Shown: one piece after another, positions 1 to 64,000 of the stretch
How the letters are laid out: each line of letters begins with the position of its first letter
Numbering within the stretch: position 1 is the first letter of the stretch
Assembly: GCA_964487335.1 (NCBI GenBank)
Contig: CAZAPT010000008.1
Location: forward strand, 27,425-91,424
DNA: 64,000 nt
Reading direction: 5' to 3'
Source: an uncultured Dehalococcoidia bacterium
GTDB taxonomy: Bacteria > Chloroflexota > Dehalococcoidia > DSTF01 > JACRBR01
Notes under the pieces: model-generated
Databases searched by the model: none
The model's input: the letters and a program-made list of their open reading frames with translations, nothing else
What the model was told of the DNA's origin: nothing
Position numbers and translations under genes: made by a program

Positions 1-1
1 C

Positions 2-553
2 GGCGGCGATACGTCGATGGACTGCGCCCGCACCGCGATCCGCCTCGGCGGCCGCGAAGTCACCCTCGTCTACCGCCGCACCGAGAAGGAGATGGTCGGC
101 CGCGAAGAAGAGCGACAGCACGCCCGCGAGGAAGGCGTCCGCTTCGAGTTCCTCGCCGCTCCCGTCCGGTTCCTCGGTACGTCTGCAGGCCATGTCCGCG
201 CCGCCGAGCTCGAGCACATGGAGCTCGGCCCGCCCGACGAGAGCGGCCGCCGCCGCCCGCAAGCCGTCCCCGGCTCCGGCTTCACGCTCGAAGCCGACAC
301 CGTGGCCCTCGCCATCGGCTACAGCGCCGACGAGCGCGTCGCCGCATCCGCGGCGGGCGTGCTGATGGACAAGTGGGGCCTCGTCCTCGTGGATCGGGAG
401 TCCGGAGCGACGGACCGCCCCGGCGTCTACGCCGGCGGCGACGACATCAACGGCGCGGACCTCGTCGTCACTGCTCTGCGCGACGCGCGCATTGCCGCGA
501 ACGCGATGCACGAATACCTCTCCGCAAAGACGCCGGTCGCCGCCGCGTCCTGA
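2..553 (+). CDS. NAD(P)H-dependent glutamate synthase small-subunit/SudA/NfnB-like flavoprotein, C-terminal part (5' truncated by window edge)
   Basis: GGDTSMDCARTAIRLG, VTLVYRR, GVRFEFL, GVYAGGD motifs typical of GltD/SudA/PreT family. Confidence 0.85.
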   Translation, partial: GGDTSMDCARTAIRLGGREVTLVYRRTEKEMVGREEERQHAREEGVRFEFLAAPVRFLGTSAGHVRAAELEHMELGPPDESGRRRPQAVPGSGFTLEADTVALAIGYSADERVAASAAGVLMDKWGLVLVDRESGATDRPGVYAGGDDINGADLVVTALRDARIAANAMHEYLSAKTPVAAAS

Positions 554-634
554 TCCGGACCGGCTACTCATAACCCGCCCTCGTCGCTACCATCGATCGC
601 ACTCGTCCGCCTATCGACACAAGGAGCACCTGCG

Positions 635-1081
635 ATGGCATCCGTCAGCGTTGGTCAGGAAGCCCCTGACTTCACCCTGCGCAACGAGGACAACCAGCCC
701 GTGAAGCTGTCTGACCTGCGCGGCAAGCCCGTCGTCCTCGTCTTCTATCCGCTCGACTTCTCACCTGTCTGTACGAACGAGATGTGCGCGATCCGCGACG
801 ACTACTCGGCGTTCCAGGACAAGGGCGCGCAGGTGTTCGGCATCAGCCGCGACAGCACGTGGACGCACAAGGCCTTCAAGGAAAAGGAAGGCTTGACGCA
901 TACGCTGCTCGCTGACATGAACGGTGCGGTCGCTCAGCAGTACGGCGCCTGGAACGATGTCCTCGGCCTCGCAGAGCGCGTCACCGTCGTCATCGACGCT
1001 AGCGGCGTGGTGCAGCACGTTGAGCAGAGCGGTCTGGCCCAGGCCCGCGACCAGAAGCAAGCCATCGCCGCCATCAAGTAG
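635..1081 (+). CDS. Peroxiredoxin (AhpE/BCP-like)
   Basis: FYPLDFSPVCTNEMC peroxidatic PxxxT/SxxC motif; AGGAG RBS before ATG. Confidence 0.9.
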   Translation: MASVSVGQEAPDFTLRNEDNQPVKLSDLRGKPVVLVFYPLDFSPVCTNEMCAIRDDYSAFQDKGAQVFGISRDSTWTHKAFKEKEGLTHTLLADMNGAVAQQYGAWNDVLGLAERVTVVIDASGVVQHVEQSGLAQARDQKQAIAAIK

Positions 1082-1281
1082 CGCGTAGCGTCTGTTACTG
1101 ACCGCGTGCAGGCGCTTCTCCTCACACCATATTGCGGGACGCCCGAGAGCGGGACCGCGTCGTCGCCGCCGAAGCGTCCGTTTCGGCACGCCCCCTCTTT
1201 CTCATGCCACATTCTCATAGCCTCCCGTGCGGCACATACGCGCTTTACATCATTCCGCCCTTCGAGTAGAAATTGAACGGC

Positions 1282-1629
1282 ATGGTGCTCGAACGAAAGC
1301 TCGTCCTCGACGACAACGACCTCTACTGTCCCGTCCGCGCGACGCTTGCGCTCCTCGGGCAGAAGTGGGTGCCGCACATCATCCATGAGCTCATGGGCGG
1401 CAAGCGCCGCTTCAACGAGCTCGCTCACAAGATCGGCGGATGCAACTCCCGCACGCTGCGCGATCGCCTCAAGAACCTCGAAGAGCTCGACATCGTCAGT
1501 CGCAACATCGTCGCCGTCATGCCGCCGTGGGTCGAGTACGACCTCACTCCGAAGGGTCGCCAGCTCGCCGAAGCCCTCCTCGCCCTCGAGCATTGGGGCG
1601 AGGCCTACATGAAGACCCCCTGCATCTAA
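1282..1629 (+). CDS. HxlR-family winged-helix transcriptional regulator
   Basis: CPVRATLALLGQKW, RRFNEL, VEYDLTPKG; start placed at ATG 1282 (ORF track uses TTG 1273). Confidence 0.9.
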   Translation: MVLERKLVLDDNDLYCPVRATLALLGQKWVPHIIHELMGGKRRFNELAHKIGGCNSRTLRDRLKNLEELDIVSRNIVAVMPPWVEYDLTPKGRQLAEALLALEHWGEAYMKTPCI

Positions 1630-1736
1630 GCCGGCGTCGTCCTCGCAACTCCATTGTCCCTTGTTCTGTGTTCTTCAGATCTGTTCATTGTTGTTTGGTG
1701 TTGGCTGTTTGCCTTGCCGAGCGACGCCAGCGGTAA

Positions 1737-1766
1737 TTGACAACCCACATCACGCACGACTAGCGT
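1737..1766 (+). promoter_or_regulatory. Sigma70-type promoter, probably leaderless, for the MaoC operon
   Basis: TTGACA 1737-1742, 18-nt spacer, TAGCGT 1761-1766, then 7 nt to ATG 1774, no SD. Confidence 0.6.
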
Positions 1767-1773
1767 TAATCCG

Positions 1774-2169
1774 ATGACCTTCACACGTACCAGCGTCTCC
1801 TCCGTGCCTCGCGGCACCGACCTTGAACCCGCGCACTTCACGCTCGCGCGCGATCGCATAGACGCGTATCTCCGCGCCGTCGGCGACAACAACACATACG
1901 GCGACGTCGTCCCGCCGCTCGCCGTCGTCGCCCTCGCGCTCTCGGAACTGCAGGAGCAGGTCTCGCTCCCCGAGGGCGCGCTCCACACCGCCCAGGAGGT
2001 CGAGCATCGCCGACCCGTCCGCCCGGGCGAGCAGTTGACGCTGCGCCCGCGCATCGCGCAGCGTTCCGAGCGTCAGGGCTTCATCATCAGCGTCATCGAG
2101 CTCGACATCGCCGCGAACGACCAGCCCGCGATCCGTGCCCGCACCACCGTCATGGCGCCCGCCTCATGA
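1774..2169 (+). CDS. MaoC/HadA-like hot-dog dehydratase subunit
   Basis: IDAYLRAVGD, VPP, ALHTAQEVEHRRPVRPGE pattern; ATGA overlap with next gene. Confidence 0.75.
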   Translation: MTFTRTSVSSVPRGTDLEPAHFTLARDRIDAYLRAVGDNNTYGDVVPPLAVVALALSELQEQVSLPEGALHTAQEVEHRRPVRPGEQLTLRPRIAQRSERQGFIISVIELDIAANDQPAIRARTTVMAPAS

Positions 2170-2549
2170 CCGCCGTCGTCGCATCCGTCACCCGCACCCT
2201 CACGCAGGAGCAGCTCGCGGCGTACGCCGACGCGTCCGGCGACCACAACCCCATCCACGTCGATCCCGACTTCGCGCGCAACACGATGTTCGGCGGCACG
2301 ATTGCCCACGGCATGCTCGTCCTCGCCCTCATTGGCGACATGATGTTCGCCGCCCACGGCGATGACTGGGTGTCGCGCGGCAAGCTCAAGGTCCGGTTCA
2401 AATCGCCCGCCCGTCCCGGCGACACCGTCACCGCTTCCGCCGAGCGCATCGATCGCGATGGAGGAGCGCTCGACTACACCGTCCAGTGCGCGAACCAGCG
2501 CGGCGAGATCCTCGTCGAGGGCCGCGCCACCATCGGCGCCGACGCGTGA
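2166..2549 (+). CDS. MaoC/HadB-like (R)-specific enoyl-CoA/ACP hydratase
   Basis: YADASGDHNPIHVD...IAHGML catalytic D/H motif; VRFKSPARPGD. Confidence 0.9.
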   Translation: MTAVVASVTRTLTQEQLAAYADASGDHNPIHVDPDFARNTMFGGTIAHGMLVLALIGDMMFAAHGDDWVSRGKLKVRFKSPARPGDTVTASAERIDRDGGALDYTVQCANQRGEILVEGRATIGADA

Positions 2550-3016
2550 GCGACGAGGGGCAGCGCCGAGGCCGCATGTGCTTCGCCTGCGGCGAGATGA
2601 ACGACCGCGGCTTGCAAATGCAGTTCCGTCGCGAGGGCGACCGCACGATCTGCGACTACACCCCCTGCGACTACCAGCAGGGATTCCCCGGCCGTATGCA
2701 TGGCGGCGTCGTCGCCACTCTGGTCGATGAAGCGATGGGCTGGGCCGTCTATCACGCGTCGGCATGGGCCGCGACCGCTCGCCTCAACGTCCGCTTCCGC
2801 GCCCCCATCCGCCTCGACCAGCCGCTCCGCATCGAAGCCTGGGTCACCCGCGACCGCGCGCGCCTCATAGAGCTCCGCGCCGAAGTCCGCGACACCCGCG
2901 GAGCCCTTCTCGCCGAGGGCGACGGTTCCTTCATGAAGCTCGACGAGCGCTTCGCCGGGGAGCTCAGCGATCTGGCGCGCGACGTCGGCCGTACCGATGC
3001 TCCCGCCGGAGGCTGA
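2546..3016 (+). CDS. PaaI-family thioesterase
   Basis: CFACG..N..GL, QGFPGRMHGGVVATLVDEAMG; GTG start overlapping upstream TGA. Confidence 0.85.
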   Translation: MSDEGQRRGRMCFACGEMNDRGLQMQFRREGDRTICDYTPCDYQQGFPGRMHGGVVATLVDEAMGWAVYHASAWAATARLNVRFRAPIRLDQPLRIEAWVTRDRARLIELRAEVRDTRGALLAEGDGSFMKLDERFAGELSDLARDVGRTDAPAGG

Positions 3017-3017
3017 T

Positions 3018-3830
3018 GTGTCCGCGTACGTTACCCCCGACTGGCTCGAAGAACACCTGCGCGATCCGAATGTCCGCATCCTCGAATCGAGCATCGCGAA
3101 GGACACCTACACCCGCGGCCACATCCTCGGCGCCGCGTGGGTCGAGCCGCACGCGGATCTCCTGCGCAACGGCGATGAGTCTTCCGGCTACATCCTCACG
3201 CCCGAGCAGTTCGCCGCTCTCATGAGCCGATGCGGCGTCACGCCCGAAACGACGATCGTCTGGTACGGCGACCGCCACAGTGTCTACGCCATCCGCGGAT
3301 TCTGGACCTGCGATTTCTACCGCCACCCGCGCGCCGTCGTCCTCGAAGGCGGCCGCGAGCGCTGGGAAGCCGAACACCGCCGGATGACGACCGACGCACC
3401 CAACATCGACCCCACGTCGTACCCCGTCCCGCGCGATGTAAACGACGCTAACCGCGCGACTTGGCAGCAGGTGCGCGATGCCGTGGCCTCACCCGCCGCG
3501 GCCGTCCTCGATGTCCGTACGATGCGCGAGTACACCGGCGAAGACGCCCGCGCCGCGCGCGGCGGCCATATTCCCGGCGCCGCGCGTGTCGAGTGGACCG
3601 ATGCCGCGGCTGGCGACAACGTCCTCGACTCGCCCGAAGAGCTCCGTCGCATGTACGAATCAGCCGGTATCACGCGCGACAAGGAAGTCATCGCCCACTG
3701 TCAGCTCGGCATCCGCGCGGCGCACACATGGTTCGTGCTGAAGCACGTCCTCGGCTACCCCAACGTCCGGAACTACGATGGCTCCTGGCAAGAGTGGGGC
3801 AACCGCGACGACCTGCCCGTCGAGCGCTAA
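3018..3830 (+). CDS. Tandem rhodanese sulfurtransferase (SseA/TST-like)
   Basis: GHILGA, GGHIPGA, active-site HCQLGIRA, YDGSWQEW; GTG start 3018. Confidence 0.9.
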   Translation: MSAYVTPDWLEEHLRDPNVRILESSIAKDTYTRGHILGAAWVEPHADLLRNGDESSGYILTPEQFAALMSRCGVTPETTIVWYGDRHSVYAIRGFWTCDFYRHPRAVVLEGGRERWEAEHRRMTTDAPNIDPTSYPVPRDVNDANRATWQQVRDAVASPAAAVLDVRTMREYTGEDARAARGGHIPGAARVEWTDAAAGDNVLDSPEELRRMYESAGITRDKEVIAHCQLGIRAAHTWFVLKHVLGYPNVRNYDGSWQEWGNRDDLPVER

Positions 3831-4699
3831 CCCGACACTGCTACCAGCAAGTTCACCTGCGCGTAGCCGGTAACGTCTGATTCGGTCACCGTCGCCGTCA
3901 CGCTCTCGTCGTTCGCGTTGCTCACGCTCACGAAGTACTGTCCGGCTGCCTGCGAATTCACGGTGTTCGACCAGCCGTGGCTCGAGAGGTCGGACTTGAT
4001 GTTGTTTGCCACGCTCTCCGTTGATCCTTTGACGTAAAGCTCGATGACGTACGTCTTCTTTCCACCGGCGCTGGTCGATGTCGCCTGCGTCACGCGCGCG
4101 CCCGACGGAATCGGCACTCGGTCTTTCGGGTAGTCGCTCGGCAGCTGCGTCTCCGCCGGGAGCTGCGCCGACGATGCCGTCGAACCGCTCGAAGGCGCCT
4201 CCGTCGCGCTGCCGCCGTCGCTGCTCGCGCTGGTCGATGCCGCTGAAGGCCCGCCCTCCTTGTCCCCGACCGCCGCGATGATCATCGTCGTGTCGCCGCT
4301 CGCTGACACCGTGACATATGCGCCCTTGGAGCTGCTAGCGTTCTCGCTCGCCCAGTACGCCGTCTGCCCCGCCGTCCCGTTGACCGTCGCTTTCCATGCG
4401 CCGCTGCTGAACGCCGAGTCGTAGAACGACTGCACCTTGTCGAAGGAGTCGCCCGTCTGCCATGAGACCACCGTGCCGCTGATCCCGTTCTGCGTACCGG
4501 TGTAGCTGCCCTGCACGTCCGCGCCGCTGTACACCGGAAAGTCCGAGGGAAACGAGTCTGGCAGCTTCTTGCTCGAGCTGACCGAAAGGTTCCCGTTGTC
4601 AGTCTTGATCGTCTTGCTGCTTCCGCCTCCGCCGCACCCCACAATGGTGATCGCCGCCGCTGCGATTACGCTCATGCTCATCAGAAGAGCGCGATTCAT
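3827..4699 (-). CDS. Hypothetical lipoprotein with two internally repeated domains
   Basis: Signal peptide with IVGC lipobox; LPDSFPSDFPVYSGA and LPSDYPKDRVPIPSGA begin two similar domains separated by a Ser-rich linker. Confidence 0.7.
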   Translation of the reverse strand: MNRALLMSMSVIAAAAITIVGCGGGGSSKTIKTDNGNLSVSSSKKLPDSFPSDFPVYSGADVQGSYTGTQNGISGTVVSWQTGDSFDKVQSFYDSAFSSGAWKATVNGTAGQTAYWASENASSSKGAYVTVSASGDTTMIIAAVGDKEGGPSAASTSASSDGGSATEAPSSGSTASSAQLPAETQLPSDYPKDRVPIPSGARVTQATSTSAGGKKTYVIELYVKGSTESVANNIKSDLSSHGWSNTVNSQAAGQYFVSVSNANDESVTATVTESDVTGYAQVNLLVAVSG

Positions 4700-4832
4700 T
4701 CGTCGTCCTTCCACTTGGTAAGAAGCTTCCAACTGCCGGTTCGATGTCGGCGGAGTCTACGCGGCGCAATTGTCACGTGTCAATTGCTCGTGGGCATATC
4801 ATCGCTCTCCGCCGTCACGTAGAATGACCGTT

Positions 4833-5774
4833 ATGGTGCGTCCGTCCTCGCCGCTCCGACGCCTCCCCGCGCACGCATTCCACGCACGCCTCCTCCCCCT
4901 TCTCGTCCTTGCCGTCGCATCGATGCTCGCGCTGATCGCTTGCATTCCGTCGAGCGTCGATCCGCCTCCCGGCGCTGCGCCGCTCCGCTACCGCGACGAA
5001 GTCTTCGGCAACTTCAGCGTCACCAGCGACCTGCAGTACGGCAGCGCCCCCGACCTCTCGAACAACCCTGTCGCACTGAAGCTCGACTTGTACGAACCCG
5101 ATGGCGATAGCGCGTCGCAGCGCCCCGCTGTGGTTTGGGTGCACGGCGGCGGCTACAACAAGGGCGACAAGGCGTTCGGTCCGGCGCTCGTCATGGGTCC
5201 GTTGCTGGCGAAGCGGGGCTACGTCTTCGTCTCCATCAATTACCGCCTGCTCGCCCCGGAAAGCTGCACATCCGCCGCTGGCGTCTCGTCCGCCTGCCAG
5301 ACCGCCGCCGTCGCTGCCGCGCACGACGCGCAGGCCGCCGTCCGATGGCTCCGCGCCAACGCCGCCGCGTACCGCATCGATCCCAACCGCATCGGCATCG
5401 GCGGGGAATCGGCTGGCGCGATCACTGCGACGTTCGTCGGCGTTTGGTCTGACCAGCCCGGAGACAGCGGCAACCCCGGCTACCGTTCAGACGTCGAAGC
5501 ATGGGTCTCGATCTCGGGCGGCCTGCCCGGCGGGCTCTTCGTCGGACCCGGCGATGCGCCCGGATTCCTCTTCAGCGGCACCGCTGATCCGCTCGTGCCC
5601 TATCAGTGGTCGGTCGACACGGCGAACGCCATGGACGCCGCGCACGTGCCCGTCGTCTTCCGCACCCTGGACGGCGCCGGCCACGTCCCCTGGATCCCCT
5701 ACGGTGACCTGTTCCAGTCGCAGTCCGTCAACTTCTTCTACAAGTACCTCGACCTCGCCCACGCCCAGCGCTAG
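4833..5774 (+). CDS. Secreted/lipoprotein carboxylesterase (HSL-like alpha/beta hydrolase)
   Basis: HGGG oxyanion motif, GESAG nucleophile, D (GTADPLV) and H (GAGH); hydrophobic leader ending LIAC; start inferred from TAGAAT 7 nt upstream. Confidence 0.8.
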   Translation: MVRPSSPLRRLPAHAFHARLLPLLVLAVASMLALIACIPSSVDPPPGAAPLRYRDEVFGNFSVTSDLQYGSAPDLSNNPVALKLDLYEPDGDSASQRPAVVWVHGGGYNKGDKAFGPALVMGPLLAKRGYVFVSINYRLLAPESCTSAAGVSSACQTAAVAAAHDAQAAVRWLRANAAAYRIDPNRIGIGGESAGAITATFVGVWSDQPGDSGNPGYRSDVEAWVSISGGLPGGLFVGPGDAPGFLFSGTADPLVPYQWSVDTANAMDAAHVPVVFRTLDGAGHVPWIPYGDLFQSQSVNFFYKYLDLAHAQR

Positions 5775-5840
5775 GACTCGTTGGCTCCAAACCGGCGCGA
5801 CAACTAATCGGCTCCGCGGACTCCGCGGCTCTGTGAAGGA

Positions 5841-6539
5841 CTAGTTTCGTCCGACACTAGGCGCATCGCGCAACACCGCCGGCAACCACTCCGCCAGCAG
5901 GTCCTCGACCTCCCGCGCTGACTGCGACAGCCGATGCCCGTCGTCCTCATACAGCACCAGCTGCTTCGGCTCACGCGCGCGCGCGTAGATGTCCTCGCTC
6001 GCCGCGAAGTCCAGCACGTCGTCGCGCTTGCCGTGCACGAGGAGCAGCGCCTTCCCGAGCCGCTCGACCGTCCGCGTCCCATACGTCTGCGACGACAGCG
6101 CAGCAACTCCCCGCACCGCCGGGGACAGCTCCCCTGTCTTGATCACCACCGCTCCGCCGAACGAATGCCCGACGAGCGCGATCCCGCCCGCCCCGACCCC
6201 GCGCAGAAACGACACCCCCGCCATCACGTCCACGACACACTCCTCGAACTCCCCCGGCTCGCGATAGTGCAGCCGCAGCCCGCTCACCTCGCCGCGCAGC
6301 CGGTCCGCCAGCCGTCCGTACAAACCGTGCGCTGGCCCCTCGAAACCGCCGAGCGCGCCACCGACGTAAATCACCGCCCCCGGTCCCGTCGCGCACGGAT
6401 GTAAGATCGCCCGTATCTCCCCTCGAGACGTGCCGAGCAGCACGCGCATGTTGCCGTCCGGCTCTGGATGCGCCGCCACCCGCTCGATCGAAAGCTCGAG
6501 ATCCTGATCGTCGCCAGACGCCGCATCGTCGTCGTTCAT
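5841..6539 (-). CDS. Alpha/beta hydrolase (dienelactone hydrolase-like)
   Basis: GHSFGG nucleophile, HGKRDDV, DGHRL; start set at ATG 6539. Confidence 0.8.
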   Translation of the reverse strand: MNDDDAASGDDQDLELSIERVAAHPEPDGNMRVLLGTSRGEIRAILHPCATGPGAVIYVGGALGGFEGPAHGLYGRLADRLRGEVSGLRLHYREPGEFEECVVDVMAGVSFLRGVGAGGIALVGHSFGGAVVIKTGELSPAVRGVAALSSQTYGTRTVERLGKALLLVHGKRDDVLDFAASEDIYARAREPKQLVLYEDDGHRLSQSAREVEDLLAEWLPAVLRDAPSVGRN

Positions 6540-6621
6540 CTGTGCGCAGCCTACCGCTGCAATGCGGGCGATACATCGGACGCGCCGCCGCCGCGACAGA
6601 TCTGCGGCTAGACTGAGACCG

Positions 6622-7818
6622 ATGCGCATCATCCTCTACACCGGCAAGGGTGGCGTCGGGAAGACCAGCGTCGCTGCCGCCACCGCCCTCCGCGCCGCGA
6701 AGCTCGGCCATAAGACGCTCGTCATGTCCACCGACCCCGCGCACAGCCTCGGCGACTCGATGGACATCGAGCTCGGCGGCGCGCCGTTGCAGGTAGCCGA
6801 CAGTCTCTTCGCCCAGGAGCTCGACGTCATGCGCGAGATCGACGTCCACTGGGGCAAGCTCCAGGAATGGTTGCGCATCCTCATGGCTTGGCGCGGCCTC
6901 GATGAGATCGTCGCAGACGAGATGGCGGTCCTTCCCGGCATGGAGGAGCTCTCCGGCCTCCTCTACCTGCTCGACTACCATGAGCAGCAGACGTACGACA
7001 CGATCATCGTCGACTGCGCGCCCACTGGCGAAACCCTGCGGCTGCTCAGCTTCCCCGAAGTGATGTCGTGGTGGCTCCAACACATCTTCCCGATCCAGCG
7101 GGTCGCCACCCGCATCGCCCGGCCGATCCTGAAGCGCGTCACCGACCTGCCCGTGCCCACCGAAGAGGTCTTCGATGCCGCACGCGACATCCTCGTCAAG
7201 CTCGAGCGGATGCGTGACATCCTCACCAACCCGCGCGAGTCCAGCGTCCGGCTCGTCATGAACCCCGAAAAGATGGTCATCAAGGAAGCGCAGCGCACCT
7301 ACACGTACCTGAACCTCTACGGTTACTTCACCGACCTCGTCGTCTGCAATCGGATGCTCCCCACCGAGGCCGTCGACGGCTACTTCGAGCAGTGGAAGCG
7401 CAGCCAGGCGAAGTACTTTGCGCTCGTGCAGGACGCCTTCGCCCCGATCCCGATCCTCACCGCCAAGCTCATGCCCGACGAAGTCGTCGGTCTCCCGCGC
7501 CTCGACGACTTCGGACGCGTGATCTACGGCGACGCCGATCCGACGCCCGTGATGTACCAAGGCACCGCGCAGGAGATCCGCCACGAAGGCGACGATTTCG
7601 TCCTCTCGATCGCGCTCCCCTTCGTGTCGAAGGAAGACATCAACCTCACCCGCAACGGCGACGAGCTCGTCGTCCACGTCGGCAAACAGCAGCGCAACAT
7701 CATCCTCCCCCGCGCCCTGGCCGGCGCCGACAGCGCCGGCGCGAAGATGAACGGCAACCGCCTCGAGATCCGCTTCCGCAAGTCCGGCGCGGCAACCTCC
7801 CCCGCAGCCGCTTCCTAG
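6622..7818 (+). CDS. ArsA/GET3-family ATPase with C-terminal HSP20-like domain
   Basis: GKGGVGKT P-loop, STDPAHSL, VDCAPTG; C-terminal LSIALPF..RNIILP..AKMNGNRLEIRF alpha-crystallin-like tail. Confidence 0.9.
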   Translation: MRIILYTGKGGVGKTSVAAATALRAAKLGHKTLVMSTDPAHSLGDSMDIELGGAPLQVADSLFAQELDVMREIDVHWGKLQEWLRILMAWRGLDEIVADEMAVLPGMEELSGLLYLLDYHEQQTYDTIIVDCAPTGETLRLLSFPEVMSWWLQHIFPIQRVATRIARPILKRVTDLPVPTEEVFDAARDILVKLERMRDILTNPRESSVRLVMNPEKMVIKEAQRTYTYLNLYGYFTDLVVCNRMLPTEAVDGYFEQWKRSQAKYFALVQDAFAPIPILTAKLMPDEVVGLPRLDDFGRVIYGDADPTPVMYQGTAQEIRHEGDDFVLSIALPFVSKEDINLTRNGDELVVHVGKQQRNIILPRALAGADSAGAKMNGNRLEIRFRKSGAATSPAAAS

Positions 7819-7878
7819 CCACCTTCCACCGGCTACGGTGTCGCGCTTCAGCCGGAAGCGAGTCGTGAGTGCTCCACC

Positions 7879-7902
7879 GTACCGCGGGCTTTCAGCCCCG
7901 CG
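7879..7902 (+). repeat. REP-like element, family B
   Basis: GTAC-CGCGGGCT-ttc-AGCCCCGCG. Confidence 0.7.
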
Positions 7903-7949
7903 CGAGCCCGCGCCAGTGCTATCATCGAACTAGACGACGGAGGCCACCC

Positions 7950-8165
7950 ATGTCCGGCAAATTCTTCGAATCCACCGACGACGGCGACTTCATCTTCCGA
8001 TTCCACCGCCCGCGCATGTTCGACGACGAGACTCGCGGCCACCTCGCGGACGCCCAGAAGCACGCCCTCAAGGCCGCCCGCAGCATGGTTGACGCCATGC
8101 TCTCCGCGATCGAGAAGGACGACGACGACCACAAGACACAACGCCAGAACATCAACATCGACTGA
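7950..8165 (+). CDS. Small hypothetical protein (71 aa) downstream of the ArsA-family gene
   Basis: GGAGG RBS, typical codon usage, followed by hairpin GACGAC-cggcta-GTCGTC. Confidence 0.65.
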   Translation: MSGKFFESTDDGDFIFRFHRPRMFDDETRGHLADAQKHALKAARSMVDAMLSAIEKDDDDHKTQRQNINID

Positions 8166-8304
8166 CGACCGGCTAGTCGTCGACCGAACGGGGCACTTGG
8201 CGAGGAGGGTGGCGTCATGAGGCCTCCCTTCTCGTTATTCCGTCGACGCTAGGCGCGGCGAATGCGTTTCATTCCGCGAAACCGTGACTTCCGACCTCTA
8301 ACCC

Positions 8305-9486
8305 CTACCCCACCACCCGCCGCTCTCGCAGCTTGGCAATCGCGCCCGCATCAAGCCCTAACGTCTCCAGCACTTCGTCCGTGTGCTGCCCCGCCACCGG
8401 CGCCGTCGTCCGCACCTTCCCTGGCGTCTCGGACAGCTTCGTGCCGATCCCCGGATGCTTGATCGTCCCCAGCGTGGGATGCTCCACCTCGACCACCATC
8501 TCCCGCGCGAGGTTGTGCGGGTCGCGCAGCGCCTCCTCGAGGTCCAGCACCGGCGCCGCGCAGATGTCCGTCTGCTTCAACACCTCGAACCACTCGTCGC
8601 GCGTCTTCGTCAGGAACTGCTTCTTGAAGTGCAGCGCGATCTCGTCACGCTTCGCACCGTCGTACTGGTGCGGGATGAAGTCCTCGCGCCCCATCACCTT
8701 GCACAAGTTCGCGAAGAAGTGCGGCTCCAGGCTCCCCAGCGATATCCATCCGCCGTCGCTGCACTGGTACACGTTGTAATGCGGCACGGACCCGTTCAGC
8801 AGCGTCGCCCCGCGCGAAGGTGCACCACCTCCCGCCAGCACGCCGCCGATCATGCTCACAAGCAGGTACATCGCCCCGTCGGACATCGCGATGTCTACAT
8901 ATTGCCCCCGCCCCGTGCGCTCGCGCGCCAGCAGCGCTGCGAGGATCCCGTACGCCGCATGCATGCCGCCGCCCGCGAAGTCCGCGATGATGTTCATCGG
9001 GATCGCCGGCGGCGTCTCCGGCCAGCCGATCATGCTGAGCGCGCCCGCGATCGAGATATAGTTGATGTCGTGCCCGACGAGCTGGCTGTACGGCCCGGTC
9101 TGCCCGAAGCCAGACAGAGAGCAGTAGACGACGCGTTCGTTGCGCTGCCGCAGCGTCTCGTAGTCCACGCCCAGCCGCTTCACAACGCCCGGCCGGAAAC
9201 CCTCGAGGACCACGTCGGCGTCGTCCGCCAGCTTGTAGAAGATCTCCCGCGCGTCCGCCTCCCGCAGGTTCAGCACGATGCTGCGCTTGTTCCTCGACAT
9301 AATGTTGTACGCCGCGGCGCGCTCCGGATCTCCCCGCCCGAACCCGATCGCCGGCGAGAGCTTCCCTTCGGCCGGCGCTTCGACGAGCAGCACGTCCGCG
9401 CCCAGGTCGCCGAGCATCATCGAGCAGAACGGCCCCGGCGCCAGCCGCGACAAATCGAGAATCTTGATGCCTTCAAGTGCCAGCAT
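8305..9486 (-). CDS. CaiB/BaiF family protein, alpha-methylacyl-CoA racemase-like
   Basis: LDLSRLAPGP, RNKRSIVLNL, GHDINY and DFAGG motifs. Confidence 0.9.
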   Translation of the reverse strand: MLALEGIKILDLSRLAPGPFCSMMLGDLGADVLLVEAPAEGKLSPAIGFGRGDPERAAAYNIMSRNKRSIVLNLREADAREIFYKLADDADVVLEGFRPGVVKRLGVDYETLRQRNERVVYCSLSGFGQTGPYSQLVGHDINYISIAGALSMIGWPETPPAIPMNIIADFAGGGMHAAYGILAALLARERTGRGQYVDIAMSDGAMYLLVSMIGGVLAGGGAPSRGATLLNGSVPHYNVYQCSDGGWISLGSLEPHFFANLCKVMGREDFIPHQYDGAKRDEIALHFKKQFLTKTRDEWFEVLKQTDICAAPVLDLEEALRDPHNLAREMVVEVEHPTLGTIKHPGIGTKLSETPGKVRTTAPVAGQHTDEVLETLGLDAGAIAKLRERRVVG

Positions 9487-9596
9487 TGCTTGTCGAACGT
9501 CTCCAGTCGCTAAGTCATGAACAGTAGGGCAGTGCTACAGCCTGAGCGCGACCGCCGCTTCGAGCAAGTTCTGCTCGATCGCGCGCGAACGTACGT

Positions 9597-9621
9597 GTAG
9601 GGCGGCCCCACGTGGCCGCCC
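9597..9621 (+). repeat. REP-like element, family A
   Basis: GTAG-GGCGGC-cccacgtg-GCCGCCC. Confidence 0.8.
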
Positions 9622-9719
9622 TGTGGATTGGGCGGTGACGCATCGATACGCGGCCGACTCTGCGCACGTGACACATGCGCCCTCGCCCCGTGCAATCGTC
9701 GCGCACACACGACTGCGGG

Positions 9720-11061
9720 TCACACAAACGGCCCCACCACGGTCAACCCCACCAACAACACCGACAGCGCGATCACCACGACCGCCGTCACTACCCCGAT
9801 CACGTTCAGCGCCACCCCATTGGCACGCTCCCCCATCAGCTCCCGATCGTTCGTTAGCCGCAGCAGGCTGAAGATCACAACCGGAAGCACGATCCCGTCG
9901 ATCACCTGGATCACCAGCAGCGTGCTCGTGAACGGGATCCCCGGCAGCAGCGCCAGCGCCGCCGACACCACGATCATCCCCGTGAACAGCCCCATGAAGA
10001 TCGGCGCCCGGCGGAAGTCCTGCGACACGCCCTTCTCGACGCCCACCGCCTCCGTCACGCTGTACGCCGTCGTAAGCGCCAGCACCGGCGCCGCCAGCAG
10101 GCACGCGCCCAGCAGACCCACCGCGAACAGTGTCTCCGCCGCTGACCCCGCCACCGGCTCCAAAGCCCGGGCGGCGTCCGATGCACTGTTCACTTCGATG
10201 CGCTGCGAGAACAGCGCGGCCGCCGTTGCCACCATGATGCTCAGCGCCACGACGTTCGCGAACAGCGACCCCGCGATCACGTCGATGCGCTCGTACACGT
10301 AGTCCTCCGGGCGCACCGCCTTCTCCGCGACCGACGACGTGAGATAGAGCTGCATGTACGGCGTGATCGTCGTGCCGATGAGTGCCACGACGATCGTTAC
10401 GCCCCCGCTCGAGTGCGGCACCTGCGGCACGACCAACCCGTGCCCCACGCTTCCCCAGTGCGGGTGCGCAATGATCGCCGATATCGGGTACGCGATGAAC
10501 ACCAGGCTCATCGCGAGGAACGCCCGCTCGACGATCTTGTACGACCCGAACACGATCAGCGTCCACAGCAGCAGCGCCGCGACGGGGATCGCGAAGTACT
10601 TCGACATGTGCAGCAGGTCCGCCGCCGCACCGATCCCCACGAACTCCGAGAACGCCGTCCCCAGGTTCGCCACCAGCAGCGCCAGCACGATGAACGAAGT
10701 CCATCGCACCCCGAAGTGCTCCCGCACCAGGTCCGACAGCCCCATGCCCGTAACCGCGCCGAGCCGCGCGCACATCTCCTGCACGACGATCAGCGCGACG
10801 AGGATGATCGGGATCACCCACAGCAGCGTGTAGCCGTACCTGGCGCCCGCCGCCGAGTACGTCGCGATGCCGCCCGCATCGTTGCCGGCGTTCGCCGCAA
10901 TCAGCCCGGGTCCGATGATGCCTAGGAGGAGGAAGAGCTTCGGGAATCGATGCGCAAGCGAAAATCGCCGCTGGCGTGGAGCAGCCTGCGGCTCACGGTG
11001 CCCACCCGCCGTGGGCTCGGCCTCGGTGGTCGCGCGTACTTCCCGGATGACTATCGCCCAT
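9720..11061 (-). CDS. NRAMP-family divalent metal transporter (NRMT/Mg2+-type); start codon out of frame by one base
   Basis: Frame extends upstream of the ORF call to GPGLIAANAGNDAGGIATY; GTTITPY in TM6; only nearby ATG (11061) is frame-shifted by one base. Confidence 0.8.
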
Positions 11062-11069
11062 CTTCTGCT

Positions 11070-12347
11070 TTAGCCGCCGAACGTCCGGCTGCGTCCCCGT
11101 CTCCATGACTCCTTCAGCAGGCGGTCCAGCACGTCGTCGACGGTGATCGCGCCCAGGAAGCGCTTGTGCTCGTCGACGACCGGGATCGCCAGCAAATTAT
11201 ATTCGGCGGTGACCTCCGCCACCTCCTGCGGCTCCGCGTCCGGCCCCACCGTCACCGGCTCGCGCGTCATCACCTCCCGCACGCGCGCGCCTTCCCTCGC
11301 GATGAGCACCTGGCGCAGGCTCAACACCCCGATCAGCGTGTTCGCCGAGTCCACCACGAAGAAGTAGTACGCGAAGTCCGGTGGGTCCTCGCGTGACGTG
11401 AACATCTCGAGCGCGTCGGTCACCAGCTGGTCCGGCCTGAGGACGAAGAGGTTGTTCGTCATCGCCCCTCCGGCGCTGTCCTCGTCGTACTCCAGCAACC
11501 GCCGGACCGCCGCCGACTCCTCCGGCTCCATCTCCTCGAGCAGCTTCTCCGCGTGCGGCGCAGGCACTTTCCCCAGCACGTCCGCCGCCTCGTCCGGCTC
11601 CATCTCCTCGATGAGGTCCGCCGCTTGCTCGACCGGCATCGTCTGCAAGAGTTGCGCCTGCTGCTCCGTAGAAAGCTCCTCGAGCGTGTCTGCGGCCTGC
11701 TCTTCGTCGAGCGACGACAGCACCTCCGCGCCCTCCTGCTTGCTCAACGCCGCCAGGATCCGCGCCAGCTGCTGAGGACGTAGCTTCCGCAGCTGCGCGT
11801 GCCGCGTCTTCAGCCGCACCGCGGGAGTGTCTGACGCCAGGTACTCGATCTCCCGCCAGTCCGTCAGCGATCGCGACTCGAAGCGCGACCGCATCGAGTT
11901 CGGCAGCAGCCTCCTCACGATCGCCTGCCCGCCGGTATCGAGCGCGACCACGCGATACCCAGCCGCCGTCTTGGAGATGTAGATGTCGTTCACGCGGACG
12001 ACGCGGCTTCCCCGCACGTCGATCACCTGGTGGTCCAGCAGGTCCTTCACCAGCAGGATCTCGCCGTCGCGACGTTGGAACCGCTCCACATCGAGCGCGC
12101 TCGATGACAGCGTCACGGGCCCCGGTCCCATCTCCGACACCCGCGCCATCGGGATGAAGAATTCGCGCCCGCCCGCCCGCGACACGATGCCGGTGATCTG
12201 CGGGTACACGCCCTCCTGCATCCGCGCGACCAGGTCCTTCACCCGCGCGATGCGATCCCCCCGCCGCTCCACGATCCCCCCGCCGATGATCTCGGAGATC
12301 GGGATCAGCTCCGCCGTCTGTGCCCCCGGCGATGCATTTGTCGCCAT
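11070..12347 (-). CDS. Soluble MgtE-like protein (PRC-barrel-like N-terminus, MgtE N domain, CBS pair), no membrane domain
   Basis: LLDHQVIDVRG, acidic MgtE_N repeats (MEPDEAADVL), YDEDSAGGAMT, YNLLAIPVVD..GAITVDDV. Confidence 0.85.
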   Translation of the reverse strand: MATNASPGAQTAELIPISEIIGGGIVERRGDRIARVKDLVARMQEGVYPQITGIVSRAGGREFFIPMARVSEMGPGPVTLSSSALDVERFQRRDGEILLVKDLLDHQVIDVRGSRVVRVNDIYISKTAAGYRVVALDTGGQAIVRRLLPNSMRSRFESRSLTDWREIEYLASDTPAVRLKTRHAQLRKLRPQQLARILAALSKQEGAEVLSSLDEEQAADTLEELSTEQQAQLLQTMPVEQAADLIEEMEPDEAADVLGKVPAPHAEKLLEEMEPEESAAVRRLLEYDEDSAGGAMTNNLFVLRPDQLVTDALEMFTSREDPPDFAYYFFVVDSANTLIGVLSLRQVLIAREGARVREVMTREPVTVGPDAEPQEVAEVTAEYNLLAIPVVDEHKRFLGAITVDDVLDRLLKESWRRGRSRTFGG

Positions 12348-12454
12348 CACACCCTCCGCCGCGAGGGTACGCCCAGTCTCGGAGCCGCGGCAAGCGTCTA
12401 CGCGACGGCGTTCGCAAGATGGCAGCGCGGGCAGAATCAGTGGCGACGCCGCCC

Positions 12455-12479
12455 GTAGGGGCGGCGCATGTGGCCGCCC
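12455..12479 (+). repeat. REP-like element, family A
   Basis: GTAG-GGGCGGC-gcatgtg-GCCGCCC. Confidence 0.8.
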
Positions 12480-12510
12480 ATCTCCCCTACCTCACGCCCA
12501 CTCGAATGTT

Positions 12511-13344
12511 TTAACCGCTCGTCAACACGAGCGTCCGCACCGCCCACGCCACCCCATCCTGCCGATTGCTCGGCCCCACCGCGTCCGCCTCCCGCTGCAC
12601 CTCCGGCGGCGCATTACCCATCGCGACGCTCATCCCCACCCCGCGCATCATCTCCAGGTCCGGCGCCGCATCCCCGATCGCCATCGCCTCCGCCATGTCG
12701 ATGCCGAGGTGCTCGCACACCATCCGCAGCGCGCGACCCTTGTCCGCCGCCGCGTTGACGATGTTCAGGTACGGCGGGAACGTCTCGCTGTAGCCGGACG
12801 CCAGGTTCAGCACGCCGTCGTACTTCCCGCCCAGCCGCGCCGGGATCCCGTCCACCGCGTCCTGCCCGAAGAACAGGAACGCCTCGCACCCGTCACCGAC
12901 GTGCTCCGACAGCCGCTTCGTCTGCACCATCCCGTTCGGAAGCCGCGCCGGATCGATGTCCGGACGCTTCGACAGCAGATACGTCACGTCGCCAACGGTC
13001 GCCATCGACTCGAACTTCTCGGCATCCGCGATCGCGGTAATCTCTATCGCGGCATCCGCTGGCACCGTCAGTTCCAGCATTGTCGCTCCATCGATGGGAC
13101 TCCGGATCATCGCGCCGTTGTGGCAGATGATCGGCGCCGTCACGCCGAGCAGGTCCGCTGTCCGTTTGGCAAGCAAGTACCATCGCGACGTCGCGAACAC
13201 GACGTGGATCCCCGCCGCCACTGCCTCCCGCACCGCCGCCGCGTTCTCGTCGCTCACGCGGTTGCCCTGAGTCAACAGCGTCCCGTCGAGGTCCAGCGCG
13301 ATGAGGCGGATCGGCTTCCGTGCCTTGGTGGCGTCGTCGCTCAC
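12511..13344 (-). CDS. Cof-like HAD-superfamily hydrolase
   Basis: LDLDGTLL, FATSR, DKGRAL, AIGD..D..M..VAMGNA. Confidence 0.9.
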   Translation of the reverse strand: MSDDATKARKPIRLIALDLDGTLLTQGNRVSDENAAAVREAVAAGIHVVFATSRWYLLAKRTADLLGVTAPIICHNGAMIRSPIDGATMLELTVPADAAIEITAIADAEKFESMATVGDVTYLLSKRPDIDPARLPNGMVQTKRLSEHVGDGCEAFLFFGQDAVDGIPARLGGKYDGVLNLASGYSETFPPYLNIVNAAADKGRALRMVCEHLGIDMAEAMAIGDAAPDLEMMRGVGMSVAMGNAPPEVQREADAVGPSNRQDGVAWAVRTLVLTSG

Positions 13345-14063
13345 GGCGCCTTCCCGTTCGGAAACCCGAGGCCCATTCCCTTGAGGCTCACGTGCTTCCC
13401 GCCGCCGATCACCAGGTGGTCCAGCAGGTCGATGTCCATGAGCTTCGCGGCCTCGTAGAGCGTCTTCGTCATCGTGATGTCCGCCGCCGACGGCGATGGA
13501 TCGCCCGACGGATGGTTGTGCATAGCGATGATGTTTGGCGCGTTCGCCCGCAGGGCTTCCCGCAGCAGCTCGGCGATGCGAACCTGCGTCGTGTGCACGC
13601 TTCCGCGGTACGCCTCGTGCATCGCCACGAAACGGTTCCGCGTATCGAGCAGGACGACGCGCATCTCCTCTTGGTCGAGCTGCGACATCTCAAGCGCTAC
13701 GAGGTTGGCGATGTCCTCCGGCGTCCTGACGAGCTTGCGGTCGCGAAGGTCCGCCTCCTTCAGTGACATCCCGATCTGCAGCGCCGCCTTGAGCTGCGCC
13801 GCCTTCGCCTCCCCCAGACCAGGCTGCGCGCATAATTCCGCGAAGGATGCGTCGGCTAACCCCTGCAGTCCTCCAAATTCCTTCAGGAGCCTCGTGGCCT
13901 GTGCCAGCGCGCTCTCTTTGGCACTACCTGTCCGCAACAGGATCGCGATCAGCTCCGCGGCGGTCAGCGAGCCTGCGCCGAAGTCGCGCAGCCGCTCCCG
14001 CGGCCGCTCGTTCTCCGGCAGGTCGCGGATCAGCGTGTACGACGTTGCGGCGTCCTGTGCCAT
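13341..14063 (-). CDS. radC: RadC/JAB-domain protein
   Basis: ERPRERL, ELIAILLRTG, HNHPSGDPSPSAAD, LLDHLVIG. Confidence 0.95.
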   Translation of the reverse strand: MAQDAATSYTLIRDLPENERPRERLRDFGAGSLTAAELIAILLRTGSAKESALAQATRLLKEFGGLQGLADASFAELCAQPGLGEAKAAQLKAALQIGMSLKEADLRDRKLVRTPEDIANLVALEMSQLDQEEMRVVLLDTRNRFVAMHEAYRGSVHTTQVRIAELLREALRANAPNIIAMHNHPSGDPSPSAADITMTKTLYEAAKLMDIDLLDHLVIGGGKHVSLKGMGLGFPNGKAP

Positions 14064-14072
14064 CAGGGCTCG

Positions 14073-14101
14073 AACGTATCAACGTCGATCTCTGGCGTCA
14101 A
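14073..14101 (-). promoter_or_regulatory. Sigma70-type promoter for radC
   Basis: TTGACG, 17-nt spacer, TG-extended TACGTT, 9 nt before ATG. Confidence 0.5.
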
Positions 14102-14121
14102 TTGACTAGCTCAGCGAAATA

Positions 14122-14157
14122 GAAGGGGCAGGCGCTTCGCACTTCGCCTGCCCCTTC
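14122..14157 (-). terminator. Intrinsic terminator after the secreted protein gene
   Basis: 13-bp inverted repeat GAAGGGGCAGGCG/CGCCTGCCCCTTC followed by TATTT on the minus strand. Confidence 0.7.
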
Positions 14158-14180
14158 CACGGCAGCCCCCGAGATGCCGG

Positions 14181-14606
14181 TTAGCCCTGCGGCCCGTGGA
14201 TGACGCCCGTCACCGTCCCCACGACGTGCACCGTGGCGCCTTTTTGCGACGCCGTGAAGTCGAAGCTGCAGGTCACGGTATCACCGCTCGCGTTGCTCGA
14301 CTGTCCCTTCGTGATCCCGGGGAACGTCTGCGTCTGCGGCGTCCCGCCTGGCGGTGTGAACGTCACGGTCTGCTCACCGAAGCTCAGAGGCACGAATGTG
14401 CCCCCGCCGACCACGTGTGCCGCCGCAAACTGCCCAGCCGCAAAGTTGATCACGACGTCCATCGGACCCGCGCTACCGCAGTCCGCATGAATCGTCTCCG
14501 CATTCGGCCCGTTGCCCGGCGCTGCCTGAGCGGCGCCCGCACCGATAGTCCAGGCGCCGATACCCAACGCAACGGCAAGCGTGATCGCTCCGAAAACTTT
14601 TCGCAC
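14181..14606 (-). CDS. Hypothetical secreted protein
   Basis: GAAGGAGG RBS then GTG; Sec signal peptide ending AQA; two Cys; beta-rich mature part. Confidence 0.75.
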   Translation of the reverse strand: MRKVFGAITLAVALGIGAWTIGAGAAQAAPGNGPNAETIHADCGSAGPMDVVINFAAGQFAAAHVVGGGTFVPLSFGEQTVTFTPPGGTPQTQTFPGITKGQSSNASGDTVTCSFDFTASQKGATVHVVGTVTGVIHGPQG

Positions 14607-14760
14607 GTGTTTCCCTCCTTCGTTACCGCACCCGATTCGCGGGTTCGCCACGCCACGATAGGAAGGAAATGTGCTCGGGAACATAACTAGCGCAGCCGGA
14701 TACCATCCTCACAATCGGGATTGACAGGCATTCGCAAGGTTCGTGAGAGCGCTGGAAGAA

Positions 14761-15651
14761 TTACTCGACGACGATCGCGCTCGCCGTCCCGATCGTCGCC
14801 TTCGTGCCGTCTTGCTTCTCGCACCAGATGTCGAGATGCGCCCGGCGCCGCGGACCCTCCGGCGTCACATCGCGCACGAAGCCGCGGCACGCCAATAGGT
14901 CGCTCTGCCAGACGATGTTCACCAGGTTCACGCTCATCTTCCCGCCGGCGATCCACCCCGCCTCGAATCGGTTCGTCAGCATCTCGGATAAGAAGCAGAT
15001 CGACATCATCCCTTGCACGACGATGTCCGGAAACCCCCACTTGATCGCCATCTCTTTGTCGTTGTGATAGCTGCGCCCCGGACTGAACTTCTTGCACATC
15101 TCGAGCGACACCTGCTTGTGCAGCGGCGGGATCTCCTCGATCGCCGCCGACGTATCTACCTCGAAGCGCCGCCCCGGCTGCTTCTCCCGCGTCTCGTCGA
15201 TCACGATGCCCTCGTTGTTCGTCTCCCGCAGGAAGCTCTGGTGTGTCCGTCCGCGCGCGACCAGCGCGTCGTCGTCGTTGAAGTACAGCACTTCGTTCAC
15301 CACGTAGTCGCGCCCGCGCTTCACGTACCGGTCCGCGATTACCGACCGCGTGTGCACCGCGTCGCCCACCATGACCGGCGCGAACATCTCGAACTCCTGC
15401 CGGGCGTGCAGGTTCCCGAACAGGTTCGGCAGGTACCACGAAGGCGCCGCGGCCTTCGGATGCTCGCGGTATGCGTACACCTCCGAGTGCCGCACCAGCG
15501 CCGGCGCCACCGCCCCGCCGAACGGCGACGGCCCGATGTACATCGGGTTGTGGTCGTCCACCGCGTCGCCGTAGTCAGCGACTGTGCCCTCGTCGATCAC
15601 GAAGTCATGCCGTCCGAAATCCCGCCCGACGTAGATGTCATCGTCGCCCAT
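14761..15651 (-). CDS. Double hot-dog MaoC-family dehydratase
   Basis: AVDDHNPMY, LHARQEFEMFAPV, YHNDKEMA..VVQGMMS; two hot-dog halves. Confidence 0.8.
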   Translation of the reverse strand: MGDDDIYVGRDFGRHDFVIDEGTVADYGDAVDDHNPMYIGPSPFGGAVAPALVRHSEVYAYREHPKAAAPSWYLPNLFGNLHARQEFEMFAPVMVGDAVHTRSVIADRYVKRGRDYVVNEVLYFNDDDALVARGRTHQSFLRETNNEGIVIDETREKQPGRRFEVDTSAAIEEIPPLHKQVSLEMCKKFSPGRSYHNDKEMAIKWGFPDIVVQGMMSICFLSEMLTNRFEAGWIAGGKMSVNLVNIVWQSDLLACRGFVRDVTPEGPRRRAHLDIWCEKQDGTKATIGTASAIVVE

Positions 15652-15739
15652 GCCTCGCTCCTTGCTCGCGTCGCCAGTCTACTCCCGCTGCCCGCATCCG
15701 CACGACGGCGCGTCCCGAACCGCTCGCTAGACTGGATCG

Positions 15740-16819
15740 ATGCCCTCGCTGTACGACCTGTCCTGGCCCGAGCTCGAGCGCTTCGTCGAGTCCGCTGGAG
15801 GTCCCCGATACCGGGCTCGCCAGGTGTGGGAATGGGCCTACCACCGCTTCGTCGCCTCGTACGACGAGATGACGAACGTCCCCGTCGCCCTCCGCGCGCG
15901 CCTGTCCGAAGAGCTTCCCTTCCCCGACCTCCACGTCGTCACCGAAATCACCGCAGACGACAATCTCACCCGCAAGCGCCTGATCCGCCTCGCCGACGGC
16001 AAGCTCATCGAGACGGTGCTGATGCTCTACGACCCGCGCTCGGACAGCCGTGGTCGCGCCACCGTCTGCGTCTCCAGCCAGGCCGGCTGCGCGATGGGCT
16101 GCGTCTTCTGCGCCACCGGCCAGGCTGGCTTCGAGCGCAACCTCACGTCAGGCGAGATCATCGGGCAGATCATCGGCTTCGCGCGCTCACAGGCACAAAG
16201 CGGCGGGCACGCGCTGACCAACGTCGTCTTCATGGGCATGGGCGAACCGATGGCGAACTACCGCAACGTCTGGCGCGCCGTCGAGACTCTGAACAACCCC
16301 GCAGGCATGCGCATGGCAGCGCGCCACATCACGATCTCGACCGTCGGTCTCGTCCCGGGCATTCGCAGGCTCGCTGATGAGTCGCTCCAGGTCGGCCTCG
16401 CCGTCTCGCTGCACGCGCCGGATGAGCCCCTCCGCGAGCGTCTGATCCCCACCGCCCATCGCTTCCCGCTGCCGGACATCATCGCCGCCTGTCGCGACTA
16501 CATCGCGAAGACCCACCGGCGCGTGACCTTCGAATACTGCCTGATGGCCGGCGTCAACGACTCCGTCGAGCAGTCGCGCGCGCTCGCGGATCTGCTCCAC
16601 GGCATGATCTGCCACGTGAATATCATCCCCGTAAACCCGACCGCTGACGCATCCATTCGCCGCCCCGACCGCGCTCGTACCCTCGCCTTCCAGCGCACGC
16701 TCGCCTCGCGCGGCGTTCCCTGCACCGTCCGCGTCGAGAAGGGCGTCGAGATCAGCGCTGCCTGTGGCCAGCTCCGCGGCGACACACAATCGATCGCCGT
16801 CGCGCAGACCGCCCGCTGA
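15740..16819 (+). CDS. rlmN: 23S rRNA m2A2503/tRNA methyltransferase RlmN
   Basis: CVSSQAGCAMGCVFC radical-SAM motif, MGMGEP, ISAACGQL. Confidence 0.95.
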   Translation: MPSLYDLSWPELERFVESAGGPRYRARQVWEWAYHRFVASYDEMTNVPVALRARLSEELPFPDLHVVTEITADDNLTRKRLIRLADGKLIETVLMLYDPRSDSRGRATVCVSSQAGCAMGCVFCATGQAGFERNLTSGEIIGQIIGFARSQAQSGGHALTNVVFMGMGEPMANYRNVWRAVETLNNPAGMRMAARHITISTVGLVPGIRRLADESLQVGLAVSLHAPDEPLRERLIPTAHRFPLPDIIAACRDYIAKTHRRVTFEYCLMAGVNDSVEQSRALADLLHGMICHVNIIPVNPTADASIRRPDRARTLAFQRTLASRGVPCTVRVEKGVEISAACGQLRGDTQSIAVAQTAR

Positions 16820-16858
16820 TCCGCATCGCTCTGCCGTTCGATACGATGTGCCGCTGAG

Positions 16859-18124
16859 ATGAAACAACTCCCAAACCGCGGCGCACACCTCGACGATGTC
16901 ATGTCGCGCCTGCGCGACCTCCAAACCCACGACGGCGACTACCACAACGCCCGCACCTGGAGCCTCATATACAACGCCGGCCCCGATGTCGACGCCATGC
17001 TCCACGCCGCCGCCTCCGAAGTGCTACTCGAAAACGCCCTCAACCCCGCCGTCTTCCCGAGCCTGAAGGAGATGCAGCGCGACGTCGTTTCTATGACGGC
17101 GGATCTACTCCACGGCGATGACGACGTCGGCGGCGCCATGACGACCGGTGGCACCGAATCGATCTTCATGGCCGTGAAGACCGCCCGCGACCGTATGCGG
17201 GCGGAGAAGGGCATCACCCGCGGCAAGCTCGTCGTCCCAAAGACCGCCCACCCCGCCTTCGCGAAGGCCGCGCACTACCTCGACCTTGACTTCGTCCAGA
17301 TGCCCCTCGGCGATGACCTCCGCACCCGCGCCGAAGATCTTGCACCGCTCCTTGACGATCGCACTGTCCTCGCCGTGGGCTCCGCTCCGGCGTATCCCTT
17401 CGGCATGATCGATCCGATACCCGAGATGGCAACCATCGCCGCATCACGCGGCGTCCCCTTCCACGTCGATGCCTGTCTGGGCGGCTTCCTGCTCCCGTTC
17501 CTCGAGCGCCTGGATCACGACGTCCCACCGTGGGACTTCCGCGTCCCCGGCGTCTCCTCGATCTCGGCCGACGTCCACAAGTACGGCTACGCGGCGAAGG
17601 GCGCGTCCGTCATCCTTCATCGCCCGCGCGCCAACCTCCGATACCAGGTCTTCCATTTCGACGATTGGCCTGGCGGCATCTACGGCACACAGGCCTTTCT
17701 TGGCACCAAGCCTGCTCCGCCGATCGCCGCCGCTTGGGCCGTCATGCAGTTCCTCGGCGAAGACGGGTACGTGGGGCTCGCGCGCGACGTCATGGACGCC
17801 ACGAAGCGGCTGCTCGATGGCATAGCCGCGATCGATGGCGTGCACGTCTGGGGTGAACCGGAGATGAGCGTCGTCGCCATCGGCTCCCGCGACCGCGACA
17901 TTTACGCCATCGGCGACGTCCTCGAGGACCGCGGATGGCACTTCGACCGCCAGGATCACCCGCCCGCGTTGCACCTCATGGCGAGCCCGCGCCACACCCT
18001 CGTCGTCGATGAGTTCCTCACCGACCTGCGTAACGCCGTCGCCTCCGCCCGCGAAAGCAGCACTACCGCCGCCCGCTACGGCGACGACGTCAGCGCCGAA
18101 GCCGCCACGCCGGAGAAACGATGA
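16859..18124 (+). CDS. PLP-dependent group II decarboxylase/sphingosine-1-phosphate lyase-like enzyme
   Basis: TTGGTESI, HVDACLGGF, SISADVHKYGYAAKG PLP-lysine motif. Confidence 0.85.
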   Translation: MKQLPNRGAHLDDVMSRLRDLQTHDGDYHNARTWSLIYNAGPDVDAMLHAAASEVLLENALNPAVFPSLKEMQRDVVSMTADLLHGDDDVGGAMTTGGTESIFMAVKTARDRMRAEKGITRGKLVVPKTAHPAFAKAAHYLDLDFVQMPLGDDLRTRAEDLAPLLDDRTVLAVGSAPAYPFGMIDPIPEMATIAASRGVPFHVDACLGGFLLPFLERLDHDVPPWDFRVPGVSSISADVHKYGYAAKGASVILHRPRANLRYQVFHFDDWPGGIYGTQAFLGTKPAPPIAAAWAVMQFLGEDGYVGLARDVMDATKRLLDGIAAIDGVHVWGEPEMSVVAIGSRDRDIYAIGDVLEDRGWHFDRQDHPPALHLMASPRHTLVVDEFLTDLRNAVASARESSTTAARYGDDVSAEAATPEKR

Positions 18125-19524
18125 CGCCCTGGCTCGGCGACGCTTCGTCGCTCGCCGACGCGATCCGCAGCCGAGAAATCCGCGCGTCCGACGCCCTCGA
18201 AGCATCCCTCGACGCCATCGCCCGCTCGAAACTCAACGCCGTCGTCCACCTCGATGTCGACGGCGCCCGCGCGCAGGCTGACGCGATTGACCGCCGCATC
18301 AGAAACGGCGAAGACACTGGCCTTCTCGCCGGCGTGCCAGTGCTGATCAAGGACCTCGAGAACGTAGCCGGTATGCCGACGACGCACGGTTCCGTCGTCT
18401 ATCGCGACAACATCGCGGAGTTCGACTCGACGCACGTCGCCCGTGTCCGAGCCGCCGGTGCCGTGATCATCGGCAAGTCCGCCGCGTCGGAGTTCGGACT
18501 CGTCCCCTACACCAGCACCAAGCTCTTCGGCACGACGCGCAATCCCTGGAACCTCGAACGCACTCCCGGCGGGTCGTCGGGTGGGTCCGCCGCCGCCGTC
18601 TCCGGTGGCCTCGTCCCGATCGCGACTGGCAGCGATGGTGGCGGCAGCATTCGCATCCCCGCCGCGTACACCGGCCTGCTCGGGATGAAGGGCACCTTCG
18701 GCCGCATCCCCCGCGGCCCGCGTCCCAAGAACGGCCCGCTCACCAGCCACTGGGGATGCCTCGCCCGAAGCGTGCGCGATGCCGCCCGATGGCTCGACGT
18801 CGCATCCGGCTACGATGCGCGCGATCCCTTCAGCCTCCCCCGCATCGACGGATGGGAGCGCGACCTCGGGATGCGCGAACTGCGCGGCCTCCGCGTCGCC
18901 TTCGCGCCGGACCTCGGCAACGCCATGCTCGACCCGGAAGTCGAGCGCGTCGTCACCGACGCCGGCGAAGCGCTAATCGACGCCACCCGGCTAGCGCGCG
19001 TCGACGTCGGCGTACAACTCCCCGAGAAAGCAGCAGCCTGGGCGAACGCCGGCGCACCGTCGCTCTTTGACGACCTGAAGGATCACTGGCCGGACTGCCG
19101 CGACGACCTCAGCTACGAGATCCGCGCAGGCATGGACTTCATGGAGCGATACCGCGTCTGGCACGCCGCGTCCGTCGACCGCTTCCGTATGGCCATGAAC
19201 GAAGCGATGGCCGACATCTTCGACCAGGTCGACATCGTTCTCTGCGCGGCAAATCCGATCGAGCCCTTCGTGGCCGAGGGACCGACGCCGAGCCGCATCG
19301 GCGAAGTCCGCGTCGGACGCAATAACATGGGCGCGCTGACCATCCCGGGGAACATCAGCGGCTACCCCGCCGTGTCGATCCCCGCCGGCCTCACCCGCAA
19401 CGGCCTCCCCGTCGGACTCCAGGCGTATGCCCGCCGCCACGAGGACGCGCTGCTACTTGACCTCGCGCTCGCGTTCGAACGCGCCCGCCCGTGGCCCCTC
19501 GTCGCCCCGAACGCCCCTGCATGA
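18121..19524 (+). CDS. Amidase-signature family amidase
   Basis: LIKDL, PGGSSGGSAAAV, GSDGGGSIRIPA. Confidence 0.9.
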   Translation: MTPWLGDASSLADAIRSREIRASDALEASLDAIARSKLNAVVHLDVDGARAQADAIDRRIRNGEDTGLLAGVPVLIKDLENVAGMPTTHGSVVYRDNIAEFDSTHVARVRAAGAVIIGKSAASEFGLVPYTSTKLFGTTRNPWNLERTPGGSSGGSAAAVSGGLVPIATGSDGGGSIRIPAAYTGLLGMKGTFGRIPRGPRPKNGPLTSHWGCLARSVRDAARWLDVASGYDARDPFSLPRIDGWERDLGMRELRGLRVAFAPDLGNAMLDPEVERVVTDAGEALIDATRLARVDVGVQLPEKAAAWANAGAPSLFDDLKDHWPDCRDDLSYEIRAGMDFMERYRVWHAASVDRFRMAMNEAMADIFDQVDIVLCAANPIEPFVAEGPTPSRIGEVRVGRNNMGALTIPGNISGYPAVSIPAGLTRNGLPVGLQAYARRHEDALLLDLALAFERARPWPLVAPNAPA

Positions 19525-19910
19525 CCGAGGCGCGTAGCGATCTCGACGAAGAGCTCCGTGCGAACATCGAGAAGTACGGCGTCGGACGCATCCGACGCCA
19601 CATATTCCTTTGCGCCGACCAGACTGAGCCGAAGTGCGCCCCACGCGAGCAGACGCTCGCTGCGTGGGACTACCTGAAGCGTCGCCTCGCGGAACTTGGG
19701 CTCACCTCAGGCGATCACGTCGTCTATCGCACGAAAGCTAACTGCCTGCGGATGTGCGCGCAGGGCCCGATCGCCGTCGTCTATCCCGAAGGCGTCTGGT
19801 ACCACTCCGCCGATCCGCCCGTCCTCGAGCGCATCATCAACGAGCACCTCATCGCCGGCATCCCGGTAATGGAGTACGCGTTCGCGGCAAACCCGCTGGG
19901 CTTGGAGTAG
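19521..19910 (+). CDS. Thioredoxin-like [2Fe-2S] ferredoxin
   Basis: HIFLC..KC...ANCLRMCAQGPIAVVYPEGVWY; ATGA overlap with amidase stop. Confidence 0.9.
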   Translation: MTEARSDLDEELRANIEKYGVGRIRRHIFLCADQTEPKCAPREQTLAAWDYLKRRLAELGLTSGDHVVYRTKANCLRMCAQGPIAVVYPEGVWYHSADPPVLERIINEHLIAGIPVMEYAFAANPLGLE

Positions 19911-19946
19911 ATCGCGCGGCCGCCCGGACGAAGGCGAAGGTAAAGC

Positions 19947-20642
19947 CTACGACTCCCCGCCGCCCTCCGCGGGCTTCTGCTCGCCCTCGGCCGGTGCCGC
20001 AGCGCCCTCGGCAGGAGCTTCGCCCTCGGCGGGCGCCTCGCCCTCGGCCGCAGCCGCCGCTTCCTCTTCCTCGACCGCCAGCCGCGGCGTCGCCACGCGC
20101 GCAACGACCACGTCCGGGTCCGTGTGCAGCGTCACCTTCGATGCGTCCACCGCGAGGTCGCGCACGTGCAGCGACGACTCCAGCTCCTCGAGCACCGAAA
20201 CGTCCACCTCGAAGTGCGGCGGGATGTCCGCCGGCAGCGCTTCGACCGCGACGCTATCGAGCGTTTGCAGCAGCACGCCGCCGTATGTTCCCACCGCCGG
20301 CGCTGTGCCGGTGATCACCACCGGCACGTCCGCGCGCATCTTCTCCGTCATCGAGATTTGGAAGAAGTCGATGTGCAGGATGCGTCCGGTGACCGGGTCG
20401 CGCTGGACCGATCGCACGACCGCCGGGCGAGCCTTCCCGTCGCCGTCCACCGTCAGGTCGAAGATCGCGTTCCGCGATGCCCCGCGCAGCGCGTGCGCGA
20501 TGTCGGTCGTCGGTGCCTGCACCGCCACCGACTCCACCTTGTTGCCGTAGATGTTGGCAGGCGTAATCCCGCTCCGCCGGAGCGCCTTGACCTTCTTGCC
20601 TAGCACCGTGCGCGGCACAAGTTGAAGCTTCGTGTTTGCCAT
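19947..20642 (-). CDS. rplY: 50S ribosomal protein L25/CTC
   Basis: GKKVKALRR..PANIYG, VQRDPVTGRILHIDF, acidic C-tail. Confidence 0.95.
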   Translation of the reverse strand: MANTKLQLVPRTVLGKKVKALRRSGITPANIYGNKVESVAVQAPTTDIAHALRGASRNAIFDLTVDGDGKARPAVVRSVQRDPVTGRILHIDFFQISMTEKMRADVPVVITGTAPAVGTYGGVLLQTLDSVAVEALPADIPPHFEVDVSVLEELESSLHVRDLAVDASKVTLHTDPDVVVARVATPRLAVEEEEAAAAAEGEAPAEGEAPAEGAAAPAEGEQKPAEGGGES

Positions 20643-20753
20643 CGTCTACCCGCTCAGTTTCGTGTGATTCGTACGGCGAGATACGCGCGAAGAGCGTAAC
20701 AAACCGCCGCTCGCCCCGGCAAACGGAATGCACGTGCACATCCCTCGCGCACC

Positions 20754-20776
20754 GTAGCGCGGGCTTTCAGCCCGCG
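20754..20776 (+). repeat. REP-like element, family B
   Basis: GTAG-CGCGGGCT-ttc-AGCCCGCG. Confidence 0.8.
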
Positions 20777-20853
20777 AACGCGCCGGGCACAGGCCTTGCG
20801 GAGCGACAGGTCTTCAGGGCTGTGCGCCTTGCCCCGCGCCATGTCTCGTGCGC

Positions 20854-22041
20854 TCACCGATCCATCAGCGCCGACACCCCCGGCAACTCCCGCCCCTCTA
20901 GGAACTCCAGCGACGCCCCGCCGCCCGTCGATACGTGCGCGTACGCGGGCGCCAGCCCCACGTCCGTCACCAGCGATACCGTTTCGCCGCCGCCGATCAC
21001 GACCGTCGCGTCGAGCTTCGCCAGGAACTTCGCCAGCTCGATCGACCCCTGCGCGAACGCCTCCCACTCGGCCACGCCCAACGGGCCGTTCCAGACCACC
21101 GTCTTCACTCCCGCGAGCTTCGCTTCATAGTCGCTCACCGTTTTCGGCCCGACGTCCAGGATCATCCACCCCGAAGGCATGCCTGGCAGATCGACGATCT
21201 TCGACTGCGCGTCCGCCGCAAAATGATCCGCGACCACTGCATCCGCCGGCAGCCCGATCGTCACGTCGCGCGCCTCCGCCTTCTGCTCGATCTTCCGCGC
21301 CGTGTCGACCTGATCGTCCTCAACGACCGACGCGCCGACATCCACGCCCCGCGCCTTCAGGAACGTGCTCGCCATTCCGCCTCCGATCAGCAGCACATCG
21401 ACCTTGGACAGCAGATGCTGCAGCACGCCGATCTTCGAGCTGATCTTCGCCCCGCCGATGATCGCCGCGAGCGGCCGCTCCGGCTCCGATACCACCCGGC
21501 TCAGGTAATCGATCTCCTTCTCCATCAGGAAGCCCGCCACCGCCGGCAAATACTTCGCGACGCCCGCGGTCGACGCGTGTGTGCGATGCGCCGTCCCGAA
21601 CGCATCGTTCACGTACACGTCTGCGTACGACGCCAGCTTCTTCGCGAGATCCGGATCGTTCTTCTCCTCGCCCGGGTCGAAGCGCACGTTCTCCAGCATC
21701 GCGACGCCGCCCCGCTGCAGCGATGCCACCGTCTCGTCCGCCGAAGGCCCGACGACGTCCGTCGCGCATGCCACCGGGATACCGATGATCTCGCTCAGCC
21801 GCTTCCCTACCGGCGCCAGCCGCAGCTCGTCGGCGACCTTCCCATCCGGCCGACCGAGATGCGAGACCAGGATGATCCTCGCCTTGCGCTCCCGCAGGTA
21901 GTCGATCGTCGGCACCGCAGCCCGGATCCGCGTGTCGTCGACGATCTCGCGCGTCCTTTTGTCGATCGGCACGTTGAAGTCCACACCCACCAGCACGCGC
22001 TTCCCGTCGACGTCGATGTCGCGCACCGTCTTCTTGTTCAT
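20854..22041 (-). CDS. pgk: Phosphoglycerate kinase
   Basis: VDFNVP, SHLGRP, LENVRF, DAFGTAHR, STGGGASLEFLEG; start MNKKTV after GGAGG. Confidence 0.97.
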   Translation of the reverse strand: MNKKTVRDIDVDGKRVLVGVDFNVPIDKRTREIVDDTRIRAAVPTIDYLRERKARIILVSHLGRPDGKVADELRLAPVGKRLSEIIGIPVACATDVVGPSADETVASLQRGGVAMLENVRFDPGEEKNDPDLAKKLASYADVYVNDAFGTAHRTHASTAGVAKYLPAVAGFLMEKEIDYLSRVVSEPERPLAAIIGGAKISSKIGVLQHLLSKVDVLLIGGGMASTFLKARGVDVGASVVEDDQVDTARKIEQKAEARDVTIGLPADAVVADHFAADAQSKIVDLPGMPSGWMILDVGPKTVSDYEAKLAGVKTVVWNGPLGVAEWEAFAQGSIELAKFLAKLDATVVIGGGETVSLVTDVGLAPAYAHVSTGGGASLEFLEGRELPGVSALMDR

Positions 22042-22157
22042 CGCCTCCACGAAGGATCAGGCCCCGCCGTCCGTCCCATCACTCGATCGGCGCGTCCCCG
22101 CCACACGTCCGCTGCCGATGCTGTTACGATGATCATTGGAATCAAGGGAGAGCGCCA

Positions 22158-23999
22158 ATGGCGGGAACCGAAAACAACTTCCATTTCTCGCCGCGCCCCA
22201 ATCGCGCGAACGAGATCGCGTGGCGCGAGTGGTCGCCGGAAGCCTTCGAGGCGGCCCGGCACGATGATAAGCCGATCGTCCTCGACATCTCCGCCGTGTG
22301 GTGCCACTGGTGTCATGTCATGGACGAGACGTCGTACTCCGATCCGGACGTGATCTCGCTCATCAACGACCGCTTCGTCGCCCTGCGCGTGGACAACGAC
22401 CAGCGCCCTGACGTCAACGCCCGCTACAACATGGGCGGCTGGCCGACGACCGCCTTCCTCACCCCGGAAGGCGAAGTGTTGGCCGGCATGACCTACATCC
22501 CGCCGGAGCAGATGCGTGACGTCCTCCAGCAGGTCAGCAGCTATTACAAGGACAACAAGCAGGACATCCAGAAGAAGATTGCCGAGATCGCCGCGAACCG
22601 CGGTCGCGCGGACGGATCCACCGAGGGCACGGAGCTCTCCGACCAGGTCTTCCGCGACGTCATGCACTCCACCAGCGACGCCTACGACCCGGTCTACGGC
22701 GGCTTCGGCAACGAACCGAAGTTCCCCCACACCGACGCCATCGACCTGCTCCTGCATGCCTACCTGCGCGACGGCGATCGTGACGCCCTCCACATGGCGC
22801 GCAAGACGCTCGACTACATGTGCAAGGGCGGCACCTACGACCAGGAGTGGGGCGGCTTCTATCGATACTCCACCAAGCGCGACTGGAGCATCCCCCATTA
22901 CGAGAAGATGCTCGAGGACAACGCGCTCCTCCTGCGCAACCTGCTCAAGCTCTACCGCATCACCGACGACGATCAGCACCGCCAGTACATCGACTTCACC
23001 ATCGATTACCTGGACGCATGGCTCAGCGATCCGGTGACCGGGGCGTTCTACGGATCACAGGACGCGGACGAGGACTTCTACCCGCTTCCCGGAGAAGAGC
23101 GGAAGCGTCTCCCGGCGCCGTACGTGGACAAGACCGTCTACACCAGCTGGAACGCGATGGCGATCAGCGCCTACGTCGAAGCGTCGTGGACCCGCGGGAA
23201 GCCGCATCTCCTCGAGCGCGCGCTGAGGGCGCTCGACTTCCTCTTCGCCACGCTGCACACCGACGGCGATGGCATGTACCGCTACCTCGCACCCGAAGGC
23301 CGTCGCATCGCCGGTCTCCTCGGCGACCAGGCATGGACCGCCATGGCATGTCTCGATGCATACGAAGCCGCAGGGCGTCCGCAGGATCTTGATCGCGCGA
23401 AGGCGCTCGCGGGGTTCATGCGCGAGCATCTCTCCGACGAAACCGGCGGCTTCTTCGACACTCCTCGCGGTCACGATGCGCTCGGTCGCCTCTCGATGCG
23501 GCAGAAGCCGGTGAAAGAGAACGCAGTCGCCGCGCAGGTGTTCACGCGTCTCGCGCGCATCACGCACGATCCCGCATACGAAGACATCGCGCTACGCACG
23601 CTCCAGCAGTTCACGAACGTCGTCGAGTCGCAGGGATACTTCGCATCGGACTACGCAAAGGCCGTGGACGTCTTCCTCAACCCTGGCGCCGAAGTGAAGA
23701 TCGTCGCCCACGATGGCGCCGGCGTCGGTCCGCTCCGCGCCGCTGCGCTCTCGCTGCTGGTGCCGGATCGCGTCGTCCGCGCGATCGATGCCCGCGATCC
23801 GTCGGCACTCGACGCCGAGTCGCTTCCGGCCGATCCATCACCCGCCGCGTACGTCTGCTACGGCACCCTCTGCTCAGCGCCCGTCACGTCGCCCGGCGAC
23901 CTGATCGATGCCGTGAGCCGTACCCGGCAGGCCTACGAATCGACGCGCCACGCCGAGCCTCTTGCCGGCCCCAGGGGCGGCGGGATGGCTTCGGACTGA
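22158..23999 (+). CDS. YyaL/SSP411-like protein (DUF255 thioredoxin domain + glycoside-hydrolase-like helical barrel)
   Basis: WCHWCHVM, GGWPTT.FLTP, GGFG..PKFP, PHYEKMLEDNA, SQDAD, AYVC..C..P. Confidence 0.9.
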   Translation: MAGTENNFHFSPRPNRANEIAWREWSPEAFEAARHDDKPIVLDISAVWCHWCHVMDETSYSDPDVISLINDRFVALRVDNDQRPDVNARYNMGGWPTTAFLTPEGEVLAGMTYIPPEQMRDVLQQVSSYYKDNKQDIQKKIAEIAANRGRADGSTEGTELSDQVFRDVMHSTSDAYDPVYGGFGNEPKFPHTDAIDLLLHAYLRDGDRDALHMARKTLDYMCKGGTYDQEWGGFYRYSTKRDWSIPHYEKMLEDNALLLRNLLKLYRITDDDQHRQYIDFTIDYLDAWLSDPVTGAFYGSQDADEDFYPLPGEERKRLPAPYVDKTVYTSWNAMAISAYVEASWTRGKPHLLERALRALDFLFATLHTDGDGMYRYLAPEGRRIAGLLGDQAWTAMACLDAYEAAGRPQDLDRAKALAGFMREHLSDETGGFFDTPRGHDALGRLSMRQKPVKENAVAAQVFTRLARITHDPAYEDIALRTLQQFTNVVESQGYFASDYAKAVDVFLNPGAEVKIVAHDGAGVGPLRAAALSLLVPDRVVRAIDARDPSALDAESLPADPSPAAYVCYGTLCSAPVTSPGDLIDAVSRTRQAYESTRHAEPLAGPRGGGMASD

Positions 24000-24024
24000 C
24001 CGATATTGAGCAAGGAGGTTCGAT

Positions 24025-24297
24025 ATGGCACGAGGAGGCGACGAAGCGCTCGATACCCAGCAGCCGGGAGGAGGCGACCGCTTCAAGCTCATCGGTGGAG
24101 GCGTCGCGCTGGGCGTTCTCGCGCTGTTCCTTCTGCAAAACCTCCAGGAAGTCAGCATCCACTTCCTCTGGTTCGAGTGGTCGACGCGCATGATCTGGGC
24201 GCTGCTGGCATCCGCCGTCATCGGCGCGCTCGCGATGGTGCTGTTCACAACGATCCGAGCACGGCGCCGAATCGCGCGGCGTCGCGCGGGACTCTAG
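24025..24297 (+). CDS. Small membrane protein, LapA/DUF1049-like
   Basis: Two hydrophobic helices, FLLQNLQEVSIHFLWF pattern; AAGGAGG RBS. Confidence 0.7.
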   Translation: MARGGDEALDTQQPGGGDRFKLIGGGVALGVLALFLLQNLQEVSIHFLWFEWSTRMIWALLASAVIGALAMVLFTTIRARRRIARRRAGL

Positions 24298-24411
24298 TCC
24301 AGCCGCAGCTCTCGCCTTTCCCAGCTCAACGAGAGAATGAGAGTGCGTTTATTGCTGTGGTTAACCCCTGAACCTTTTTCTTAGCATCAACGCCCGAACG
24401 AAACCGCTCCC

Positions 24412-24441
24412 TTCCACCCTCCGATCCCTCTCTCTATAATG
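24412..24441 (+). promoter_or_regulatory. Probable sigma70 promoter for mreB
   Basis: TTCCAC, 17-nt spacer, TATAAT upstream of the GTG start. Confidence 0.5.
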
Positions 24442-24499
24442 CGCCGCGGCGCACCCGGATGATCGCGCCGCCTGCCCTCCTCTCGGAAGGAATCGACGG

Positions 24500-25561
24500 G
24501 TGATCAACCCCCTCACTGCAGTCCTCGGCTTCTTCTCCCACGACGTCGGCATCGACCTCGGCACCGCCAATACCCTCGTCATGGTGAAGGGCCGCGGCAT
24601 CGTCATCGATGAGCCCTCCGTCGTCGCCATCGACCGCCAGTCCAAGCGCATTCTCGCCATCGGCGCCGAGGCCAAGCGCATGGTCGGCCGCACCCCCTCC
24701 AGCATCGTCGCCGTCCGCCCCCTGAAGGACGGCGTCATCTCCGACTTCGAGGTCACCGAGCGCATGCTCCAGTACTTCATCCGCTCGGTGCACGACCGCT
24801 TCGGCTTCGGCGTCCCCCGACCCCGCGTCGTAATCGGCATCCCCAGCGGCGTCACCGAAGTCGAGAAGCGCGCCGTCCACGACGCCGCCCTCAACGCCGG
24901 CGCCCGCGCCGCCTTCCTCGTCGAAGAGCCCATGGCCGCCGCCATCGGCGCCGGCCTCCCGATCATGGAGCCCAACGGCTGCATGATGGTCGACGTCGGC
25001 GGCGGTACGACCGAAGTCGCTGTCATCGCACTCGGCGGCGTCGTCGTCAGCACGTCCATCCGCACGGCCGGCGACGAGATGGACCAGGAGATCATGGCCT
25101 ACGCGCGCCAGGTCCATAACATGCTCATCGGCGAGCGCACCGCGGAGGAGATCAAGATCGAAGCCGGGTCTGCGTTTCCGATGGAGCCCGAAGAGAACTG
25201 CGAGATCCGCGGGCGCGATCTCGCCACCGGCCTGCCGAAGTCCGTCGAAGTCAGCACCGTCGAGATCCGCGACGCCCTCTCCGGATCGATCAACGCCGTC
25301 ATCGACGCAGTGCGCTCCACGATCGAGATCACGCCGCCGGAACTCGTCGCGGATCTGATGTATCGCGGCATCGCTCTCGCCGGCGGTGGCGCGCTGCTCC
25401 GCGGCCTCGACCGTCGTCTCGCACAGGAGACGCGCTTCCCCGTCTACGTCGCTGAAGACCCGTTGCTCTGCGTCGTCCGCGGCACTGGCGAAGTCCTCGA
25501 GGAAACCCGCATGCTCCAGAAAGTCCAGTCCGCCCTCGCCGCCCGCAAACCGCCGCGTTGA
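24500..25561 (+). CDS. mreB: Rod shape-determining actin MreB/Mbl
   Basis: IDLGTANTL, RPLKDGVISDF, DVGGGTTEVA, LAGGGALL. Confidence 0.95.
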   Translation: MINPLTAVLGFFSHDVGIDLGTANTLVMVKGRGIVIDEPSVVAIDRQSKRILAIGAEAKRMVGRTPSSIVAVRPLKDGVISDFEVTERMLQYFIRSVHDRFGFGVPRPRVVIGIPSGVTEVEKRAVHDAALNAGARAAFLVEEPMAAAIGAGLPIMEPNGCMMVDVGGGTTEVAVIALGGVVVSTSIRTAGDEMDQEIMAYARQVHNMLIGERTAEEIKIEAGSAFPMEPEENCEIRGRDLATGLPKSVEVSTVEIRDALSGSINAVIDAVRSTIEITPPELVADLMYRGIALAGGGALLRGLDRRLAQETRFPVYVAEDPLLCVVRGTGEVLEETRMLQKVQSALAARKPPR

Positions 25562-25576
25562 TCGCATAATTCGGGC

Positions 25577-26212
25577 GTGAGACGTCCGCACTCGAACATC
25601 ACGCTCGCGACCGCGTGCGCGATGGTTGCGCTCGCGCTGATCGCCTGCTCCTCGAACAACCGCACATCGTCAACGTCGACGGAGCCGCCGCCTCCATTCG
25701 AAACGCCAACCCCGGTCGTGCAACACAGCGGCATCCCGTCCGTCGACGCCGTGATCGACGCCGTCGCCAGCGGCAACGCCGACGCACTCGCAGCACTCAT
25801 GCGCTTCCCGAAGATCCCCTGCACGACAGATCACGAGGGCCTCGGACGTCCCCCCGATTGCCCTGACGGCGTCGCCAACGAGACGCCGATCGAAGCCATG
25901 CCGGTTCTCGCGTGCGAAGGCACGTACATGGTGCCGGGACAGGAGCAACAGGCGTCGCAGCAATTCGTCGACGCGAATCCGGCTCTATATGGGGTCTACC
26001 AGCAAGCCCCGAAACCCGATTTGCCTGAAGCTAAGTATGCGGTGCTCTATTCGGTACCTGGTCCACCTGCACACGGAGTCGGGTCGCAACTCTTCCTCGG
26101 GTGGCAACTCTTCGTGTCAGACGACGGGATCGTTGGCATCTCGGACGGGTGCGGTACGCCGCCGGAGTGGATTGCTCAAAACTCGGCTGGGACTCAAATT
26201 CCAACCCGTTAG
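25577..26212 (+). CDS. Hypothetical lipoprotein
   Basis: Signal peptide with LIAC lipobox, Pro/Thr linker, Cys-containing domain. Confidence 0.7.
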   Translation: MRRPHSNITLATACAMVALALIACSSNNRTSSTSTEPPPPFETPTPVVQHSGIPSVDAVIDAVASGNADALAALMRFPKIPCTTDHEGLGRPPDCPDGVANETPIEAMPVLACEGTYMVPGQEQQASQQFVDANPALYGVYQQAPKPDLPEAKYAVLYSVPGPPAHGVGSQLFLGWQLFVSDDGIVGISDGCGTPPEWIAQNSAGTQIPTR

Positions 26213-26219
26213 GGCTCGC

Positions 26220-27167
26220 TCAAAATTCCCGAAACTCATCCGCAAACAGCGCCACCGCACCGCCCGTGTGCAGGAACACGACCGTCCCTCCGACCCGACC
26301 CTCCCGCGCCGCCGCGATGAGCCCCGCCATCGCCTTCCCCGTGTACACCGGGTCAAGCACCAGCCCCTCCGTCCGCGCTGCCAGTCGCACCGCATCGCGG
26401 CACTCCTCCGTGATCGATGCGTAGTGCTCGCCCGTGTGATCCGCGATGATCACCTCCGCCGCCGGCGCCGGCCGTCCCGCTAGCGCCGCCGCTTTCGCCG
26501 CCAGCCGAGGCACCTTCTCGGCCAGCGGAACCGTCGGCCGCGACACGTCCACTCCCAGCACCTCCACCGACGCCGGCAGCCCCGCCAGCAGCCCCGCGTG
26601 CGTGCCGCCGCTGCCATCCGCCAGCACGATCCAGTCCGGCGGAACGTCCATCTGCGACACCAATTCGTCGGCCGCCGCGACGTACGCCAGCGCGCCCACG
26701 GGCGTCGCGCCGCCCACCGGCATCGCGTACGCGTTCGGTCCGAACTGCGCCGCCAGCCGATCGACCTCCGCCTCGAGCACCGTCCAGTCGTCCGTCCCCG
26801 CGAAGTGCAGCTCCGCGCCGAACAGCCGGTCGAGCACCAGGTTCCCGCTGTAGCGCGACGGCGCATCCCCCGCGAGCACCAGGTGACACGACATCCCGCA
26901 GATCGCCGCCGCAGCGGCCGTCATCCGCGCGAAGTTCGACTGCGCCCCGCCCGCAGTCACCAGCGTGTCCGCCCCCTTCTCAATCGCGTCCGCGATGAGG
27001 TAGTCGAGCTTCCGCGCCTTGTTCCCACCGAGCGCGAGCCCCGTCTGGTCGTCGCGCTTCACCAGCAGCCGCAACCCCAGCTCCTCGGACAACAGGGGCG
27101 CCTCCACCAACGGCGTCGGCAACAACGCCAACTTCGGCACCACCCGCGTCGATCTCGTCGTTGTCAT
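26220..27167 (-). CDS. D-cysteine desulfhydrase/ACC deaminase family PLP enzyme
   Basis: KRDD.TG..LGGNKARKL, GGAQSNFAR, LDPVYTGKAM, FLHTGG. Confidence 0.9.
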   Translation of the reverse strand: MTTTRSTRVVPKLALLPTPLVEAPLLSEELGLRLLVKRDDQTGLALGGNKARKLDYLIADAIEKGADTLVTAGGAQSNFARMTAAAAAICGMSCHLVLAGDAPSRYSGNLVLDRLFGAELHFAGTDDWTVLEAEVDRLAAQFGPNAYAMPVGGATPVGALAYVAAADELVSQMDVPPDWIVLADGSGGTHAGLLAGLPASVEVLGVDVSRPTVPLAEKVPRLAAKAAALAGRPAPAAEVIIADHTGEHYASITEECRDAVRLAARTEGLVLDPVYTGKAMAGLIAAAREGRVGGTVVFLHTGGAVALFADEFREF

Positions 27168-27225
27168 GTCTAACCTCACCGCTGCACAAATTCAGATGAA
27201 TTGAGATTACAGCGTGAAGGCACGT

Positions 27226-27253
27226 GTAGGGGCGGCCCGCATGTGGCCGCCCC
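27226..27253 (+). repeat. REP-like element, family A
   Basis: GTAG-GGGCGGC-ccgcatgtg-GCCGCCC. Confidence 0.8.
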
Positions 27254-27378
27254 CTCCGGACGGAATCATCGTCGATTCCCCGCGCTGGTTCCGCGCAGAC
27301 TAGAACCCTGTCCACATTGTGGAGAGAGTGGCCCGGCGTGGCCGGTGAGGTTCCCCGCTCCGCGTGTCGGAGAGACGG

Positions 27379-29103
27379 CTAGGGGGCGAGGCTTTCTGCA
27401 GGACGCACATCCTGCACGTCCACCTCCACTACCCCATCCCGCCCGGACGAGATCCCGTACACGATGTCCACCACATCCCCCTCACGCACCGCGCACTCGC
27501 CCAGGTCGAACCCGATCGCCGCGTACGTCAGCGCGCCATCGCGCAGCTTCATCTTGATGTGCTGGTCGCCGTTGCCGACGTACCGCGCCTCCACGACCGT
27601 CACCCCGCGCGCCAGGAACAGCGGCTGCGGGTTCCCGATGCCGAACGGCCCCAACCGCGAAAGCCAGCGGATCTCATCGCCGCGAAGTTGCCGCAGCGGC
27701 AAGTTGCAGTCGATGTCCAGCACCGGCACCAGCTCGACGTCTGCCAGCGCCCGCTCCGCTTGCCGCGTCAACATCTCCCGCACCTCGTCGATGCGCCGGT
27801 TCTCCACCGTGAACCCTGCCGCCGCCCGGTGCCCCCCGAACCGCACGAAGAGATCCGGCCGCGTACGGAGCGCATCAGTAATGTGGAACTCTTCGATGCT
27901 CCTGCAGCTCGCGCGGCTCGTCGTCTTCCCCAGCTCGTACACCACCGCCGGCCGCGCGTAGAGCGAGACGAGCTTGGATGCGATCAACCCTACGATCCCC
28001 GACGAAAACGCCGCGTCGCCGATCATGATCAGCGCGGGCGGCTCGCCGTCCCCCATCATCTCCGTCGCCTGCGCAACCGCCTGCGCCGTCCGGTCCTGCC
28101 GCTCGCGGTTCAGCGCATCGACCTGCTGCGCCAGATCGCGCGCGCGTTCTTCGTCGCGCGTCATCAGCAGTTCCAGCGCGATCTTCGCGTGCGCGATGCG
28201 CCCCGCTGCGTTCAGACGCGGCCCCAGCCGGTAGCCGATGTCGTCCGCCGACACCCTGTCCGCGCGCACCGATGCCACATCCATGAGCACCCGTAGCCCC
28301 GGCCGCGACGATCGCGCCAGCGCCGGTAGCCCCGTACGCACGAGCCGGCGGTTCTCGTCGATCAGTGGCGCCATGTCGCACACCGTCCCCAGTGCCGCGA
28401 GATCGAGATAGGCGCTCGCATCGAACTCGCGACCGCACGCCGCGTGCAGCGCCGCCGCGACGTGATACGCCAGGCCCGCTGTTGCCAGCTCGAGCAGCGG
28501 TCCGGGACGCGCGTCCTCGCGTTTCGGGTTCACGAGAGCATTCGCGTCTGGCAGCCTCGGCGGCACCGTGTGATGGTCGAGCACCATCACGTCCATACCG
28601 ATCGCCCGCGCGCGTGCCACCTCTTCTATGCTGCTCGTCCCGCAATCCGCCGTCACAAGCAGGGTCGCGCCGCTCGCACGCAGCCGTTCGATCGCCTCGA
28701 TATTGAGCCCGTAGCCCTCGCTGAACCGGTCGGGGATATAAGGAAGCGCCGTCGCGCCGAGTTCCGTGAGCGCCTCGCACAGCTGCGCGACCGACGTGAC
28801 ACCGTCCACATCGAAGTCGCCGAACACCGCGATGCACTCGCGCTCGTGCGCCGCCCGCGCCATCCGTTCGATAGCGACGTCAAAGTCCGGCAGGACCGAA
28901 GGATCAGGCGCGGTCGTGGGTGGATCGATGAAGTGGGCCACGCTCGACGCGCTTGTCGCCCCCCGCAGCGCCAGCAGCCGGGAAATCACCGGCGGCCACG
29001 AACCCTCCGGAAGCTCGGCGGGTCGCGGACGCCCGCACCATCGGCGGCGCCGCACCATCGGTGGTGTATCGGACACTTCCGGCAGGAGCGCGGGTAGCGT
29101 CAT
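27379..29103 (-). CDS. recJ: Single-stranded DNA exonuclease RecJ
   Basis: GDFDVDG, PDRFSEGYG, TADCG, DHH, GPRLNAAGR, GGHRAAAG. Confidence 0.95.
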   Translation of the reverse strand: MTLPALLPEVSDTPPMVRRRRWCGRPRPAELPEGSWPPVISRLLALRGATSASSVAHFIDPPTTAPDPSVLPDFDVAIERMARAAHERECIAVFGDFDVDGVTSVAQLCEALTELGATALPYIPDRFSEGYGLNIEAIERLRASGATLLVTADCGTSSIEEVARARAIGMDVMVLDHHTVPPRLPDANALVNPKREDARPGPLLELATAGLAYHVAAALHAACGREFDASAYLDLAALGTVCDMAPLIDENRRLVRTGLPALARSSRPGLRVLMDVASVRADRVSADDIGYRLGPRLNAAGRIAHAKIALELLMTRDEERARDLAQQVDALNRERQDRTAQAVAQATEMMGDGEPPALIMIGDAAFSSGIVGLIASKLVSLYARPAVVYELGKTTSRASCRSIEEFHITDALRTRPDLFVRFGGHRAAAGFTVENRRIDEVREMLTRQAERALADVELVPVLDIDCNLPLRQLRGDEIRWLSRLGPFGIGNPQPLFLARGVTVVEARYVGNGDQHIKMKLRDGALTYAAIGFDLGECAVREGDVVDIVYGISSGRDGVVEVDVQDVRPAESLAP

Positions 29104-29263
29104 GCTGCCGCGAGTGTATCAGAACATACGTCCGCAGTCGATCCGCCCGTCGCTCTCGCCGGATCGGAGGATATTTAACAGTAACCCCCGGCGTCCTCGC
29201 GCGTTCAGATTCGCGAGGGGCGTCTCGGTCATAATTCGCCACGAATTTTGTTTACGGATAGTC

Positions 29264-29291
29264 TTGACAATGCGCCGTGCAGTGATAAGCT
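29264..29291 (+). promoter_or_regulatory. Near-consensus sigma70 promoter for the large surface protein gene
   Basis: TTGACA 29264-29269, 16-nt spacer with TG extension, TAAGCT 29286-29291; palindrome AATTCG-cca-CGAATT at 29233-29247. Confidence 0.6.
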
Positions 29292-29555
29292 CAGCCCTAG
29301 CCGAGGAGCGCGGCTCCACGGTCATGCGCGCGGGTGGGGTCAGGCCGCCCCTTCGCATGCAATCCCCGCTCGTGAACCCCGCTACGTAATCAGGATGTAC
29401 GACGGCCCCGCAGCAGCGTGGCCGGAGTGCAGTGATGTTTGTCTGCAGCTTAGCTTCATTTCCCCGCAGAAGGAGGCGCGATTCGAGCATGAGCTGACCT
29501 CCGGAGACAACCTCCGGATCGATTGAGAGCCCTACACGTTCAGGAGGAATCACAC

Positions 29556-32159
29556 ATGAAGCGTGCCTTCTTGGCCACGCTAGGACTCGCCGTCGTGGTA
29601 CTCGCGGGCTTCGGCCTCCTCGGGACCGCTGGCGTCGCGTCTGCTGCGAATACGCACGTGATCACGATCGCGAGCCCTCAGGCTAACACTGCGGTCGCGG
29701 TCGGAAACACCTTCACCTTCACCTTGGCCATTACGCAGTCGGACCCTCCGCCCGCGAACGGCTATAAGGCGATCCAGTGGGAAGTGGCGTACTCTGACAA
29801 CGTCTCGTTCGTGTCGGCGACGTACAACTGCACCGACCCGAGCGGCATCAACTTCCCGGCTGAGACCGACACGGCGCCGGTCGAGGGCCCCCTGATCCCG
29901 GGCGTCAAGAACCTGGGTGGTGGCTCCAACTGCGCCAGCTTGCGCGGTTCGTTCCACGGCACGAACGCGCTGGGAACGTTCGTGACCGTAGTCCTGCACT
30001 GCGACTCTGTGCTTAACAGCCAGGGCATGGCAGGCGACGCCGTCGTGATCCGCCCGGCGACGGACGCTGCCAACCCGGCCAACGACCCGCTGTTCGGCAC
30101 GACGCTCCTCGACGAGTTCGCCGCGGCGATCCCGACCGATGACGCGCCGGTGTCCGTGCTGCCCGGCTTCGGCCCGCAGGCGAACGTCCAGTTCGCGTGC
30201 GCCGCTCCGGTTGACTACTCCGTCCAGAAGACGCCGCCGACCCAGAATGCGTCCGGCGACGCTCCGAACAACGTAGCCAACCAGACGATCTCGATCGCGA
30301 ACCCGGACAACGCCGCGCACGCGGTTTTCCTCAATGACACCGTGCCGGCTGGCTTGACTGTCACTAACGTCGTGCCGAGCGCCGGTGCGAACTGCACCGT
30401 CGGTCCGGCCCCGGCCGCCGCGGGCCCTGGCCCAACGCCGCCGTACTACGGACCCGGTCCTTACCCGGCGGCTCCCGCGGGACACATCATCTGTGTCGGC
30501 GCGGCTCCGGGTGGCGGCTCGATGTCGGCAGTGGTGACCACCACGGCGAGCCCCGCTGCGGACTGCTCGACAGCGGTCAACACCGTCTCGGGCGGCCCGG
30601 CGGACGCGACGACGGCTGACGGCAACCTCGCCAACAACGGCGCGGGCGCCCAGATCGTCGTCGACTGCCCGAACATCTCGGTCACGAAGACGTGCGTGGA
30701 TGACAACGGCCCGCCCGCCTTCACTGACGACACCTTCACCTGCACCATCACTACGTCGAACGACGGCCCGGCCACTGGCTCGACCGCCCACAACGTGGTG
30801 CTGAGCAACGCCCTGAGCGGCGGCATGAGCTTCGTCTCGGCCTCGCCTCCGTGCGCGGGCGGCTTCCCGTGCGCGCTCGGCGACATCCCGGCCGGTGGCT
30901 CCGTCGTCGTGACGGTCCACGAGAAGGCTCCGTCCACGGCCGCAACGGCCTGTGACACGGCGTCTGCCACGCAGAATGCTCCTGGCCCGGCTTCCAACTC
31001 GGTCCAGGTCTGCCAGGACGTCAAGAACAAGTTCCCGCAGATCAACGGCTTCGCCAAGGACACGGGCGTCACCCCGACCAACCCGGACGGCTCGCTGAAC
31101 ACGAACTTCACGTTCACCTTCGGCAACCTGTTCCTCTGCAAGCCGCTCGGCTCTGCGAACCCGAACCTGCCGCCTCCTGGCGCCTTCTCCGGTGCTGGTG
31201 AGTCTGCTTGTGGCGTCTTCAAGATCGCCGAGATCGTCCAGGAACCGGACGACATCGACACCTGCCAGGACGACAACGACAAGGACGGCAAGGGCTGTGC
31301 CGGCATTCCCGGCCCGCTCTACCCGTTCCAGGACCCGTCTGACGGCTGCCGCCTGAACGCCTCGGACTACATCCCGGGCGTGACGAAGGTTGACTGCGAC
31401 GGCGGTGAGGTTCCTGAGGGCCTCGGCGCGGCCGAGTTCCAGGTCAAGTTCGACGACAAGATCTTCCAGTCGCCGACCTTCGACTGCACAGTGACCCCGA
31501 CCGGCTCTCCCGCGATCCTCGGCTCCACTGGCCGCCCGGTCATGCTCCAGGTTTCGGTCATCACCGAGAACTGGGTGCAGTTCGGCTGCGTGACCAAGGA
31601 CCCGGCGAACGACGGCAACCCGGCGACGAACTGCCCGCCGGCGAACACGCTGCCTGACGGCACGTGCCCCGGCCCGAGCATCGCCAACGCTTCCGTCCTC
31701 GGCACTCTGACGCTCACGGTGCAGAACGACCTCCTGTCGCGCATGCGCCCGGCGAAGGAGAACGGGGTCGTCAGCAACCTGCTTGACGAGAACTGCGAGA
31801 AGGCTGACACGCTTGGCCAGCCGTTCAACGAGGGCCTGGACGCCAATGGCTTCCTCAAGGCTCCGTCGGGCGGTCTCAGCCAGGACTGCAAGGACGCTGC
31901 GCTCACCGTTCGCATGCTCGAGGGTGACATCAACCTCGACTGCAAGGTGGACATCGCGGACGACCAGTCCGAGGCGTTCCGCTACGGCCAGTTCTTCGGC
32001 CAGCTTGCGTACAACCGGTTCTTCGATCTCGAGCCGCCGATTTCTCCGGACTTCGATATCGACATCAAGGACCTGCAGACGGTCTTCGGCCGCAACGGCT
32101 CCACCTGCGCGGCTCCGATCCCGGCTCAGAACCCGAACCCGACGACTCCTGACCCCTAG
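29556..32159 (+). CDS. Large secreted Cys-rich surface protein (cohesin-like, two DUF11-like, cohesin-like, C-terminal dockerin-like)
   Basis: AGGAGG RBS; signal peptide ending ASA; SVQK..NDTVPAG and SVTK..SNDGP..NVVLSNALSGGMSFVSA DUF11 patterns; GDINLDCKVDIAD..DIDIKDL dockerin-type repeats. Confidence 0.75.
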   Translation: MKRAFLATLGLAVVVLAGFGLLGTAGVASAANTHVITIASPQANTAVAVGNTFTFTLAITQSDPPPANGYKAIQWEVAYSDNVSFVSATYNCTDPSGINFPAETDTAPVEGPLIPGVKNLGGGSNCASLRGSFHGTNALGTFVTVVLHCDSVLNSQGMAGDAVVIRPATDAANPANDPLFGTTLLDEFAAAIPTDDAPVSVLPGFGPQANVQFACAAPVDYSVQKTPPTQNASGDAPNNVANQTISIANPDNAAHAVFLNDTVPAGLTVTNVVPSAGANCTVGPAPAAAGPGPTPPYYGPGPYPAAPAGHIICVGAAPGGGSMSAVVTTTASPAADCSTAVNTVSGGPADATTADGNLANNGAGAQIVVDCPNISVTKTCVDDNGPPAFTDDTFTCTITTSNDGPATGSTAHNVVLSNALSGGMSFVSASPPCAGGFPCALGDIPAGGSVVVTVHEKAPSTAATACDTASATQNAPGPASNSVQVCQDVKNKFPQINGFAKDTGVTPTNPDGSLNTNFTFTFGNLFLCKPLGSANPNLPPPGAFSGAGESACGVFKIAEIVQEPDDIDTCQDDNDKDGKGCAGIPGPLYPFQDPSDGCRLNASDYIPGVTKVDCDGGEVPEGLGAAEFQVKFDDKIFQSPTFDCTVTPTGSPAILGSTGRPVMLQVSVITENWVQFGCVTKDPANDGNPATNCPPANTLPDGTCPGPSIANASVLGTLTLTVQNDLLSRMRPAKENGVVSNLLDENCEKADTLGQPFNEGLDANGFLKAPSGGLSQDCKDAALTVRMLEGDINLDCKVDIADDQSEAFRYGQFFGQLAYNRFFDLEPPISPDFDIDIKDLQTVFGRNGSTCAAPIPAQNPNPTTPDP

Positions 32160-32196
32160 GCCAGGAACCGTCTGACCGGGTAACGGTTGGAAACAG

Positions 32197-32235
32197 AGAG
32201 CCGCCGGAGGGGAAACCCTCCGGCGGCTCTTCTTT
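32197..32235 (+). terminator. Strong intrinsic terminator
   Basis: AGAGCCGCCGGAGGG-GAAA-CCCTCCGGCGGCTCT followed by TCTTT. Confidence 0.9.
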
Positions 32236-32340
32236 GTCCTCGACAACCCTGCGTCGCTGGCGTGGCTCCAGCCACAGACCGCCACCGCCCTGCGTTCCAC
32301 GTCCGGATGCGGGCGTGCGATTAGTTTGCCGTAACGGTTC

Positions 32341-32363
32341 GTGACGCGGGCTTTCAGCCCGCG
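32341..32363 (+). repeat. REP-like element, family B
   Basis: GTGA-CGCGGGCT-ttc-AGCCCGCG. Confidence 0.75.
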
Positions 32364-32540
32364 CGTTCACACGTCACGCCAAGGCAGCGGGCGGCGTTGC
32401 CTTCAGCCGTCGAGGTGCGCTGACGGCGCCGAGCTTGCGCGGACACATCGCGCCGACGTCCGCGGCGCTCGTGGCGCGCAGATATCACACCCTTCCAATC
32501 AGCGTTTGCGAGCAGCGCATCAACTCGACACACTCCATCG

Positions 32541-33122
32541 ATGCGCTTCGTGATCATGTCAGCTGCCTGCGCCTGCGTTAGCGTCACCGTCGCCTGCTTC
32601 GGCGGCGGCGCCAGCAAGACTCCTACGCCCGCGCAGTCCCCCATCGCGAGTGTCGCCGCCGCGTCTACCGTCGCGCCGACGACCCCGGGCGCTACCGTCG
32701 TCTCGACGCCTCCACCGTCTGCCGGGGTCGCAAGCGATGGCAACGCCCCCGGCATTCCGCCGCTCACCGGTCCGATCCAGCAGACGCCGAGCGGTCTCCG
32801 TTACATCGATGAGGTGATCGGCAGCGGCGCGACGCCCGCGGCGGATGCCACCGTGACCGTCAATGAAACAACCTGGCTCGCGAATGGCCACAAGGTCGAG
32901 AGCACGTTCGACCGGAATCGGCCGTACACGTTTCCTCTAATGCAACCCGCGCTGGCCGGACTCGCCGAAGGCGTCTCGACGATGCACATCGGCGGCAAGC
33001 GCCGTCTGATCGTCCCGCCCGAACTCGGCTACGGCGCCAGCCCGGTCCCGGGCGCGCCGGGCGGCACCATTCCGGCGAATTCCACCCTGATCATCGATGT
33101 GGAACTGCTCTCGGTGCAGTAG
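32541..33122 (+). CDS. FKBP-type PPIase-fold lipoprotein with degenerate active site
   Basis: TVAC lipobox, TPSGLRYID..G.G, GGKRRLIVPPELGYG, IPANSTLIIDVELL. Confidence 0.85.
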   Translation: MRFVIMSAACACVSVTVACFGGGASKTPTPAQSPIASVAAASTVAPTTPGATVVSTPPPSAGVASDGNAPGIPPLTGPIQQTPSGLRYIDEVIGSGATPAADATVTVNETTWLANGHKVESTFDRNRPYTFPLMQPALAGLAEGVSTMHIGGKRRLIVPPELGYGASPVPGAPGGTIPANSTLIIDVELLSVQ

Positions 33123-33137
33123 CCGTGCCTGGTGCGG

Positions 33138-33446
33138 CTACCCGTCGTCGATCCGCGTCGCGATCCGCGTGCTACCTGCCGCGTAGAACTTCACCTTCAC
33201 CGGCAACCGTTGGTCGATGTGTACCCGCAGATGCGTCGCCGCCACGTTCGCCCCTGGCTCCGGCTGGAACGTGAAGTCCCATGCCTTCCCGGCGTCGTCC
33301 CGCATCGTGAACGTGGTCACCTGCCCCGTCGCGTCCGTGTGGATCTGGGGAAGCACTCCGTGCACCGGCGACACCGGCCCCGATCCTCCGCCCCCGCATC
33401 CAACGACGCACAACACCAACGCCGCGACAGCGACCGCCATCCTCAT
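33138..33446 (-). CDS. Small hypothetical lipoprotein
   Basis: Hydrophobic leader ending VVGCGGG; OB-fold-like short beta domain. Confidence 0.6.
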   Translation of the reverse strand: MRMAVAVAALVLCVVGCGGGGSGPVSPVHGVLPQIHTDATGQVTTFTMRDDAGKAWDFTFQPEPGANVAATHLRVHIDQRLPVKVKFYAAGSTRIATRIDDG

Positions 33447-33591
33447 CGCCCGCCATTATCCGAGATGCGCCCATAACGCTCTCGTTTCCGGCTAAGGTCA
33501 CGCTGTAAACGGTGTCGCGTACCGCTGCGTTTTGGCGGCGACCTCGCGCTCGCCAAACGATGACTTGCAACCGCAAATCGCGAACGGTAAC

Positions 33592-35061
33592 CTACCGGCC
33601 CGCCGCCACGGCCGCCTCCCGCTCGCCCGCTGCAGCTTCGTGCTCCGGCTCCGTCATCGTCGCTGCGGCATCCCGGTCCTTGATAAGGAACGCCGCGAAG
33701 AACCCGACCAGCGACAGCGCGGACGCCGCCAGGAACGCCTCCTGGAACGCCGTCAGCGCCCCAGCCTTCGTGAGCGGATTCCCCAGCTCCGCGCCGTGAT
33801 GCGCCAGCCGGTTCGTCAATACCGTCCCCAGCAGTGCCACCCCGAAGCTCGCTGCCACCTGCCGTCCGGAGTTGAAGATCGCGCTCGCTCGCCCGGTATC
33901 CTTCGCCTCGATCGTCGCGAACGTCGCCGTCTGCAACGGGATGAACGCGAACGCGAAACTGAACCCCCGGAACAGCATGATCAGCCGGATCCACCACTGG
34001 CTCGTCTCTAGGTCCACGAACGCGAACATCGCCGTCGTGATGCTCACCCCGGCCATCCCCATCATCAGCATCCGCCGCGGCCCGATGCGCCGGTAGATCA
34101 TTCCCGCCGGCCGCACCATCAGTGTCACGCCGACCGCCTGCGGGAACGTCGTCAAACCCGACTGCAGCGGGCTCAATCCGCGCTCCGCCTGCAGCAGCAA
34201 CGGCAACAAAAACAGCGCGCCCTGCATCCCAGCGAACGCCACCAACTGCACGCCGTTTGCCGCCGCGAAGAGCCGGTTCTTGAACAGCCGCACGTCGATC
34301 ATCGGCTCCGGCACCCGTAGCTCGACGAACACCAGCGCGGCCAGCATGGCCAGCCCTGCGAGCCCGAAGATCACCACGCGCGTGTCGAAGAACCCCCGCG
34401 ACCCCGCCTCCGACAGCGCGTACACCACCGAAGCCAGTCCGCCGGCCGAGAGGATGAATCCCGGCACGTCGAGCCGCCCCGGCGCCGCCTGCCGCTCTTC
34501 GCGAAGGAACAGTCCTGCGATCCCGAGCCCGACGAGCCCGATCGGGATGTTGATCAGGAAGATCCAGTGCCACGACTGGAACTCGACGAGATAGCCGCCC
34601 AGCACCGGCCCCGTCGCCGGCGCCACCGCCGCCGGTATCGAAAGCACCGCCGATGCCGTAGCCCGCTCCGATGGCGGATACGCTCGGAACAGCATCGCCG
34701 TCCCCACCGGCGTCAGCATCCCGCCGCCCACGCCCTGCAGCACCCGGAAGCAGATCAGCGCGCCGATGCTCCACGACAGCGAGCACAGCAGCGACGCCGT
34801 CGTGAACACCGTCAGCGCGAACATGAACACTCGCTTCGTTCCGAAGCGGTCGCCCGCCCACCCGCTCACCGGGATGAACACCGCCAGACTCAGCAGGTAG
34901 CCCGTCACCACCCACTCGACGGTCGTCGTGCTCGTGGAGAACTCGGACTTGAGCGTCGGCAGCGCGACGTTCGTGATCGTCATGTCGAGCAGGTCCATGA
35001 ACAGCCCGAACACGAAGACGATCCCGACGATGTGCTTGTACTGAAGTCTCTTAATCGCCAT
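33592..35061 (-). CDS. DHA2/EmrB-QacA family MFS transporter (copy 1)
   Basis: LDMTITNVALP, GDRFGTKR, RVLQGVGGG, WIFLINIPIG. Confidence 0.95.
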   Translation of the reverse strand: MAIKRLQYKHIVGIVFVFGLFMDLLDMTITNVALPTLKSEFSTSTTTVEWVVTGYLLSLAVFIPVSGWAGDRFGTKRVFMFALTVFTTASLLCSLSWSIGALICFRVLQGVGGGMLTPVGTAMLFRAYPPSERATASAVLSIPAAVAPATGPVLGGYLVEFQSWHWIFLINIPIGLVGLGIAGLFLREERQAAPGRLDVPGFILSAGGLASVVYALSEAGSRGFFDTRVVIFGLAGLAMLAALVFVELRVPEPMIDVRLFKNRLFAAANGVQLVAFAGMQGALFLLPLLLQAERGLSPLQSGLTTFPQAVGVTLMVRPAGMIYRRIGPRRMLMMGMAGVSITTAMFAFVDLETSQWWIRLIMLFRGFSFAFAFIPLQTATFATIEAKDTGRASAIFNSGRQVAASFGVALLGTVLTNRLAHHGAELGNPLTKAGALTAFQEAFLAASALSLVGFFAAFLIKDRDAAATMTEPEHEAAAGEREAAVAAGR

Positions 35062-35132
35062 GTGCGATCAGTGTCCGCGCCGGGCGATGGACGCGTCCAT
35101 CGCCCGGCTAGAAGCGAAAACTCGTGGCTGAC

Positions 35133-36614
35133 CTATCGCGCCGGCTCTGCCGCTGCTACCGCCTCCGACGCCGGCTCGACGGATGTCACCGGCTCGACGG
35201 CCTGCTGCCGCATCGTCGCCGCCGCATCCTTGTCGCGGATGAGCAGCGCCACCGCGATGCCCGCGAACGCGATCATCGCCATCACGAAGAACGCGTCGTG
35301 GAAGGCGTTCATCGAAACCCCGCGCGTCTGCGGCGCCCCGAGCGTCGCGCCATAGTGCGACAGCCGGCTCGTGAGCAGCGTCGCCGCCACCGCCACCCCG
35401 AAGCTCGACGCCACCTGGCTGCTCACGTTGTACACCGCAGTCGCGCGCCCTGTGTCCTTCGGTGCGATCTGCGCGTACGTCGCTGCCTGCAGCGGCACCA
35501 GCACCAGCCCGAAGCCGAGTCCGCGCAGCACCAGCACGCCGCGGATCACCCACAGGTTCGTGTCCACGTCCACGCGTACCAGCGCCAGCGACGTCACCGC
35601 CGCCACCGCCAGCCCCACGCCGATCATCCGCTGCGGCCCGATGATCCGGTACGCCCGGCTCGCCGGCTGCGCCATGAGCGCCACCCCGATCGCCATCGTG
35701 AACGTCGTCAGCCCCGATTCCAGCGCCGACAGTCCGCGCACCGCCTGCAGCTCCAGCGTCAGCAGGAAGATCATCGATGAGAATCCGAACATCGTCACAA
35801 GCCATGTCAGGTTGCACGCCCGGAACAGCCGGTTGGTGAAGATGCGCACGTCCAGCATCGGCTCGCGCGTCCGCAGCTCCACGACGACGAACGCTGCGAC
35901 GATCGCCAGTCCGGCCACGCCGAACCCGATGACTTTCGGATCGTCGAAGCCATTCGTCCCCGCTTCCGCCAGCGCGTACATCACCATCGCGAGCCCCGAA
36001 GCGGACAGCGCGAACCCGAGCGGGTCGAAGCGCCCCGCCGTCGGCTCGCGGTGCTCCCGAAGGAACAGCGCCGATATCGCCAGCGCCGTGATGCCGATCG
36101 GGATGTTCACCAGGAAGATCCAGTGCCATGACAGGTACTTCAGCAGCAGTCCACCGACGACCGGCCCGCTGGCCGGCGCCATCGACGCCGGGATGACCAT
36201 GATTCCCGCTGCCTTCGACCGCTCCTCCGGCGGGAATGCCCGCCATAGCGTCGCGAACGCCACCGGCGACAGCATCCCGCCGCCGACGCCCTGCAGCACA
36301 CGGAAGAAGATCAGCGCTTCGACGCTCCACGCCAGCGAACACAGCAGCGAGGCCGTCGTGAACACGGTCAGTGCGAACATGAACACCCGCTTCGTGCCGA
36401 AGCGGTCCCCTGCCCATCCGCTCACCGGGATGAACACCGCAAGGCTCAGCAGGTAGCCGGTGATCACCCACTGGATCGTCGTCGGCGAGGTCACGTCGAA
36501 TTCGCGTCCCAGCGTCGGGATCGCGACGTTCACGATTGTGCCGTCCATCAGCTCCATGAAGATGGAGAACACCGCAAGCATCGCGACGATGTACTTGTAT
36601 TCGATGCGCTTCAT
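35133..36614 (-). CDS. DHA2/EmrB-QacA family MFS transporter (copy 2)
   Basis: MDGTIVNVAIP, GDRFGTKR, RVLQGVGGG, WIFLVNIPIG. Confidence 0.95.
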   Translation of the reverse strand: MKRIEYKYIVAMLAVFSIFMELMDGTIVNVAIPTLGREFDVTSPTTIQWVITGYLLSLAVFIPVSGWAGDRFGTKRVFMFALTVFTTASLLCSLAWSVEALIFFRVLQGVGGGMLSPVAFATLWRAFPPEERSKAAGIMVIPASMAPASGPVVGGLLLKYLSWHWIFLVNIPIGITALAISALFLREHREPTAGRFDPLGFALSASGLAMVMYALAEAGTNGFDDPKVIGFGVAGLAIVAAFVVVELRTREPMLDVRIFTNRLFRACNLTWLVTMFGFSSMIFLLTLELQAVRGLSALESGLTTFTMAIGVALMAQPASRAYRIIGPQRMIGVGLAVAAVTSLALVRVDVDTNLWVIRGVLVLRGLGFGLVLVPLQAATYAQIAPKDTGRATAVYNVSSQVASSFGVAVAATLLTSRLSHYGATLGAPQTRGVSMNAFHDAFFVMAMIAFAGIAVALLIRDKDAAATMRQQAVEPVTSVEPASEAVAAAEPAR

Positions 36615-37276
36615 GCTGTTGCCTCCGTAAATGTCGTCGATGCTTCAGTCTCCGGCTGCAGTCCGCGCGTGATGTTCTCCGCGATCCCCCGCGCGTGCCG
36701 CCGTACCTCTTCGCGGTCCATCCCGAAGACCACTTGCGCGAAGAACCCGCACGTCAGGTTCATCCCCGCGATCCCGTGCGCGATCGCGTCGATGTCCGCG
36801 TCCGCACGCACCCGCCCCGCCCGCTGGTGCCGTCGCAGCTTCTCCGCGATGAGCTGCACGCGCGCGTTGTTGAGGTGATGCCCGATCACGTGCCCGATCT
36901 CCGGGTCAATGACGCTGCGCGACACCGTCACGCGCATGAAGTCGCGGTCAGCCCACATCGCGTCCAGCGGATACATGAGGAGCTGCTCGATCTCCTCCTC
37001 GACGGTCTCCCGGTCCGGCAGAGCGGCAGCCAGCTTCCCCGTCACATCCGCCGCCTTGTTCTCGAGGATCCACAACAGCAACCCGCGCTTCCCGTTGAAG
37101 TAGCGATGGATCAGCCCCTCCGAGCACCCGGCCCGTTCCGCGATCTCGCGCGTCGTGGCAGCGTCGTACCCGTGCTCGGCGAAGACGGCCGTCGCGGCCT
37201 CGGCCAGCGCCCGCTGCCGCTGCGCCTTCCCGTGCTTCCCGCGCTGGACCCCAATATGGGTGTGACGAACGGTCAT
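36611..37276 (-). CDS. TetR/AcrR-family regulator
   Basis: AATAVFAEHGYDAATTREIAERAGCSEGLIHRYFNGK HTH; ATGA overlap with MFS start. Confidence 0.95.
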   Translation of the reverse strand: MTVRHTHIGVQRGKHGKAQRQRALAEAATAVFAEHGYDAATTREIAERAGCSEGLIHRYFNGKRGLLLWILENKAADVTGKLAAALPDRETVEEEIEQLLMYPLDAMWADRDFMRVTVSRSVIDPEIGHVIGHHLNNARVQLIAEKLRRHQRAGRVRADADIDAIAHGIAGMNLTCGFFAQVVFGMDREEVRRHARGIAENITRGLQPETEASTTFTEATA

Positions 37277-37303
37277 TCCGGTCCTCGACAATCAAAATTG
37301 CGT

Positions 37304-37317
37304 GTGCATGCACTTTA
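37304..37317 (-). promoter_or_regulatory. Candidate TetR operator overlapping the -10 of the tetR-MFS operon
   Basis: Perfect palindrome GTGCATGCAC 37304-37313 overlapping TAAAGT (minus strand). Confidence 0.4.
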
Positions 37318-37441
37318 GAACTGCCGTCAGCCCCGCCACAAGCGCAGCCCAACACAAGATCTGAACTTCACCCTTGCCCCCACGCCGACTATAATCAGCC
37401 CATTCCGAACTCGGACGAAGGCGCATCGAAGGAGACATAAC

Positions 37442-38647
37442 ATGGGAGGCCCGCTCGAAGGCGTCAAGGTGGTCGAGATGGGCGTCTGGGTCGCCGGCCC
37501 CTCCGCCGCCGCCATCCTCTGCGACTGGGGCGCCGACGTCATCAAGATCGAGCCCCCCACCGGCGACCCCTTCCGGGGCCTCTTCGCCAGCGGCCTCGGC
37601 GTGGCTGTCCCCATCAACCCGCCGTTCGAGATCGACAACCGCGGCAAGCGCAGCATCTGCCTCGACCTCCAGAACGCCGAGGCGCGGGGAATCGCGGAAC
37701 AGCTCGTCCGCGACGCCGACGTCTTTGTCACGAACATGCGCCCGCGCGTGCTCGAGCAGTACGGCCTCGACTACGACGCCGTCCACGCCGCCAACCCGCG
37801 CCTCGTCTACTGCCAGGTCACCGGCCAGGGCCCCGACGGTGACGACCGCGACCGCGCGGCGTACGACATCGGCGCGTTCTGGTCGCGCTCAGGCGTCGGC
37901 GCGTCGCTCACCGGCCCCGGCCAGCCGATCGTGCAGCAGCGCGGCGGCATGGGCGACCACATGACCGGCTGTAACGCCGCCGGCGCCATCTCCGCGGCGC
38001 TCGTCCACCGCGAGCGCACCGGCGAGGGCCAGCGCGTCGCTGTCTCGCTCGTCCGCACCGGCGTCTACATGATGGGTTGGGACTTCGCGCTCGAAATGCG
38101 GCTCGGCGCGAAGACGATCCCCTACGACCGCTACCACGCGCCCAACCCCATCATCAACTCCTACCCGACGAAGGACGGCCGCTGGATGTGGCTGCTCCTC
38201 CTCCAGGCCGACAGACACTGGCCGGACCTCCTGCGCGCGATCGAACGCCCGGACCTGCAGGACGACGAGCGATGGGCCAACATCACGAACCGCCGCGTGA
38301 ACGCCGAGTCGCTCGTGCAGGAGCTCGACAAGGAACTCGAGAAGCGCACGCTCGACGAGTGGGCGGAGATCTTCGACCGCGAGAACGTCTGGTGGGCGCC
38401 GGTGAACACCATCTCGCAGGCGCTGCAGGATCCCGTCGCCCAGGCCGCAGGCGCATTCGCCGAAGTCTCCGGCCCCGACGGCGGCGCCGTGCCGATGGTG
38501 AACACACCCGCGGACTTCTACGGCACCCCGAACGCCCCGCGCGGCCTCCCCCCGGAGCTCGGCCAGCACACCGAGGAAGTCCTCCTCGAGCTCGGCTACG
38601 ACTGGGACAAGATCATCGCCCTAAAAGACGCCGGCGCGATCCCGTAG
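37442..38647 (+). CDS. CaiB/BaiF family III CoA-transferase
   Basis: VEMGVWVAGP, GADVIKIEPPTGD, NRGKRSICLDL, MGDHMTG, PELGQHTEEVL; TATAAT upstream. Confidence 0.9.
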   Translation: MGGPLEGVKVVEMGVWVAGPSAAAILCDWGADVIKIEPPTGDPFRGLFASGLGVAVPINPPFEIDNRGKRSICLDLQNAEARGIAEQLVRDADVFVTNMRPRVLEQYGLDYDAVHAANPRLVYCQVTGQGPDGDDRDRAAYDIGAFWSRSGVGASLTGPGQPIVQQRGGMGDHMTGCNAAGAISAALVHRERTGEGQRVAVSLVRTGVYMMGWDFALEMRLGAKTIPYDRYHAPNPIINSYPTKDGRWMWLLLLQADRHWPDLLRAIERPDLQDDERWANITNRRVNAESLVQELDKELEKRTLDEWAEIFDRENVWWAPVNTISQALQDPVAQAAGAFAEVSGPDGGAVPMVNTPADFYGTPNAPRGLPPELGQHTEEVLLELGYDWDKIIALKDAGAIP

Positions 38648-38720
38648 ACGCCGATCGGAAGCACGCGATCGGCGCGCGGCTGTTTAGTCCCATCTCGCGC
38701 AAATGCCGCATACTCTTCGC

Positions 38721-40063
38721 ATGGATCCGGAGATCCGGTACACGACGACGGTAGACGGCGCGAGCATCGCGTACTACGCCATGGGCGAAGGCCCGGCGCT
38801 GGTCATGACGTCACGGGTGCTCTGGAGTCACCTCAAGCATCAGGAGGTTCGCGAGTTTCATCGCAGCAGTAGTGGCCACGGGCTGGGGCGCGGCTCCAAA
38901 TCGTGCGCTACGACGCGCGCGGCACCGGCATGTCCGGCCGCGATTCGCTGGATTTCAGCATCGAGGCGCGGATGCGAGACCTGGAGGCGGTGATTGAGCG
39001 GCTGAGCCTGACGAAGCTCGCGCTGTTTGGCGTCCGCCACGGGGGCCTCGCCGCCATCCGGTATGCGGCGGAGCAGCCCGAGCGGGTGTCGCACCTGGTG
39101 CTCTTCGACGCGTACGCGCGGGGAAGCGAGCAGGAGCACTCCATCCGGCATCTCGACTCTTTTCTCGAATCGGCGGCTGACCGGTGGGAGGAGCTGACCC
39201 TGACGATCGCCAACTCCAACACCGGGTTCAGGTTTCCGGAATACGCGCGGAACCTCGCGGCCCTCTACCGCGAGTCGATGACGCCGGCTTCCGTTCGTGC
39301 ATTCAGGGAATCGACGAGGGGCATCGACGTCACGGAGCTGCTGACGCGCGTCGCGGCGCCGACGCTGGTGATTACGCAGAACGACCCGCGCGACCCGCAG
39401 GATTTGGAATGGTCGCGTGAGCTTGCATCGAAGATCCCGGATGCGCGCTTCTCGACCCTGGCGCCGTATGACGAGCAACGATGGACCGACAAACACACGG
39501 CGATCGTCGAGGAGTTCCTGGGCGTCCGCGCTGGACCCACACGCGCGGTTCCAGCGGGCCCTGGTCCTCCCGGCACAGCGGTTATCCTCTTCACCGACAT
39601 CGCCAACAGCTCCGCACTCACAGAGCGCATGGGCGATGCGGCCTTCCGCGCAGCCTCACGAGAGCTTGATCGCCAAATCCGAGCGGCGATTCGCGAGGCG
39701 GGTGGCGAAGCCGTTGAAGGCAACGTCCTCGGCGACGGCGTCATGGGTGTGTTCTCGTCGGCGACCCAGGCGATTCATGCTGCGACACTGTGCGTCGAGG
39801 GAAGCCGCGATCTGGCACTGCACATCGGCCTGCACGCCGGCGATGTGACACGCGAAGAACGCAATGTATATGGCGGCGCGGTCAACATCGCCTCACGCGT
39901 CTGCGGGCTCTGCGAGCCGGGCGAGATTCTGGTCTCACAGACGGTGCGCGACCTTGCGCGCACGTCGGCGGGCGTAACCTTCGAGGATCGCGGCGAGCAG
40001 ACATTGAAGGGCATTGAGGATCCAGTGCGCGTCTTCGCCGTAAATCCCACCTCCAAGGTCTAA
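38721..40063 (+). pseudogene. Alpha/beta-hydrolase-fold + class III adenylate/guanylate cyclase fusion (LipJ-like), split by a one-base frameshift near 38893
   Basis: MDPEIRY..DGASIAY..GEGP in one frame joins LQIVRYDARGTGMS in another; LFTDIANSS, GDGVM, YGGAVNIASR cyclase motifs; may be an assembly error. Confidence 0.8.
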
Positions 40064-40165
40064 CCTCAGTCGCCATCTATGCTCCGCTTCATCCTCGTTC
40101 GGCCGGCACTGGACGACCGCCGCTGCATGCGGTGGTCGAGGCTTAGCCAGAGCAGGCGTACTTCG

Positions 40166-41791
40166 CTACCCCACCCGCACCAACACCCCCTCATTCCCCT
40201 GCAGCCCGACCCGCCGCTCCTCCACCCGCGCGTCCGCGTGCGTGCCGAATATCACGTCGCGCGCACGCAGCTCGTCCGGCAGGTCGAATGCCACATCGCC
40301 GACCGCGAAGTTCAGCGCCACCATCAGCCGCTCGTCGCCGCGCGTCCGCGTGTACGCGAACACGCCGTCCGGCACGCCGTCGACCGGCGCGTAGTCGCCG
40401 AACCGCAGCGCCTCCGACTGCCGCCGAAACCAGATCAGCTTCCGATACAACGACAGCAGCGACGACCCGTCGCGCCCCTCGTCTTCGACGTTCCGCGCCA
40501 GGTCGCCGTACGGCAGCCATGGCTCGCCTGACGTGAACCCGCCGCGCGACGTCCACTGCATCGGCGTGCGCTCTGGATCGCGCCCGCGGCCGTAGCGCCG
40601 CGCCGGGTCCTGCAGCCGGTCCTCCGGGATCGAGACGTTCTCCATCCCGATCTCGTCGCCGTAGTACATGAACGGCGTCCCCCGTAGCGTCAGCAGCAGC
40701 ATCGCCGCCACCCGCGCCCGCTCCTGCCCGCGCCCGTCCCCGTTCACCCGGCTGATCACCCGGTCGACGTCGTGGTTCCCCAGCACGTAGTTTGGCCACG
40801 CGCACGATGGCAGTGCCGCCTCGAACCCGTCGACGCGCGCCCGCACGTGGTCCGCCCGCCACCGCTGGTCCCAGATGCGGACGAACGGGAAGTTGAACGC
40901 CAGGTGCAGCCCGTCGCACGCGTCGCCGCCGTAGTACCGCACGATGTTCTCCGGCGGCCCGAACACCTCTCCCACCGTCATCCGCTCCGGGAACTCGTCC
41001 ACCACCCGACGGATCGCGCGGATCGCGTCGATGATCTCCGGCCAGTCCTTGTCGTGGATGTGCTCCTGCAGCAGCGTCTGCCCGCCGAACTGCGCCAGCG
41101 CCTTATTCCGCGCCGGCGGGTTGTCGCCCAGCTCCGGGTCCTTCAGGATCCGGTCCATCACGTCGATCCGGAACCCGGCGATCCCCCGGCGCATCCAGAA
41201 CCGCAGCACGTCGTGCATCGCCTGCACGACCTCCGGGTTGCGCCAGTTGAGGTCCGGCTGCGACACCAGGAACGAATGCAGGTAGTACTGCATCGTCGGC
41301 TGGTGCCACTCCCACGCGGGCCCCCCGAACGCTGCGATCCAGTTGTTCGGCGGGCTGCCTTCGTCCTTCGGGTCGCGCCACACATACCAGTCCCGCTTCG
41401 GGCTCTCGAGCGAAGATGCCGCCTCGTGGAACCACGGATGCTCCGACGAAGAGTGATTCGGCACGAAGTCCAGGATGATCCGGATGCCCCGCCGATGCGC
41501 CTCCGCGATCAGCCGGTCCATCGTCGCCATGTCGCCGAAGTCCGGATGCACCCCGCAGTAGTCCGACACGTCGTACCCGAAGTCCGCCATCGGCGACGGA
41601 TACGTCGGCGAAAACCAGATCGCGTCGATGCCCAGCGACTGCTCCGTCCCGTCGTTCAGGTAGTCGAGCCGGTCGATGACCCCCTGCAGATCCCCGATCC
41701 CGTCGCCGTTCGAATCCTGAAAGCTCCGAGGATAGATCTGATAGACGATCCCATGCTTCCACCACAACGTCTGCGCGCTCTCATCACTCAT
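40166..41791 (-). CDS. GH13 alpha-glucosidase/oligo-1,6-glucosidase
   Basis: IYQIYPRSF.DSNGDGIGDL, DFVPNHSS, GFRIDV, GEV, GNHD catalytic triad. Confidence 0.95.
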   Translation of the reverse strand: MSDESAQTLWWKHGIVYQIYPRSFQDSNGDGIGDLQGVIDRLDYLNDGTEQSLGIDAIWFSPTYPSPMADFGYDVSDYCGVHPDFGDMATMDRLIAEAHRRGIRIILDFVPNHSSSEHPWFHEAASSLESPKRDWYVWRDPKDEGSPPNNWIAAFGGPAWEWHQPTMQYYLHSFLVSQPDLNWRNPEVVQAMHDVLRFWMRRGIAGFRIDVMDRILKDPELGDNPPARNKALAQFGGQTLLQEHIHDKDWPEIIDAIRAIRRVVDEFPERMTVGEVFGPPENIVRYYGGDACDGLHLAFNFPFVRIWDQRWRADHVRARVDGFEAALPSCAWPNYVLGNHDVDRVISRVNGDGRGQERARVAAMLLLTLRGTPFMYYGDEIGMENVSIPEDRLQDPARRYGRGRDPERTPMQWTSRGGFTSGEPWLPYGDLARNVEDEGRDGSSLLSLYRKLIWFRRQSEALRFGDYAPVDGVPDGVFAYTRTRGDERLMVALNFAVGDVAFDLPDELRARDVIFGTHADARVEERRVGLQGNEGVLVRVG

Positions 41792-41850
41792 GCCCGAAGT
41801 GCAACAGCTACAACTCCCAAGCGCAATCGAGGGTAGGCGCTGACTGATGT

Positions 41851-41876
41851 GTAGGGGCAGCCCCGCGTGGCCGCCC
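41851..41876 (+). repeat. REP-like element, family A
   Basis: GTAG-GGGCAGC-cccgcgtg-GCCGCCC. Confidence 0.75.
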
Positions 41877-41996
41877 TGGTCGAATGGCTCTGGATGCGCG
41901 CTCATTTGGAACACCTCCTCGACGCCAGACCATGCGGCACGAGCGCCTCGCCTGTGCCGTCGTTCTCGCTCCGTGCAATACGCGCGGAACAACATA

Positions 41997-42040
41997 CTCA
42001 CCGCTCACCGCTGACCGCTGACCGCTGACCGCTGATCGCT
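41997..42040. repeat. Heptamer tandem repeat (ACCGCTG-type), about 6 units
   Basis: ctcaccgctcaccgctgaccgctgaccgctgaccgctgatcgct. Confidence 0.9.
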
Positions 42041-42197
42041 CCACGTTGACATCCATTACAGTTCGTGGTCACCCAACCCACTGCGCTGCTATCCTCTCGA
42101 TGCGATGCCGCCGCGCACATGCGACGGCATCGTGGGGGCGCGCGATGAGTGTGCAGGGCTAACGTCCGCCGCAGACGGACGATCCGAGGTGCCGTCG

Positions 42198-42875
42198 ATG
42201 AACATCCGCCGCTCGTTCGCCTGCCTCGCCCTCGCCGCCACCGCCCTCACCCTCGCCGCATGCGGCGGCGGCTCCTCCGGCCCCAAGCCCACCGAAACGC
42301 CCAGCGTCCCCCAGCCCGAAGACGTCCTCGCCCAGTGGGTGCAGGAGAACCGCAACGTCGGCTTCGTCGGCGACTGCTCCAACGCCCGCCCCGGCGTAGA
42401 CGTCGGCAAGCTCTGCATGACAGTCGCCGGCGAGCGTGGCACCCGACGCGCCTACTACATCGGCCCGACCTTCTCCGAAGGCACCGCCCTCGCCATCCTG
42501 GAGAACGACCCCGACGGATGGAAGGTCCTCTCCGTCACCAACAAGGATCCCAGCCAGGGCAGCGTCCCCGGCATCGATTGGCCGCTGCAGATCGGCGACC
42601 AGGTCGTCGTCATCGGCATCGGCGAAGGCGACTGCCTCAGCACCCGCGAGCAGCCGACGCAGCAGGCGAAGCGCACCTCATGCCAGCCCGACGGCACGAA
42701 GGCCATCATCCAGGAAGGCCCCGTCCAGGCCGAGTCCTTCACCTGGTGGCGCATCGCCGGCACCGACGCCGCCGGCAACGGATTCGGCGGCTGGGCCGCC
42801 GGCCGCTGGCTCCGCCTCCCCGAAGCCATCGCCCAGGCCCTCCAGCCGGCCACCCCCACCCCCGCCCCGCAGTAG
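42198..42875 (+). CDS. Lipoprotein with C-terminal SH3b-like domain
   Basis: LAACGGG lipobox; GDCLSTREQP..DGT..EGP..TWWRI..GWAAGRWL SH3-like pattern. Confidence 0.7.
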   Translation: MNIRRSFACLALAATALTLAACGGGSSGPKPTETPSVPQPEDVLAQWVQENRNVGFVGDCSNARPGVDVGKLCMTVAGERGTRRAYYIGPTFSEGTALAILENDPDGWKVLSVTNKDPSQGSVPGIDWPLQIGDQVVVIGIGEGDCLSTREQPTQQAKRTSCQPDGTKAIIQEGPVQAESFTWWRIAGTDAAGNGFGGWAAGRWLRLPEAIAQALQPATPTPAPQ

Positions 42876-42921
42876 GCCGGCACCGTTCAGCGATAAGCGG
42901 TCAGCTGCCGACTCTCAACGA

Positions 42922-43014
42922 GTCTGTCTGTTGTCTGTCGTCTGCTGTCTGTTTGCTGCCGTTTGCTGTTTGTTCTTTGTGCTTTTTCTTCGCTGTTTGT
43001 TCTTTGTTCTCTGA
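42922..43014. repeat. Degenerate pyrimidine/G-rich heptamer tract (TTGTTCT/CTGTTTG-like)
   Basis: Adenine-free run of about 90 nt between genes. Confidence 0.75.
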
Positions 43015-43038
43015 CCCCCGTTACGCGAAGATCCCCCC

Positions 43039-43457
43039 ATGACCACAGACACCACCCCCGCTAAGCTCCTCGCTCTCGCCGATCGCTTCATGACCGCCGT
43101 CGCAACCGGCGACTTCCGCAGCCTCCGCGAGATCTACGCCGAAGACGCCGCGATCTGCACAACAACGACGGCGCCACCCAGACCGTCGAAGAGAACCTCC
43201 GCACACTCGAGTGGGTCTACAGCAAGATCGCGGACTTCCGATACGAAGACGTCCGCCGCCACGCAACTGACACCGGCTTCGTCCAACAGCACACCGTCCG
43301 AGGCCGCACCCCCTCCGGCGCCGCCCTCGAAGTCCCCGCCTGCCTCGTCGTTACTGTTGCAGACGGCCACATCACCCGCCTCGACGAATACCTCGACTCC
43401 GCCCACCTCGCCGCCCTCCTCGCTCCACGCGCGTCATCCACGAACCCGTCCGACTAG
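43039..43457 (+). pseudogene. SnoaL/NTF2-like protein with a one-base frameshift near 43157
   Basis: YAEDAAI then W-HNNDGATQTVEENL..FVQQH..ITRLDEYLDS continues in the shifted frame; one extra G restores IWHN. Confidence 0.8.
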
Positions 43458-43476
43458 GCGACGTCCCGAATCTCGA

Positions 43477-43567
43477 TTTGTTCTTTGTTCTCCATCCTTT
43501 AGTCTCTGCTGTTTGCTGTCGGCTGTTTGCTCTTCGTCCTCTGTTGTCCGTCGTCCGCTATCCGTTC
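43477..43567. repeat. Second degenerate heptamer tract
   Basis: TTTGTTCTTTGTTCTC at 43477-43492 is identical to 42996-43011. Confidence 0.75.
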
Positions 43568-43593
43568 ATGATCGTCCCCAAGGAGCGCACCAC

Positions 43594-44100
43594 ATGAACG
43601 AAGCCCTCGTCTACGCCTTCCGCCACAGCCTCTGGGCCAACCTCAAACTCCTCGACGCCTGCCAGCGCCTATCCGACGCCGACCTCGACGCCTCCGTCCC
43701 CGGCGCCTACGGCACGATCCGCAACACCCTCGTCCACCTGTTCGCCGCCGAGACCCGCTACCTCGCAGCGATGCGCAACCAGCCTCGCCCGGAAGACCTG
43801 AACGAACAGAAGCCCTTCCCGGGCTTCCCCGACCTCCGCGACTACGCGAAGCAGACTGGCGGAGCCTTCATCGAGATCGCGAAGAGCGTCACGCCTGACC
43901 AGCGCATGAGCGGCGAGATGCGCGGCGAGCGCTACGACCTTCCGCTCTCCGTCCCCCTCGCCCAGGCCATAAACCACGCGACCGAACACCGCACGAACAT
44001 CACCACCATCATGTCCGCCCGCGGCCTCGACGCTCCCGTCCTCGACGTCTGGACGTTCGTCCGCGAACGCAGCGCCGGCAGCCTGCAGGCGCAGTCCTGA
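43594..44100 (+). CDS. DinB/YfiT-family protein
   Basis: HSLWAN..LL, GTIRNTLVHLFAAE, INHATEHR; AAGGAG RBS. Confidence 0.9.
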   Translation: MNEALVYAFRHSLWANLKLLDACQRLSDADLDASVPGAYGTIRNTLVHLFAAETRYLAAMRNQPRPEDLNEQKPFPGFPDLRDYAKQTGGAFIEIAKSVTPDQRMSGEMRGERYDLPLSVPLAQAINHATEHRTNITTIMSARGLDAPVLDVWTFVRERSAGSLQAQS

Positions 44101-44108
44101 CACGCACG

Positions 44109-44138
44109 AAAAGAGCCCCGCGTGAGCGAGGCCCTTTT
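44109..44138. terminator. Probable bidirectional terminator between convergent genes
   Basis: AAAAG-AGCCCCGC-gtga-GCGAGGCC-CTTTT imperfect stem with A/T flanks. Confidence 0.55.
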
Positions 44139-44167
44139 GTTCTCTGTTCCTTGTTCTGCGCAGCGCC

Positions 44168-44683
44168 TTACGCCGTCGCCGCCTCCCGCAGCTTGATCCC
44201 CGCCTGCTCCAACACCTCATCGCTGATGTCCCGGCGCTCCAGCACCCGCGTCCAGTAGCTCACCTCGAGCTGCATCCCGTCCGGGTCGACGAAGTAGATC
44301 GATCGGCAGAAGTCGTGGTCGATGACCGGTGTCACCTTGACGTCCTTTGACTTAAGGTGCTCCCGAAACGCGTTGATCTCCTGCTCGCTGTCCACCGTGA
44401 ACGCCAGGTGGTGCATCGAGCCCGCGCCGTTGATGTGCGCGAAGCTCTCCGGATGCGATAGCCCGACCACCGCTTCCGGCGCGTCCCGGAACCAGAAGAA
44501 CGCGAGCTGGTTCCCGCCGCCCATGTCGTAGAAGAGGTGCATCGCCTCCTCCGGCTTGAACGGCGGCACGTGGATGGCGCACGTCAGCTCCATCCCCATG
44601 ACTTCCGTGTAGAACTCGTGCGTCGCCTTCGCGTCCTTGCACACGAGCGCCAGATGGTGCACCCCGCCAGTGGCCGGCTTCAT
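44168..44683 (-). CDS. VOC/glyoxalase family protein
   Basis: GVHHLALVC, FYTEVMG, MHHLAF, SIYFVDPDGMQLE. Confidence 0.9.
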   Translation of the reverse strand: MKPATGGVHHLALVCKDAKATHEFYTEVMGMELTCAIHVPPFKPEEAMHLFYDMGGGNQLAFFWFRDAPEAVVGLSHPESFAHINGAGSMHHLAFTVDSEQEINAFREHLKSKDVKVTPVIDHDFCRSIYFVDPDGMQLEVSYWTRVLERRDISDEVLEQAGIKLREAATA

Positions 44684-44839
44684 GATCAGCCTCCTCGGTT
44701 CAGTCGGTCGGCGCGGGCCCCGTGTTGGTCGCGCCCCGCTAGGCGCCTATCATAGCACCGTTCGAAGCTGAAATGTGTAAATTCGGGGTGCGATCCGCTC
44801 TACCACGGTCTTCCGAAGCGATGGTGAAGGCGCGACAAG

Positions 44840-45622
44840 ATGACGGCGTTAAGAGCCAAATTCGCTGGAATGCGGTTGGCCGCGATCATCGTTGTCGCCC
44901 TAATCGGGGCGTCAGTTGCAGCCTTCTTCACCGTTGGGGCACTTCAAGGCAACGAGCCAAGCTATACCGTCTCGCAGAAGCCAGTGGGCCCTAATGGGGA
45001 GTTGGAGCCGGTTTACGAACCGAACTGCCCGAGCAATCCTGATAAGCCCAGCGACTACGGCCCGTTTCGTCTCCTCCCTTTTTGCGCAGCGTTCGAGCCG
45101 CCCACGCCTCCTCCACCTGAACCAACGTCGCCGATCCTCGCCACCCCGGTCGACTTTGAAGACTTGGCGGCCCTGCGCTCGTCTCCTGTTGACGTCGAAA
45201 TTGATCCCAGCCTTGTTCCGAAGGGATACGCGTACAGCCCGCCCACCGGCCAATATCGCGACCCAAAGACGGGCCAAATTACCGCCATCTCGTGGTCATT
45301 CCGTGGGCCTCTTGTCGCAGTAACGACGATCGACCGAGGTCCTAGGTCGATTCCGACACTGATCAAGCTACCGCCGAGCGACGGTTGGTCCACGGTTGAG
45401 ACTGGCGAGCTGGACGGGCACCCCGCGATCTTCGATCGCAACAAACCTGGCGTAGCTTCAGGCCAACAATGCGTCTATTTCGCGGAGGACGACATCTTTA
45501 CGTTCGTCAGCGGCTACGTGGAGGACTTCAACGACCTCGTGAAGCTAGCCGAGTACGTGTCAGATCACTCGACCGTCATCTCGAAGACCGGCGATCCCGA
45601 GAGCAGCGGGACCCGCGAATGA
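44840..45622 (+). CDS. Hypothetical membrane-anchored exported protein
   Basis: N-terminal TM helix, Pro-rich linker, visibly lower GC3 than neighbours; ATGA overlap with next gene. Confidence 0.65.
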   Translation: MTALRAKFAGMRLAAIIVVALIGASVAAFFTVGALQGNEPSYTVSQKPVGPNGELEPVYEPNCPSNPDKPSDYGPFRLLPFCAAFEPPTPPPPEPTSPILATPVDFEDLAALRSSPVDVEIDPSLVPKGYAYSPPTGQYRDPKTGQITAISWSFRGPLVAVTTIDRGPRSIPTLIKLPPSDGWSTVETGELDGHPAIFDRNKPGVASGQQCVYFAEDDIFTFVSGYVEDFNDLVKLAEYVSDHSTVISKTGDPESSGTRE

Positions 45623-46905
45623 CGCAACCCCGACAAGGACCCTCCCGCCGCCTCCCCTTCGCCTTCACCCACCTCAACGCCGCCGTACGCCGCGACATCG
45701 TCTACCTCGATGCCACCGACAGCGCACAGAGCTTCGGCGTCCTCTACCGCCCGCCGTCCGGCGACCCCCGCACCGCCGTCTACCTCATGCACCCGCGAGG
45801 CGACTTCAGCCGACACTACGTCGTCCCGCCCCTCACCGCCCGAGGCTACGCCGTCTTCTGCCACAACGGCCGCTACCTCAACAACGACACCGACATGCTG
45901 CACGAGCGCCTGTTGTTCGACATCGCCGCCGGCATGCGCCATCTTCGAAACGCCGGCTTCGAGCGCATCGTCTTGCTCGGAAACAGCGGCGGCGGCTCGC
46001 TGCTCGCCTTCTACCAGTCGCAGGCCGCGCGCAAGCCTGCAGACCGCCTCACCAGCACGCCCGGTGGAGAGCGCATCGACCTCACCGATGAAGACATGCC
46101 CGAAGGCGACGCGTACATCGCCGTCGCCGCGCATCTCGGCGAAGGTCGCTTCCTGCTGAACACCATCGACCCCAGCGTGATCGACGAGTCCGACCCGACG
46201 AGCTGCGACGCCGCGTGGGACATGTACAACCCGGCGAACGGCTACCGCCCCTTCCCCCAACCCAGCACCTACGACCGCGCGTGGCTCGACGAATACCGCC
46301 GGCGCCAGCGCGACCGCGTCCGCCGCCTCGACGCCATCGCCCGCGGCCACCTTGAAGAGCAGGCGTACTTCCGCAGCCGCATGCGCGACGAACCGCACGC
46401 CTCACGGGACCACGCCACCCGCGGCGTCATCGAACGCCGCGCGCGCCTTTGGCGATACATGCTCATCTACCGCACGCTCGCCAACCCCGCGTACCTGGAC
46501 CCGACGATCGAGCCCAACCGCCGACGCATCGGCAGCATCTTCTCGCCCGGCGACCCGATCATCGGCAACTACGGCCCCGGCGGCCTCGCCCGCGTGATGA
46601 CCCCGCGCGCATGGCTCAGCACCTGGAGCGGCCTCAGCAGCCAGGCCGAGCTCCCCGACACCATCCGAGGCGTCACCATCCCGACGCTCATCGTCTATGC
46701 CGACGCCGACTGCGATATCTATCCGTCAGAACAGCAGGAGATTTTCGAAGCCAGCGCCGCCTCCGACAAGACCTTTGTCACACTAGAGTCCGCCGACCAC
46801 TACCTCTACCCCGCCGGCGCCACCGAAACCGCCCTCCCCGACCCCCGCGACCGCCTCATCGACATCATCGCCCCGTGGATAGAGGAGCGGATTGGCGGTG
46901 CGTGA
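45619..46905 (+). CDS. Alpha/beta hydrolase with large cap insertion
   Basis: GNSGGG nucleophile elbow, YADADCDI, SADHY. Confidence 0.8.
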   Translation: MTQPRQGPSRRLPFAFTHLNAAVRRDIVYLDATDSAQSFGVLYRPPSGDPRTAVYLMHPRGDFSRHYVVPPLTARGYAVFCHNGRYLNNDTDMLHERLLFDIAAGMRHLRNAGFERIVLLGNSGGGSLLAFYQSQAARKPADRLTSTPGGERIDLTDEDMPEGDAYIAVAAHLGEGRFLLNTIDPSVIDESDPTSCDAAWDMYNPANGYRPFPQPSTYDRAWLDEYRRRQRDRVRRLDAIARGHLEEQAYFRSRMRDEPHASRDHATRGVIERRARLWRYMLIYRTLANPAYLDPTIEPNRRRIGSIFSPGDPIIGNYGPGGLARVMTPRAWLSTWSGLSSQAELPDTIRGVTIPTLIVYADADCDIYPSEQQEIFEASAASDKTFVTLESADHYLYPAGATETALPDPRDRLIDIIAPWIEERIGGA

Positions 46906-46909
46906 TCAA

Positions 46910-47152
46910 ATGCAGGACCCGGGGAGCGCCCCGGCAGATCGGCCACGGCGACGTGGTCTCGAGATCGCGCGCGTCGGACTCGGTGTAACCGTTCTGCTCT
47001 TTATCACCAGTGCAGGTCTCGTTACCGCAGGACTCTTGTGCCCGTGTGATCTTGGGACCGGCCTGGGGATATTCCTGTTAGGAGCGGTCGCGTTCATCGC
47101 GTCCGTCGTCACGGGGTTAGGCTCGTTATGGGTGATCGCCACGCACGGCTGA
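46910..47152 (+). CDS. Small two-helix membrane protein
   Basis: Two hydrophobic segments; start uncertain (GTG 46898 or ATG 46910). Confidence 0.5.
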   Translation: MQDPGSAPADRPRRRGLEIARVGLGVTVLLFITSAGLVTAGLLCPCDLGTGLGIFLLGAVAFIASVVTGLGSLWVIATHG

Positions 47153-47196
47153 TCAGCTACGGTCGCGCGCAACGCGGCTCGGCGTACATCGAAGGC

Positions 47197-47219
47197 AGGC
47201 GGAGGGCTCTACTCCGCCT
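47197..47219. terminator. Hairpin overlapping the stop of the extended FTR ORF
   Basis: AGGCGGAG-ggctcta-CTCCGCCT between convergent genes; no clear U tract. Confidence 0.45.
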
Positions 47220-47715
47220 CCCCCGGCGGCGTCCCTTCGTCATCCGGCGACTCATCGCCCGACGGCTTCGCCCGCTTGTGCAGCTCCGTGCCCCGCTGCT
47301 CCTCCAGCCGCCCCAGCGCCCGCCCCTTGTCCGGATGCTCGTCTTTCACGAGGCCGTAGATCTCGCGTCCTTCGTGCCCCTCTGGCAAGTGCTCGGTGAT
47401 CGGAAGACCTTCCGAATTACAGAAGAGTAGTCAATGGCAGTACTTGTACTTCTGCATCTCGTCGCACGCGCAGATCCACGTGCTACGCTTCGCCTCTTCC
47501 GCCTTGTCTTCGTAGAAGTTGCACGGGCACAGCGGCCGCCCCACCTCGTCGATGTGCTTCGCGAGCCCGATGACCAGGAACTCAGTGATCTCCCGCTGCG
47601 GGTGCAGGTTCGTCCCGCTCTTTTCAGCGAACTTCTCGACGAACTTCCACATCTTGTCGATGTTCTTCGGCGAAGCCTGCTGCCGGTCCTCATCGCTAGG
47701 CTTATCGATCGCCAT
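47209..47715 (-). CDS. Ferredoxin:thioredoxin reductase catalytic subunit, probable selenoprotein (168 aa; UGA at 47431-47433 read as Sec)
   Basis: PLCPCNFY..WICACDEM..YCH-UGA-LLF matches FTR CPC/CPC/CHC-x-LF; frame stays open 73 codons to TAG 47209-47211; SECIS-like hairpin follows UGA. Confidence 0.85.
47392..47424 (-). promoter_or_regulatory. Bacterial SECIS-like element
   Basis: UCGGAA-GGUC-UUCCGA upper stem (47400-47415), loop G-U at +23/+24 after UGA, possible bulged U and lower stem. Confidence 0.75.
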
Positions 47716-47838
47716 CCCAATCTCCGCGTGATCCCGCGTCCGATTGCCTCAGCCTACCCCATCCGGGACGTACCTCGGGGCCGGATCGACTGATGCGCAC
47801 CCACGAGCTGACCCACTGACAGACTGAAAGACTTCCCG

Positions 47839-48330
47839 CTACAGATCGATCCGAAACGACCGCTGCGTCGTCCGAAACCCGAGCCGCTCATAGAACCGAT
47901 GCGCCTCCGCCCGGTGCAGCCCGCTCGTCAGCGCAATCTTGTAGCACCCGGCCGCACGCGCCTCGTCGATCGCAGGCCGCATCAGCCGCTCGCCGTACCC
48001 ACTACCGCGCGCCGAGGCATCCACCACAACATTCTCGACGATCGCATATGGCCTCCCGTGATGCGTCAGATTCGGCACGATGATCAACACCAGGGTCCCG
48101 AGCACGACGCCGTCCACCTCGAGCACAAACAGATGTTGCTTCCCATCGGCCTCGATCTCGTCGAATGCGGCTGTGTACTCACGCGCAACTGGCTGTCCGA
48201 CGTTCTCGTGCCCGGGCTCCGACCTGAGCTGATCGAGCAACTCGACAATTCGCGGCAGATCCTCTCGCGTCGCCTCGCGCACGATCCCTTCCGCCGGAAC
48301 GCGGGTCCCGGCCCGCTCCTCGATCGTCAT
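47839..48330 (-). CDS. GNAT acetyltransferase
   Basis: IVENVVVDASARGSGYGERL, AHRFYERLGF. Confidence 0.9.
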   Translation of the reverse strand: MTIEERAGTRVPAEGIVREATREDLPRIVELLDQLRSEPGHENVGQPVAREYTAAFDEIEADGKQHLFVLEVDGVVLGTLVLIIVPNLTHHGRPYAIVENVVVDASARGSGYGERLMRPAIDEARAAGCYKIALTSGLHRAEAHRFYERLGFRTTQRSFRIDL

Positions 48331-49019
48331 CGGTCCCCCGGCATCCAGAAGTTCGTATTCCGCGGCGTCGTATCAGCCCGCCCAGACGATCGCTCACCCG
48401 ATACCCCGCCCGGGATGATCGAAGGATCGATCGCCGCCCGCGTCGGGTCCGCGAAGTCCCCGAACGTCACCTCGTCCGTCTCCGTATCGAGCACCGCATA
48501 CGACAGCCGGAACCCGTTCCGGGGATCCCGCGCCTCGCCCGCCGATCCCGGATTGATGACCAGGCTCCGTCCGACGCGCTGCGCCATCTGGTAGTGCGTG
48601 TGCCCCAGCACGATGTAGTCGCTGCCGATCTCCGCCAGCCGCGAGATCGATGGGCTGTTCGGATAGATGTACTCGTTGTGCGGCTCGAACGGGCTCCCGT
48701 GCACCATCACCAGCGACTTCCCGTTGACCCGCGTCTCGATCCGTCGCGGCTGCTCCGCCATCCACGCCAGCTCGCCCGCATCGACGTGTGCCGCCGACCG
48801 CGCGTGCTCGCCCCACTTCCCCAGCAGCACGTCCTCGTGGTTTCCCAGCACGTACCGCGTGCCCCGCTCGCGCAACGCGCGGATCACCTCGTTCGAGAAC
48901 CGGAACTGGTACACCGCATCCCCCGCGCACAGCAGCTCGTCCACCTCCCCCATCCCCTCCAGCGCAATCGCCAGCGCCTCGTGGTTGCAGTGAATGTCCG
49001 AAACCATCCCGATCTTCAA
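48327..49019 (-). CDS. Calcineurin-like metallophosphoesterase (YfcE-like)
   Basis: SDIH, GD, GNHE, HGSP, GHTH, NPGS; TTG start. Confidence 0.9.
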   Translation of the reverse strand: MKIGMVSDIHCNHEALAIALEGMGEVDELLCAGDAVYQFRFSNEVIRALRERGTRYVLGNHEDVLLGKWGEHARSAAHVDAGELAWMAEQPRRIETRVNGKSLVMVHGSPFEPHNEYIYPNSPSISRLAEIGSDYIVLGHTHYQMAQRVGRSLVINPGSAGEARDPRNGFRLSYAVLDTETDEVTFGDFADPTRAAIDPSIIPGGVSGERSSGRADTTPRNTNFWMPGDR

Positions 49020-49335
49020 TGCCGTCTCGCTCTCACCCGGCCAGCCTCGTCATGAAGTGCTGTCCCCTGCTCCGACATCGCCGGCCGAATCCGCTACGGT
49101 CGCCCCATGATCGACATCGCCCTCCGCCCCGCGAACCCGCCGGATCCGCCGACCGAGGCACACCGTCACGACCATTACATAACGGTTGATTGTTCTCTCG
49201 AGCAAACAATCAAATTCAATCAAACGTCCGAATCTGCCAGCGTCACGGAGGAGCCCACCGCAGATTCACCGCCTGCCAATACTGAAAAAACAAAGATCAA
49301 TCAAATACCCGACATAACCGCCGCCTCGGCTCCCG

Positions 49336-50718
49336 CTACACCCGCATCTCCCGCCACCGCCCCTGCCGGAACCGCCGCACGATGAGCCCCGCCCGCGTCC
49401 AGTTCTCGATCACCGCCCCCAGCCACGCGAACGGCGCCCCCAGCCCCAGGACCAGCACCGTGAACGCCGCGATCGGCACTCGGATGCACCACGCCGAGAA
49501 CGTGAACGTCCCCAGCACGTACTTCACATCCCCCGCCCCGCGTAGCGCCCCCGCCAGCGACGCATGCAGCGCCATCCCCGGCAGCGCGAACGCGAACACC
49601 CGCAACAGCTTCGTCCCCGTATCCACGACCGCCGGATCGCTCGAGAAGATCCGCACGATGTGCGGCGCCAGCGCGAACTGCAGCATCGCCATGACGACGA
49701 GCGTGCCGACCGCAAACGCTGCCGTCCGCCGCGCGATCGCTTCCGCCATCTCCGGCCGCCCGGCGCCCAGGTTCTGTCCCACGAGCGCAGTCGCCGCGGT
49801 CCCAAGCGCGAATCCCGGCAGTATCGAGATCTCCAGCGACCGCAGCGCCACCGAGTGCGCGGCAAGCTGGTCCGTCCCCAGCGTTGCGACAATCCGCGTG
49901 TATACCAGGAACGCCAGCATGAACTGCCCCTCCTCCAGCCCCACCGGTACTCCGATCCGGAACAGCCGGCCGAAGGAGTCCCGCGTGACGTTGGTCAGGT
50001 GCGCGAACGACAGCTTCACCGGCGTCAGATCGCTCACCGCGAGCGCGATCGCCAGCACGCCGCCGGTCATCCCCGCCGCCGCATACCCGATGCCAGACGC
50101 CTGCACCCCCAGGTCGGCCACCGCGCCGCTGATTAGCAGGAGCGTCACCAGCGCGTTCACCGCGTTGACGACGATGAGGATCAGCATCGGCAGCCACGTG
50201 TTTCCCATCCCACGAAGCGACCCGTTGATCGCGTACAGCACCATCAGCATCGGGAACGCCAGTGAGCCCGCCCGCAGATAGTCCACGCCGAGCGGCTGCA
50301 CCTCTGGCTTGGCGCCCATTAGCCGCATTAGCAGCGGCGCGGCTGAGAACACCACGATCGTGCACGCCAGCCCCCACGCAAGCGCAGCAATGACCGATGT
50401 GTGCAGCCCCTGCTGCACCCGCGACCGGTCGCCTGCACCGACGTCCCGTGCCACCACCGCGGTCGACCCCACGTCGAGCGCCAGGGCGCCGGCCAGCGGG
50501 ATCCAGAACAGCAGCGACCCGATCCCAACCGCCGCGAGCCCGTCCGCCCCGACATAGTGCCCCACGAGCGCCGCGTCCGTCGCGCTGAGCACCGACAGTG
50601 ACAGCCGCTCGATGACGACCGGCACCGCCATCCGCAGGATGACGCCCGAAACACCGCGCTGGTCCGCTCGACGCTCGGCGCGCTTCCTCGTCGTGACAGC
50701 TTGAGCCTCGATGGCCAT
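49336..50718 (-). CDS. MATE family efflux transporter
   Basis: MAVPVVI, LVGHYVGADGLAAVG, GMGNTWLPM, LRGAGD. Confidence 0.9.
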   Translation of the reverse strand: MAIEAQAVTTRKRAERRADQRGVSGVILRMAVPVVIERLSLSVLSATDAALVGHYVGADGLAAVGIGSLLFWIPLAGALALDVGSTAVVARDVGAGDRSRVQQGLHTSVIAALAWGLACTIVVFSAAPLLMRLMGAKPEVQPLGVDYLRAGSLAFPMLMVLYAINGSLRGMGNTWLPMLILIVVNAVNALVTLLLISGAVADLGVQASGIGYAAAGMTGGVLAIALAVSDLTPVKLSFAHLTNVTRDSFGRLFRIGVPVGLEEGQFMLAFLVYTRIVATLGTDQLAAHSVALRSLEISILPGFALGTAATALVGQNLGAGRPEMAEAIARRTAAFAVGTLVVMAMLQFALAPHIVRIFSSDPAVVDTGTKLLRVFAFALPGMALHASLAGALRGAGDVKYVLGTFTFSAWCIRVPIAAFTVLVLGLGAPFAWLGAVIENWTRAGLIVRRFRQGRWREMRV

Positions 50719-50872
50719 TTCGCCTCACACCGCAGATTTCCGGACTGTTGACAGGGCACATCGCCGATGCGCGACCATGACCGCGGACCAAACAGCGTCC
50801 ACGGTCGCACTGCGACGTCGATGATGCCGGGGTTGCGGTCAGGTTAGCACGGGATGCCCGCGCCGCCGTCCG

Positions 50873-51964
50873 TCAGGGAGTGGGCGTAGGCGATGCGCTT
50901 GCCTCCGCCGCCGCCGACACTGACGTTGCAGGAGGAGGCGGTGGTGGAGGTGGAGGCGGTGGCGCCGGAGAAGGCGGCGTTGGCGTCGCCGTTGCGGTAG
51001 ACGTTGGCGTGTCCGTAGGCGGGACGGGCGTCGGTGTGTCCGTTGGCGTGGCCGGGATGCCCGTCGGCGTCCCCGTGGGTACCGGAGTCGCGGTGTCGTC
51101 CGGCCCCGGAGTATTCGTACTCTCCGCCGTCGGCGTGTCGTCCGGCGACGGCGTGTTTGTGCTCGGCTCTGCCGTCGGCCACTGCGCCGCCGCTCCGTCC
51201 GCTGGCGTCGGCGTCGGGATCGGCACCACTTCGGGCACGGCCTCGACTAGGACGGGGTTCGGCGGAGGCGGCAGTGGGTTGAAGTCGCGTGGCACGCGGT
51301 GCGGCGTCAGCTTGATCTTCTGCTCCTTGCCGCGGCCGTAGTTTCCGGAGACGTACGACTGGTCCTGCTGCGGAACGCCATCCGTTGTGTCGATGTCGTC
51401 GAACGCGATGGGCACCGACTGCGAGAAGTACTGGCCCGGCACCGTCCGCTCCACCTGGAAGTGCAGGTGCGGGCCCGGCGCGCTGTTGTCCCCCGAGCAC
51501 GTCACGCCGGTCTCGCCCGAGATCGCGATTGGCTGCCCTTGCTCGACCAGGTCTCCCGGCTGCACGAGGACCGAGTTCTGCGCGAGGTGCAGGTACAGCG
51601 ACGACGTCCCGTCCCCATGGTCGATCTCGACGTAGTTCGTCATCGTCGAGAAGATCGCGTTGCAGCCTCCCGCGTTCGAGTCCTGCCGGACGAGGGTGAC
51701 CTTCCCCGCGCGCGCCGCGACCACGGTGTCGTAGTTCAGGTCGAAGTCGAAGGCGTACGCCGCCAATCCGTTGTGTGTGAAGTTGGTCTGCTCGCCCTGC
51801 GTGACCGTATGAATCTCGCCGCCGGCCCACGGAAGCAGGTAACCCTGCGGCGCGGGAAACACCGGAGGACGGTTCGGATCCGGCACGCCCGGCACGTGGA
51901 TCGGCGGCACCAGCGCCGCGATGAACGTGACGGCAACAGCAAACGAGGACGCAAGAAACGTCAA
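50873..51964 (-). CDS. M23 family metallopeptidase with Pro/Thr-rich C-tail
   Basis: HNG..AFDF (HxxxD-like), YLHLA, GPHLHF (HxH); signal peptide; TTG start. Confidence 0.85.
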   Translation of the reverse strand: MTFLASSFAVAVTFIAALVPPIHVPGVPDPNRPPVFPAPQGYLLPWAGGEIHTVTQGEQTNFTHNGLAAYAFDFDLNYDTVVAARAGKVTLVRQDSNAGGCNAIFSTMTNYVEIDHGDGTSSLYLHLAQNSVLVQPGDLVEQGQPIAISGETGVTCSGDNSAPGPHLHFQVERTVPGQYFSQSVPIAFDDIDTTDGVPQQDQSYVSGNYGRGKEQKIKLTPHRVPRDFNPLPPPPNPVLVEAVPEVVPIPTPTPADGAAAQWPTAEPSTNTPSPDDTPTAESTNTPGPDDTATPVPTGTPTGIPATPTDTPTPVPPTDTPTSTATATPTPPSPAPPPPPPPPPPPATSVSAAAEASASPTPTP

Positions 51965-52243
51965 AGTTAGCTACCTTGAAACGCGAGGTGGCAGGGCGTT
52001 AGCGACGTTGTATCGTACGCACTGCAGCGCCTCCAATACGCCTTTTACGTCAAATCCCTAAATATCGGCCAAATCTGCGCGCATAGGCCCGCGGCAGAGT
52101 CTGAATCTTGACGGCTGCGACATTGCGGCCCGTGGCCGGCGTCGAGTGGCTAGGCGAGGAGCAGTGCCTCCGATCCGGCCATGGCTCCCGTTCACGCATG
52201 CCCAATAGTCCTCTAAGATTCCGTTGGCAGACTGGACTCTCAT

Positions 52244-52705
52244 ATGAGCGCGCTCTCGCTCCCCGACCCGCGCTACATCGCGATGCTCCTCGCAGTACCG
52301 CTCGCGCTACCGCTCGTCGCCTGCGGCGGCGGTGGCAACAGTGACGTATCGAAGTCCCCTCCCGCTCAGACCGCCGCCGCGCGCGTGACGCGCACCGCCG
52401 TGGCCCAGGCGACCGCCACCGCCGTCGCCGCAATCCCGACGGAGTTCACCTCCGTCCCGCCGACCGTCACGCGTGGTCAGAACGCGCAGATCAGCGTCCA
52501 TACCAAGCCCCGGGCGCGCTGCGATGTGGCCATAAGCTACCGGAACAATCCCTCGCACCCGGACCAGCCGGGCCCGCAGCGCGCCGACAACGATGGCAAC
52601 GTCAGTTGGTCCTGGACTGTAAATCCCGATGCTGAGCCCGGTCCCGCCGCGGCCATCGTGAGCTGCGATTACGACGTCCTCCAGACCAGCTTCACCGTCA
52701 CCTGA
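52244..52705 (+). CDS. Hypothetical lipoprotein with small Ig-like domain
   Basis: LVACGGG lipobox; ADNDGNVSWSWTV and a Cys pair. Confidence 0.7.
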   Translation: MSALSLPDPRYIAMLLAVPLALPLVACGGGGNSDVSKSPPAQTAAARVTRTAVAQATATAVAAIPTEFTSVPPTVTRGQNAQISVHTKPRARCDVAISYRNNPSHPDQPGPQRADNDGNVSWSWTVNPDAEPGPAAAIVSCDYDVLQTSFTVT

Positions 52706-52833
52706 ACTATGCCCGAGCCAAACGCGTTTCCCGGCGTCGCACCAAGAAAAGCGGGCCTCGCGCAACGAGGCTGCACGCGGGACCTGCCCGACTGACCGAC
52801 TCACCGGCTAGGACACCGACTATACTCGCCCTC

Positions 52834-53367
52834 GTGCCCCTGTATCACTTCAGCGAAGAGCCCGACATCCGCGTCTTCGAGCCGCGCCCTCCGCTCGCTC
52901 GGCCCGATGTCGAGCCGCTCGTGTGGGCGATCGACGACCGGCACCAGCCGATGTACTTCTTCCCGCGCGACTGCCCGCGCGCTTGCTTCTGGCCGGGCCC
53001 GCAGACCTCCGACGATGACCGCGACCGGTGGCTCACCGCCGCCGACGTGCGCATGGCCATCGCCGTCGAGTCCCGATGGCTCGACTCCATCCGCCAAACC
53101 GTCCTCTACCGCTACACCATGCCGGACGAAGGCTTCGCGCCGCTCGATGACATCGCCGGACACTGGGTGAACCGTTCCGCCGTGACGCCGCTGTCCGTCG
53201 ACCCGGTCGGCGATCTGCTGCGCGCGCTGCTCGACGCGAACGTCGAACTCCGCGTGATGCCATCACTCATCGAGCTCTGGCGCCGCGTCATCCAATCGAC
53301 GCTTTGCTTCTCCGGCACCCGCCTCCGCAACGCCAAAGGTTGGGATCAACTCGCCGCCGAACTCTAA
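52834..53367 (+). CDS. Conserved hypothetical protein (DUF6886-like)
   Basis: LYHFSEEPDIRVFEPR, VWAID..YFFPRDCPR; TATACT 7 nt before GTG. Confidence 0.7.
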   Translation: MPLYHFSEEPDIRVFEPRPPLARPDVEPLVWAIDDRHQPMYFFPRDCPRACFWPGPQTSDDDRDRWLTAADVRMAIAVESRWLDSIRQTVLYRYTMPDEGFAPLDDIAGHWVNRSAVTPLSVDPVGDLLRALLDANVELRVMPSLIELWRRVIQSTLCFSGTRLRNAKGWDQLAAEL

Positions 53368-54317
53368 TCGCTACCGGGGCCTTCCCCGATCCGCGTCCCC
53401 GGCTCAACCCTCGCCCCTGCGGCCCACGGCCACGACTCGCGCGTCGCCGCGAAGTCCCCGTGATGTCCCCGCACAATCGCATCCGCGATCCGCGCCGCCT
53501 CCACGTTCGCCCGCACGTCGTGCACCCGGACGATGTCCGCCCCGCCGGCGATCGCCAGCGCCGTCACCGCCACCGTCGCCGCGTCCCGATCGCGCGGCGT
53601 GGCGCCGGTCACGCTCCCGATGAAGTGCTTCCGTGACGCCGCGACCAGGATCGGCAGCCCGAACGCTCCGAACTCTGAGAGCCGCCGCAGCACTTCGAGG
53701 TCCTCGTCGTGCGACTTCCCGAACGCGATCCCTGGATCGATGATCAGCGACTCCTCCGCGACGCCCGCGGCGCGCGCCATCTCGATCCGCTCCCGAAAGA
53801 ACCGCATGTGCGCCTCCATCACGTCGTCGTACAGCGGCGGGGCTAAAGGCCTCACCTTCGGCCGCTCGAGCGTGTAGTTGATCACCAGTGCTGCACGGTG
53901 CTTCTCCGCGGCTTCGGCGGTCGACGCGCCCACCATGAACCCGCCGATGTCGTTGATCATGTGCGCCCCGGCCGAGATCCCCGCCTGCGCGACAGCGCCC
54001 TTGTACGTATCGATGGAGATGACGGCATCGACTTCCTTCGATACCGCGCGCACGACACGGCCGATGAGCTCCGCCTCCCCCGCCGACTCCCTCGGAGGCA
54101 CATCCGCGCGCGCCGACTCCGCACCGATATCGACGATATCCGCTCCGTCCGCCTGCGCCGCAACCGCTCGTCGCACCGCCGCATCGAGGTCGTCGCCGAG
54201 GCCGTCACCTGAGAACGAATCGTCCGTCAGGTTCACGATCGCCATCACGTACGTCCGCTCGCCGAGCGGCAGCGCGCGATCGCGCGCGCGAAGCGTTCTG
54301 CGTGCGCTGTCAGTCAT
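53364..54317 (-). CDS. folP: Dihydropteroate synthase
   Basis: VNLTDDSFSGDG, DIGAES, SIDTYK, IDPGIAFGK, SRK, VRVHDV. Confidence 0.95.
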   Translation of the reverse strand: MTDSARRTLRARDRALPLGERTYVMAIVNLTDDSFSGDGLGDDLDAAVRRAVAAQADGADIVDIGAESARADVPPRESAGEAELIGRVVRAVSKEVDAVISIDTYKGAVAQAGISAGAHMINDIGGFMVGASTAEAAEKHRAALVINYTLERPKVRPLAPPLYDDVMEAHMRFFRERIEMARAAGVAEESLIIDPGIAFGKSHDEDLEVLRRLSEFGAFGLPILVAASRKHFIGSVTGATPRDRDAATVAVTALAIAGGADIVRVHDVRANVEAARIADAIVRGHHGDFAATRESWPWAAGARVEPGTRIGEGPGSD

Positions 54318-54352
54318 GGTTTGAAGCGTGGGCCGCCGCAGCCCCTGTAGGA

Positions 54353-55195
54353 CTAATCCCAGAAGTCGAGCGTTGTGCGCATCGCCTTCTCGAAGTCCTC
54401 GTCCGATTGCTGCTTGTGCAGTTGCCCGATCAGCTCAGCGTCCTGACCGACGAGGTACCGCCGCTTCGGCTCCGCCGCCTTGGCGGCATCCACGATCACG
54501 TTCGCGACGATCTGCGCGTCCGCTCCACCGCCTGTGCCCGGCAAGCGCGATGACGCTTCGGCGAACCGTCGCTCGAGCTGGACGTATGCCGAGCCCTCGG
54601 TGAAACGCTTCGCGGGATGGGAGTTGTTGCCGATCTCCGTCTCGAACCCGCCCGGCTCGACGATCGAGACTTGGATCCCGAACGGGTGTAGCTCGTAGTA
54701 CAGTGCGTCGCTGATCGCTTCGAGCGCGTGCTTGCTCGCCGAGTAGATCCCGCCGAACGGCGCCGTCACCTTACCCGCGAGCGAACTCACGTTGATGATG
54801 CGACCGCTGCCCTGCTCCCGCATCGTCGGTAGCGCCGCCCGCGTGGTGCGGATCACGCCCATCAGGTTCGTGTCGAAGATCGCCTGCACCTCGTCGTCGT
54901 CGAAGTCCTCGATCGGCCCGTGCGAGCCGATGCCCGCGTTGTTCACCAGCACGTCGAGACGCCCGGCCTTCGCCGCCACGTCCTTCACCGCCCGGTCCGC
55001 GGACGCCTTCTTCGTCACGTCCAGCTCGACGACGCTCACTTCCAGCTTCTCCGCCTTCGCCGCATCCTGGAGCGCCCCCGCTTTCGACGTGTTCCGCATC
55101 GATGCGTACACCGTGTCTCCCCGCCGCGCGAACTCCAGCGCCGCGAGCTTCCCGAACCCTGAGCTGCACCCTGTGATCAGTACGACTGCCATCAT
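54353..55195 (-). CDS. Short-chain dehydrogenase/reductase (17beta-HSD-like)
   Basis: ITGCSSGFG, VNNAG, YSASK, EPG. Confidence 0.95.
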   Translation of the reverse strand: MMAVVLITGCSSGFGKLAALEFARRGDTVYASMRNTSKAGALQDAAKAEKLEVSVVELDVTKKASADRAVKDVAAKAGRLDVLVNNAGIGSHGPIEDFDDDEVQAIFDTNLMGVIRTTRAALPTMREQGSGRIINVSSLAGKVTAPFGGIYSASKHALEAISDALYYELHPFGIQVSIVEPGGFETEIGNNSHPAKRFTEGSAYVQLERRFAEASSRLPGTGGGADAQIVANVIVDAAKAAEPKRRYLVGQDAELIGQLHKQQSDEDFEKAMRTTLDFWD

Positions 55196-55236
55196 CGATT
55201 CCTTTCTGCGTGTCCGCTCCGTGTTGCCACGCGCCT

Positions 55237-55926
55237 CTATCGGCGCGCGTGGTGCTCCTTCAGTCGCTTCAGCGAAGCATCGTCGATATCCACCCGAACG
55301 ATGTCTGCCACGACTTCCACAATGTGCTCCACCGGCAGCTCGACTTCCTTCGAGAACAGCCACCCCCGCCGCACCGCGAGCGTACTGATCTTCTTCGTCG
55401 TGTCATCGAAGATCACGTCCTCGACCTCGCCGATCTTCTCGTGTGGCCGCAACCTCCACACCGGAGAGTCCTTCTCGATCTCGAACTCTCCGGCCGGCGT
55501 CGCCGTCTTCTCGATCATCACGTACGGCCCGGGCTCGCCGGGGATCGAGGTCACGAATCGGCGCACGTCGGAGATGTCCAGTTCGCCAGGCTCGGCGTCG
55601 GCGATTTCGGCGAAGTCGTCCTCGGCGTAGTCGACCGACAGTTCCTTGAACTCGTCCGCTGTCATCGTGATCCGCACGTGCTCGTGATCGGCGCTCGCGA
55701 TCGCCTCGATGGGGATCATGCGGTCGTGCGACAGCCCGATCGCGCCGTTCCAGTCGCCGCTTCGGAAGATCCCTGTATCTACCACGACGTGCGTGAGCTT
55801 CAAGTCGCCGCGCCGCATCACGAAGCGGCTCAAAGTCCCCACCTTGTGGCCGTCTCGCGCGGTGACGCTCGCGCCCAGGTGCAAATCGCCCGCCTGCACC
55901 GCCGCGCCAGTCGGCCCGGACGTCAC
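55237..55926 (-). CDS. PRC-barrel domain protein (two barrels)
   Basis: V.ARDGHKVG.L..LTHVVV..G and KIGEVEDVIFD..LAVRRG; GTG overlaps upstream TGA. Confidence 0.75.
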   Translation of the reverse strand: MTSGPTGAAVQAGDLHLGASVTARDGHKVGTLSRFVMRRGDLKLTHVVVDTGIFRSGDWNGAIGLSHDRMIPIEAIASADHEHVRITMTADEFKELSVDYAEDDFAEIADAEPGELDISDVRRFVTSIPGEPGPYVMIEKTATPAGEFEIEKDSPVWRLRPHEKIGEVEDVIFDDTTKKISTLAVRRGWLFSKEVELPVEHIVEVVADIVRVDIDDASLKRLKEHHARR

Positions 55927-56759
55927 GCGACGGCCTGCGGCACCTCGGCCGCGCGCGGGTTCACCACGTGCCGGTCGAGGAACAGCGCCATGATCGCCGC
56001 ACACTGCCGCCCGAGGTCAGGCGCCGCGTCGAAGCCGTGTGGCGCTCCGTCGAACATGTGCAGCTCGGCCGGCGCTCCGGCCTCGTGCAGCGCCTCGTAC
56101 AACCGAATGCTCGAGGCCTGGGGTACGAGCTCGTCCTTGTTGCCGTGGATGAGCAGCGTCGGTGGGAAGTCGCGCTGGACATACGTGAGTGGCGCCGCGC
56201 CCCGCACGGCCTCTGCCGAAGCGCCTTCGCCCATCAGCGCTTGCACGGTCTCGCTGAGCGGAGTTCCCTCCGCGCCGAGCACCGCCGGTCCGTAGAAGGC
56301 GATGCACGCCGCCACCTCTGTCGAGACGCCAGAGTTCCCGCCGTCGCCCTCGAACCCCGCCAGTTCCGGGGTTCCCGCCGCGATCAGCGAAAGGTGTCCC
56401 CCCGCAGAGTTCCCGGAGATCGAGATTTTCGCCGGATCGATCCACAACTCGTTCGCGTTAGCACGCATCCACCGAAGCGCCGCCTTCACGTCGTGGATCT
56501 GCGCCGGCCATTTCGCCTCGTCGGACAGCCGGTACTCGGACGCCACGCACAGGTATCCGATGCGTCCGAGCAGGATCCCGTACCCATGGAGCTGGCTCCG
56601 GTCCCCGCCGCGCCATCCGCCGCCGTGCACCAGCAAGACCGAAGGCGCGCCGGTCCGCTGCTCCGGTGGTCGGTACACATTGCACCGCAGGTCGCGCCCT
56701 CCTCCGGTCCCGAAAACCACATCCCGCTCGATCGTGACGCGTCCCGTCTCGCCAGCCAT
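55923..56759 (-). CDS. HSL-like lipase/esterase
   Basis: VHGGGW, YRLS, GNSAGGHL, HGNKD, PHGF. Confidence 0.9.
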   Translation of the reverse strand: MAGETGRVTIERDVVFGTGGGRDLRCNVYRPPEQRTGAPSVLLVHGGGWRGGDRSQLHGYGILLGRIGYLCVASEYRLSDEAKWPAQIHDVKAALRWMRANANELWIDPAKISISGNSAGGHLSLIAAGTPELAGFEGDGGNSGVSTEVAACIAFYGPAVLGAEGTPLSETVQALMGEGASAEAVRGAAPLTYVQRDFPPTLLIHGNKDELVPQASSIRLYEALHEAGAPAELHMFDGAPHGFDAAPDLGRQCAAIMALFLDRHVVNPRAAEVPQAVA

Positions 56760-56872
56760 CGTGCCGTCCTTTCGCGAAGCGAGCGCGCCTCGATCGCGCC
56801 CTTCTCTATCAATCGACCTTACGACGATGTCCCGCTCCGAGCAACAGCCCGCAGCCGAGAGCAGCCACGGGG

Positions 56873-56936
56873 TTGACAGGTTCCGCGCGAAACCCGTACG
56901 ATGCTCCCGTAGAACAGGCGTTTCGAACAGACGAGT
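56873..56936 (+). promoter_or_regulatory. lexA promoter with SOS box(es)
   Basis: TTGACA 56873-56878, 18-nt spacer, TACGAT 56897-56902; GAAC-AGGC-GTTT 56912-56923 and a second CGAAC half-site at 56924. Confidence 0.75.
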
Positions 56937-56973
56937 GCCGGTTTATGATCACCGGTGCGAGGAGGAGCAGCCG

Positions 56974-57615
56974 ATGAAGGGACTCTCTGCGAAGCAGCAG
57001 GGCATCCTGCAGTTCATGCGGGAGTTCATCAGCGAGCACGACTACCCGCCGAGCATCCGCGACATCCAGATCGGATGCGACATCAGCTCGACCTCGGTCG
57101 TTGACTATAACCTCAAGGCCCTCGAGCGCTCCGGACATATTCGTCGTGACCGGGAGGTCTCCCGCGCCATCGAGTTGCTCGACCGCGGCGGCCGCCGTCC
57201 GCGCACCGTCATGGTTCCGATTATCGGCACCATCGCCGCCGGTCAGCCCATCCCGGTCCCCACGCCTGACACCTGGGAGAACGTGGACTACGACAACGTC
57301 TTCGACGCTACTGAAGACCTCACCCGCGGGAAGACCAACGTCTTCGCCCTGAAAGTCCGCGGCACGTCGATGATTGACGCGCTCGTGAATGATGGCGACC
57401 TCGTCATCCTCGAGCAGACGGCCTCCTGCGACGACGGCGACATGGTCGCCGCGTGGCTCAAGCGCGAGAACGAGGCCACTCTTAAGAAGTTCTACCACGA
57501 AGGCGATCGGGTCCGGCTCCAGCCCGCTAACAGCACGATGAAGCCCATCTTCACCGAAGCCGGCAACGTAGAGATCCAGGGGAAGGTGCTGGCCACCATC
57601 GGCCGCCGCGACTGA
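56974..57615 (+). CDS. lexA: SOS repressor LexA
   Basis: YPPSIRDI, IAAG cleavage site, GTSM catalytic Ser, TLKK catalytic Lys; GGAGGAG RBS. Confidence 0.97.
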   Translation: MKGLSAKQQGILQFMREFISEHDYPPSIRDIQIGCDISSTSVVDYNLKALERSGHIRRDREVSRAIELLDRGGRRPRTVMVPIIGTIAAGQPIPVPTPDTWENVDYDNVFDATEDLTRGKTNVFALKVRGTSMIDALVNDGDLVILEQTASCDDGDMVAAWLKRENEATLKKFYHEGDRVRLQPANSTMKPIFTEAGNVEIQGKVLATIGRRD

Positions 57616-57731
57616 GCCGACCCGGAAATCACCGAAAAGTCACGAAACAAACTCCCGGCCGTAGCTGTGCTACGGAGCGCCCGCGTTATCCTGAACCGCA
57701 TCTTTCGACATAACAAAGCGCCGCCCGAAAC

Positions 57732-58736
57732 ATGGACGAGATCCTCCGCATCGAAGACCTCCACGTCCAGTACAATGATCATGACACGGTCGTCCGTGCC
57801 GTAGACGGCATCGATCTCGTGCTCGAACGCGGCCAGGTGCTCGCCGTCGTCGGCGAGAGCGGCTGTGGCAAGACCACGCTCGCCCTCGCGATTCTGAACC
57901 TCCTTCCGACCGCTGGGAAGATCACTGCCGGTCGCGTCCTCTTCGAACGACGGGATCTGCTCGCGCTGCGCAAGGACGATCTGCGCCAGGTCCGCGGGCG
58001 CGCCATCTCAATGATCTTCCAGGACCCCGTCAGCGGCCTGAACCCAGTCCTGACCGTCGGTAAGCAGGTCGAGGAGATCGTCCGCGAGCACGAACGCCTG
58101 TCGAAGACGGAAGCGCGTCTGGCGGCGCTCGACGCTCTTCGTCGCCAGGGCCTGTCAGACGCCGCGCGCGTCGCTGACTCGTACCCCTATCAGCTCTCGG
58201 GCGGACAGTGCCAGCGCGTGATGATCGCTATCGCGACGATCCTCCAACCGAAGGTGATCTTGGCTGACGAGCCCACATCAGCGCTCGACGTCACCGTCGA
58301 AGCCGCCATCCTCCGCGAAATCAACGAGCTGAAGGATCGCCTCGACGCCTCGATCATCCTTATCACGCATGACCTCGGCGTCGTCGCGCGCATGGCTGAC
58401 GAAGTCGCCATCATGTACGCCGGCCGCATCGTCGAGCGCGGCACGACCGATGAGATCTTCGAATCACCGTTGCATCCGTACACCGCTGGCCTGCTCGCGG
58501 CGAAGCCCCGTCTCGATCGCCCCGACGAAGCCCTCCGCCCCATCCGCGGCGTACCGCCTGAAATGACAGAGATGAACGGCGAGTGCGCGTTCCTCCCCCG
58601 CTGCCCGAAGGCCGTCAGCGCCTGCCGCACCGAGCCGTGGCCAGCGCTGGCGGCGATCTCAGATCGCCGGCCGGACCACACCGTCGCCTGCTACAACCCG
58701 ATGTTCCAGCCACAAGAAGTCGAGGCGCGGGTGTAG
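57732..58736 (+). CDS. Oligopeptide/dipeptide ABC transporter ATP-binding subunit (OppD/DppD-like)
   Basis: GESGCGKT, LSGGQCQR, DEPTSALD, HPYT, C.F.PRC..C. Confidence 0.95.
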   Translation: MDEILRIEDLHVQYNDHDTVVRAVDGIDLVLERGQVLAVVGESGCGKTTLALAILNLLPTAGKITAGRVLFERRDLLALRKDDLRQVRGRAISMIFQDPVSGLNPVLTVGKQVEEIVREHERLSKTEARLAALDALRRQGLSDAARVADSYPYQLSGGQCQRVMIAIATILQPKVILADEPTSALDVTVEAAILREINELKDRLDASIILITHDLGVVARMADEVAIMYAGRIVERGTTDEIFESPLHPYTAGLLAAKPRLDRPDEALRPIRGVPPEMTEMNGECAFLPRCPKAVSACRTEPWPALAAISDRRPDHTVACYNPMFQPQEVEARV

Positions 58737-58757
58737 TCGAAGGCAAGATGGAGCCGC

Positions 58758-59549
58758 CTACGCCGACAGGAAGTCCGCGATGTGCTCCGCGACGATCTGC
58801 GGATGACTCCAGATCATCCCGTGCCCCGCCCCCTCGACCAACAGCAGCCGGTTATCCGGGATCCGTTCCGCCAGCAGCGTCGAGAACCGCATCGGCGTCA
58901 GGATGTCCTCCGCGCCGGCGATGATCAGCGTCTTGGCCCTAATCTCCGAGAGCCTTGCCTCCGTATCGACGTTCAGCACGGCCCGCACGTGCCGCTCATA
59001 GGCGTCCTGCGGCTGCCACAGGTCGTTGCCCGCCGTCCGCCGCACCATCTCGTCGATGAATCCGTCACGACGGAAGTCGTGGTGCGAGTACACGCTCCAG
59101 AATGTGGCTCGGCAGTATTCCTCGCGTGGCAGCGTTCGCCGAAGCATCGCCTGGCTCTCGAAGATGGCCGCCCCCCGCGGGTCGCCGCTCGTATACGTCG
59201 AAACCAGCACCAGCCGTCGCACCCTCTCCGGATGTCGAATCGCCATCTCCTGCGCGATCACCCCACCCATCGATGCCCCGACCACATCGCACTGGTTGAT
59301 CCCCAGCCCATCCAGCAGCCCGACGGCATCGTCCATCATGTCCACGACGTCGTACGCCGCGTCGACCACCGACGACCGCCCCACGTCTCGATTGTCGAAG
59401 CTGATACAGCGGAACCGCTCGGACAGCGGCCGCGTCACGCCCGCCCACCCCCGGTGGTCCACTCCCAACCCCTGCACGAACAGCACCGGCTGGCCTTCGC
59501 CATCGACCCGGTAGTGAAGAGTGACGTTGTTTGCTGTGAGCGTTGGCAT
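58758..59549 (-). CDS. Alpha/beta hydrolase (PcaD-like)
   Basis: DNRDVGRS, GASMGG, GAEDILTP, GAGH. Confidence 0.9.
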   Translation of the reverse strand: MPTLTANNVTLHYRVDGEGQPVLFVQGLGVDHRGWAGVTRPLSERFRCISFDNRDVGRSSVVDAAYDVVDMMDDAVGLLDGLGINQCDVVGASMGGVIAQEMAIRHPERVRRLVLVSTYTSGDPRGAAIFESQAMLRRTLPREEYCRATFWSVYSHHDFRRDGFIDEMVRRTAGNDLWQPQDAYERHVRAVLNVDTEARLSEIRAKTLIIAGAEDILTPMRFSTLLAERIPDNRLLLVEGAGHGMIWSHPQIVAEHIADFLSA

Positions 59550-59571
59550 GCCTAGGGCACGGCGAAGAGCG

Positions 59572-62526
59572 TCACCGATCCCGCTCCCCCGACGCCCCAT
59601 CCCCCGACAGCGCCGCCTGCGCCGCGGCCAACCGCGCGATCGGCACCCGGAACGGCGAGCAGCTCACGTAGTCGAGCCCGATCCGATGGAAGAACTCGAC
59701 GGACCTCGGGTCTCCGCCGTGCTCGCCGCATATCCCCAGCTTCAGGTTCGCGCGCGACTCCCGCCCCGATGCCACTGCCTGCCGCATCAGCGATCCCACG
59801 CCGATCTGGTCGATCGTCTCGAACGGGTTCTCCTTCAGCACGCCCGTCGCCAGGTACTTCGCCAGGAACTTCGATTCCGCGTCGTCGCGGCTGAACCCCA
59901 GCGTCGTCTGCGTCAGGTCGTTCGTCCCGAACGAGAAGAACTCCGCCGTCTCCGCGATCTCCGCCGCGGTCAACGCGGCACGCGGGAGCTCTATCATTGT
60001 CCCGAACTGGTACTTCAACTGCGCTCCTGCGGCTTCCATCTCTTTGCGCGCCGTCGTCTCGAGCAGCTCCCGCAGGTGCCGCAACTCGTTCTCGAAGCCC
60101 ACGAGCGGGATCATCACCTCCGGAAGCACGTCGATGCCCTCGGCCGCCAGCTTGATCGCCGCGCGGAAGATCGCCTTCACCTGCATCTCGTTGATCTCGG
60201 GATACAGGATCCCCAGCCGGCACCCGCGCAGCCCCAGCATCGGGTTCTGTTCGCGCACCGCGTTCACGTTCGACAGCAGCGCTTCCTTCTCCCGGAGCTC
60301 CGCCGAGTCTGGCGCCTCGATCCGCAGGCGCTCGACGTCCTCGAGCAGCGCGTCGTGGTCCGGCAGGAACTCGTGCATTGGCGGGTCGATGAGCCGGATC
60401 GTCACCGGCTTCCCCGCCATCACCCGGAAGATCTCCTCGAAGTCTCCCTGCTGCATCGGCAGGATCCGCTCGAGAGCGCCGAGGTACCGTCCCATCGGCC
60501 CTTCCATGCGTCCAAGGACGTCGTTCAGCCGCTGCTCGACGCGCCGCTTCTTATCACCGGTCGCGTTCACTGCCTCATGGCGGAGCGAGTCCGCTTCGGC
60601 CTGGAGCGTCTTCGCGTCCGAAGCCGCGAGGATCATCTCCCGCACGACGGGCAGCCGCTCCTTCGCCAGGAACATGTGCTCCGTCCGGCACAGACCGATG
60701 CCCTCCGCCCCGAATTCGATCGCCTTCGCGGCGTCGTTCGGCGTATCGGCGTTCGCGCGCACCTTCAGCCGTCGCGCCTCGTCCGCCCACGACAGGAACT
60801 CGGTTAGCTCCGGGAAGAACTCCGCCTCCGCCGCCGGGATCATGCCCAGCAGCACCGTCCCCGATGATCCGTCGATCGTCAGCAGCTGCCCTTCGCCGAC
60901 GCGCACTCCGCCGATCGAGAAGCTCTTCGACCCTTCGTCGACGTCGATCGTCTCACAGCCGCTCACGCATGGCTTGCCGAAGCCGCGTGCCACGAGCGCC
61001 GCATGGCTGCTCATCCCACCGCGCTCGGTGAGGATGCCCTGCGCTGCCTGCATCCCGTGGATATCATCCGGCGACGTCTCTTGCCGCACCAGGATCACGT
61101 TCTCCCCGCCCTTGCCGATCCCCTTCGCCGCAGCCGTGTCCGGATCGAAGATCGCCTGCCCGACTGCCGCCCCCGGCGACGCCGGAAGCCCGTGTGCCAC
61201 TTCGAGGAATCGCACCCGCCCCAGCATCGCGTCGCGCTCCCCGTCCGCGATCTCCGCCCACTTCGAGGCGTCCATCGTCTGCAGCTTCTCGTTCTCGACG
61301 TACAGCACGGGCGGCCGCTTCTCGATTACCGAAGCTACGTCCTTCGCCACTTCGCTGAGCGAAACCGTCCGTACCCGTGGATCGACATGCGGATGCAGCA
61401 AATCGTCGAGCCGCGCCGGCTCGACCCGCCCGAGCGCCTCGCGCGTGTCGATCACCTTCTCGTGCACCATGTCCACCGCGATCTTCACCGCCGCCCGGCT
61501 CGTCCGCTTGCCCACGCGGCACTGCAGGAAGTACAGCCGGCCCTTCTCGAACGTGAACTCGATATCCATCGCGTCGCGATAGTGCTGCTCGAGCTTCCGG
61601 CTGATGTCGACAAACTGCTCGTACAGCTTCGGATTCTCTTTCTTCAGTCCGGCCAGCTTCGTCGGCGTGCGGATCCCGGCGACGACATCCTCGCCCTGCG
61701 CGTTGACGAGGTATTCGCCCCACATCTCGTTCTCGCCCGACCCCGGATCGCGCGTGAACGCGACGCCGGTCCCCGAATCGGCGCCCATGTTGCCGAACAC
61801 CATTGTCTGCACGTTGACTGCCGTGCCAAGGTCGTGCGGGATCTTCTCGATCTCGCGGTAACGGAACGCGCGCTCGTTGTTCCACGAGTCGAACACCGCC
61901 CGGATGGCCAGCTCGAGCTGGCGCATCGGCTCCTCCGGGAAGTCGTCGCCGCTATCGCGCTTCACGTGCTCCTTGAAGCGCTCGACCACCTGCTTCAGCG
62001 CGTCCGGGCCGAGCTGCCAGTCCTCCTGTACGCCTGCCGCCTTCTTCACTTCGTTGAAGACTGCGTCGAACTTCTTGCGCTCGAGACGCAGCACGATGTC
62101 CGAGAACATCATGATGAAGCGCCGGTACGCGTCGTAAGCGAACCGCTCGTCGCCCGTCGCGTCGATGAGCCCGTGCAGCGTCTCGGCGTTCAGCCCGAGG
62201 TTCAGCACCGTGTCCATCATCCCGGGCATGGAGAACTTCGCGCCGCTCCGCACGGACACCAACAGTGGCGCCTTCGGACCTCCGAAGCGCTTGCCCGCCG
62301 CCTCCTCGACCTTCGATAGCCGCGCCCGCACCTCGTCCATCAGTCCGTCGGGCAGCTTCATGCCCGCCGCGCTGTACGCGTTGCATGCCTCGGTGGTGAT
62401 CGTTAGCCCCGGAGGCACCGGCAGCCCCAGGTTGGTCATCTCGGCGAGGTTCGCGCCCTTCCCGCCGAGCAGGTCCTTCTGATCCTTGTGCCCCTCGTGG
62501 AATAGGTAGACGTACTTCTCGCCCAT
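59572..62526 (-). CDS. ppdK: Pyruvate phosphate dikinase (984 aa, two insertions)
   Basis: LLGGKGANL, VSVRSGA..SMPGMM, GGMSSHAA phospho-His motif, GLCRTEHMF, SFGTNDLTQ, CGEHGG. Confidence 0.97.
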   Translation of the reverse strand: MGEKYVYLFHEGHKDQKDLLGGKGANLAEMTNLGLPVPPGLTITTEACNAYSAAGMKLPDGLMDEVRARLSKVEEAAGKRFGGPKAPLLVSVRSGAKFSMPGMMDTVLNLGLNAETLHGLIDATGDERFAYDAYRRFIMMFSDIVLRLERKKFDAVFNEVKKAAGVQEDWQLGPDALKQVVERFKEHVKRDSGDDFPEEPMRQLELAIRAVFDSWNNERAFRYREIEKIPHDLGTAVNVQTMVFGNMGADSGTGVAFTRDPGSGENEMWGEYLVNAQGEDVVAGIRTPTKLAGLKKENPKLYEQFVDISRKLEQHYRDAMDIEFTFEKGRLYFLQCRVGKRTSRAAVKIAVDMVHEKVIDTREALGRVEPARLDDLLHPHVDPRVRTVSLSEVAKDVASVIEKRPPVLYVENEKLQTMDASKWAEIADGERDAMLGRVRFLEVAHGLPASPGAAVGQAIFDPDTAAAKGIGKGGENVILVRQETSPDDIHGMQAAQGILTERGGMSSHAALVARGFGKPCVSGCETIDVDEGSKSFSIGGVRVGEGQLLTIDGSSGTVLLGMIPAAEAEFFPELTEFLSWADEARRLKVRANADTPNDAAKAIEFGAEGIGLCRTEHMFLAKERLPVVREMILAASDAKTLQAEADSLRHEAVNATGDKKRRVEQRLNDVLGRMEGPMGRYLGALERILPMQQGDFEEIFRVMAGKPVTIRLIDPPMHEFLPDHDALLEDVERLRIEAPDSAELREKEALLSNVNAVREQNPMLGLRGCRLGILYPEINEMQVKAIFRAAIKLAAEGIDVLPEVMIPLVGFENELRHLRELLETTARKEMEAAGAQLKYQFGTMIELPRAALTAAEIAETAEFFSFGTNDLTQTTLGFSRDDAESKFLAKYLATGVLKENPFETIDQIGVGSLMRQAVASGRESRANLKLGICGEHGGDPRSVEFFHRIGLDYVSCSPFRVPIARLAAAQAALSGDGASGERDR

Positions 62527-62641
62527 GGAGTACTCCAGGCGGCCGGGACCGCTCCCCGGCCAGCGACTAGCCGCCGCCGTGGCATCGCTCTGCCGCGTGT
62601 GACTCAACGTATATCGCGAGGTGCCGATTCGGGAAATCGCC

Positions 62642-62667
62642 CTGAGACCGCGGATTCGCGGTCTCAG
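62642..62667. terminator. Hairpin downstream of the Tad-like gene
   Basis: CTGAGACCGC-ggattc-GCGGTCTCAG perfect 10-bp stem. Confidence 0.55.
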
Positions 62668-62695
62668 CGGCCGTTTACGGTGCTTGAAGGAGGCG

Positions 62696-63793
62696 CTATT
62701 GCGTCAACTTCGCGAAGTGGATCTTAGCCGTCGCGTCATAGCCGCCGGACAGCCCGTTCATCGTCATGTCCGTCGTAACGAACCGCCCCTGGATGTCACA
62801 GCTGTTGCCCGTGCAGGTACCCGTATAGCCCTCGAGGTACAGAAGCGCGAAACGCGTGAGCGTCACTGGCGTCTGCCCGTTACCGAAGTCGTCGACCACC
62901 GGGATGATGATCACGCGGCGGCTGCACGGCGTCGCCGTCTGCGGACATGACTGTCCGGGCAGCCACGGGTTGCAGGCCTGAGCGAGGTGATAGTGCCCGC
63001 TCGCGTCCGGTGTGCCGAATGCCTCCGCGAACGTGTCGCACGCAGTCGAAGTGTTGTTCATCCGAAAGTCCACGCCCGTCTGGGTCGGCCCCGTCATGTT
63101 TCCAGTCTCCGGGTTGCAGTTCGGGCCGTCGCACGTGGGCGACGTCTCCGCGCATACGTCGGGGTAGTGACCCGGGCACGATCCAGCCACGCAGTTCGGC
63201 GCGCCTTGTGCGCACACGTACGACGTGCTCCCGTTCTTGACGTCGCTCAGGTAAGTCGCAGCGCCTGAACCGTCGACACGGATCGCGCCGAAGTTGCCGA
63301 GGTTCCCGCCTGTCGCATCGTACTTCAGCGTCACGAGCGTGCCGTCGCCGGCCGCATCCACGGTGTCCTGCGTGATCGCCCATGGCACCACGCCGTTCGA
63401 TCCGCCGAGCGACACCTTCGCCGCAACCGCCGTCGCCCCGACCGATCTCGAACTGACGCCCAACGCCTTGATGAACGAGAAATTGTGCGTCTTCGTGATC
63501 ACGATGCGGACCTGCGGAGCGCTGTTGCCGCCTGACACGGTCACCGTCATGTTCGAGGTGTCGACGCCGTTCTTCGCGGCGTAGTCGTTGGCGGTTGTCT
63601 GTACAGCGCTCTCATCGGGCAAGTCCTTCGCGGCCGCCAGCGCGATCGCGTCGGCTTCGTTTTGGGAGTTCCGCCGATCGCTCGAGTATGACCCCAGGTC
63701 AATCGCCAGCGCCGCCCCGCCCATTACCATCGGAAGCACGAGCGCGGCGAAGATGATCATCTGGCCGCGCTGCCGTCGCAGCAGCTTTCGCAT
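62696..63793 (-). CDS. TadG/Flp pseudopilin-like protein with Cys-rich domain
   Basis: QRGQMIIFAAL..AIDLG..SQNEADAIALAAA Tad N-terminal motif; many Cys in the C-terminal half. Confidence 0.8.
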   Translation of the reverse strand: MRKLLRRQRGQMIIFAALVLPMVMGGAALAIDLGSYSSDRRNSQNEADAIALAAAKDLPDESAVQTTANDYAAKNGVDTSNMTVTVSGGNSAPQVRIVITKTHNFSFIKALGVSSRSVGATAVAAKVSLGGSNGVVPWAITQDTVDAAGDGTLVTLKYDATGGNLGNFGAIRVDGSGAATYLSDVKNGSTSYVCAQGAPNCVAGSCPGHYPDVCAETSPTCDGPNCNPETGNMTGPTQTGVDFRMNNTSTACDTFAEAFGTPDASGHYHLAQACNPWLPGQSCPQTATPCSRRVIIIPVVDDFGNGQTPVTLTRFALLYLEGYTGTCTGNSCDIQGRFVTTDMTMNGLSGGYDATAKIHFAKLTQ

Positions 63794-64000
63794 CTACCCT
63801 TCCCCTGCCGGGGACGTCCGGCGTCACCCGCCGTTGCAGTGTCCCCGTCGGCTACAGCATCGGCGTGCGACGTCGGAGTCTGTTGTGGTTGCGCAAAACT
63901 CGCGCCGGCGCGCGCCGCCGGCCCGGACACCATCGGCGCCGAGGTCATAAGGCCTCGGCGCCCTGACTGCCTCGAAGGCTAGCTCGCTATTGAACCAGCT

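Follow-up and report, generated by a model that had tools for sequence, protein, structure and literature searches.

Cohesin-dockerin pairs are among the strongest protein connectors known and, to our knowledge, are understood well only in cellulosomes. Cellulosomes include base proteins, of the Ruminococcus flavefaciens ScaE type, that carry a single cohesin and are anchored by sortase. Dehalococcoidia, the bacteria considered here, are widespread and mostly uncultured. Non-cellulosomal cohesin and dockerin modules have been described (Peer et al. 2009, cited in PMC5244752), and PMC5244752 treats their role beyond cellulosomes as an open question. Adaptor scaffoldins, such as R. flavefaciens ScaC, combine one cohesin and one dockerin per chain (PMC4081043). 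In fibrillar adhesins, DUF11/CLIPPER is a stalk domain, and its isopeptide bond has been solved in the structure with PDB code 9IFR (PMC12617251). A full-text literature search returned no paper that names cohesin, dockerin and Dehalococcoidia together.

Here we analyze an 867-residue protein encoded in a 64,000-nucleotide stretch of DNA from an uncultured Dehalococcoidia bacterium (hereinafter, the window). Probably, this is a secreted, non-enzymatic protein that resembles both fibrillar adhesins and scaffoldins, and its tail docks to cell-anchored cohesin receptors, with no cellulases involved. Like ScaC, it combines cohesin and dockerin-type modules in one secreted, non-catalytic chain and has a presumed connector role. 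Unlike in ScaC, these modules are fused, with two residues at the junction, into one constant unit at the C-terminus of many different proteins, the system includes neither cellulases nor CBMs, Pfam models miss the sequences because of their divergence, and the host is a member of Dehalococcoidia rather than a cellulolytic clostridium. The non-cellulosomal cohesins 2xdh (Archaeoglobus fulgidus) and 2jh2 (Clostridium perfringens) share with this protein the occurrence of the fold outside the cellulosome, but modules of this type match standard models and lack a fused dockerin-like hairpin as a family-wide tail.

The gene, its signals and codon usage

All features described here are on the plus strand, and all coordinates are positions in the window. 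The gene occupies positions 29556-32159, and the translation of the open reading frame bears out the 867 residues reported in an earlier note on this DNA, as well as its approximate cysteine count, which is exactly 28. By eye, a Sec-type signal peptide with an AxA cleavage site (residues 1-30, positions 29556-29645, cut after VASA) can be read in the N-terminal sequence MKRAFLATLGLAVVVLAGFGLLGTAGVASA/ANT, and the same pattern is common to the homologues. The mature protein of ~85 kDa is predicted to be acidic (calculated pI about 4.1) and is rich in Ala, Thr, Pro and Gly. As the note had stated, no catalytic domain was found; neither did Pfam detect an S-layer or SLH domain. An AGGAGG ribosome-binding site is indeed present at 29542-29547, 8 nt 5' of the ATG, and the strong terminator was recovered in a terminator scan at 32196-32241, with a 16-bp stem containing 12 GC pairs (32196-32231), a 4-nt loop and a T-rich tail starting with CTTTGT. 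The promoter, previously described as near-consensus, was overstated: in the candidate sigma-70-type promoter read from the sequence at 29264-29291, the -35 element (29264-29269) is a perfect TTGACA, but the -10 element TAAGCT, located after a 16-nt spacer and preceded by an extended TG, matches the consensus at only 3 of 6 positions, and a promoter scan in which each hexamer had to match the consensus at four or more of its six positions returned no promoter. The 5' leader starting from this candidate would be ~260 nt long, and an Rfam search over the 452-bp upstream gap, leader included, gave no family match.

The codon usage of the gene is unusual. The enrichment in GCT, GGT, ACT and CCT pointed out in the note is genuine and extends to TCT: compared with its neighbours, the gene uses 21% against 6% GCT, 17% against 3% TCT, 12% against 5% ACT, 15% against 8% GGT and 13% against 7% CCT, and ranks in the 98th genome percentile for T-ending codons and in the 5th for A-ending ones. 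Homologues in other genomes, each compared with its own neighbours, show the same signature, which suggests selection specific to this gene. Horizontal transfer can be ruled out as the source of this bias because the G+C content of the gene (0.66-0.68) equals that of the window. The codon adaptation index against ribosomal genes and EF-Tu, which had been put forward as a check on high expression, is ordinary, in the 59th percentile. Given that a very strong third-position G/C strand skew confounded the first values, the index was recomputed against strand-matched genes, and rose to the 83rd-86th percentile. The preference for T-ending codons is not shared by the ribosomal genes.

A cohesin fold and a dockerin-like hairpin at the C-terminus

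Domain libraries see little of this protein. Searches of Pfam and NCBIfam with the whole protein and with excised regions yielded DUF11 as the sole match, and the cohesin model PF00963 failed to match the whole protein, the excised N-terminal region or the excised C-terminal region even at E<=10. The only phmmer match in the PDB, an acetaldehyde dehydrogenase, is spurious and stems from low complexity. An AF2 model of the whole protein, for which 14 sequences were used, was of low quality (pLDDT 59, with both ends below 50), and Foldseek searches with this model returned just generic multi-Ig proteins (integrin legs, PrgB, AgI/II).

The evidence that the C-terminal ~350 residues include a cohesin beta-sandwich is strong. 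The 358-residue C-terminal piece was modelled by AF2 as one body (pLDDT 86.2, pTM 0.85), in which residues ~515-788 (31098-31919) form a beta-sandwich of the cohesin type, a fold defined as a nine-stranded jelly roll; an insert rich in Asp and Cys, DDIDTCQDDNDKDGKGC, separates its first strands. In a Foldseek search against the PDB, the best 17 matches were all cohesins (target-normalised TM 0.34-0.52, probability 0.95-1.00), with 2xdh and 2jh2 ranking among the best. An hhalign comparison with an alignment of cohesins from the same genome (A5), of which the four modules of the paralogue on contig C5 (the C5 protein) pass Pfam at E=3.4e-32, gave 98.7% and E=3e-16. The note had singled out two cohesin-like segments, YKAIQWEVAYSD (residues 70-81) and GLGAAEFQVKFDD (residues 622-634); the assignment of the latter is now strong and that of the former (see below) moderate, although Pfam and NCBIfam see neither.

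Only two residues, and no linker, separate the last cohesin strand from the first loop of a dockerin-like double calcium-loop/helix unit in the AF2 model (residues 789-850, 31920-32105). Loop 1 (D791-N793-D795-D799-D802) fits the EF-hand/dockerin pattern DxNxDxxxDxxD, and helices follow both loops (residues 800-816 and 837-844, pLDDT 89-97). In loop 2, acidic residues occupy just positions 5, 9 and 12 (D832, D836, D839), and positions 1 and 3 carry none. When the profile of the tail was compared with the PDB, the dockerin 2y3n_B was matched over loop 1 and its helix at a marginal E-value of 0.015, and appears to be the most plausible sequence match; two repeat-protein chains of BurrH that scored slightly higher look like spurious repeat artefacts. 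No match to this protein was obtained with Dockerin_1 (PF00404), the NCBIfam dockerin models or the NCBIfam flexitail model NF041520. Hence the paired calcium-loop repeat seen previously (GDINLDC, residues 790-796; DLEPP, residues 824-828) stands in part: the first loop is canonical and the helices are modelled, but the second loop is partial and the library models remain blank. With moderate confidence, we consider the dockerin-like module to be real.

The hairpin is followed by a Cys/Pro-rich extreme C-terminus, C851-AAPIPAQNPNPTTPDP (32106-32156), with invariant C, P, Q and P columns in the family; across the entire C-terminal unit, five cysteines are invariant. The end of the protein, ...CAAPIPAQNPNPTTPDP, contains no hydrophobic segment, transmembrane helix or LPXTG motif and, accordingly, does not qualify as a sortase substrate.

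A family of fused tails

The fused cohesin-dockerin tail is absent from the domain libraries searched, but it terminates at least 458 protein clusters, with lengths of 300-1200 residues and varied front parts, and is present in 1-9 copies in 29 of the 41 related genomes. In most of the best family matches, the cohesin and the hairpin occur together. Cohesins recognized by Pfam are encoded in all 29 tail-bearing genomes and are missing in 5 of the 12 tail-less ones. In the genome analyzed here, the tail is carried only by the target and by the C5 protein, which consists of four Pfam cohesins, a linker, a dockerin-like unit and a flexitail. This dockerin-like unit stands alone, scores 67.9 bits and retains both cysteines; given that it is free-standing after a flexible linker, the hairpin appears to fold, and probably to act, on its own. 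Taken together, these proteins constitute a large uncatalogued Dehalococcoidia family in which a single tail unites a cohesin with a dockerin-like hairpin, and some homologues are encoded beside putative anchored cohesins. This family provides a concrete, testable picture of possible surface building in these bacteria, and protein engineers could gain new orthogonal connector pairs from it.

Putative anchored cohesins in the neighbourhood of tail genes

The two homologues on long contigs that are closest to the target over the full length, P0012 and P0005, were not selected by their neighbours, and in both loci a small cohesin gene is located ~250 bp downstream. Its product, of 309-314 residues, contains a signal peptide, a cohesin, a linker, a PVAG(S/T)GP motif, a transmembrane helix and a basic tail, and the third gene in both loci encodes a cohesin-plus-dockerin protein. 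We identified 9 more loci with a tail gene and an anchor gene on one strand, separated by gaps of 63-286 bp. Pfam detected a cohesin above the cut-off in both of the two anchors scanned from these nine loci and also in the C42 protein of the genome under study. Among five tail-bearing loci sampled without selection, only one had an anchor gene within 1.5 kb. These partner proteins, rather than the target itself, resemble ScaE in that the signal peptide is followed by a single cohesin, a linker, an LPXTG-like motif, a transmembrane helix and a basic tail; among the neighbours of the homologues, the motif takes the forms PVAGxGP, LPVAG and VPLTG. Unlike in ScaE, the putative sorting motif of the partners is LPxAG/PxAGxGP and not the canonical LPXTG.

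The target gene itself is flanked by recJ upstream and by an FKBP lipoprotein gene downstream, with no adjoining cohesin gene. The assembly, which is 92% complete, encodes no anchor-type small cohesin of the kind seen in the relatives and no sortase detectable by Pfam. The closest matches to the anchored cohesin within this genome are the proteins on C5 and C11, both with a flexitail, and the one on C42, which belongs to a different subtype. LPXTG-type C-terminal signals were identified in at least 12 other open reading frames of this genome. The spread of the tail and the anchored-cohesin neighbours therefore make a non-cellulosomal, cohesin-docked fibrillar surface protein the best reading of the target.

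The putative N-terminal head and DUF11/CLIPPER stalk

The N-terminal domain (residues 31-217, 29646-30206), characterized by a "QWE(V/I)AY" signature, was tentatively assigned by profile comparison. It aligned with the Pfam-certified paralogous cohesins in hhalign (81%, E=1.2e-5); the two top PDB matches of its profile were the scaffoldin cohesins 2y3n_A and 1tyj_A (E=0.12-0.18), and Pfam Cohesin matches the equivalent region of the relative P0021. A BLASTP comparison of the domain with relatives that have a Pfam cohesin match came out near noise (best E=0.001), and the AF2 model of this region is of a confidence too low for judging the fold. With moderate confidence, we regard it as a more divergent cohesin-like module. 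At least 11 proteins encoded in the genome have an N-terminal domain of this type, and one of these paralogues, on contig C10, terminates in a flexitail. Many members of the tail family lack this head.

The head is followed by two DUF11-like domains, as the note had proposed, of which the second is recognized by Pfam and the first only through its family profile. Domain 2 (residues 373-492, 30672-31031) matches PF01345 over residues 374-481 with 45.6 bits (cut-off 24.6; E=1e-11). Domain 1 (residues 218-372, 30207-30671), which contains a Pro-rich insert, falls below the Pfam cut-off, but its family profile matches 9IFR (E=9e-11), and the alignment pairs the Lys, Asp and Asn residues; outside the insert, its AF2 model has a pLDDT of about 80-88. 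The triad, K225-D261-N342, is kept in 12 of 12 homologues. The isopeptide triad suspected from the residues VQK/ND/NN thus exists in this domain, but the triad asparagine is the one in AVNTV, and the pair that the note presumably meant by NN, in LANNGA at residues 359-360, is a different one. Domain 2, with K378, N418 and D467 at the triad positions, has Asp and Asn swapped relative to most relatives and is not canonical. These comparisons support the prediction that both are CLIPPER-type isopeptide domains, the first with the full Lys-Asp-Asn triad. The plan of a signal peptide, a tip domain, a DUF11 stalk and a C-terminal attachment, with the triad in domain 1, is that of CLIPPER fibrillar adhesins; unlike these, the target has a stalk of two domains only, the swapped second domain and, in place of a sortase signal or another sorting signal, a cohesin-dockerin-like unit for attachment.

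Proposed role and alternative readings

Sec export would yield a mature protein of three parts. The head would be a distal cohesin-like domain, and the stalk would comprise the pair of Ig-like CLIPPER (DUF11) domains, the first probably self-cross-linked by a Lys225-Asn342 isopeptide bond, with Asp261 as the catalyst. The C-terminal unit, that is, the cohesin sandwich, the two residues and the dockerin-like calcium hairpin, would be the attachment device. Together with calcium, the hairpin would bind the cohesin of a separate, cell-bound receptor and thereby place the protein at the surface. In the relatives, this receptor may be the small cohesin protein encoded downstream, with its LPXTG-like signal and membrane helix; in the genome analyzed here, the likely partners, encoded elsewhere, would be the four-cohesin protein on contig C5 and the single-cohesin proteins on contigs C11 and C42. 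The built-in cohesin and the head could offer extra sockets for dockerin- or flexitail-bearing proteins.

The compactness of the C-terminal unit suggests another reading. The two-residue junction and the high pTM are indicative of a rigid unit, so the hairpin might be packed in cis and not free to dock. The entire unit would then be one closed domain, stabilized by calcium and disulfides, that does not dock but, for example, binds a wall or envelope polymer, serves as an export or quality-control tag, or caps the stalk. The modelling of the 358-residue piece as one body, the co-occurrence of cohesin and hairpin in most of the best family matches, the five invariant cysteines, the failure of library dockerin models to recognize the hairpin and the location of most tail-bearing genes away from cohesin genes all fit such a domain. 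Nevertheless, the hairpin is free-standing, with both cysteines kept, in the four-cohesin C5 protein, and if there were no cohesin partner, it would be difficult to see why tail genes recur next to those of anchored cohesins; hence we regard this reading as improbable.

The earlier note had envisaged a major, highly expressed S-layer-type protein that might polymerize head to tail, the dockerin-like tail of one molecule binding a cohesin-like module, N-terminal or built into the tail, of the next. The presence of both kinds of modules in one chain, the monocistronic gene with its strong ribosome-binding site and terminator, the acidic, Ala/Thr/Pro/Gly-rich composition, the recurrent codon signature (T-ending and A-ending extremes alike) and the restriction of the tail to two proteins of this genome are in line with this idea. 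However, the codon adaptation index is ordinary, even if higher after strand correction, the preference for T-ending codons is absent from ribosomal genes, and no S-layer or SLH domain was found. Furthermore, because many members of the family have no head, binding through the N-terminal head cannot explain what the tail does in general, and the separate anchored-cohesin gene adjoining the homologues points to another partner. Overall, we consider this model quite unlikely. A broader extension of the docking model, in which the tail is a stackable connector of a non-cellulosomal surface assembly across an order of Dehalococcoidia, is speculative and, in our judgement, unlikely: the hairpin would plug into a cohesin anchored by sortase or in the membrane and the built-in cohesin would be the next socket, giving daisy-chained non-covalent fibres or a docked layer, possibly the main coat, alongside the flexitail system, with the codon bias reflecting very high expression. 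Docking of the tail to a cell-anchored cohesin receptor remains the reading that we prefer.

Relation to the flexitail

Like the flexitail of Chloroflexota (NF041520), the fused tail is a C-terminal, dockerin-like tag with calcium loops that is borne by secreted proteins, and both occur in the same genomes. The genome analyzed here contains 51 flexitail matches, and the paralogues on C10 and C11 match NF041520 at about E=5e-24. Unlike the flexitail, the fused tail is not matched by this model and contains a whole cohesin. The two tags also differ in their spread, with many genomes carrying the tail but no flexitail.

A C-terminal cohesin fused to a dockerin-like hairpin

The open reading frame at 29556-32159 (plus strand) is real, and its 867-aa product comprises a signal peptide, a tip, a stalk and a conserved C-terminal unit. 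Library searches assign to this protein one DUF11 domain only (Pfam, residues 374-481, E = 1e-11), along with a sub-threshold match to TIGR01451. We detected 28 homologues, all metagenomic, with 36-60% identity for the full-length ones, and in the alignment of the family, conservation is far higher over the last ~350 residues than elsewhere. A search of the whole library with the last 318 residues retrieved 458 clusters; among the 150 best listed matches, this tail lies nearly always at the extreme C-terminus of proteins of 300-1200 aa. As a second search showed, the front parts of the tail-bearing proteins vary, including DUF11, cohesin, Big, FG-GAP, beta-helix and propeller domains, and every source name given reads "Dehalococcoidia bacterium".

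The AF2 model of residues 510-867, built from a 118-sequence alignment, is confident (pLDDT 86.2, pTM 0.85) and consists of a sandwich (residues ~515-788) joined to a hairpin (789-850). All 17 best PDB matches of this model are cohesins, both cellulosomal and non-cellulosomal, and hhalign aligned the sandwich with four cohesins of another protein from the same genome, themselves certified by Pfam (E = 3.4e-32), at 98.7% (E = 3e-16). Because of these two lines of evidence, the C-terminal cohesin, one of two cohesin-like segments that the earlier note had recognized, is a sound call although it is missed by the Pfam model.

The hairpin begins two residues past the last cohesin strand. Its first loop, D791-x-N793-x-D795-x-x-x-D799-x-x-D802, matches the EF-hand/dockerin pattern and leads into a modelled helix (800-816), and in the second, positions 5, 9 and 12 are acidic (D832, D836 and D839), position 8 is Ile, and the loop leads into a helix at 837-844. 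The most plausible PDB match of the hairpin-region profile is the cellulosomal dockerin 2y3n_B (E = 0.015), over loop 1 and its helix; two BurrH repeat-protein chains that ranked higher were rejected as repeat artefacts. Of the dockerin module proposed previously, the description "dockerin-like" is supported, whereas membership in the dockerin family is not established.

Putatively anchored cohesins accompany the fused tail in some related genomes

The fused tail is present in 29 of the 41 related genomes, in 1-9 copies each, and according to the coordinate lists, many of these copies adjoin Pfam-cohesin genes. Nine loci from nine genomes were selected for this adjacency, so that its frequency among them is overstated: in all nine, a gene for a 312-426-aa cohesin protein follows the tail-bearing gene on the same strand, with a gap of 63-286 bp in eight loci and overlapping called ORFs in the remaining one (L018). 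Each of the eight downstream proteins that we read has a signal peptide and a single cohesin; then come a Thr/Pro/Gly/Ser linker, a motif of the PVAGxGP/VPLTG type, a membrane helix and, last, a tail rich in Arg, as predicted for a sortase substrate; in both of the two proteins scanned, the Pfam cohesin match was above the cut-off. In these selected loci, the product of the third gene often combines a cohesin with a dockerin of canonical appearance. Of five tail loci sampled without selection, only one had an anchor gene within 1.5 kb. P0012 and P0005, the closest full-length homologues located on long contigs, were picked without regard to their neighbours, and in both cases, a gene for an anchored cohesin of 309-314 aa lies ~250 bp downstream, followed by one for a cohesin-dockerin protein. 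At the P0012 locus, an additional gene upstream encodes a protein with a flexitail (NCBIfam NF041520, a calcium-loop C-terminal tag), and one downstream encodes an LPDTG-anchored protein with a QWE-type domain. Sortases are encoded in 36 of the 41 relatives (1-6 each), often within ~10-20 kb of the cassettes of tail and anchored cohesin.

In its own genome (3.25 Mb), the protein studied here is the only one with the full fused tail. A hairpin-only copy is found in a 1072-aa scaffoldin-like protein (contig C5, 29357-32572, minus strand), which contains a signal peptide, the four Pfam-certified cohesins mentioned above, separated by Pro/Thr linkers, the hairpin and a flexitail; the tail HMM produced four partial sandwich matches and one strong hairpin match (67.9 bits) to this protein. 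The small anchored cohesin of the relatives' type was not found in this 92%-complete assembly. The best matches to it were the four C5 modules (E down to 9e-31) and a C11 protein (2.6e-27), both proteins ending in flexitails; the LPVAG-anchored cohesin protein of contig C42 belongs to a different subtype. At least 12 ORFs of this genome (for example, C2:187857-189161 and C42:10190-11488) end in LPx(A/T)GxG, a transmembrane helix and RRR, a putative sortase-type signal; a Pfam search of the same 92%-complete assembly detected no sortase. The flexitail has 51 matches over many contigs of the genome, confirmed on paralogues from C10 and C11, and none in 27 of the 41 relatives; its spread across genomes overlaps only partly with that of the fused tail.

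The use of the tail throughout the family, and the anchored cohesins with which it is paired in the closest homologues, speak for a C-terminal unit that would attach the protein to the cell through cohesin-dockerin-type binding, and the protein would additionally offer sockets of its own. We consider both the self-polymerisation proposed in the earlier note and a closed unit, with the hairpin packed on the protein's own cohesin, rather unlikely. The two-residue junction and the pTM of 0.85 favour rigidity of the unit; in the C5 protein, the hairpin, with both conserved Cys kept, comes after a flexible linker and thus is an autonomous module. An S-layer role, as proposed in the earlier note, is possible; Pfam detected no S-layer or SLH domain in the protein. 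Non-cellulosomal cohesin-dockerin modules are known (Peer et al. 2009, as cited in PMC5244752), as are chains with one cohesin and one dockerin (PMC4081043). What is new is a rigidly fused cohesin and dockerin-like unit that is the common tail of hundreds of Dehalococcoidia protein clusters, is unseen by Pfam and NCBIfam, and is encoded in a cassette with sortase-type anchored cohesins. A full-text literature search found no paper naming cohesin, dockerin and Dehalococcoidia together.

The N-terminal domain and the CLIPPER stalk

For the N-terminal domain (residues 31-217), the evidence of a cohesin relationship is weaker: hhalign against the certified cohesins gave 81% (E = 1.2e-5), the two best PDB profile matches are scaffoldin cohesins with E = 0.12-0.18, and Pfam Cohesin matches the equivalent region of a relative, P0021. 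This domain type, with a "QWE(I/V)AY" motif, is expanded in the genome, with at least 11 proteins. Among these, a 1270-aa protein (C9:56518-60327, plus strand) contains at least two clear tandem QWE-type cohesin-like domains, a weak third one and long Pro/Thr/Ser linkers, and ends in a canonical-looking dockerin or dockerin-like repeat, CADVTGDGVVTLKDV...YDVDGDGAVTVADL. The N-terminal domain of a 491-aa paralogue (C10:73985-75457, minus strand) is 40% identical to the cohesin-like head analyzed here and is connected through a long Pro/Thr linker to a flexitail (NF041520, E = 5e-24).

DUF11 was recently renamed CLIPPER, and the crystal structure PDB 9IFR holds a Lys-Asp-Asn isopeptide bond (PMC12617251). 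The profile of the first DUF11 domain matches 9IFR with E = 9e-11, and K225, D261 and N342, all kept in 12 of 12 homologues, align to the triad; in our reconstructed 9IFR chain, the Asp is one residue off the published number, so this match holds at the motif level. The isopeptide bond previously suggested for this domain is therefore supported, with N342 as the Asn in place of the "NN", which we took as the LANNGA pair (residues 359-360), outside the triad. In the second domain (30672-31031, residues 373-492), the corresponding residues are K378/N418/D467, as opposed to Asp followed by Asn in most relatives; three close relatives likewise have Asp at the Asn site, and a canonical bond appears doubtful here.

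Codon usage, expression signals and gene context

High expression had been proposed from codon choice and signals. GCT, GGT, ACT, CCT and TCT are indeed 2-5 times more common in this gene than in its neighbours, and genome-wide, its T-ending codons are at the 98th percentile and A-ending ones at the 5th. This bias differs from that of the translation apparatus because the reference genes (the S10-spc ribosomal operon on contig C4, EF-Tu, L11 and S12) favour G-ending codons and lack the T-ending preference. Against this set, the CAI is 0.568, an unremarkable 59th percentile, rising to the 83rd-86th among strand-matched genes, CAI-type measures being confounded by the extreme strand asymmetry of the genome. 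In the window (1-64000), nearly all 2-kb bins have a GC skew between -0.07 and -0.22, and third positions of plus-strand genes are C-rich (C3 0.59, G3 0.26), with the reverse in minus-strand genes. Very low A3 and raised T3 recur, relative to their own neighbours, in tail-bearing homologues from other genomes (loci L011, L016, L021 and L023), so this signature is a conserved property of the gene family.

Inspection of the sequence suggests an N-terminal Sec signal with cleavage after VASA, and the protein contains exactly 28 Cys, as counted previously, with the motifs quoted earlier at their places. An AGGAGG ribosome-binding site lies 8 nt upstream of the ATG, and past the stop codon, a GC-rich hairpin of 16 bp followed by T-rich sequence (32196-32231) forms the terminator. 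The "near-consensus" promoter held for its perfect TTGACA at 29264 but not for the weak TAAGCT (16-nt spacing, extended TG); the promoter scan of the sequence made no call for this candidate. If used, it would produce a 5' leader of ~260 nt, for which Rfam yielded no family match. The gene stands alone, with a divergent recJ upstream. After the terminator come an FKBP-type peptidyl-prolyl isomerase gene whose product has a lipoprotein-like signal (32541-33122, plus strand) and a gene for a 102-aa lipoprotein-like protein (33138-33446, minus strand). That a secreted prolyl isomerase is encoded beside a surface protein rich in Pro may not be a coincidence.

Follow-up and report, generated by a model that had tools for sequence, protein, structure and literature searches.

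Ferredoxin:thioredoxin reductase (FTR) is the textbook case of an enzyme in which a [4Fe-4S] cluster breaks a disulfide through attachment to one of the two sulfurs. The classical enzyme of cyanobacteria and chloroplasts is a heterodimer, made of a catalytic subunit (FTRc; PDB entries 1dj7, 2pu9, 2puk, 7bzk and 7c3f) and a variable subunit. FTRc-like proteins also exist in non-photosynthetic anaerobes, where they have no variable subunit: FDR of Methanosarcina acetivorans (4tpu) has a rubredoxin domain, Grx-FDR of Desulfotalea psychrophila (7pwe) has a glutaredoxin domain, and both are Cys enzymes. Moreover, selenocysteine (Sec) is no stranger to this family. Double-Sec homologues of FTRc were reported from the GOS reads JCVI_READ_1093012271142 and JCVI_READ_841845 (Zhang & Gladyshev 2008, PMC2398784), and reviews list a selenoprotein family 'Ferredoxin-thioredoxin reductase, CxU'. 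Proteins of the corresponding NF041072 family (FtrB double-selenoprotein) are short (~104 aa), have Sec in place of both redox Cys (CPU...CPC...CIU), and combine an in-frame UGA at CxU with a predicted SECIS.

In the present work, we analyzed a gene of this kind in a 64-kb stretch of DNA (hereafter the window, meaning the whole stretch) from a host of the Chloroflexota type, which is non-photosynthetic, unlike cyanobacteria and chloroplasts. An initial annotation, made from the sequence alone, had proposed that this gene continues through an in-frame UGA decoded as Sec. We find that it very probably encodes a 168-residue FtrB/FeThRed_B selenoprotein, with an fdhF-like SECIS and FTR-like chemistry. 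The window protein shares with classical FTRc its Pfam domain, its fold (TM 0.70) and the spacing of its six Cys positions, at 34-38% identity, but it has a predicted Sec for the cluster-proximal Cys, CAC for the second CPC, and a conserved extension of ~45 residues followed by a probably disordered tail. Like the NF041072 proteins, it is an FTRc homologue with an in-frame UGA at CxU and a predicted SECIS; unlike them, it keeps the CPC (encoded by TGC codons), has a single UGA and is 168 aa long. Membership of NF041072 was considered and rejected on the grounds of score (37.2 bits, against an equivalog cut-off of 160 bits) and of motif mismatch. The suspicion, voiced in the initial annotation, that Sec-type FTRs might already figure in earlier surveys was thus well founded, since they have been in the literature since 2008, but those described belong to another subfamily (NF041072).

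The reading frame continues beyond an in-frame TGA

The gene and its borders consist of the following features:

47209..47715, minus strand: complete gene of a predicted FtrB-family selenoprotein, 168 codons (167 aa plus Sec95), then TAG
47722..47725, minus strand: Shine-Dalgarno-like GGAG, 6 nt 5' of the ATG at 47715-47713
47431..47715, minus strand: 94-codon ORF of standard gene callers, MAIDK...KYKYCH followed by TGA
47190..47225, minus strand: GC-rich hairpin over the TAG stop, -27 kcal/mol over 56 nt (z -1.4)

In the minus-strand translation, the ORF ends as originally described, with ...KYKYCH and an in-frame TGA at 47433-47431, and beyond this codon the same frame reads LLFCNSEGLPITEHLPEGHEGREIYGLVKDEHPDKGRAL... 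for 73 codons, up to a TAG at 47211-47209. The ATG at 47715-47713 fits the alignment, in which the N-termini of homologues read M-x-[LI]-D-[QK]-P. The 73 codons that follow the TGA are as conserved as those that precede it, and blastn comparison with related loci delimited a region of conservation, 47290-47715, that is unbroken across the TGA. Base composition is typical of coding DNA on both sides (GC3 of 0.92 upstream and 0.80 downstream; GC2 of 0.37 and 0.40, respectively), and when the window was scanned for other coding-like in-frame TGA junctions, the FTR-like gene was the sole case. A TTG-initiated ORF of 59 aa lies 3' of the TGA (47388..47209). The GC-rich hairpin that had been noticed at the TAG is also present, with an energy that is ordinary for its composition; it has no U-run, and a terminator search of the minus strand called none. 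It may be a structure of the transcript end, other than a canonical intrinsic terminator.

Truncated annotation, as had been anticipated for this gene, is indeed what databases contain. The exact 94-aa product is present in a public protein collection (P0168, NCBI), where it sits among clusters of 56 to 187 entries likewise cut to 93-95 aa, and more than 600 truncated entries were encountered in this sampling. Some of them are named 'ferredoxin--nitrite reductase'.

The UGA occupies a redox position of the FTR catalytic subunit

The read-through protein is a member of the FTR catalytic-subunit family. It matches Pfam PF02943 (FeThRed_B / COG4802 FtrB) over residues 19-102 with 85.1 bits (cut-off 22 bits), a match that spans the UGA, and PDB FTRc chains match it at 1.7e-21. 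The six-Cys signature CPC-x16-C[PA]C-x8-CHC is present, with the UGA in place of the last Cys (CPC-x16-CAC-x8-CH[U]); its columns are invariant in homologues, and it is distributed over three motifs:

47521..47529, minus strand: CPC motif, C63-P-C65, aligned to C55-P-C57 of Synechocystis/plant FTRc; invariant column
47464..47472, minus strand: CAC motif, C82-A-C84, counterpart of the second CPC in classical FTRc
47431..47439, minus strand: C93-H-U95 motif, in which TGA 47433-47431 is the predicted Sec codon, at the Cys87 position of Synechocystis FTRc

In HMMER alignments, the UGA falls on the column of the second Cys of CHC, in agreement with its initial assignment to the cluster-proximal redox Cys. 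Since the recoded residue corresponds to Cys87, the same mechanism, built on a [4Fe-4S] cluster and an adjacent dichalcogenide, is expected. By analogy with the classical enzymes, C63 would be a cluster ligand and C65 the surface redox Cys partnering Sec95; C82 and C84 are putative cluster ligands by homology, and relatives have either CPC or CAC at this site.

The fold was compared by means of an AF2 model, for which Foldseek returned the FTRc structures 7c3f, 7bzk and 2pu9 with a probability of 1.0 and a TM of 0.67-0.70 (target-normalised). The pLDDT of the model is 72.7 overall and 53-67 in the cluster-binding loop, where low values are expected because the model was built without the cofactor. 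The match to FDR-type sequences extends over residues 15-134 (8e-9), and structural matches to them are weak. No additional Pfam domain, rubredoxin or glutaredoxin, was detected in the window protein, and the only Cys of its extension is C99. A Pfam scan of the 45 ORFs of the 64-kb window yielded no match to the variable subunit (PF02941, FeThRed_A), which bears out the claimed absence of such a gene nearby and sets the locus apart from classical heterodimeric FTR.

A conserved extension and a variable tail

Two segments follow the predicted Sec residue:

47293..47430, minus strand: conserved post-Sec segment, residues 96-141, LLFC-NSEGLPITEHLPEGHEGREIYGLVKDEHPDKGRALGRLEE, comprising the end of the FTRc domain and a family-specific extension
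47212..47292, minus strand: variable acidic, Pro-rich, low-complexity tail, residues 142-168, unalignable among homologues

In an alignment of 20 sequences, 23 columns downstream of the Sec site are invariant, and the AF2 model reaches a pLDDT of 80-85 over residues 101-130 of the extension. Neither a PDB sequence match for the C-terminal 76 residues nor a Pfam match for the extension alone was obtained, and the assignment of the extension to a known domain was rejected on this basis. The pLDDT drops below 50 in residues 147-168, and the model suggests that the tail is probably disordered. The extra C-terminal domain first proposed therefore stands in part: a conserved extension of ~45 residues does exist, but it is found in Cys homologues too, has no recognisable independent fold, and is followed by a variable tail.

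The same TGA recurs in independent genomes

A pattern scan of the genomes that represent GTDB species detected the same TGA in at least 120 of them, with Dehalococcoidia and other Chloroflexota accounting for nearly all. In an unbiased TGH scan of metagenomes, TGA was found in 15 of the 120 loci and a Cys codon in 105. The TGA-bearing form (hereafter the Sec form) was thereby recorded in a total of at least 135 other independent loci, closed chromosomes included, and the frame following the TGA is open wherever the fetched sequence was readable, with the single exception of a frameshifted locus, L061.

Among the best 120 homologues, Cys occupies the Sec column in all entries save one, which reads W. 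Full-length Cys homologues (150 aa) are 60-78% identical to the read-through product and cover 88% of it. The comparison suggested in the initial annotation shows that homologues carry Cys at this site and have in common the downstream segment LPITE..HEGR.IYG..DP.PDKGRALGRLEE. Four residues beyond the recoded site, the two forms differ, as 110 of 120 Sec forms have Cys (U-x3-C) and 97 of 102 Cys forms have Val. Sec forms constitute one large clade and, in addition, arose independently on a small scale at least twice, as would be expected if the trait is maintained; the window sequence falls inside a Sec-only subclade. The loci nearest to it are 87% identical over the gene, without common flanking synteny. 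The Cys-type long FTRc-like proteins of Dehalococcoidia and other Chloroflexota, named 'ferredoxin-thioredoxin reductase catalytic domain-containing protein', have the same extension and the same organismal range, but their genes have TGY for TGA, no conserved hairpin and free synonymous sites; these proteins are direct Cys orthologues or paralogues of the window protein.

A SECIS-type hairpin is under selection in TGA-bearing genes

The candidate signal for Sec insertion lies within the coding sequence, shortly after the UGA:

47398..47418, minus strand: predicted SECIS element, spanning nt 16-36 with the U of UGA as nt 1, with a GGAA/UUCC core and a GGUC tetraloop at 47409-47406

The mRNA following the UGA reads CUACUCUUCUGUAAU-UCGGAA-GGUC-UUCCGA-UC, and the perfect 6-bp stem initially described is indeed formed by UCGGAA (47415-47410) and UUCCGA (47405-47400), around the loop at 47409-47406. 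The GGUC loop begins 21 nt past the UGA; the spacing window used by bSECISearch is 16-37 nt. Considered alone, the hairpin of the window sequence has an energy of -6.6 kcal/mol and, over 24 nt, a modest z of -2.1 (8/200 shuffles), and the 71 nt that follow the UGA fold no better than shuffles (z -0.56). The significance of the hairpin comes from comparative data, and not from the folding of a single sequence.

Indeed, comparison of the two forms reveals selection on the hairpin. The core GGAAGGUCUUCC is found at nt 21-32 in 129 of 135 Sec forms and in none of 104 Cys forms; Cys forms that encode the same E-G-L-P do so with at least 12 codon combinations, GAA-GGU-CUU never being one of them. 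Over nt 16-36, the entropy at third codon positions is 0.51 bit in Sec forms versus 1.47 bit in Cys forms, while the values are 1.17 and 1.24 further downstream. Synonymous sites are thus frozen at the hairpin only, and in TGA-bearing genes only. Furthermore, when nt 19-20 are GA, the Pro codon is CCC in 43 of 43 Sec forms versus 12 of 65 Cys forms (p = 2e-19). The search for a SECIS that the initial annotation had called for consequently ends on a hairpin with a GGUC apical loop, selected at the nucleotide level in TGA genes exclusively.

The consensus layout comprises an outer stem, a 1-nt bulge or mismatch, the GGAA/UUCC stem and the GGUC tetraloop. RNAalifold, applied to 66 nt, failed to produce a useful consensus, as the outer stem exists in two registers; we therefore examined covariation on a fixed 8-pair structure, by direct column statistics. 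The outer stem covaries among 96 distinct sequences: pair 19-33 is GC in 49, UG in 33 and CG in 10, and pair 18-34 is UA in 79 and CG in 6. Stem cells are paired in 91.9% of cases versus 84.5% in shuffles, and controls with a slid register gave 22-63%. Double-sided changes affect 61 stem cells, a number reached by 0 of 500 shuffles. The possible lower stem of the initial annotation did not survive the comparison: a scan of all stacked column pairs returned the apical helix and alternative pairings of invariant bases, without covariation, and the lower stem was rejected. Rfam gave no match on the window, and the hairpin falls in no Rfam family.

The element closest to this hairpin is the SECIS of E. 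coli fdhF, whose sequence, confirmed in 5413 E. coli genomes, adopts the same layout when folded; the AGGUCU apical sequence ascribed to it at the outset is correct. Common to both are the GGUC tetraloop, a 4-bp stem, a single 5' bulged nucleotide, an outer stem and a location in coding sequence. Counted from the U of UGA, the first loop nucleotide is nt 25 here, one codon further than in fdhF (nt 22), and the stem is GGAA/UUCC instead of UGCA/UGCA. The window hairpin can adopt either a continuous 6-bp stem or, in the fdhF-like register, a bulged C. In its spacing and loop it has the properties of bacterial SECIS elements, including those set by the G rule (PMC13582414).

Selenocysteine machinery and gene neighborhood

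None of selA, selB, selC and selD was detected in the 64-kb window (Pfam scan of the 45 ORFs, ARAGORN and Rfam), and we therefore infer Sec decoding in the source genome from its relatives only. Among these, the Sec form is associated with tRNA-Sec: a tRNA-Sec gene lies at most 4 kb away in 20 of the 135 other Sec-form loci, versus 0 of 105 Cys-form loci (p = 6e-6). These neighboring genes, called by ARAGORN, score 62-74 bits on Rfam RF01852 (gathering score 47), and are usually divergent, 80-125 nt from the start of the Sec-form gene. With 46-49 selenoprotein genes, MAGs of Dehalococcoidia rank among the bacteria richest in such proteins (PMC13326102). Clustering of the ORFs located ~5.5 kb around the codon in 241 loci disclosed no thioredoxin or ferredoxin as a family-wide neighbor; synteny is at the level of clades only (~30 loci), and involves ABC transporter, methyltransferase, SDR, CsoR-like and AhpD-like genes.

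Alternative explanations for the UGA

Cys is the majority residue of the family, in 105 of the 120 unbiased metagenome loci and in all listed full-length homologues, and it is conceivable that the TGA is a mis-reading or marks a pseudogene, because of a fault in sequencing or assembly, or because TGC or TGT has recently mutated to TGA and inactivated a Cys-type gene. The doubt about sequencing had been raised from the start, and such an error is excluded because at least 135 independent assemblies, some of them closed chromosomes, have the same TGA, with a frame that stays open, wherever the fetched sequence was readable, except in L061. A recent inactivation also fits poorly with the position of the window sequence, which belongs to a Sec-only subclade and has the GGAAGGUCUUCC hairpin absent from all Cys forms; we consider this whole explanation vanishingly improbable. 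Alternatively, the UGA could be a true stop, a 94-residue protein being made and the downstream segment being translated separately or not at all. Gene callers report precisely this product, hundreds of database entries of 93-95 aa resemble it, and the TTG-initiated 59-aa ORF at 47388..47209 could be cited in its favor. However, the truncated product would have neither the catalytic residue nor the end of the Pfam domain, which matches up to residue 102. In-frame conservation is continuous over the UGA, with no conserved internal start, and a true stop would leave the selection on synonymous sites of a SECIS-type hairpin unexplained. It is therefore very unlikely. Some termination at the UGA beside Sec insertion is expected, as in other bacterial selenoprotein mRNAs.

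Recoding of the UGA to another amino acid has also to be weighed, either to Cys by a tRNA-Sec-like tRNA(Cys) acting with SelB and the SECIS, or to Trp or Gly by an alternative code. The amino acid delivered is indistinguishable by sequence analysis, one database entry reads the codon as W, and tRNA-Sec-like tRNAs of unusual identity have reportedly been described from metagenomes. Against this, codes 4 and 25 are excluded because TGA ends other genes of the window normally (for example, at 551-553), and in the relatives the neighboring tRNAs are recognized by the Rfam tRNA-Sec model itself, with 62-74 bits for a gathering score of 47. Dehalococcoidia are documented heavy users of Sec, and the recoded site is a redox-active Cys, the classic context of this residue. 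A non-Sec identity is thus very improbable, and selenocysteine is the most likely reading of the UGA at 47433-47431.

Proposed decoding and enzyme mechanism

According to the selenocysteine reading, SelB would be recruited by the hairpin, which starts 15 nt downstream of the UGA, and together with Sec-tRNA(Sec) would read UGA 47433-47431 as selenocysteine. In the resulting enzyme, by homology with FTRs of known structure, C63, C82, C84 and C93 would ligate the [4Fe-4S] cluster, and the redox-active bond beside it, between C65 and U95, would be a selenenylsulfide where classical FTR has a disulfide. This bond would be cleaved with one electron, supplied by a ferredoxin-type donor; the selenium of U95, equivalent to Cys87, would bind the unique iron of the cluster, and C65 would attack a thioredoxin-like substrate at its disulfide. 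The product would be freed upon arrival of a second electron. That selenium is incorporated, that a cluster is bound, that an Fe-Se intermediate forms, and which donor and substrate take part, are features that we infer. The protein is probably active without a variable subunit of the plant/cyanobacterial type.

Implications for the FTR family and for Chloroflexota

Homologues of FTR with Sec were already listed in 2008, and no new principle is at stake here. We tentatively suggest, as a possibility somewhat less likely than not, that the single-Sec, long-form FTR-like proteins of Chloroflexota are a large selenoprotein subfamily not yet recognised in its own right and distinct from double-Sec FtrB. 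The single-Sec long form has its own fdhF-like GGUC SECIS, and in one subclade it makes up a divergent gene pair with selC.

Reading the UGA as Sec would restore a complete redox enzyme from fragments of 93-95 residues that have no catalytic residue. Hundreds of genes of Dehalococcoidia and other Chloroflexota would be affected, and a marker of the Sec trait would be added for uncultured lineages. Given the close resemblance to the fdhF SECIS, the gene may be expressible in E. coli without re-engineering. With selenium at the cluster-binding position, the FTR intermediate would become accessible to spectroscopy (77Se, Se K-edge), and a natural selenium variant would allow the benefit of Sec to be tested in terms of lower potential, faster turnover or tolerance to oxidation. 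If the proposed subfamily is real, it would be a natural and abundant example of the transient ligation of a [4Fe-4S] cluster by selenium in the course of catalysis.

A reading frame that continues past UGA

The gene is organized as follows in window coordinates:
47715-47713, minus strand: ATG start codon, with GGAG 6 nt upstream
47433-47431, minus strand: in-frame TGA, ending the segment MAIDK...CDEMQKYKYCH
47419-47421: TGT codon of Cys99
47211-47209, minus strand: TAG stop codon, reached 73 codons after the TGA in the same frame (LLFCNSEGLPITEHLPEGHEGREIYGLVKDEHPDKGRALGRLEE...)

In the window, the RNA 3' of the UGA reads CUACUCUUCUGUAAU-UCGGAA-GGUC-UUCCGA-UC, and the TAG is spanned by a GC-rich hairpin that has no U-run and is unexceptional at 66.5% G+C. 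On re-reading, all these elements of the initial annotation (open reading frame, TGA, 73-codon continuation, post-UGA RNA and hairpin at the TAG) proved accurate. In a 20-sequence alignment of homologues, both features that it had proposed to look for were found: the UGA column is Cys in all other rows, and a conserved segment follows, with 23 invariant columns (including L97, F98, G103, P105, T107, L110, P111, H114, E115, G116, R117, Y120, G121, D125, P128, G131, R132 and A133, 18 of the 23). On this comparative evidence the reading frame certainly runs on past the UGA; the 94-residue product is short of a catalytic residue and of the final part of the ferredoxin:thioredoxin reductase (FTR) domain.

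For profile and database matching, the UGA was replaced by Cys. Against the read-through product, Pfam PF02943 (FTR catalytic beta chain) then scores 85 bits over residues 19-102, spanning the UGA, and catalytic chains of known crystal structure from plants and Synechocystis give 1e-19 to 1e-21. In the latter alignments the UGA falls on the last Cys of the CHC motif (Cys87, Synechocystis numbering), in agreement with the original assignment. Cys spacing is canonical (CPC-x16-CxC-x8-CHC), here C63-P-C65, C82-A-C84 and C93-H-U95. An AlphaFold2 model (pLDDT 72.7) retrieved FTR catalytic-subunit structures with probability 1.0 and TM 0.70, and more distantly archaeal ferredoxin:disulfide reductase (FDR; 4tpu) and a Grx-FDR fusion (7pwe). 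A database search gave 2339 homologues, the best 120 of which are about 150 aa long, 60-78% identical over 88% of the read-through product, and hosted by Dehalococcoidia and other Chloroflexota. One full-length entry among these 120 has W at the Sec position, the TGA being read as Trp.

An extra C-terminal domain had also been proposed. A conserved extension does exist (residues about 100-141, modelled at pLDDT 80-85), but it is a family feature, conserved in Sec and Cys forms alike, and not specific to Sec; searched alone against Pfam and PDB, it gave no match. The final 25 or so residues vary across homologues and are probably disordered.

Recurrence and origins of the probable Sec codon

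GTDB species-representative genomes were scanned with a back-translated E-M-Q-x-x-K-Y-C-H-TGA-x-L-F context, which was found at at least 120 loci. Nearly all TGA loci listed belong to MAGs of Dehalococcoidia or other Chloroflexota, closed chromosomes included, plus two Entotheonellaceae. Metagenome contigs were also scanned without bias, allowing any TGH at the codon; the sampled loci had TGC 80 times, TGT 25 times and TGA 15 times. A sequencing error or a private pseudogene as the source of the TGA is therefore excluded by its recurrence. The conserved segment follows in frame wherever the fetched sequence allows reading, with one exception: in L061 (DAOUHS010000061.1) the frame is lost downstream of the TGA after ...LPEGHE and continues as EGRRELCAPQ..., which suggests a frameshift, from an assembly error or in a decaying copy.

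On a neighbor joining tree of 227 sequences, Fitch parsimony gave Cys as the root state and required four changes. Sec forms make up one large clade, within which the window's gene belongs to a 15-member Sec-only subclade; at least one reversion from Sec to Cys is seen (L123), and Sec arose independently in at least two small groups (L022/L111/L148, and L003). These four Sec forms, of which L022 and L111 come from Candidatus Entotheonellaceae MAGs, group with Cys forms, at a distance of about 7% to loci L167 and L181. The Entotheonellaceae-type forms carry another post-UGA hairpin, GUAAACC-CGGA-GGUUUAC, consistent with a separate origin; this suggests that Cys gave way to Sec independently there, along with a SECIS that evolved on its own.

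A conserved SECIS-type hairpin

Taken alone, the hairpin of the window sequence is only modestly above chance; the comparative evidence for a SECIS is much stronger than this single-sequence fold. The 12-mer GGAAGGUCUUCC at nt 21-32 after the U of UGA is present in 129 of 135 Sec forms and 0 of 104 Cys forms. The residues E-G-L-P are encoded in 22 Cys forms with at least 12 codon combinations, none of them using GAA-GGU-CUU. At third codon positions of nt 16-36, Sec forms have a mean entropy of 0.51 bit and Cys forms one of 1.47 bit; across nt 37-66 they hardly differ (1.17 versus 1.24).

The structure tested on 96 distinct Sec sequences comprised stem 16-19/33-36, bulge 20, stem 21-24/29-32 and loop 25-28. 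Of its cells, 91.9% are paired, compared to 84.5% when columns are shuffled and 22-63% when the register is slid; double-sided changes occur in 61 cells, a number that none of 500 shuffles reached (pair 19-33: GC 49, UG 33, CG 10; pair 18-34: UA 79, CG 6). Among forms with GA at nt 19-20, the Pro codon that follows is CCC in 43/43 with Sec versus 12/65 with Cys (p = 2e-19). Loop positions 1 and 2 are G, a hallmark of bacterial SECIS elements (PMC13582414). The hairpin shares its layout, an outer stem, a single bulged nucleotide on the 5' side and a further 4 bp capped by a GGUC tetraloop, with the E. coli fdhF SECIS, whose sequence was verified in 5413 E. coli genomes and folded; relative to fdhF it is displaced away from the UGA by one codon. 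An uninterrupted 6-bp stem is an alternative reading for the window's variant (UCG...CCG). The apical hairpin of the initial annotation is borne out comparatively; the lower stem it suggested finds no comparative support among related loci.

Sec machinery and gene neighborhood

No tRNA or Rfam match is present in the 64 kb window, and Pfam scans of 45 open reading frames from it found no selA, selB or selD. In 240 fetched loci, ARAGORN detected 33 tRNAs; 20 are tRNA-Sec, confirmed by scores of 62-74 bits against Rfam RF01852. Each of the 20 neighbors a Sec-form gene (20/135 Sec-form versus 0/105 Cys-form loci, p = 6e-6), and 15 of them are divergent and only some 80-125 nt from the FTR-like gene start:
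Adjoining the Sec-form gene: L005, L010, L012, L062, L076, L079, L081, L089, L095, L103, L109, L110, L114, L174
At 0.8-3.7 kb from it: L011, L033, L070, L082, L132, L156

In L011, a thioredoxin-reductase-like flavoprotein gene (2858-3808, plus strand; Pyr_redox_2, 155 bits, 316 aa) lies between the Sec-form gene and the tRNA-Sec gene, divergent from the former and upstream of selC; L033 and L156 have a gap of similar size, about 2 kb. Dehalococcoidia MAGs are listed with 46-49 selenoprotein genes (PMC13326102). Since tRNA-Sec genes accompany Sec-form relatives and such MAGs are rich in selenoproteins, Sec decoding is well supported in the clade, and from these relatives we infer it for the window's own genome.

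The immediate neighbors are:
Upstream, same strand: GNAT acetyltransferase, metallophosphoesterase and MATE transporter genes
Other side: alpha/beta-hydrolase-like, glyoxalase-family and DinB-family genes

As first reported, no variable subunit gene is found among the neighbors in the window, nor is a thioredoxin or ferredoxin gene. No neighbor is conserved family-wide across 241 loci, and the gene looks monocistronic.

Elsewhere in the window, the 3' end of a pyridine-nucleotide-disulfide oxidoreductase (TrxR-like) gene (2-550, plus strand) and an AhpC/TSA peroxiredoxin gene (554-1078, plus strand; 148 bits) share a frame, separated by a single TGA (551-553). Because the roughly 30 codons from this TGA to the peroxiredoxin domain do not look coding, it is probably an ordinary stop within an adjacent redox gene pair and not the mark of a second selenoprotein. 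Two further thiol/redox genes are unlinked to the FTR-like gene: a large DUF255/thioredoxin-domain protein (21978-23996, plus strand; Thioredox_DsbH, 133 bits) with a six-hairpin glycosidase-like region, and a rhodanese (2937-3827). A strong match to DUF6886, a family of unknown function (52636-53364, plus strand; 215 bits), has as its neighbor a DHPS-like, pterin-binding gene that runs the other way (53367-54434).

Proposed mechanism

By analogy with the established FTR mechanism, C63, C82, C84 and C93 would ligate the [4Fe-4S] cluster, beside which C65 and U95 would form a selenenylsulfide. The first electron from a ferredoxin-like donor would cleave it, with the Se of U95 becoming a ligand of the unique Fe and C65 attacking the disulfide of the substrate; a second electron would resolve the mixed disulfide. 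The putative Fe-Se intermediate, already proposed in the initial annotation, follows directly from this homology. Four residues beyond the Sec/Cys site, 110 of 120 Sec forms have Cys (U-L-L-F-C) and 97 of 102 Cys forms have Val. This Cys could be functional, for example as a thiol with a resolving or a protective role; clade history could explain it just as well, as the revertant L123 keeps it and the independent Sec origins have Val.

Relation to known families and annotation

FTR homologues with Sec appear as a 'CxU' family in reviews of 2022 and 2026. As had been suspected, Sec-type FTRs were already in metagenomic surveys, though of another subfamily: the GOS catalytic-subunit homologues of 2008 are about 104 aa long with two Sec, CPU...CPC...CIU (Dataset S2, PMC2398784). 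The window protein keeps CPC and scores 37 bits against NCBIfam NF041072 ('FtrB family double-selenoprotein'; cut-off 160 bits), which rules out membership of that subfamily. NF041072 models the double-Sec family to which the GOS sequences belong. No description of the long single-Sec Chloroflexota form came up in a search of the literature, BSepDB not included.

The predicted truncated annotation is widespread: public protein collections hold 632 truncated products of such genes, 93-95 aa long, in seven 90%-identity clusters of 1-187 members each (clusters around P0121-P0211). The names given to them are 'ferredoxin-thioredoxin reductase catalytic chain' and '...domain-containing protein'; several NCBI records (such as MCY4618455.1 and MDE2896544.1) read 'ferredoxin--nitrite reductase', which looks like a misannotation.

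The initial reading is very probably correct, and the window's gene a genuine single-Sec FTR-like selenoprotein gene. It belongs to a large and conserved clade of such genes in Chloroflexota, one that is systematically mis-annotated. FTR homologues with Sec at the CxU redox position are a kind already known; the subfamily may be previously undescribed, as may its fdhF-like SECIS and its selC linkage.
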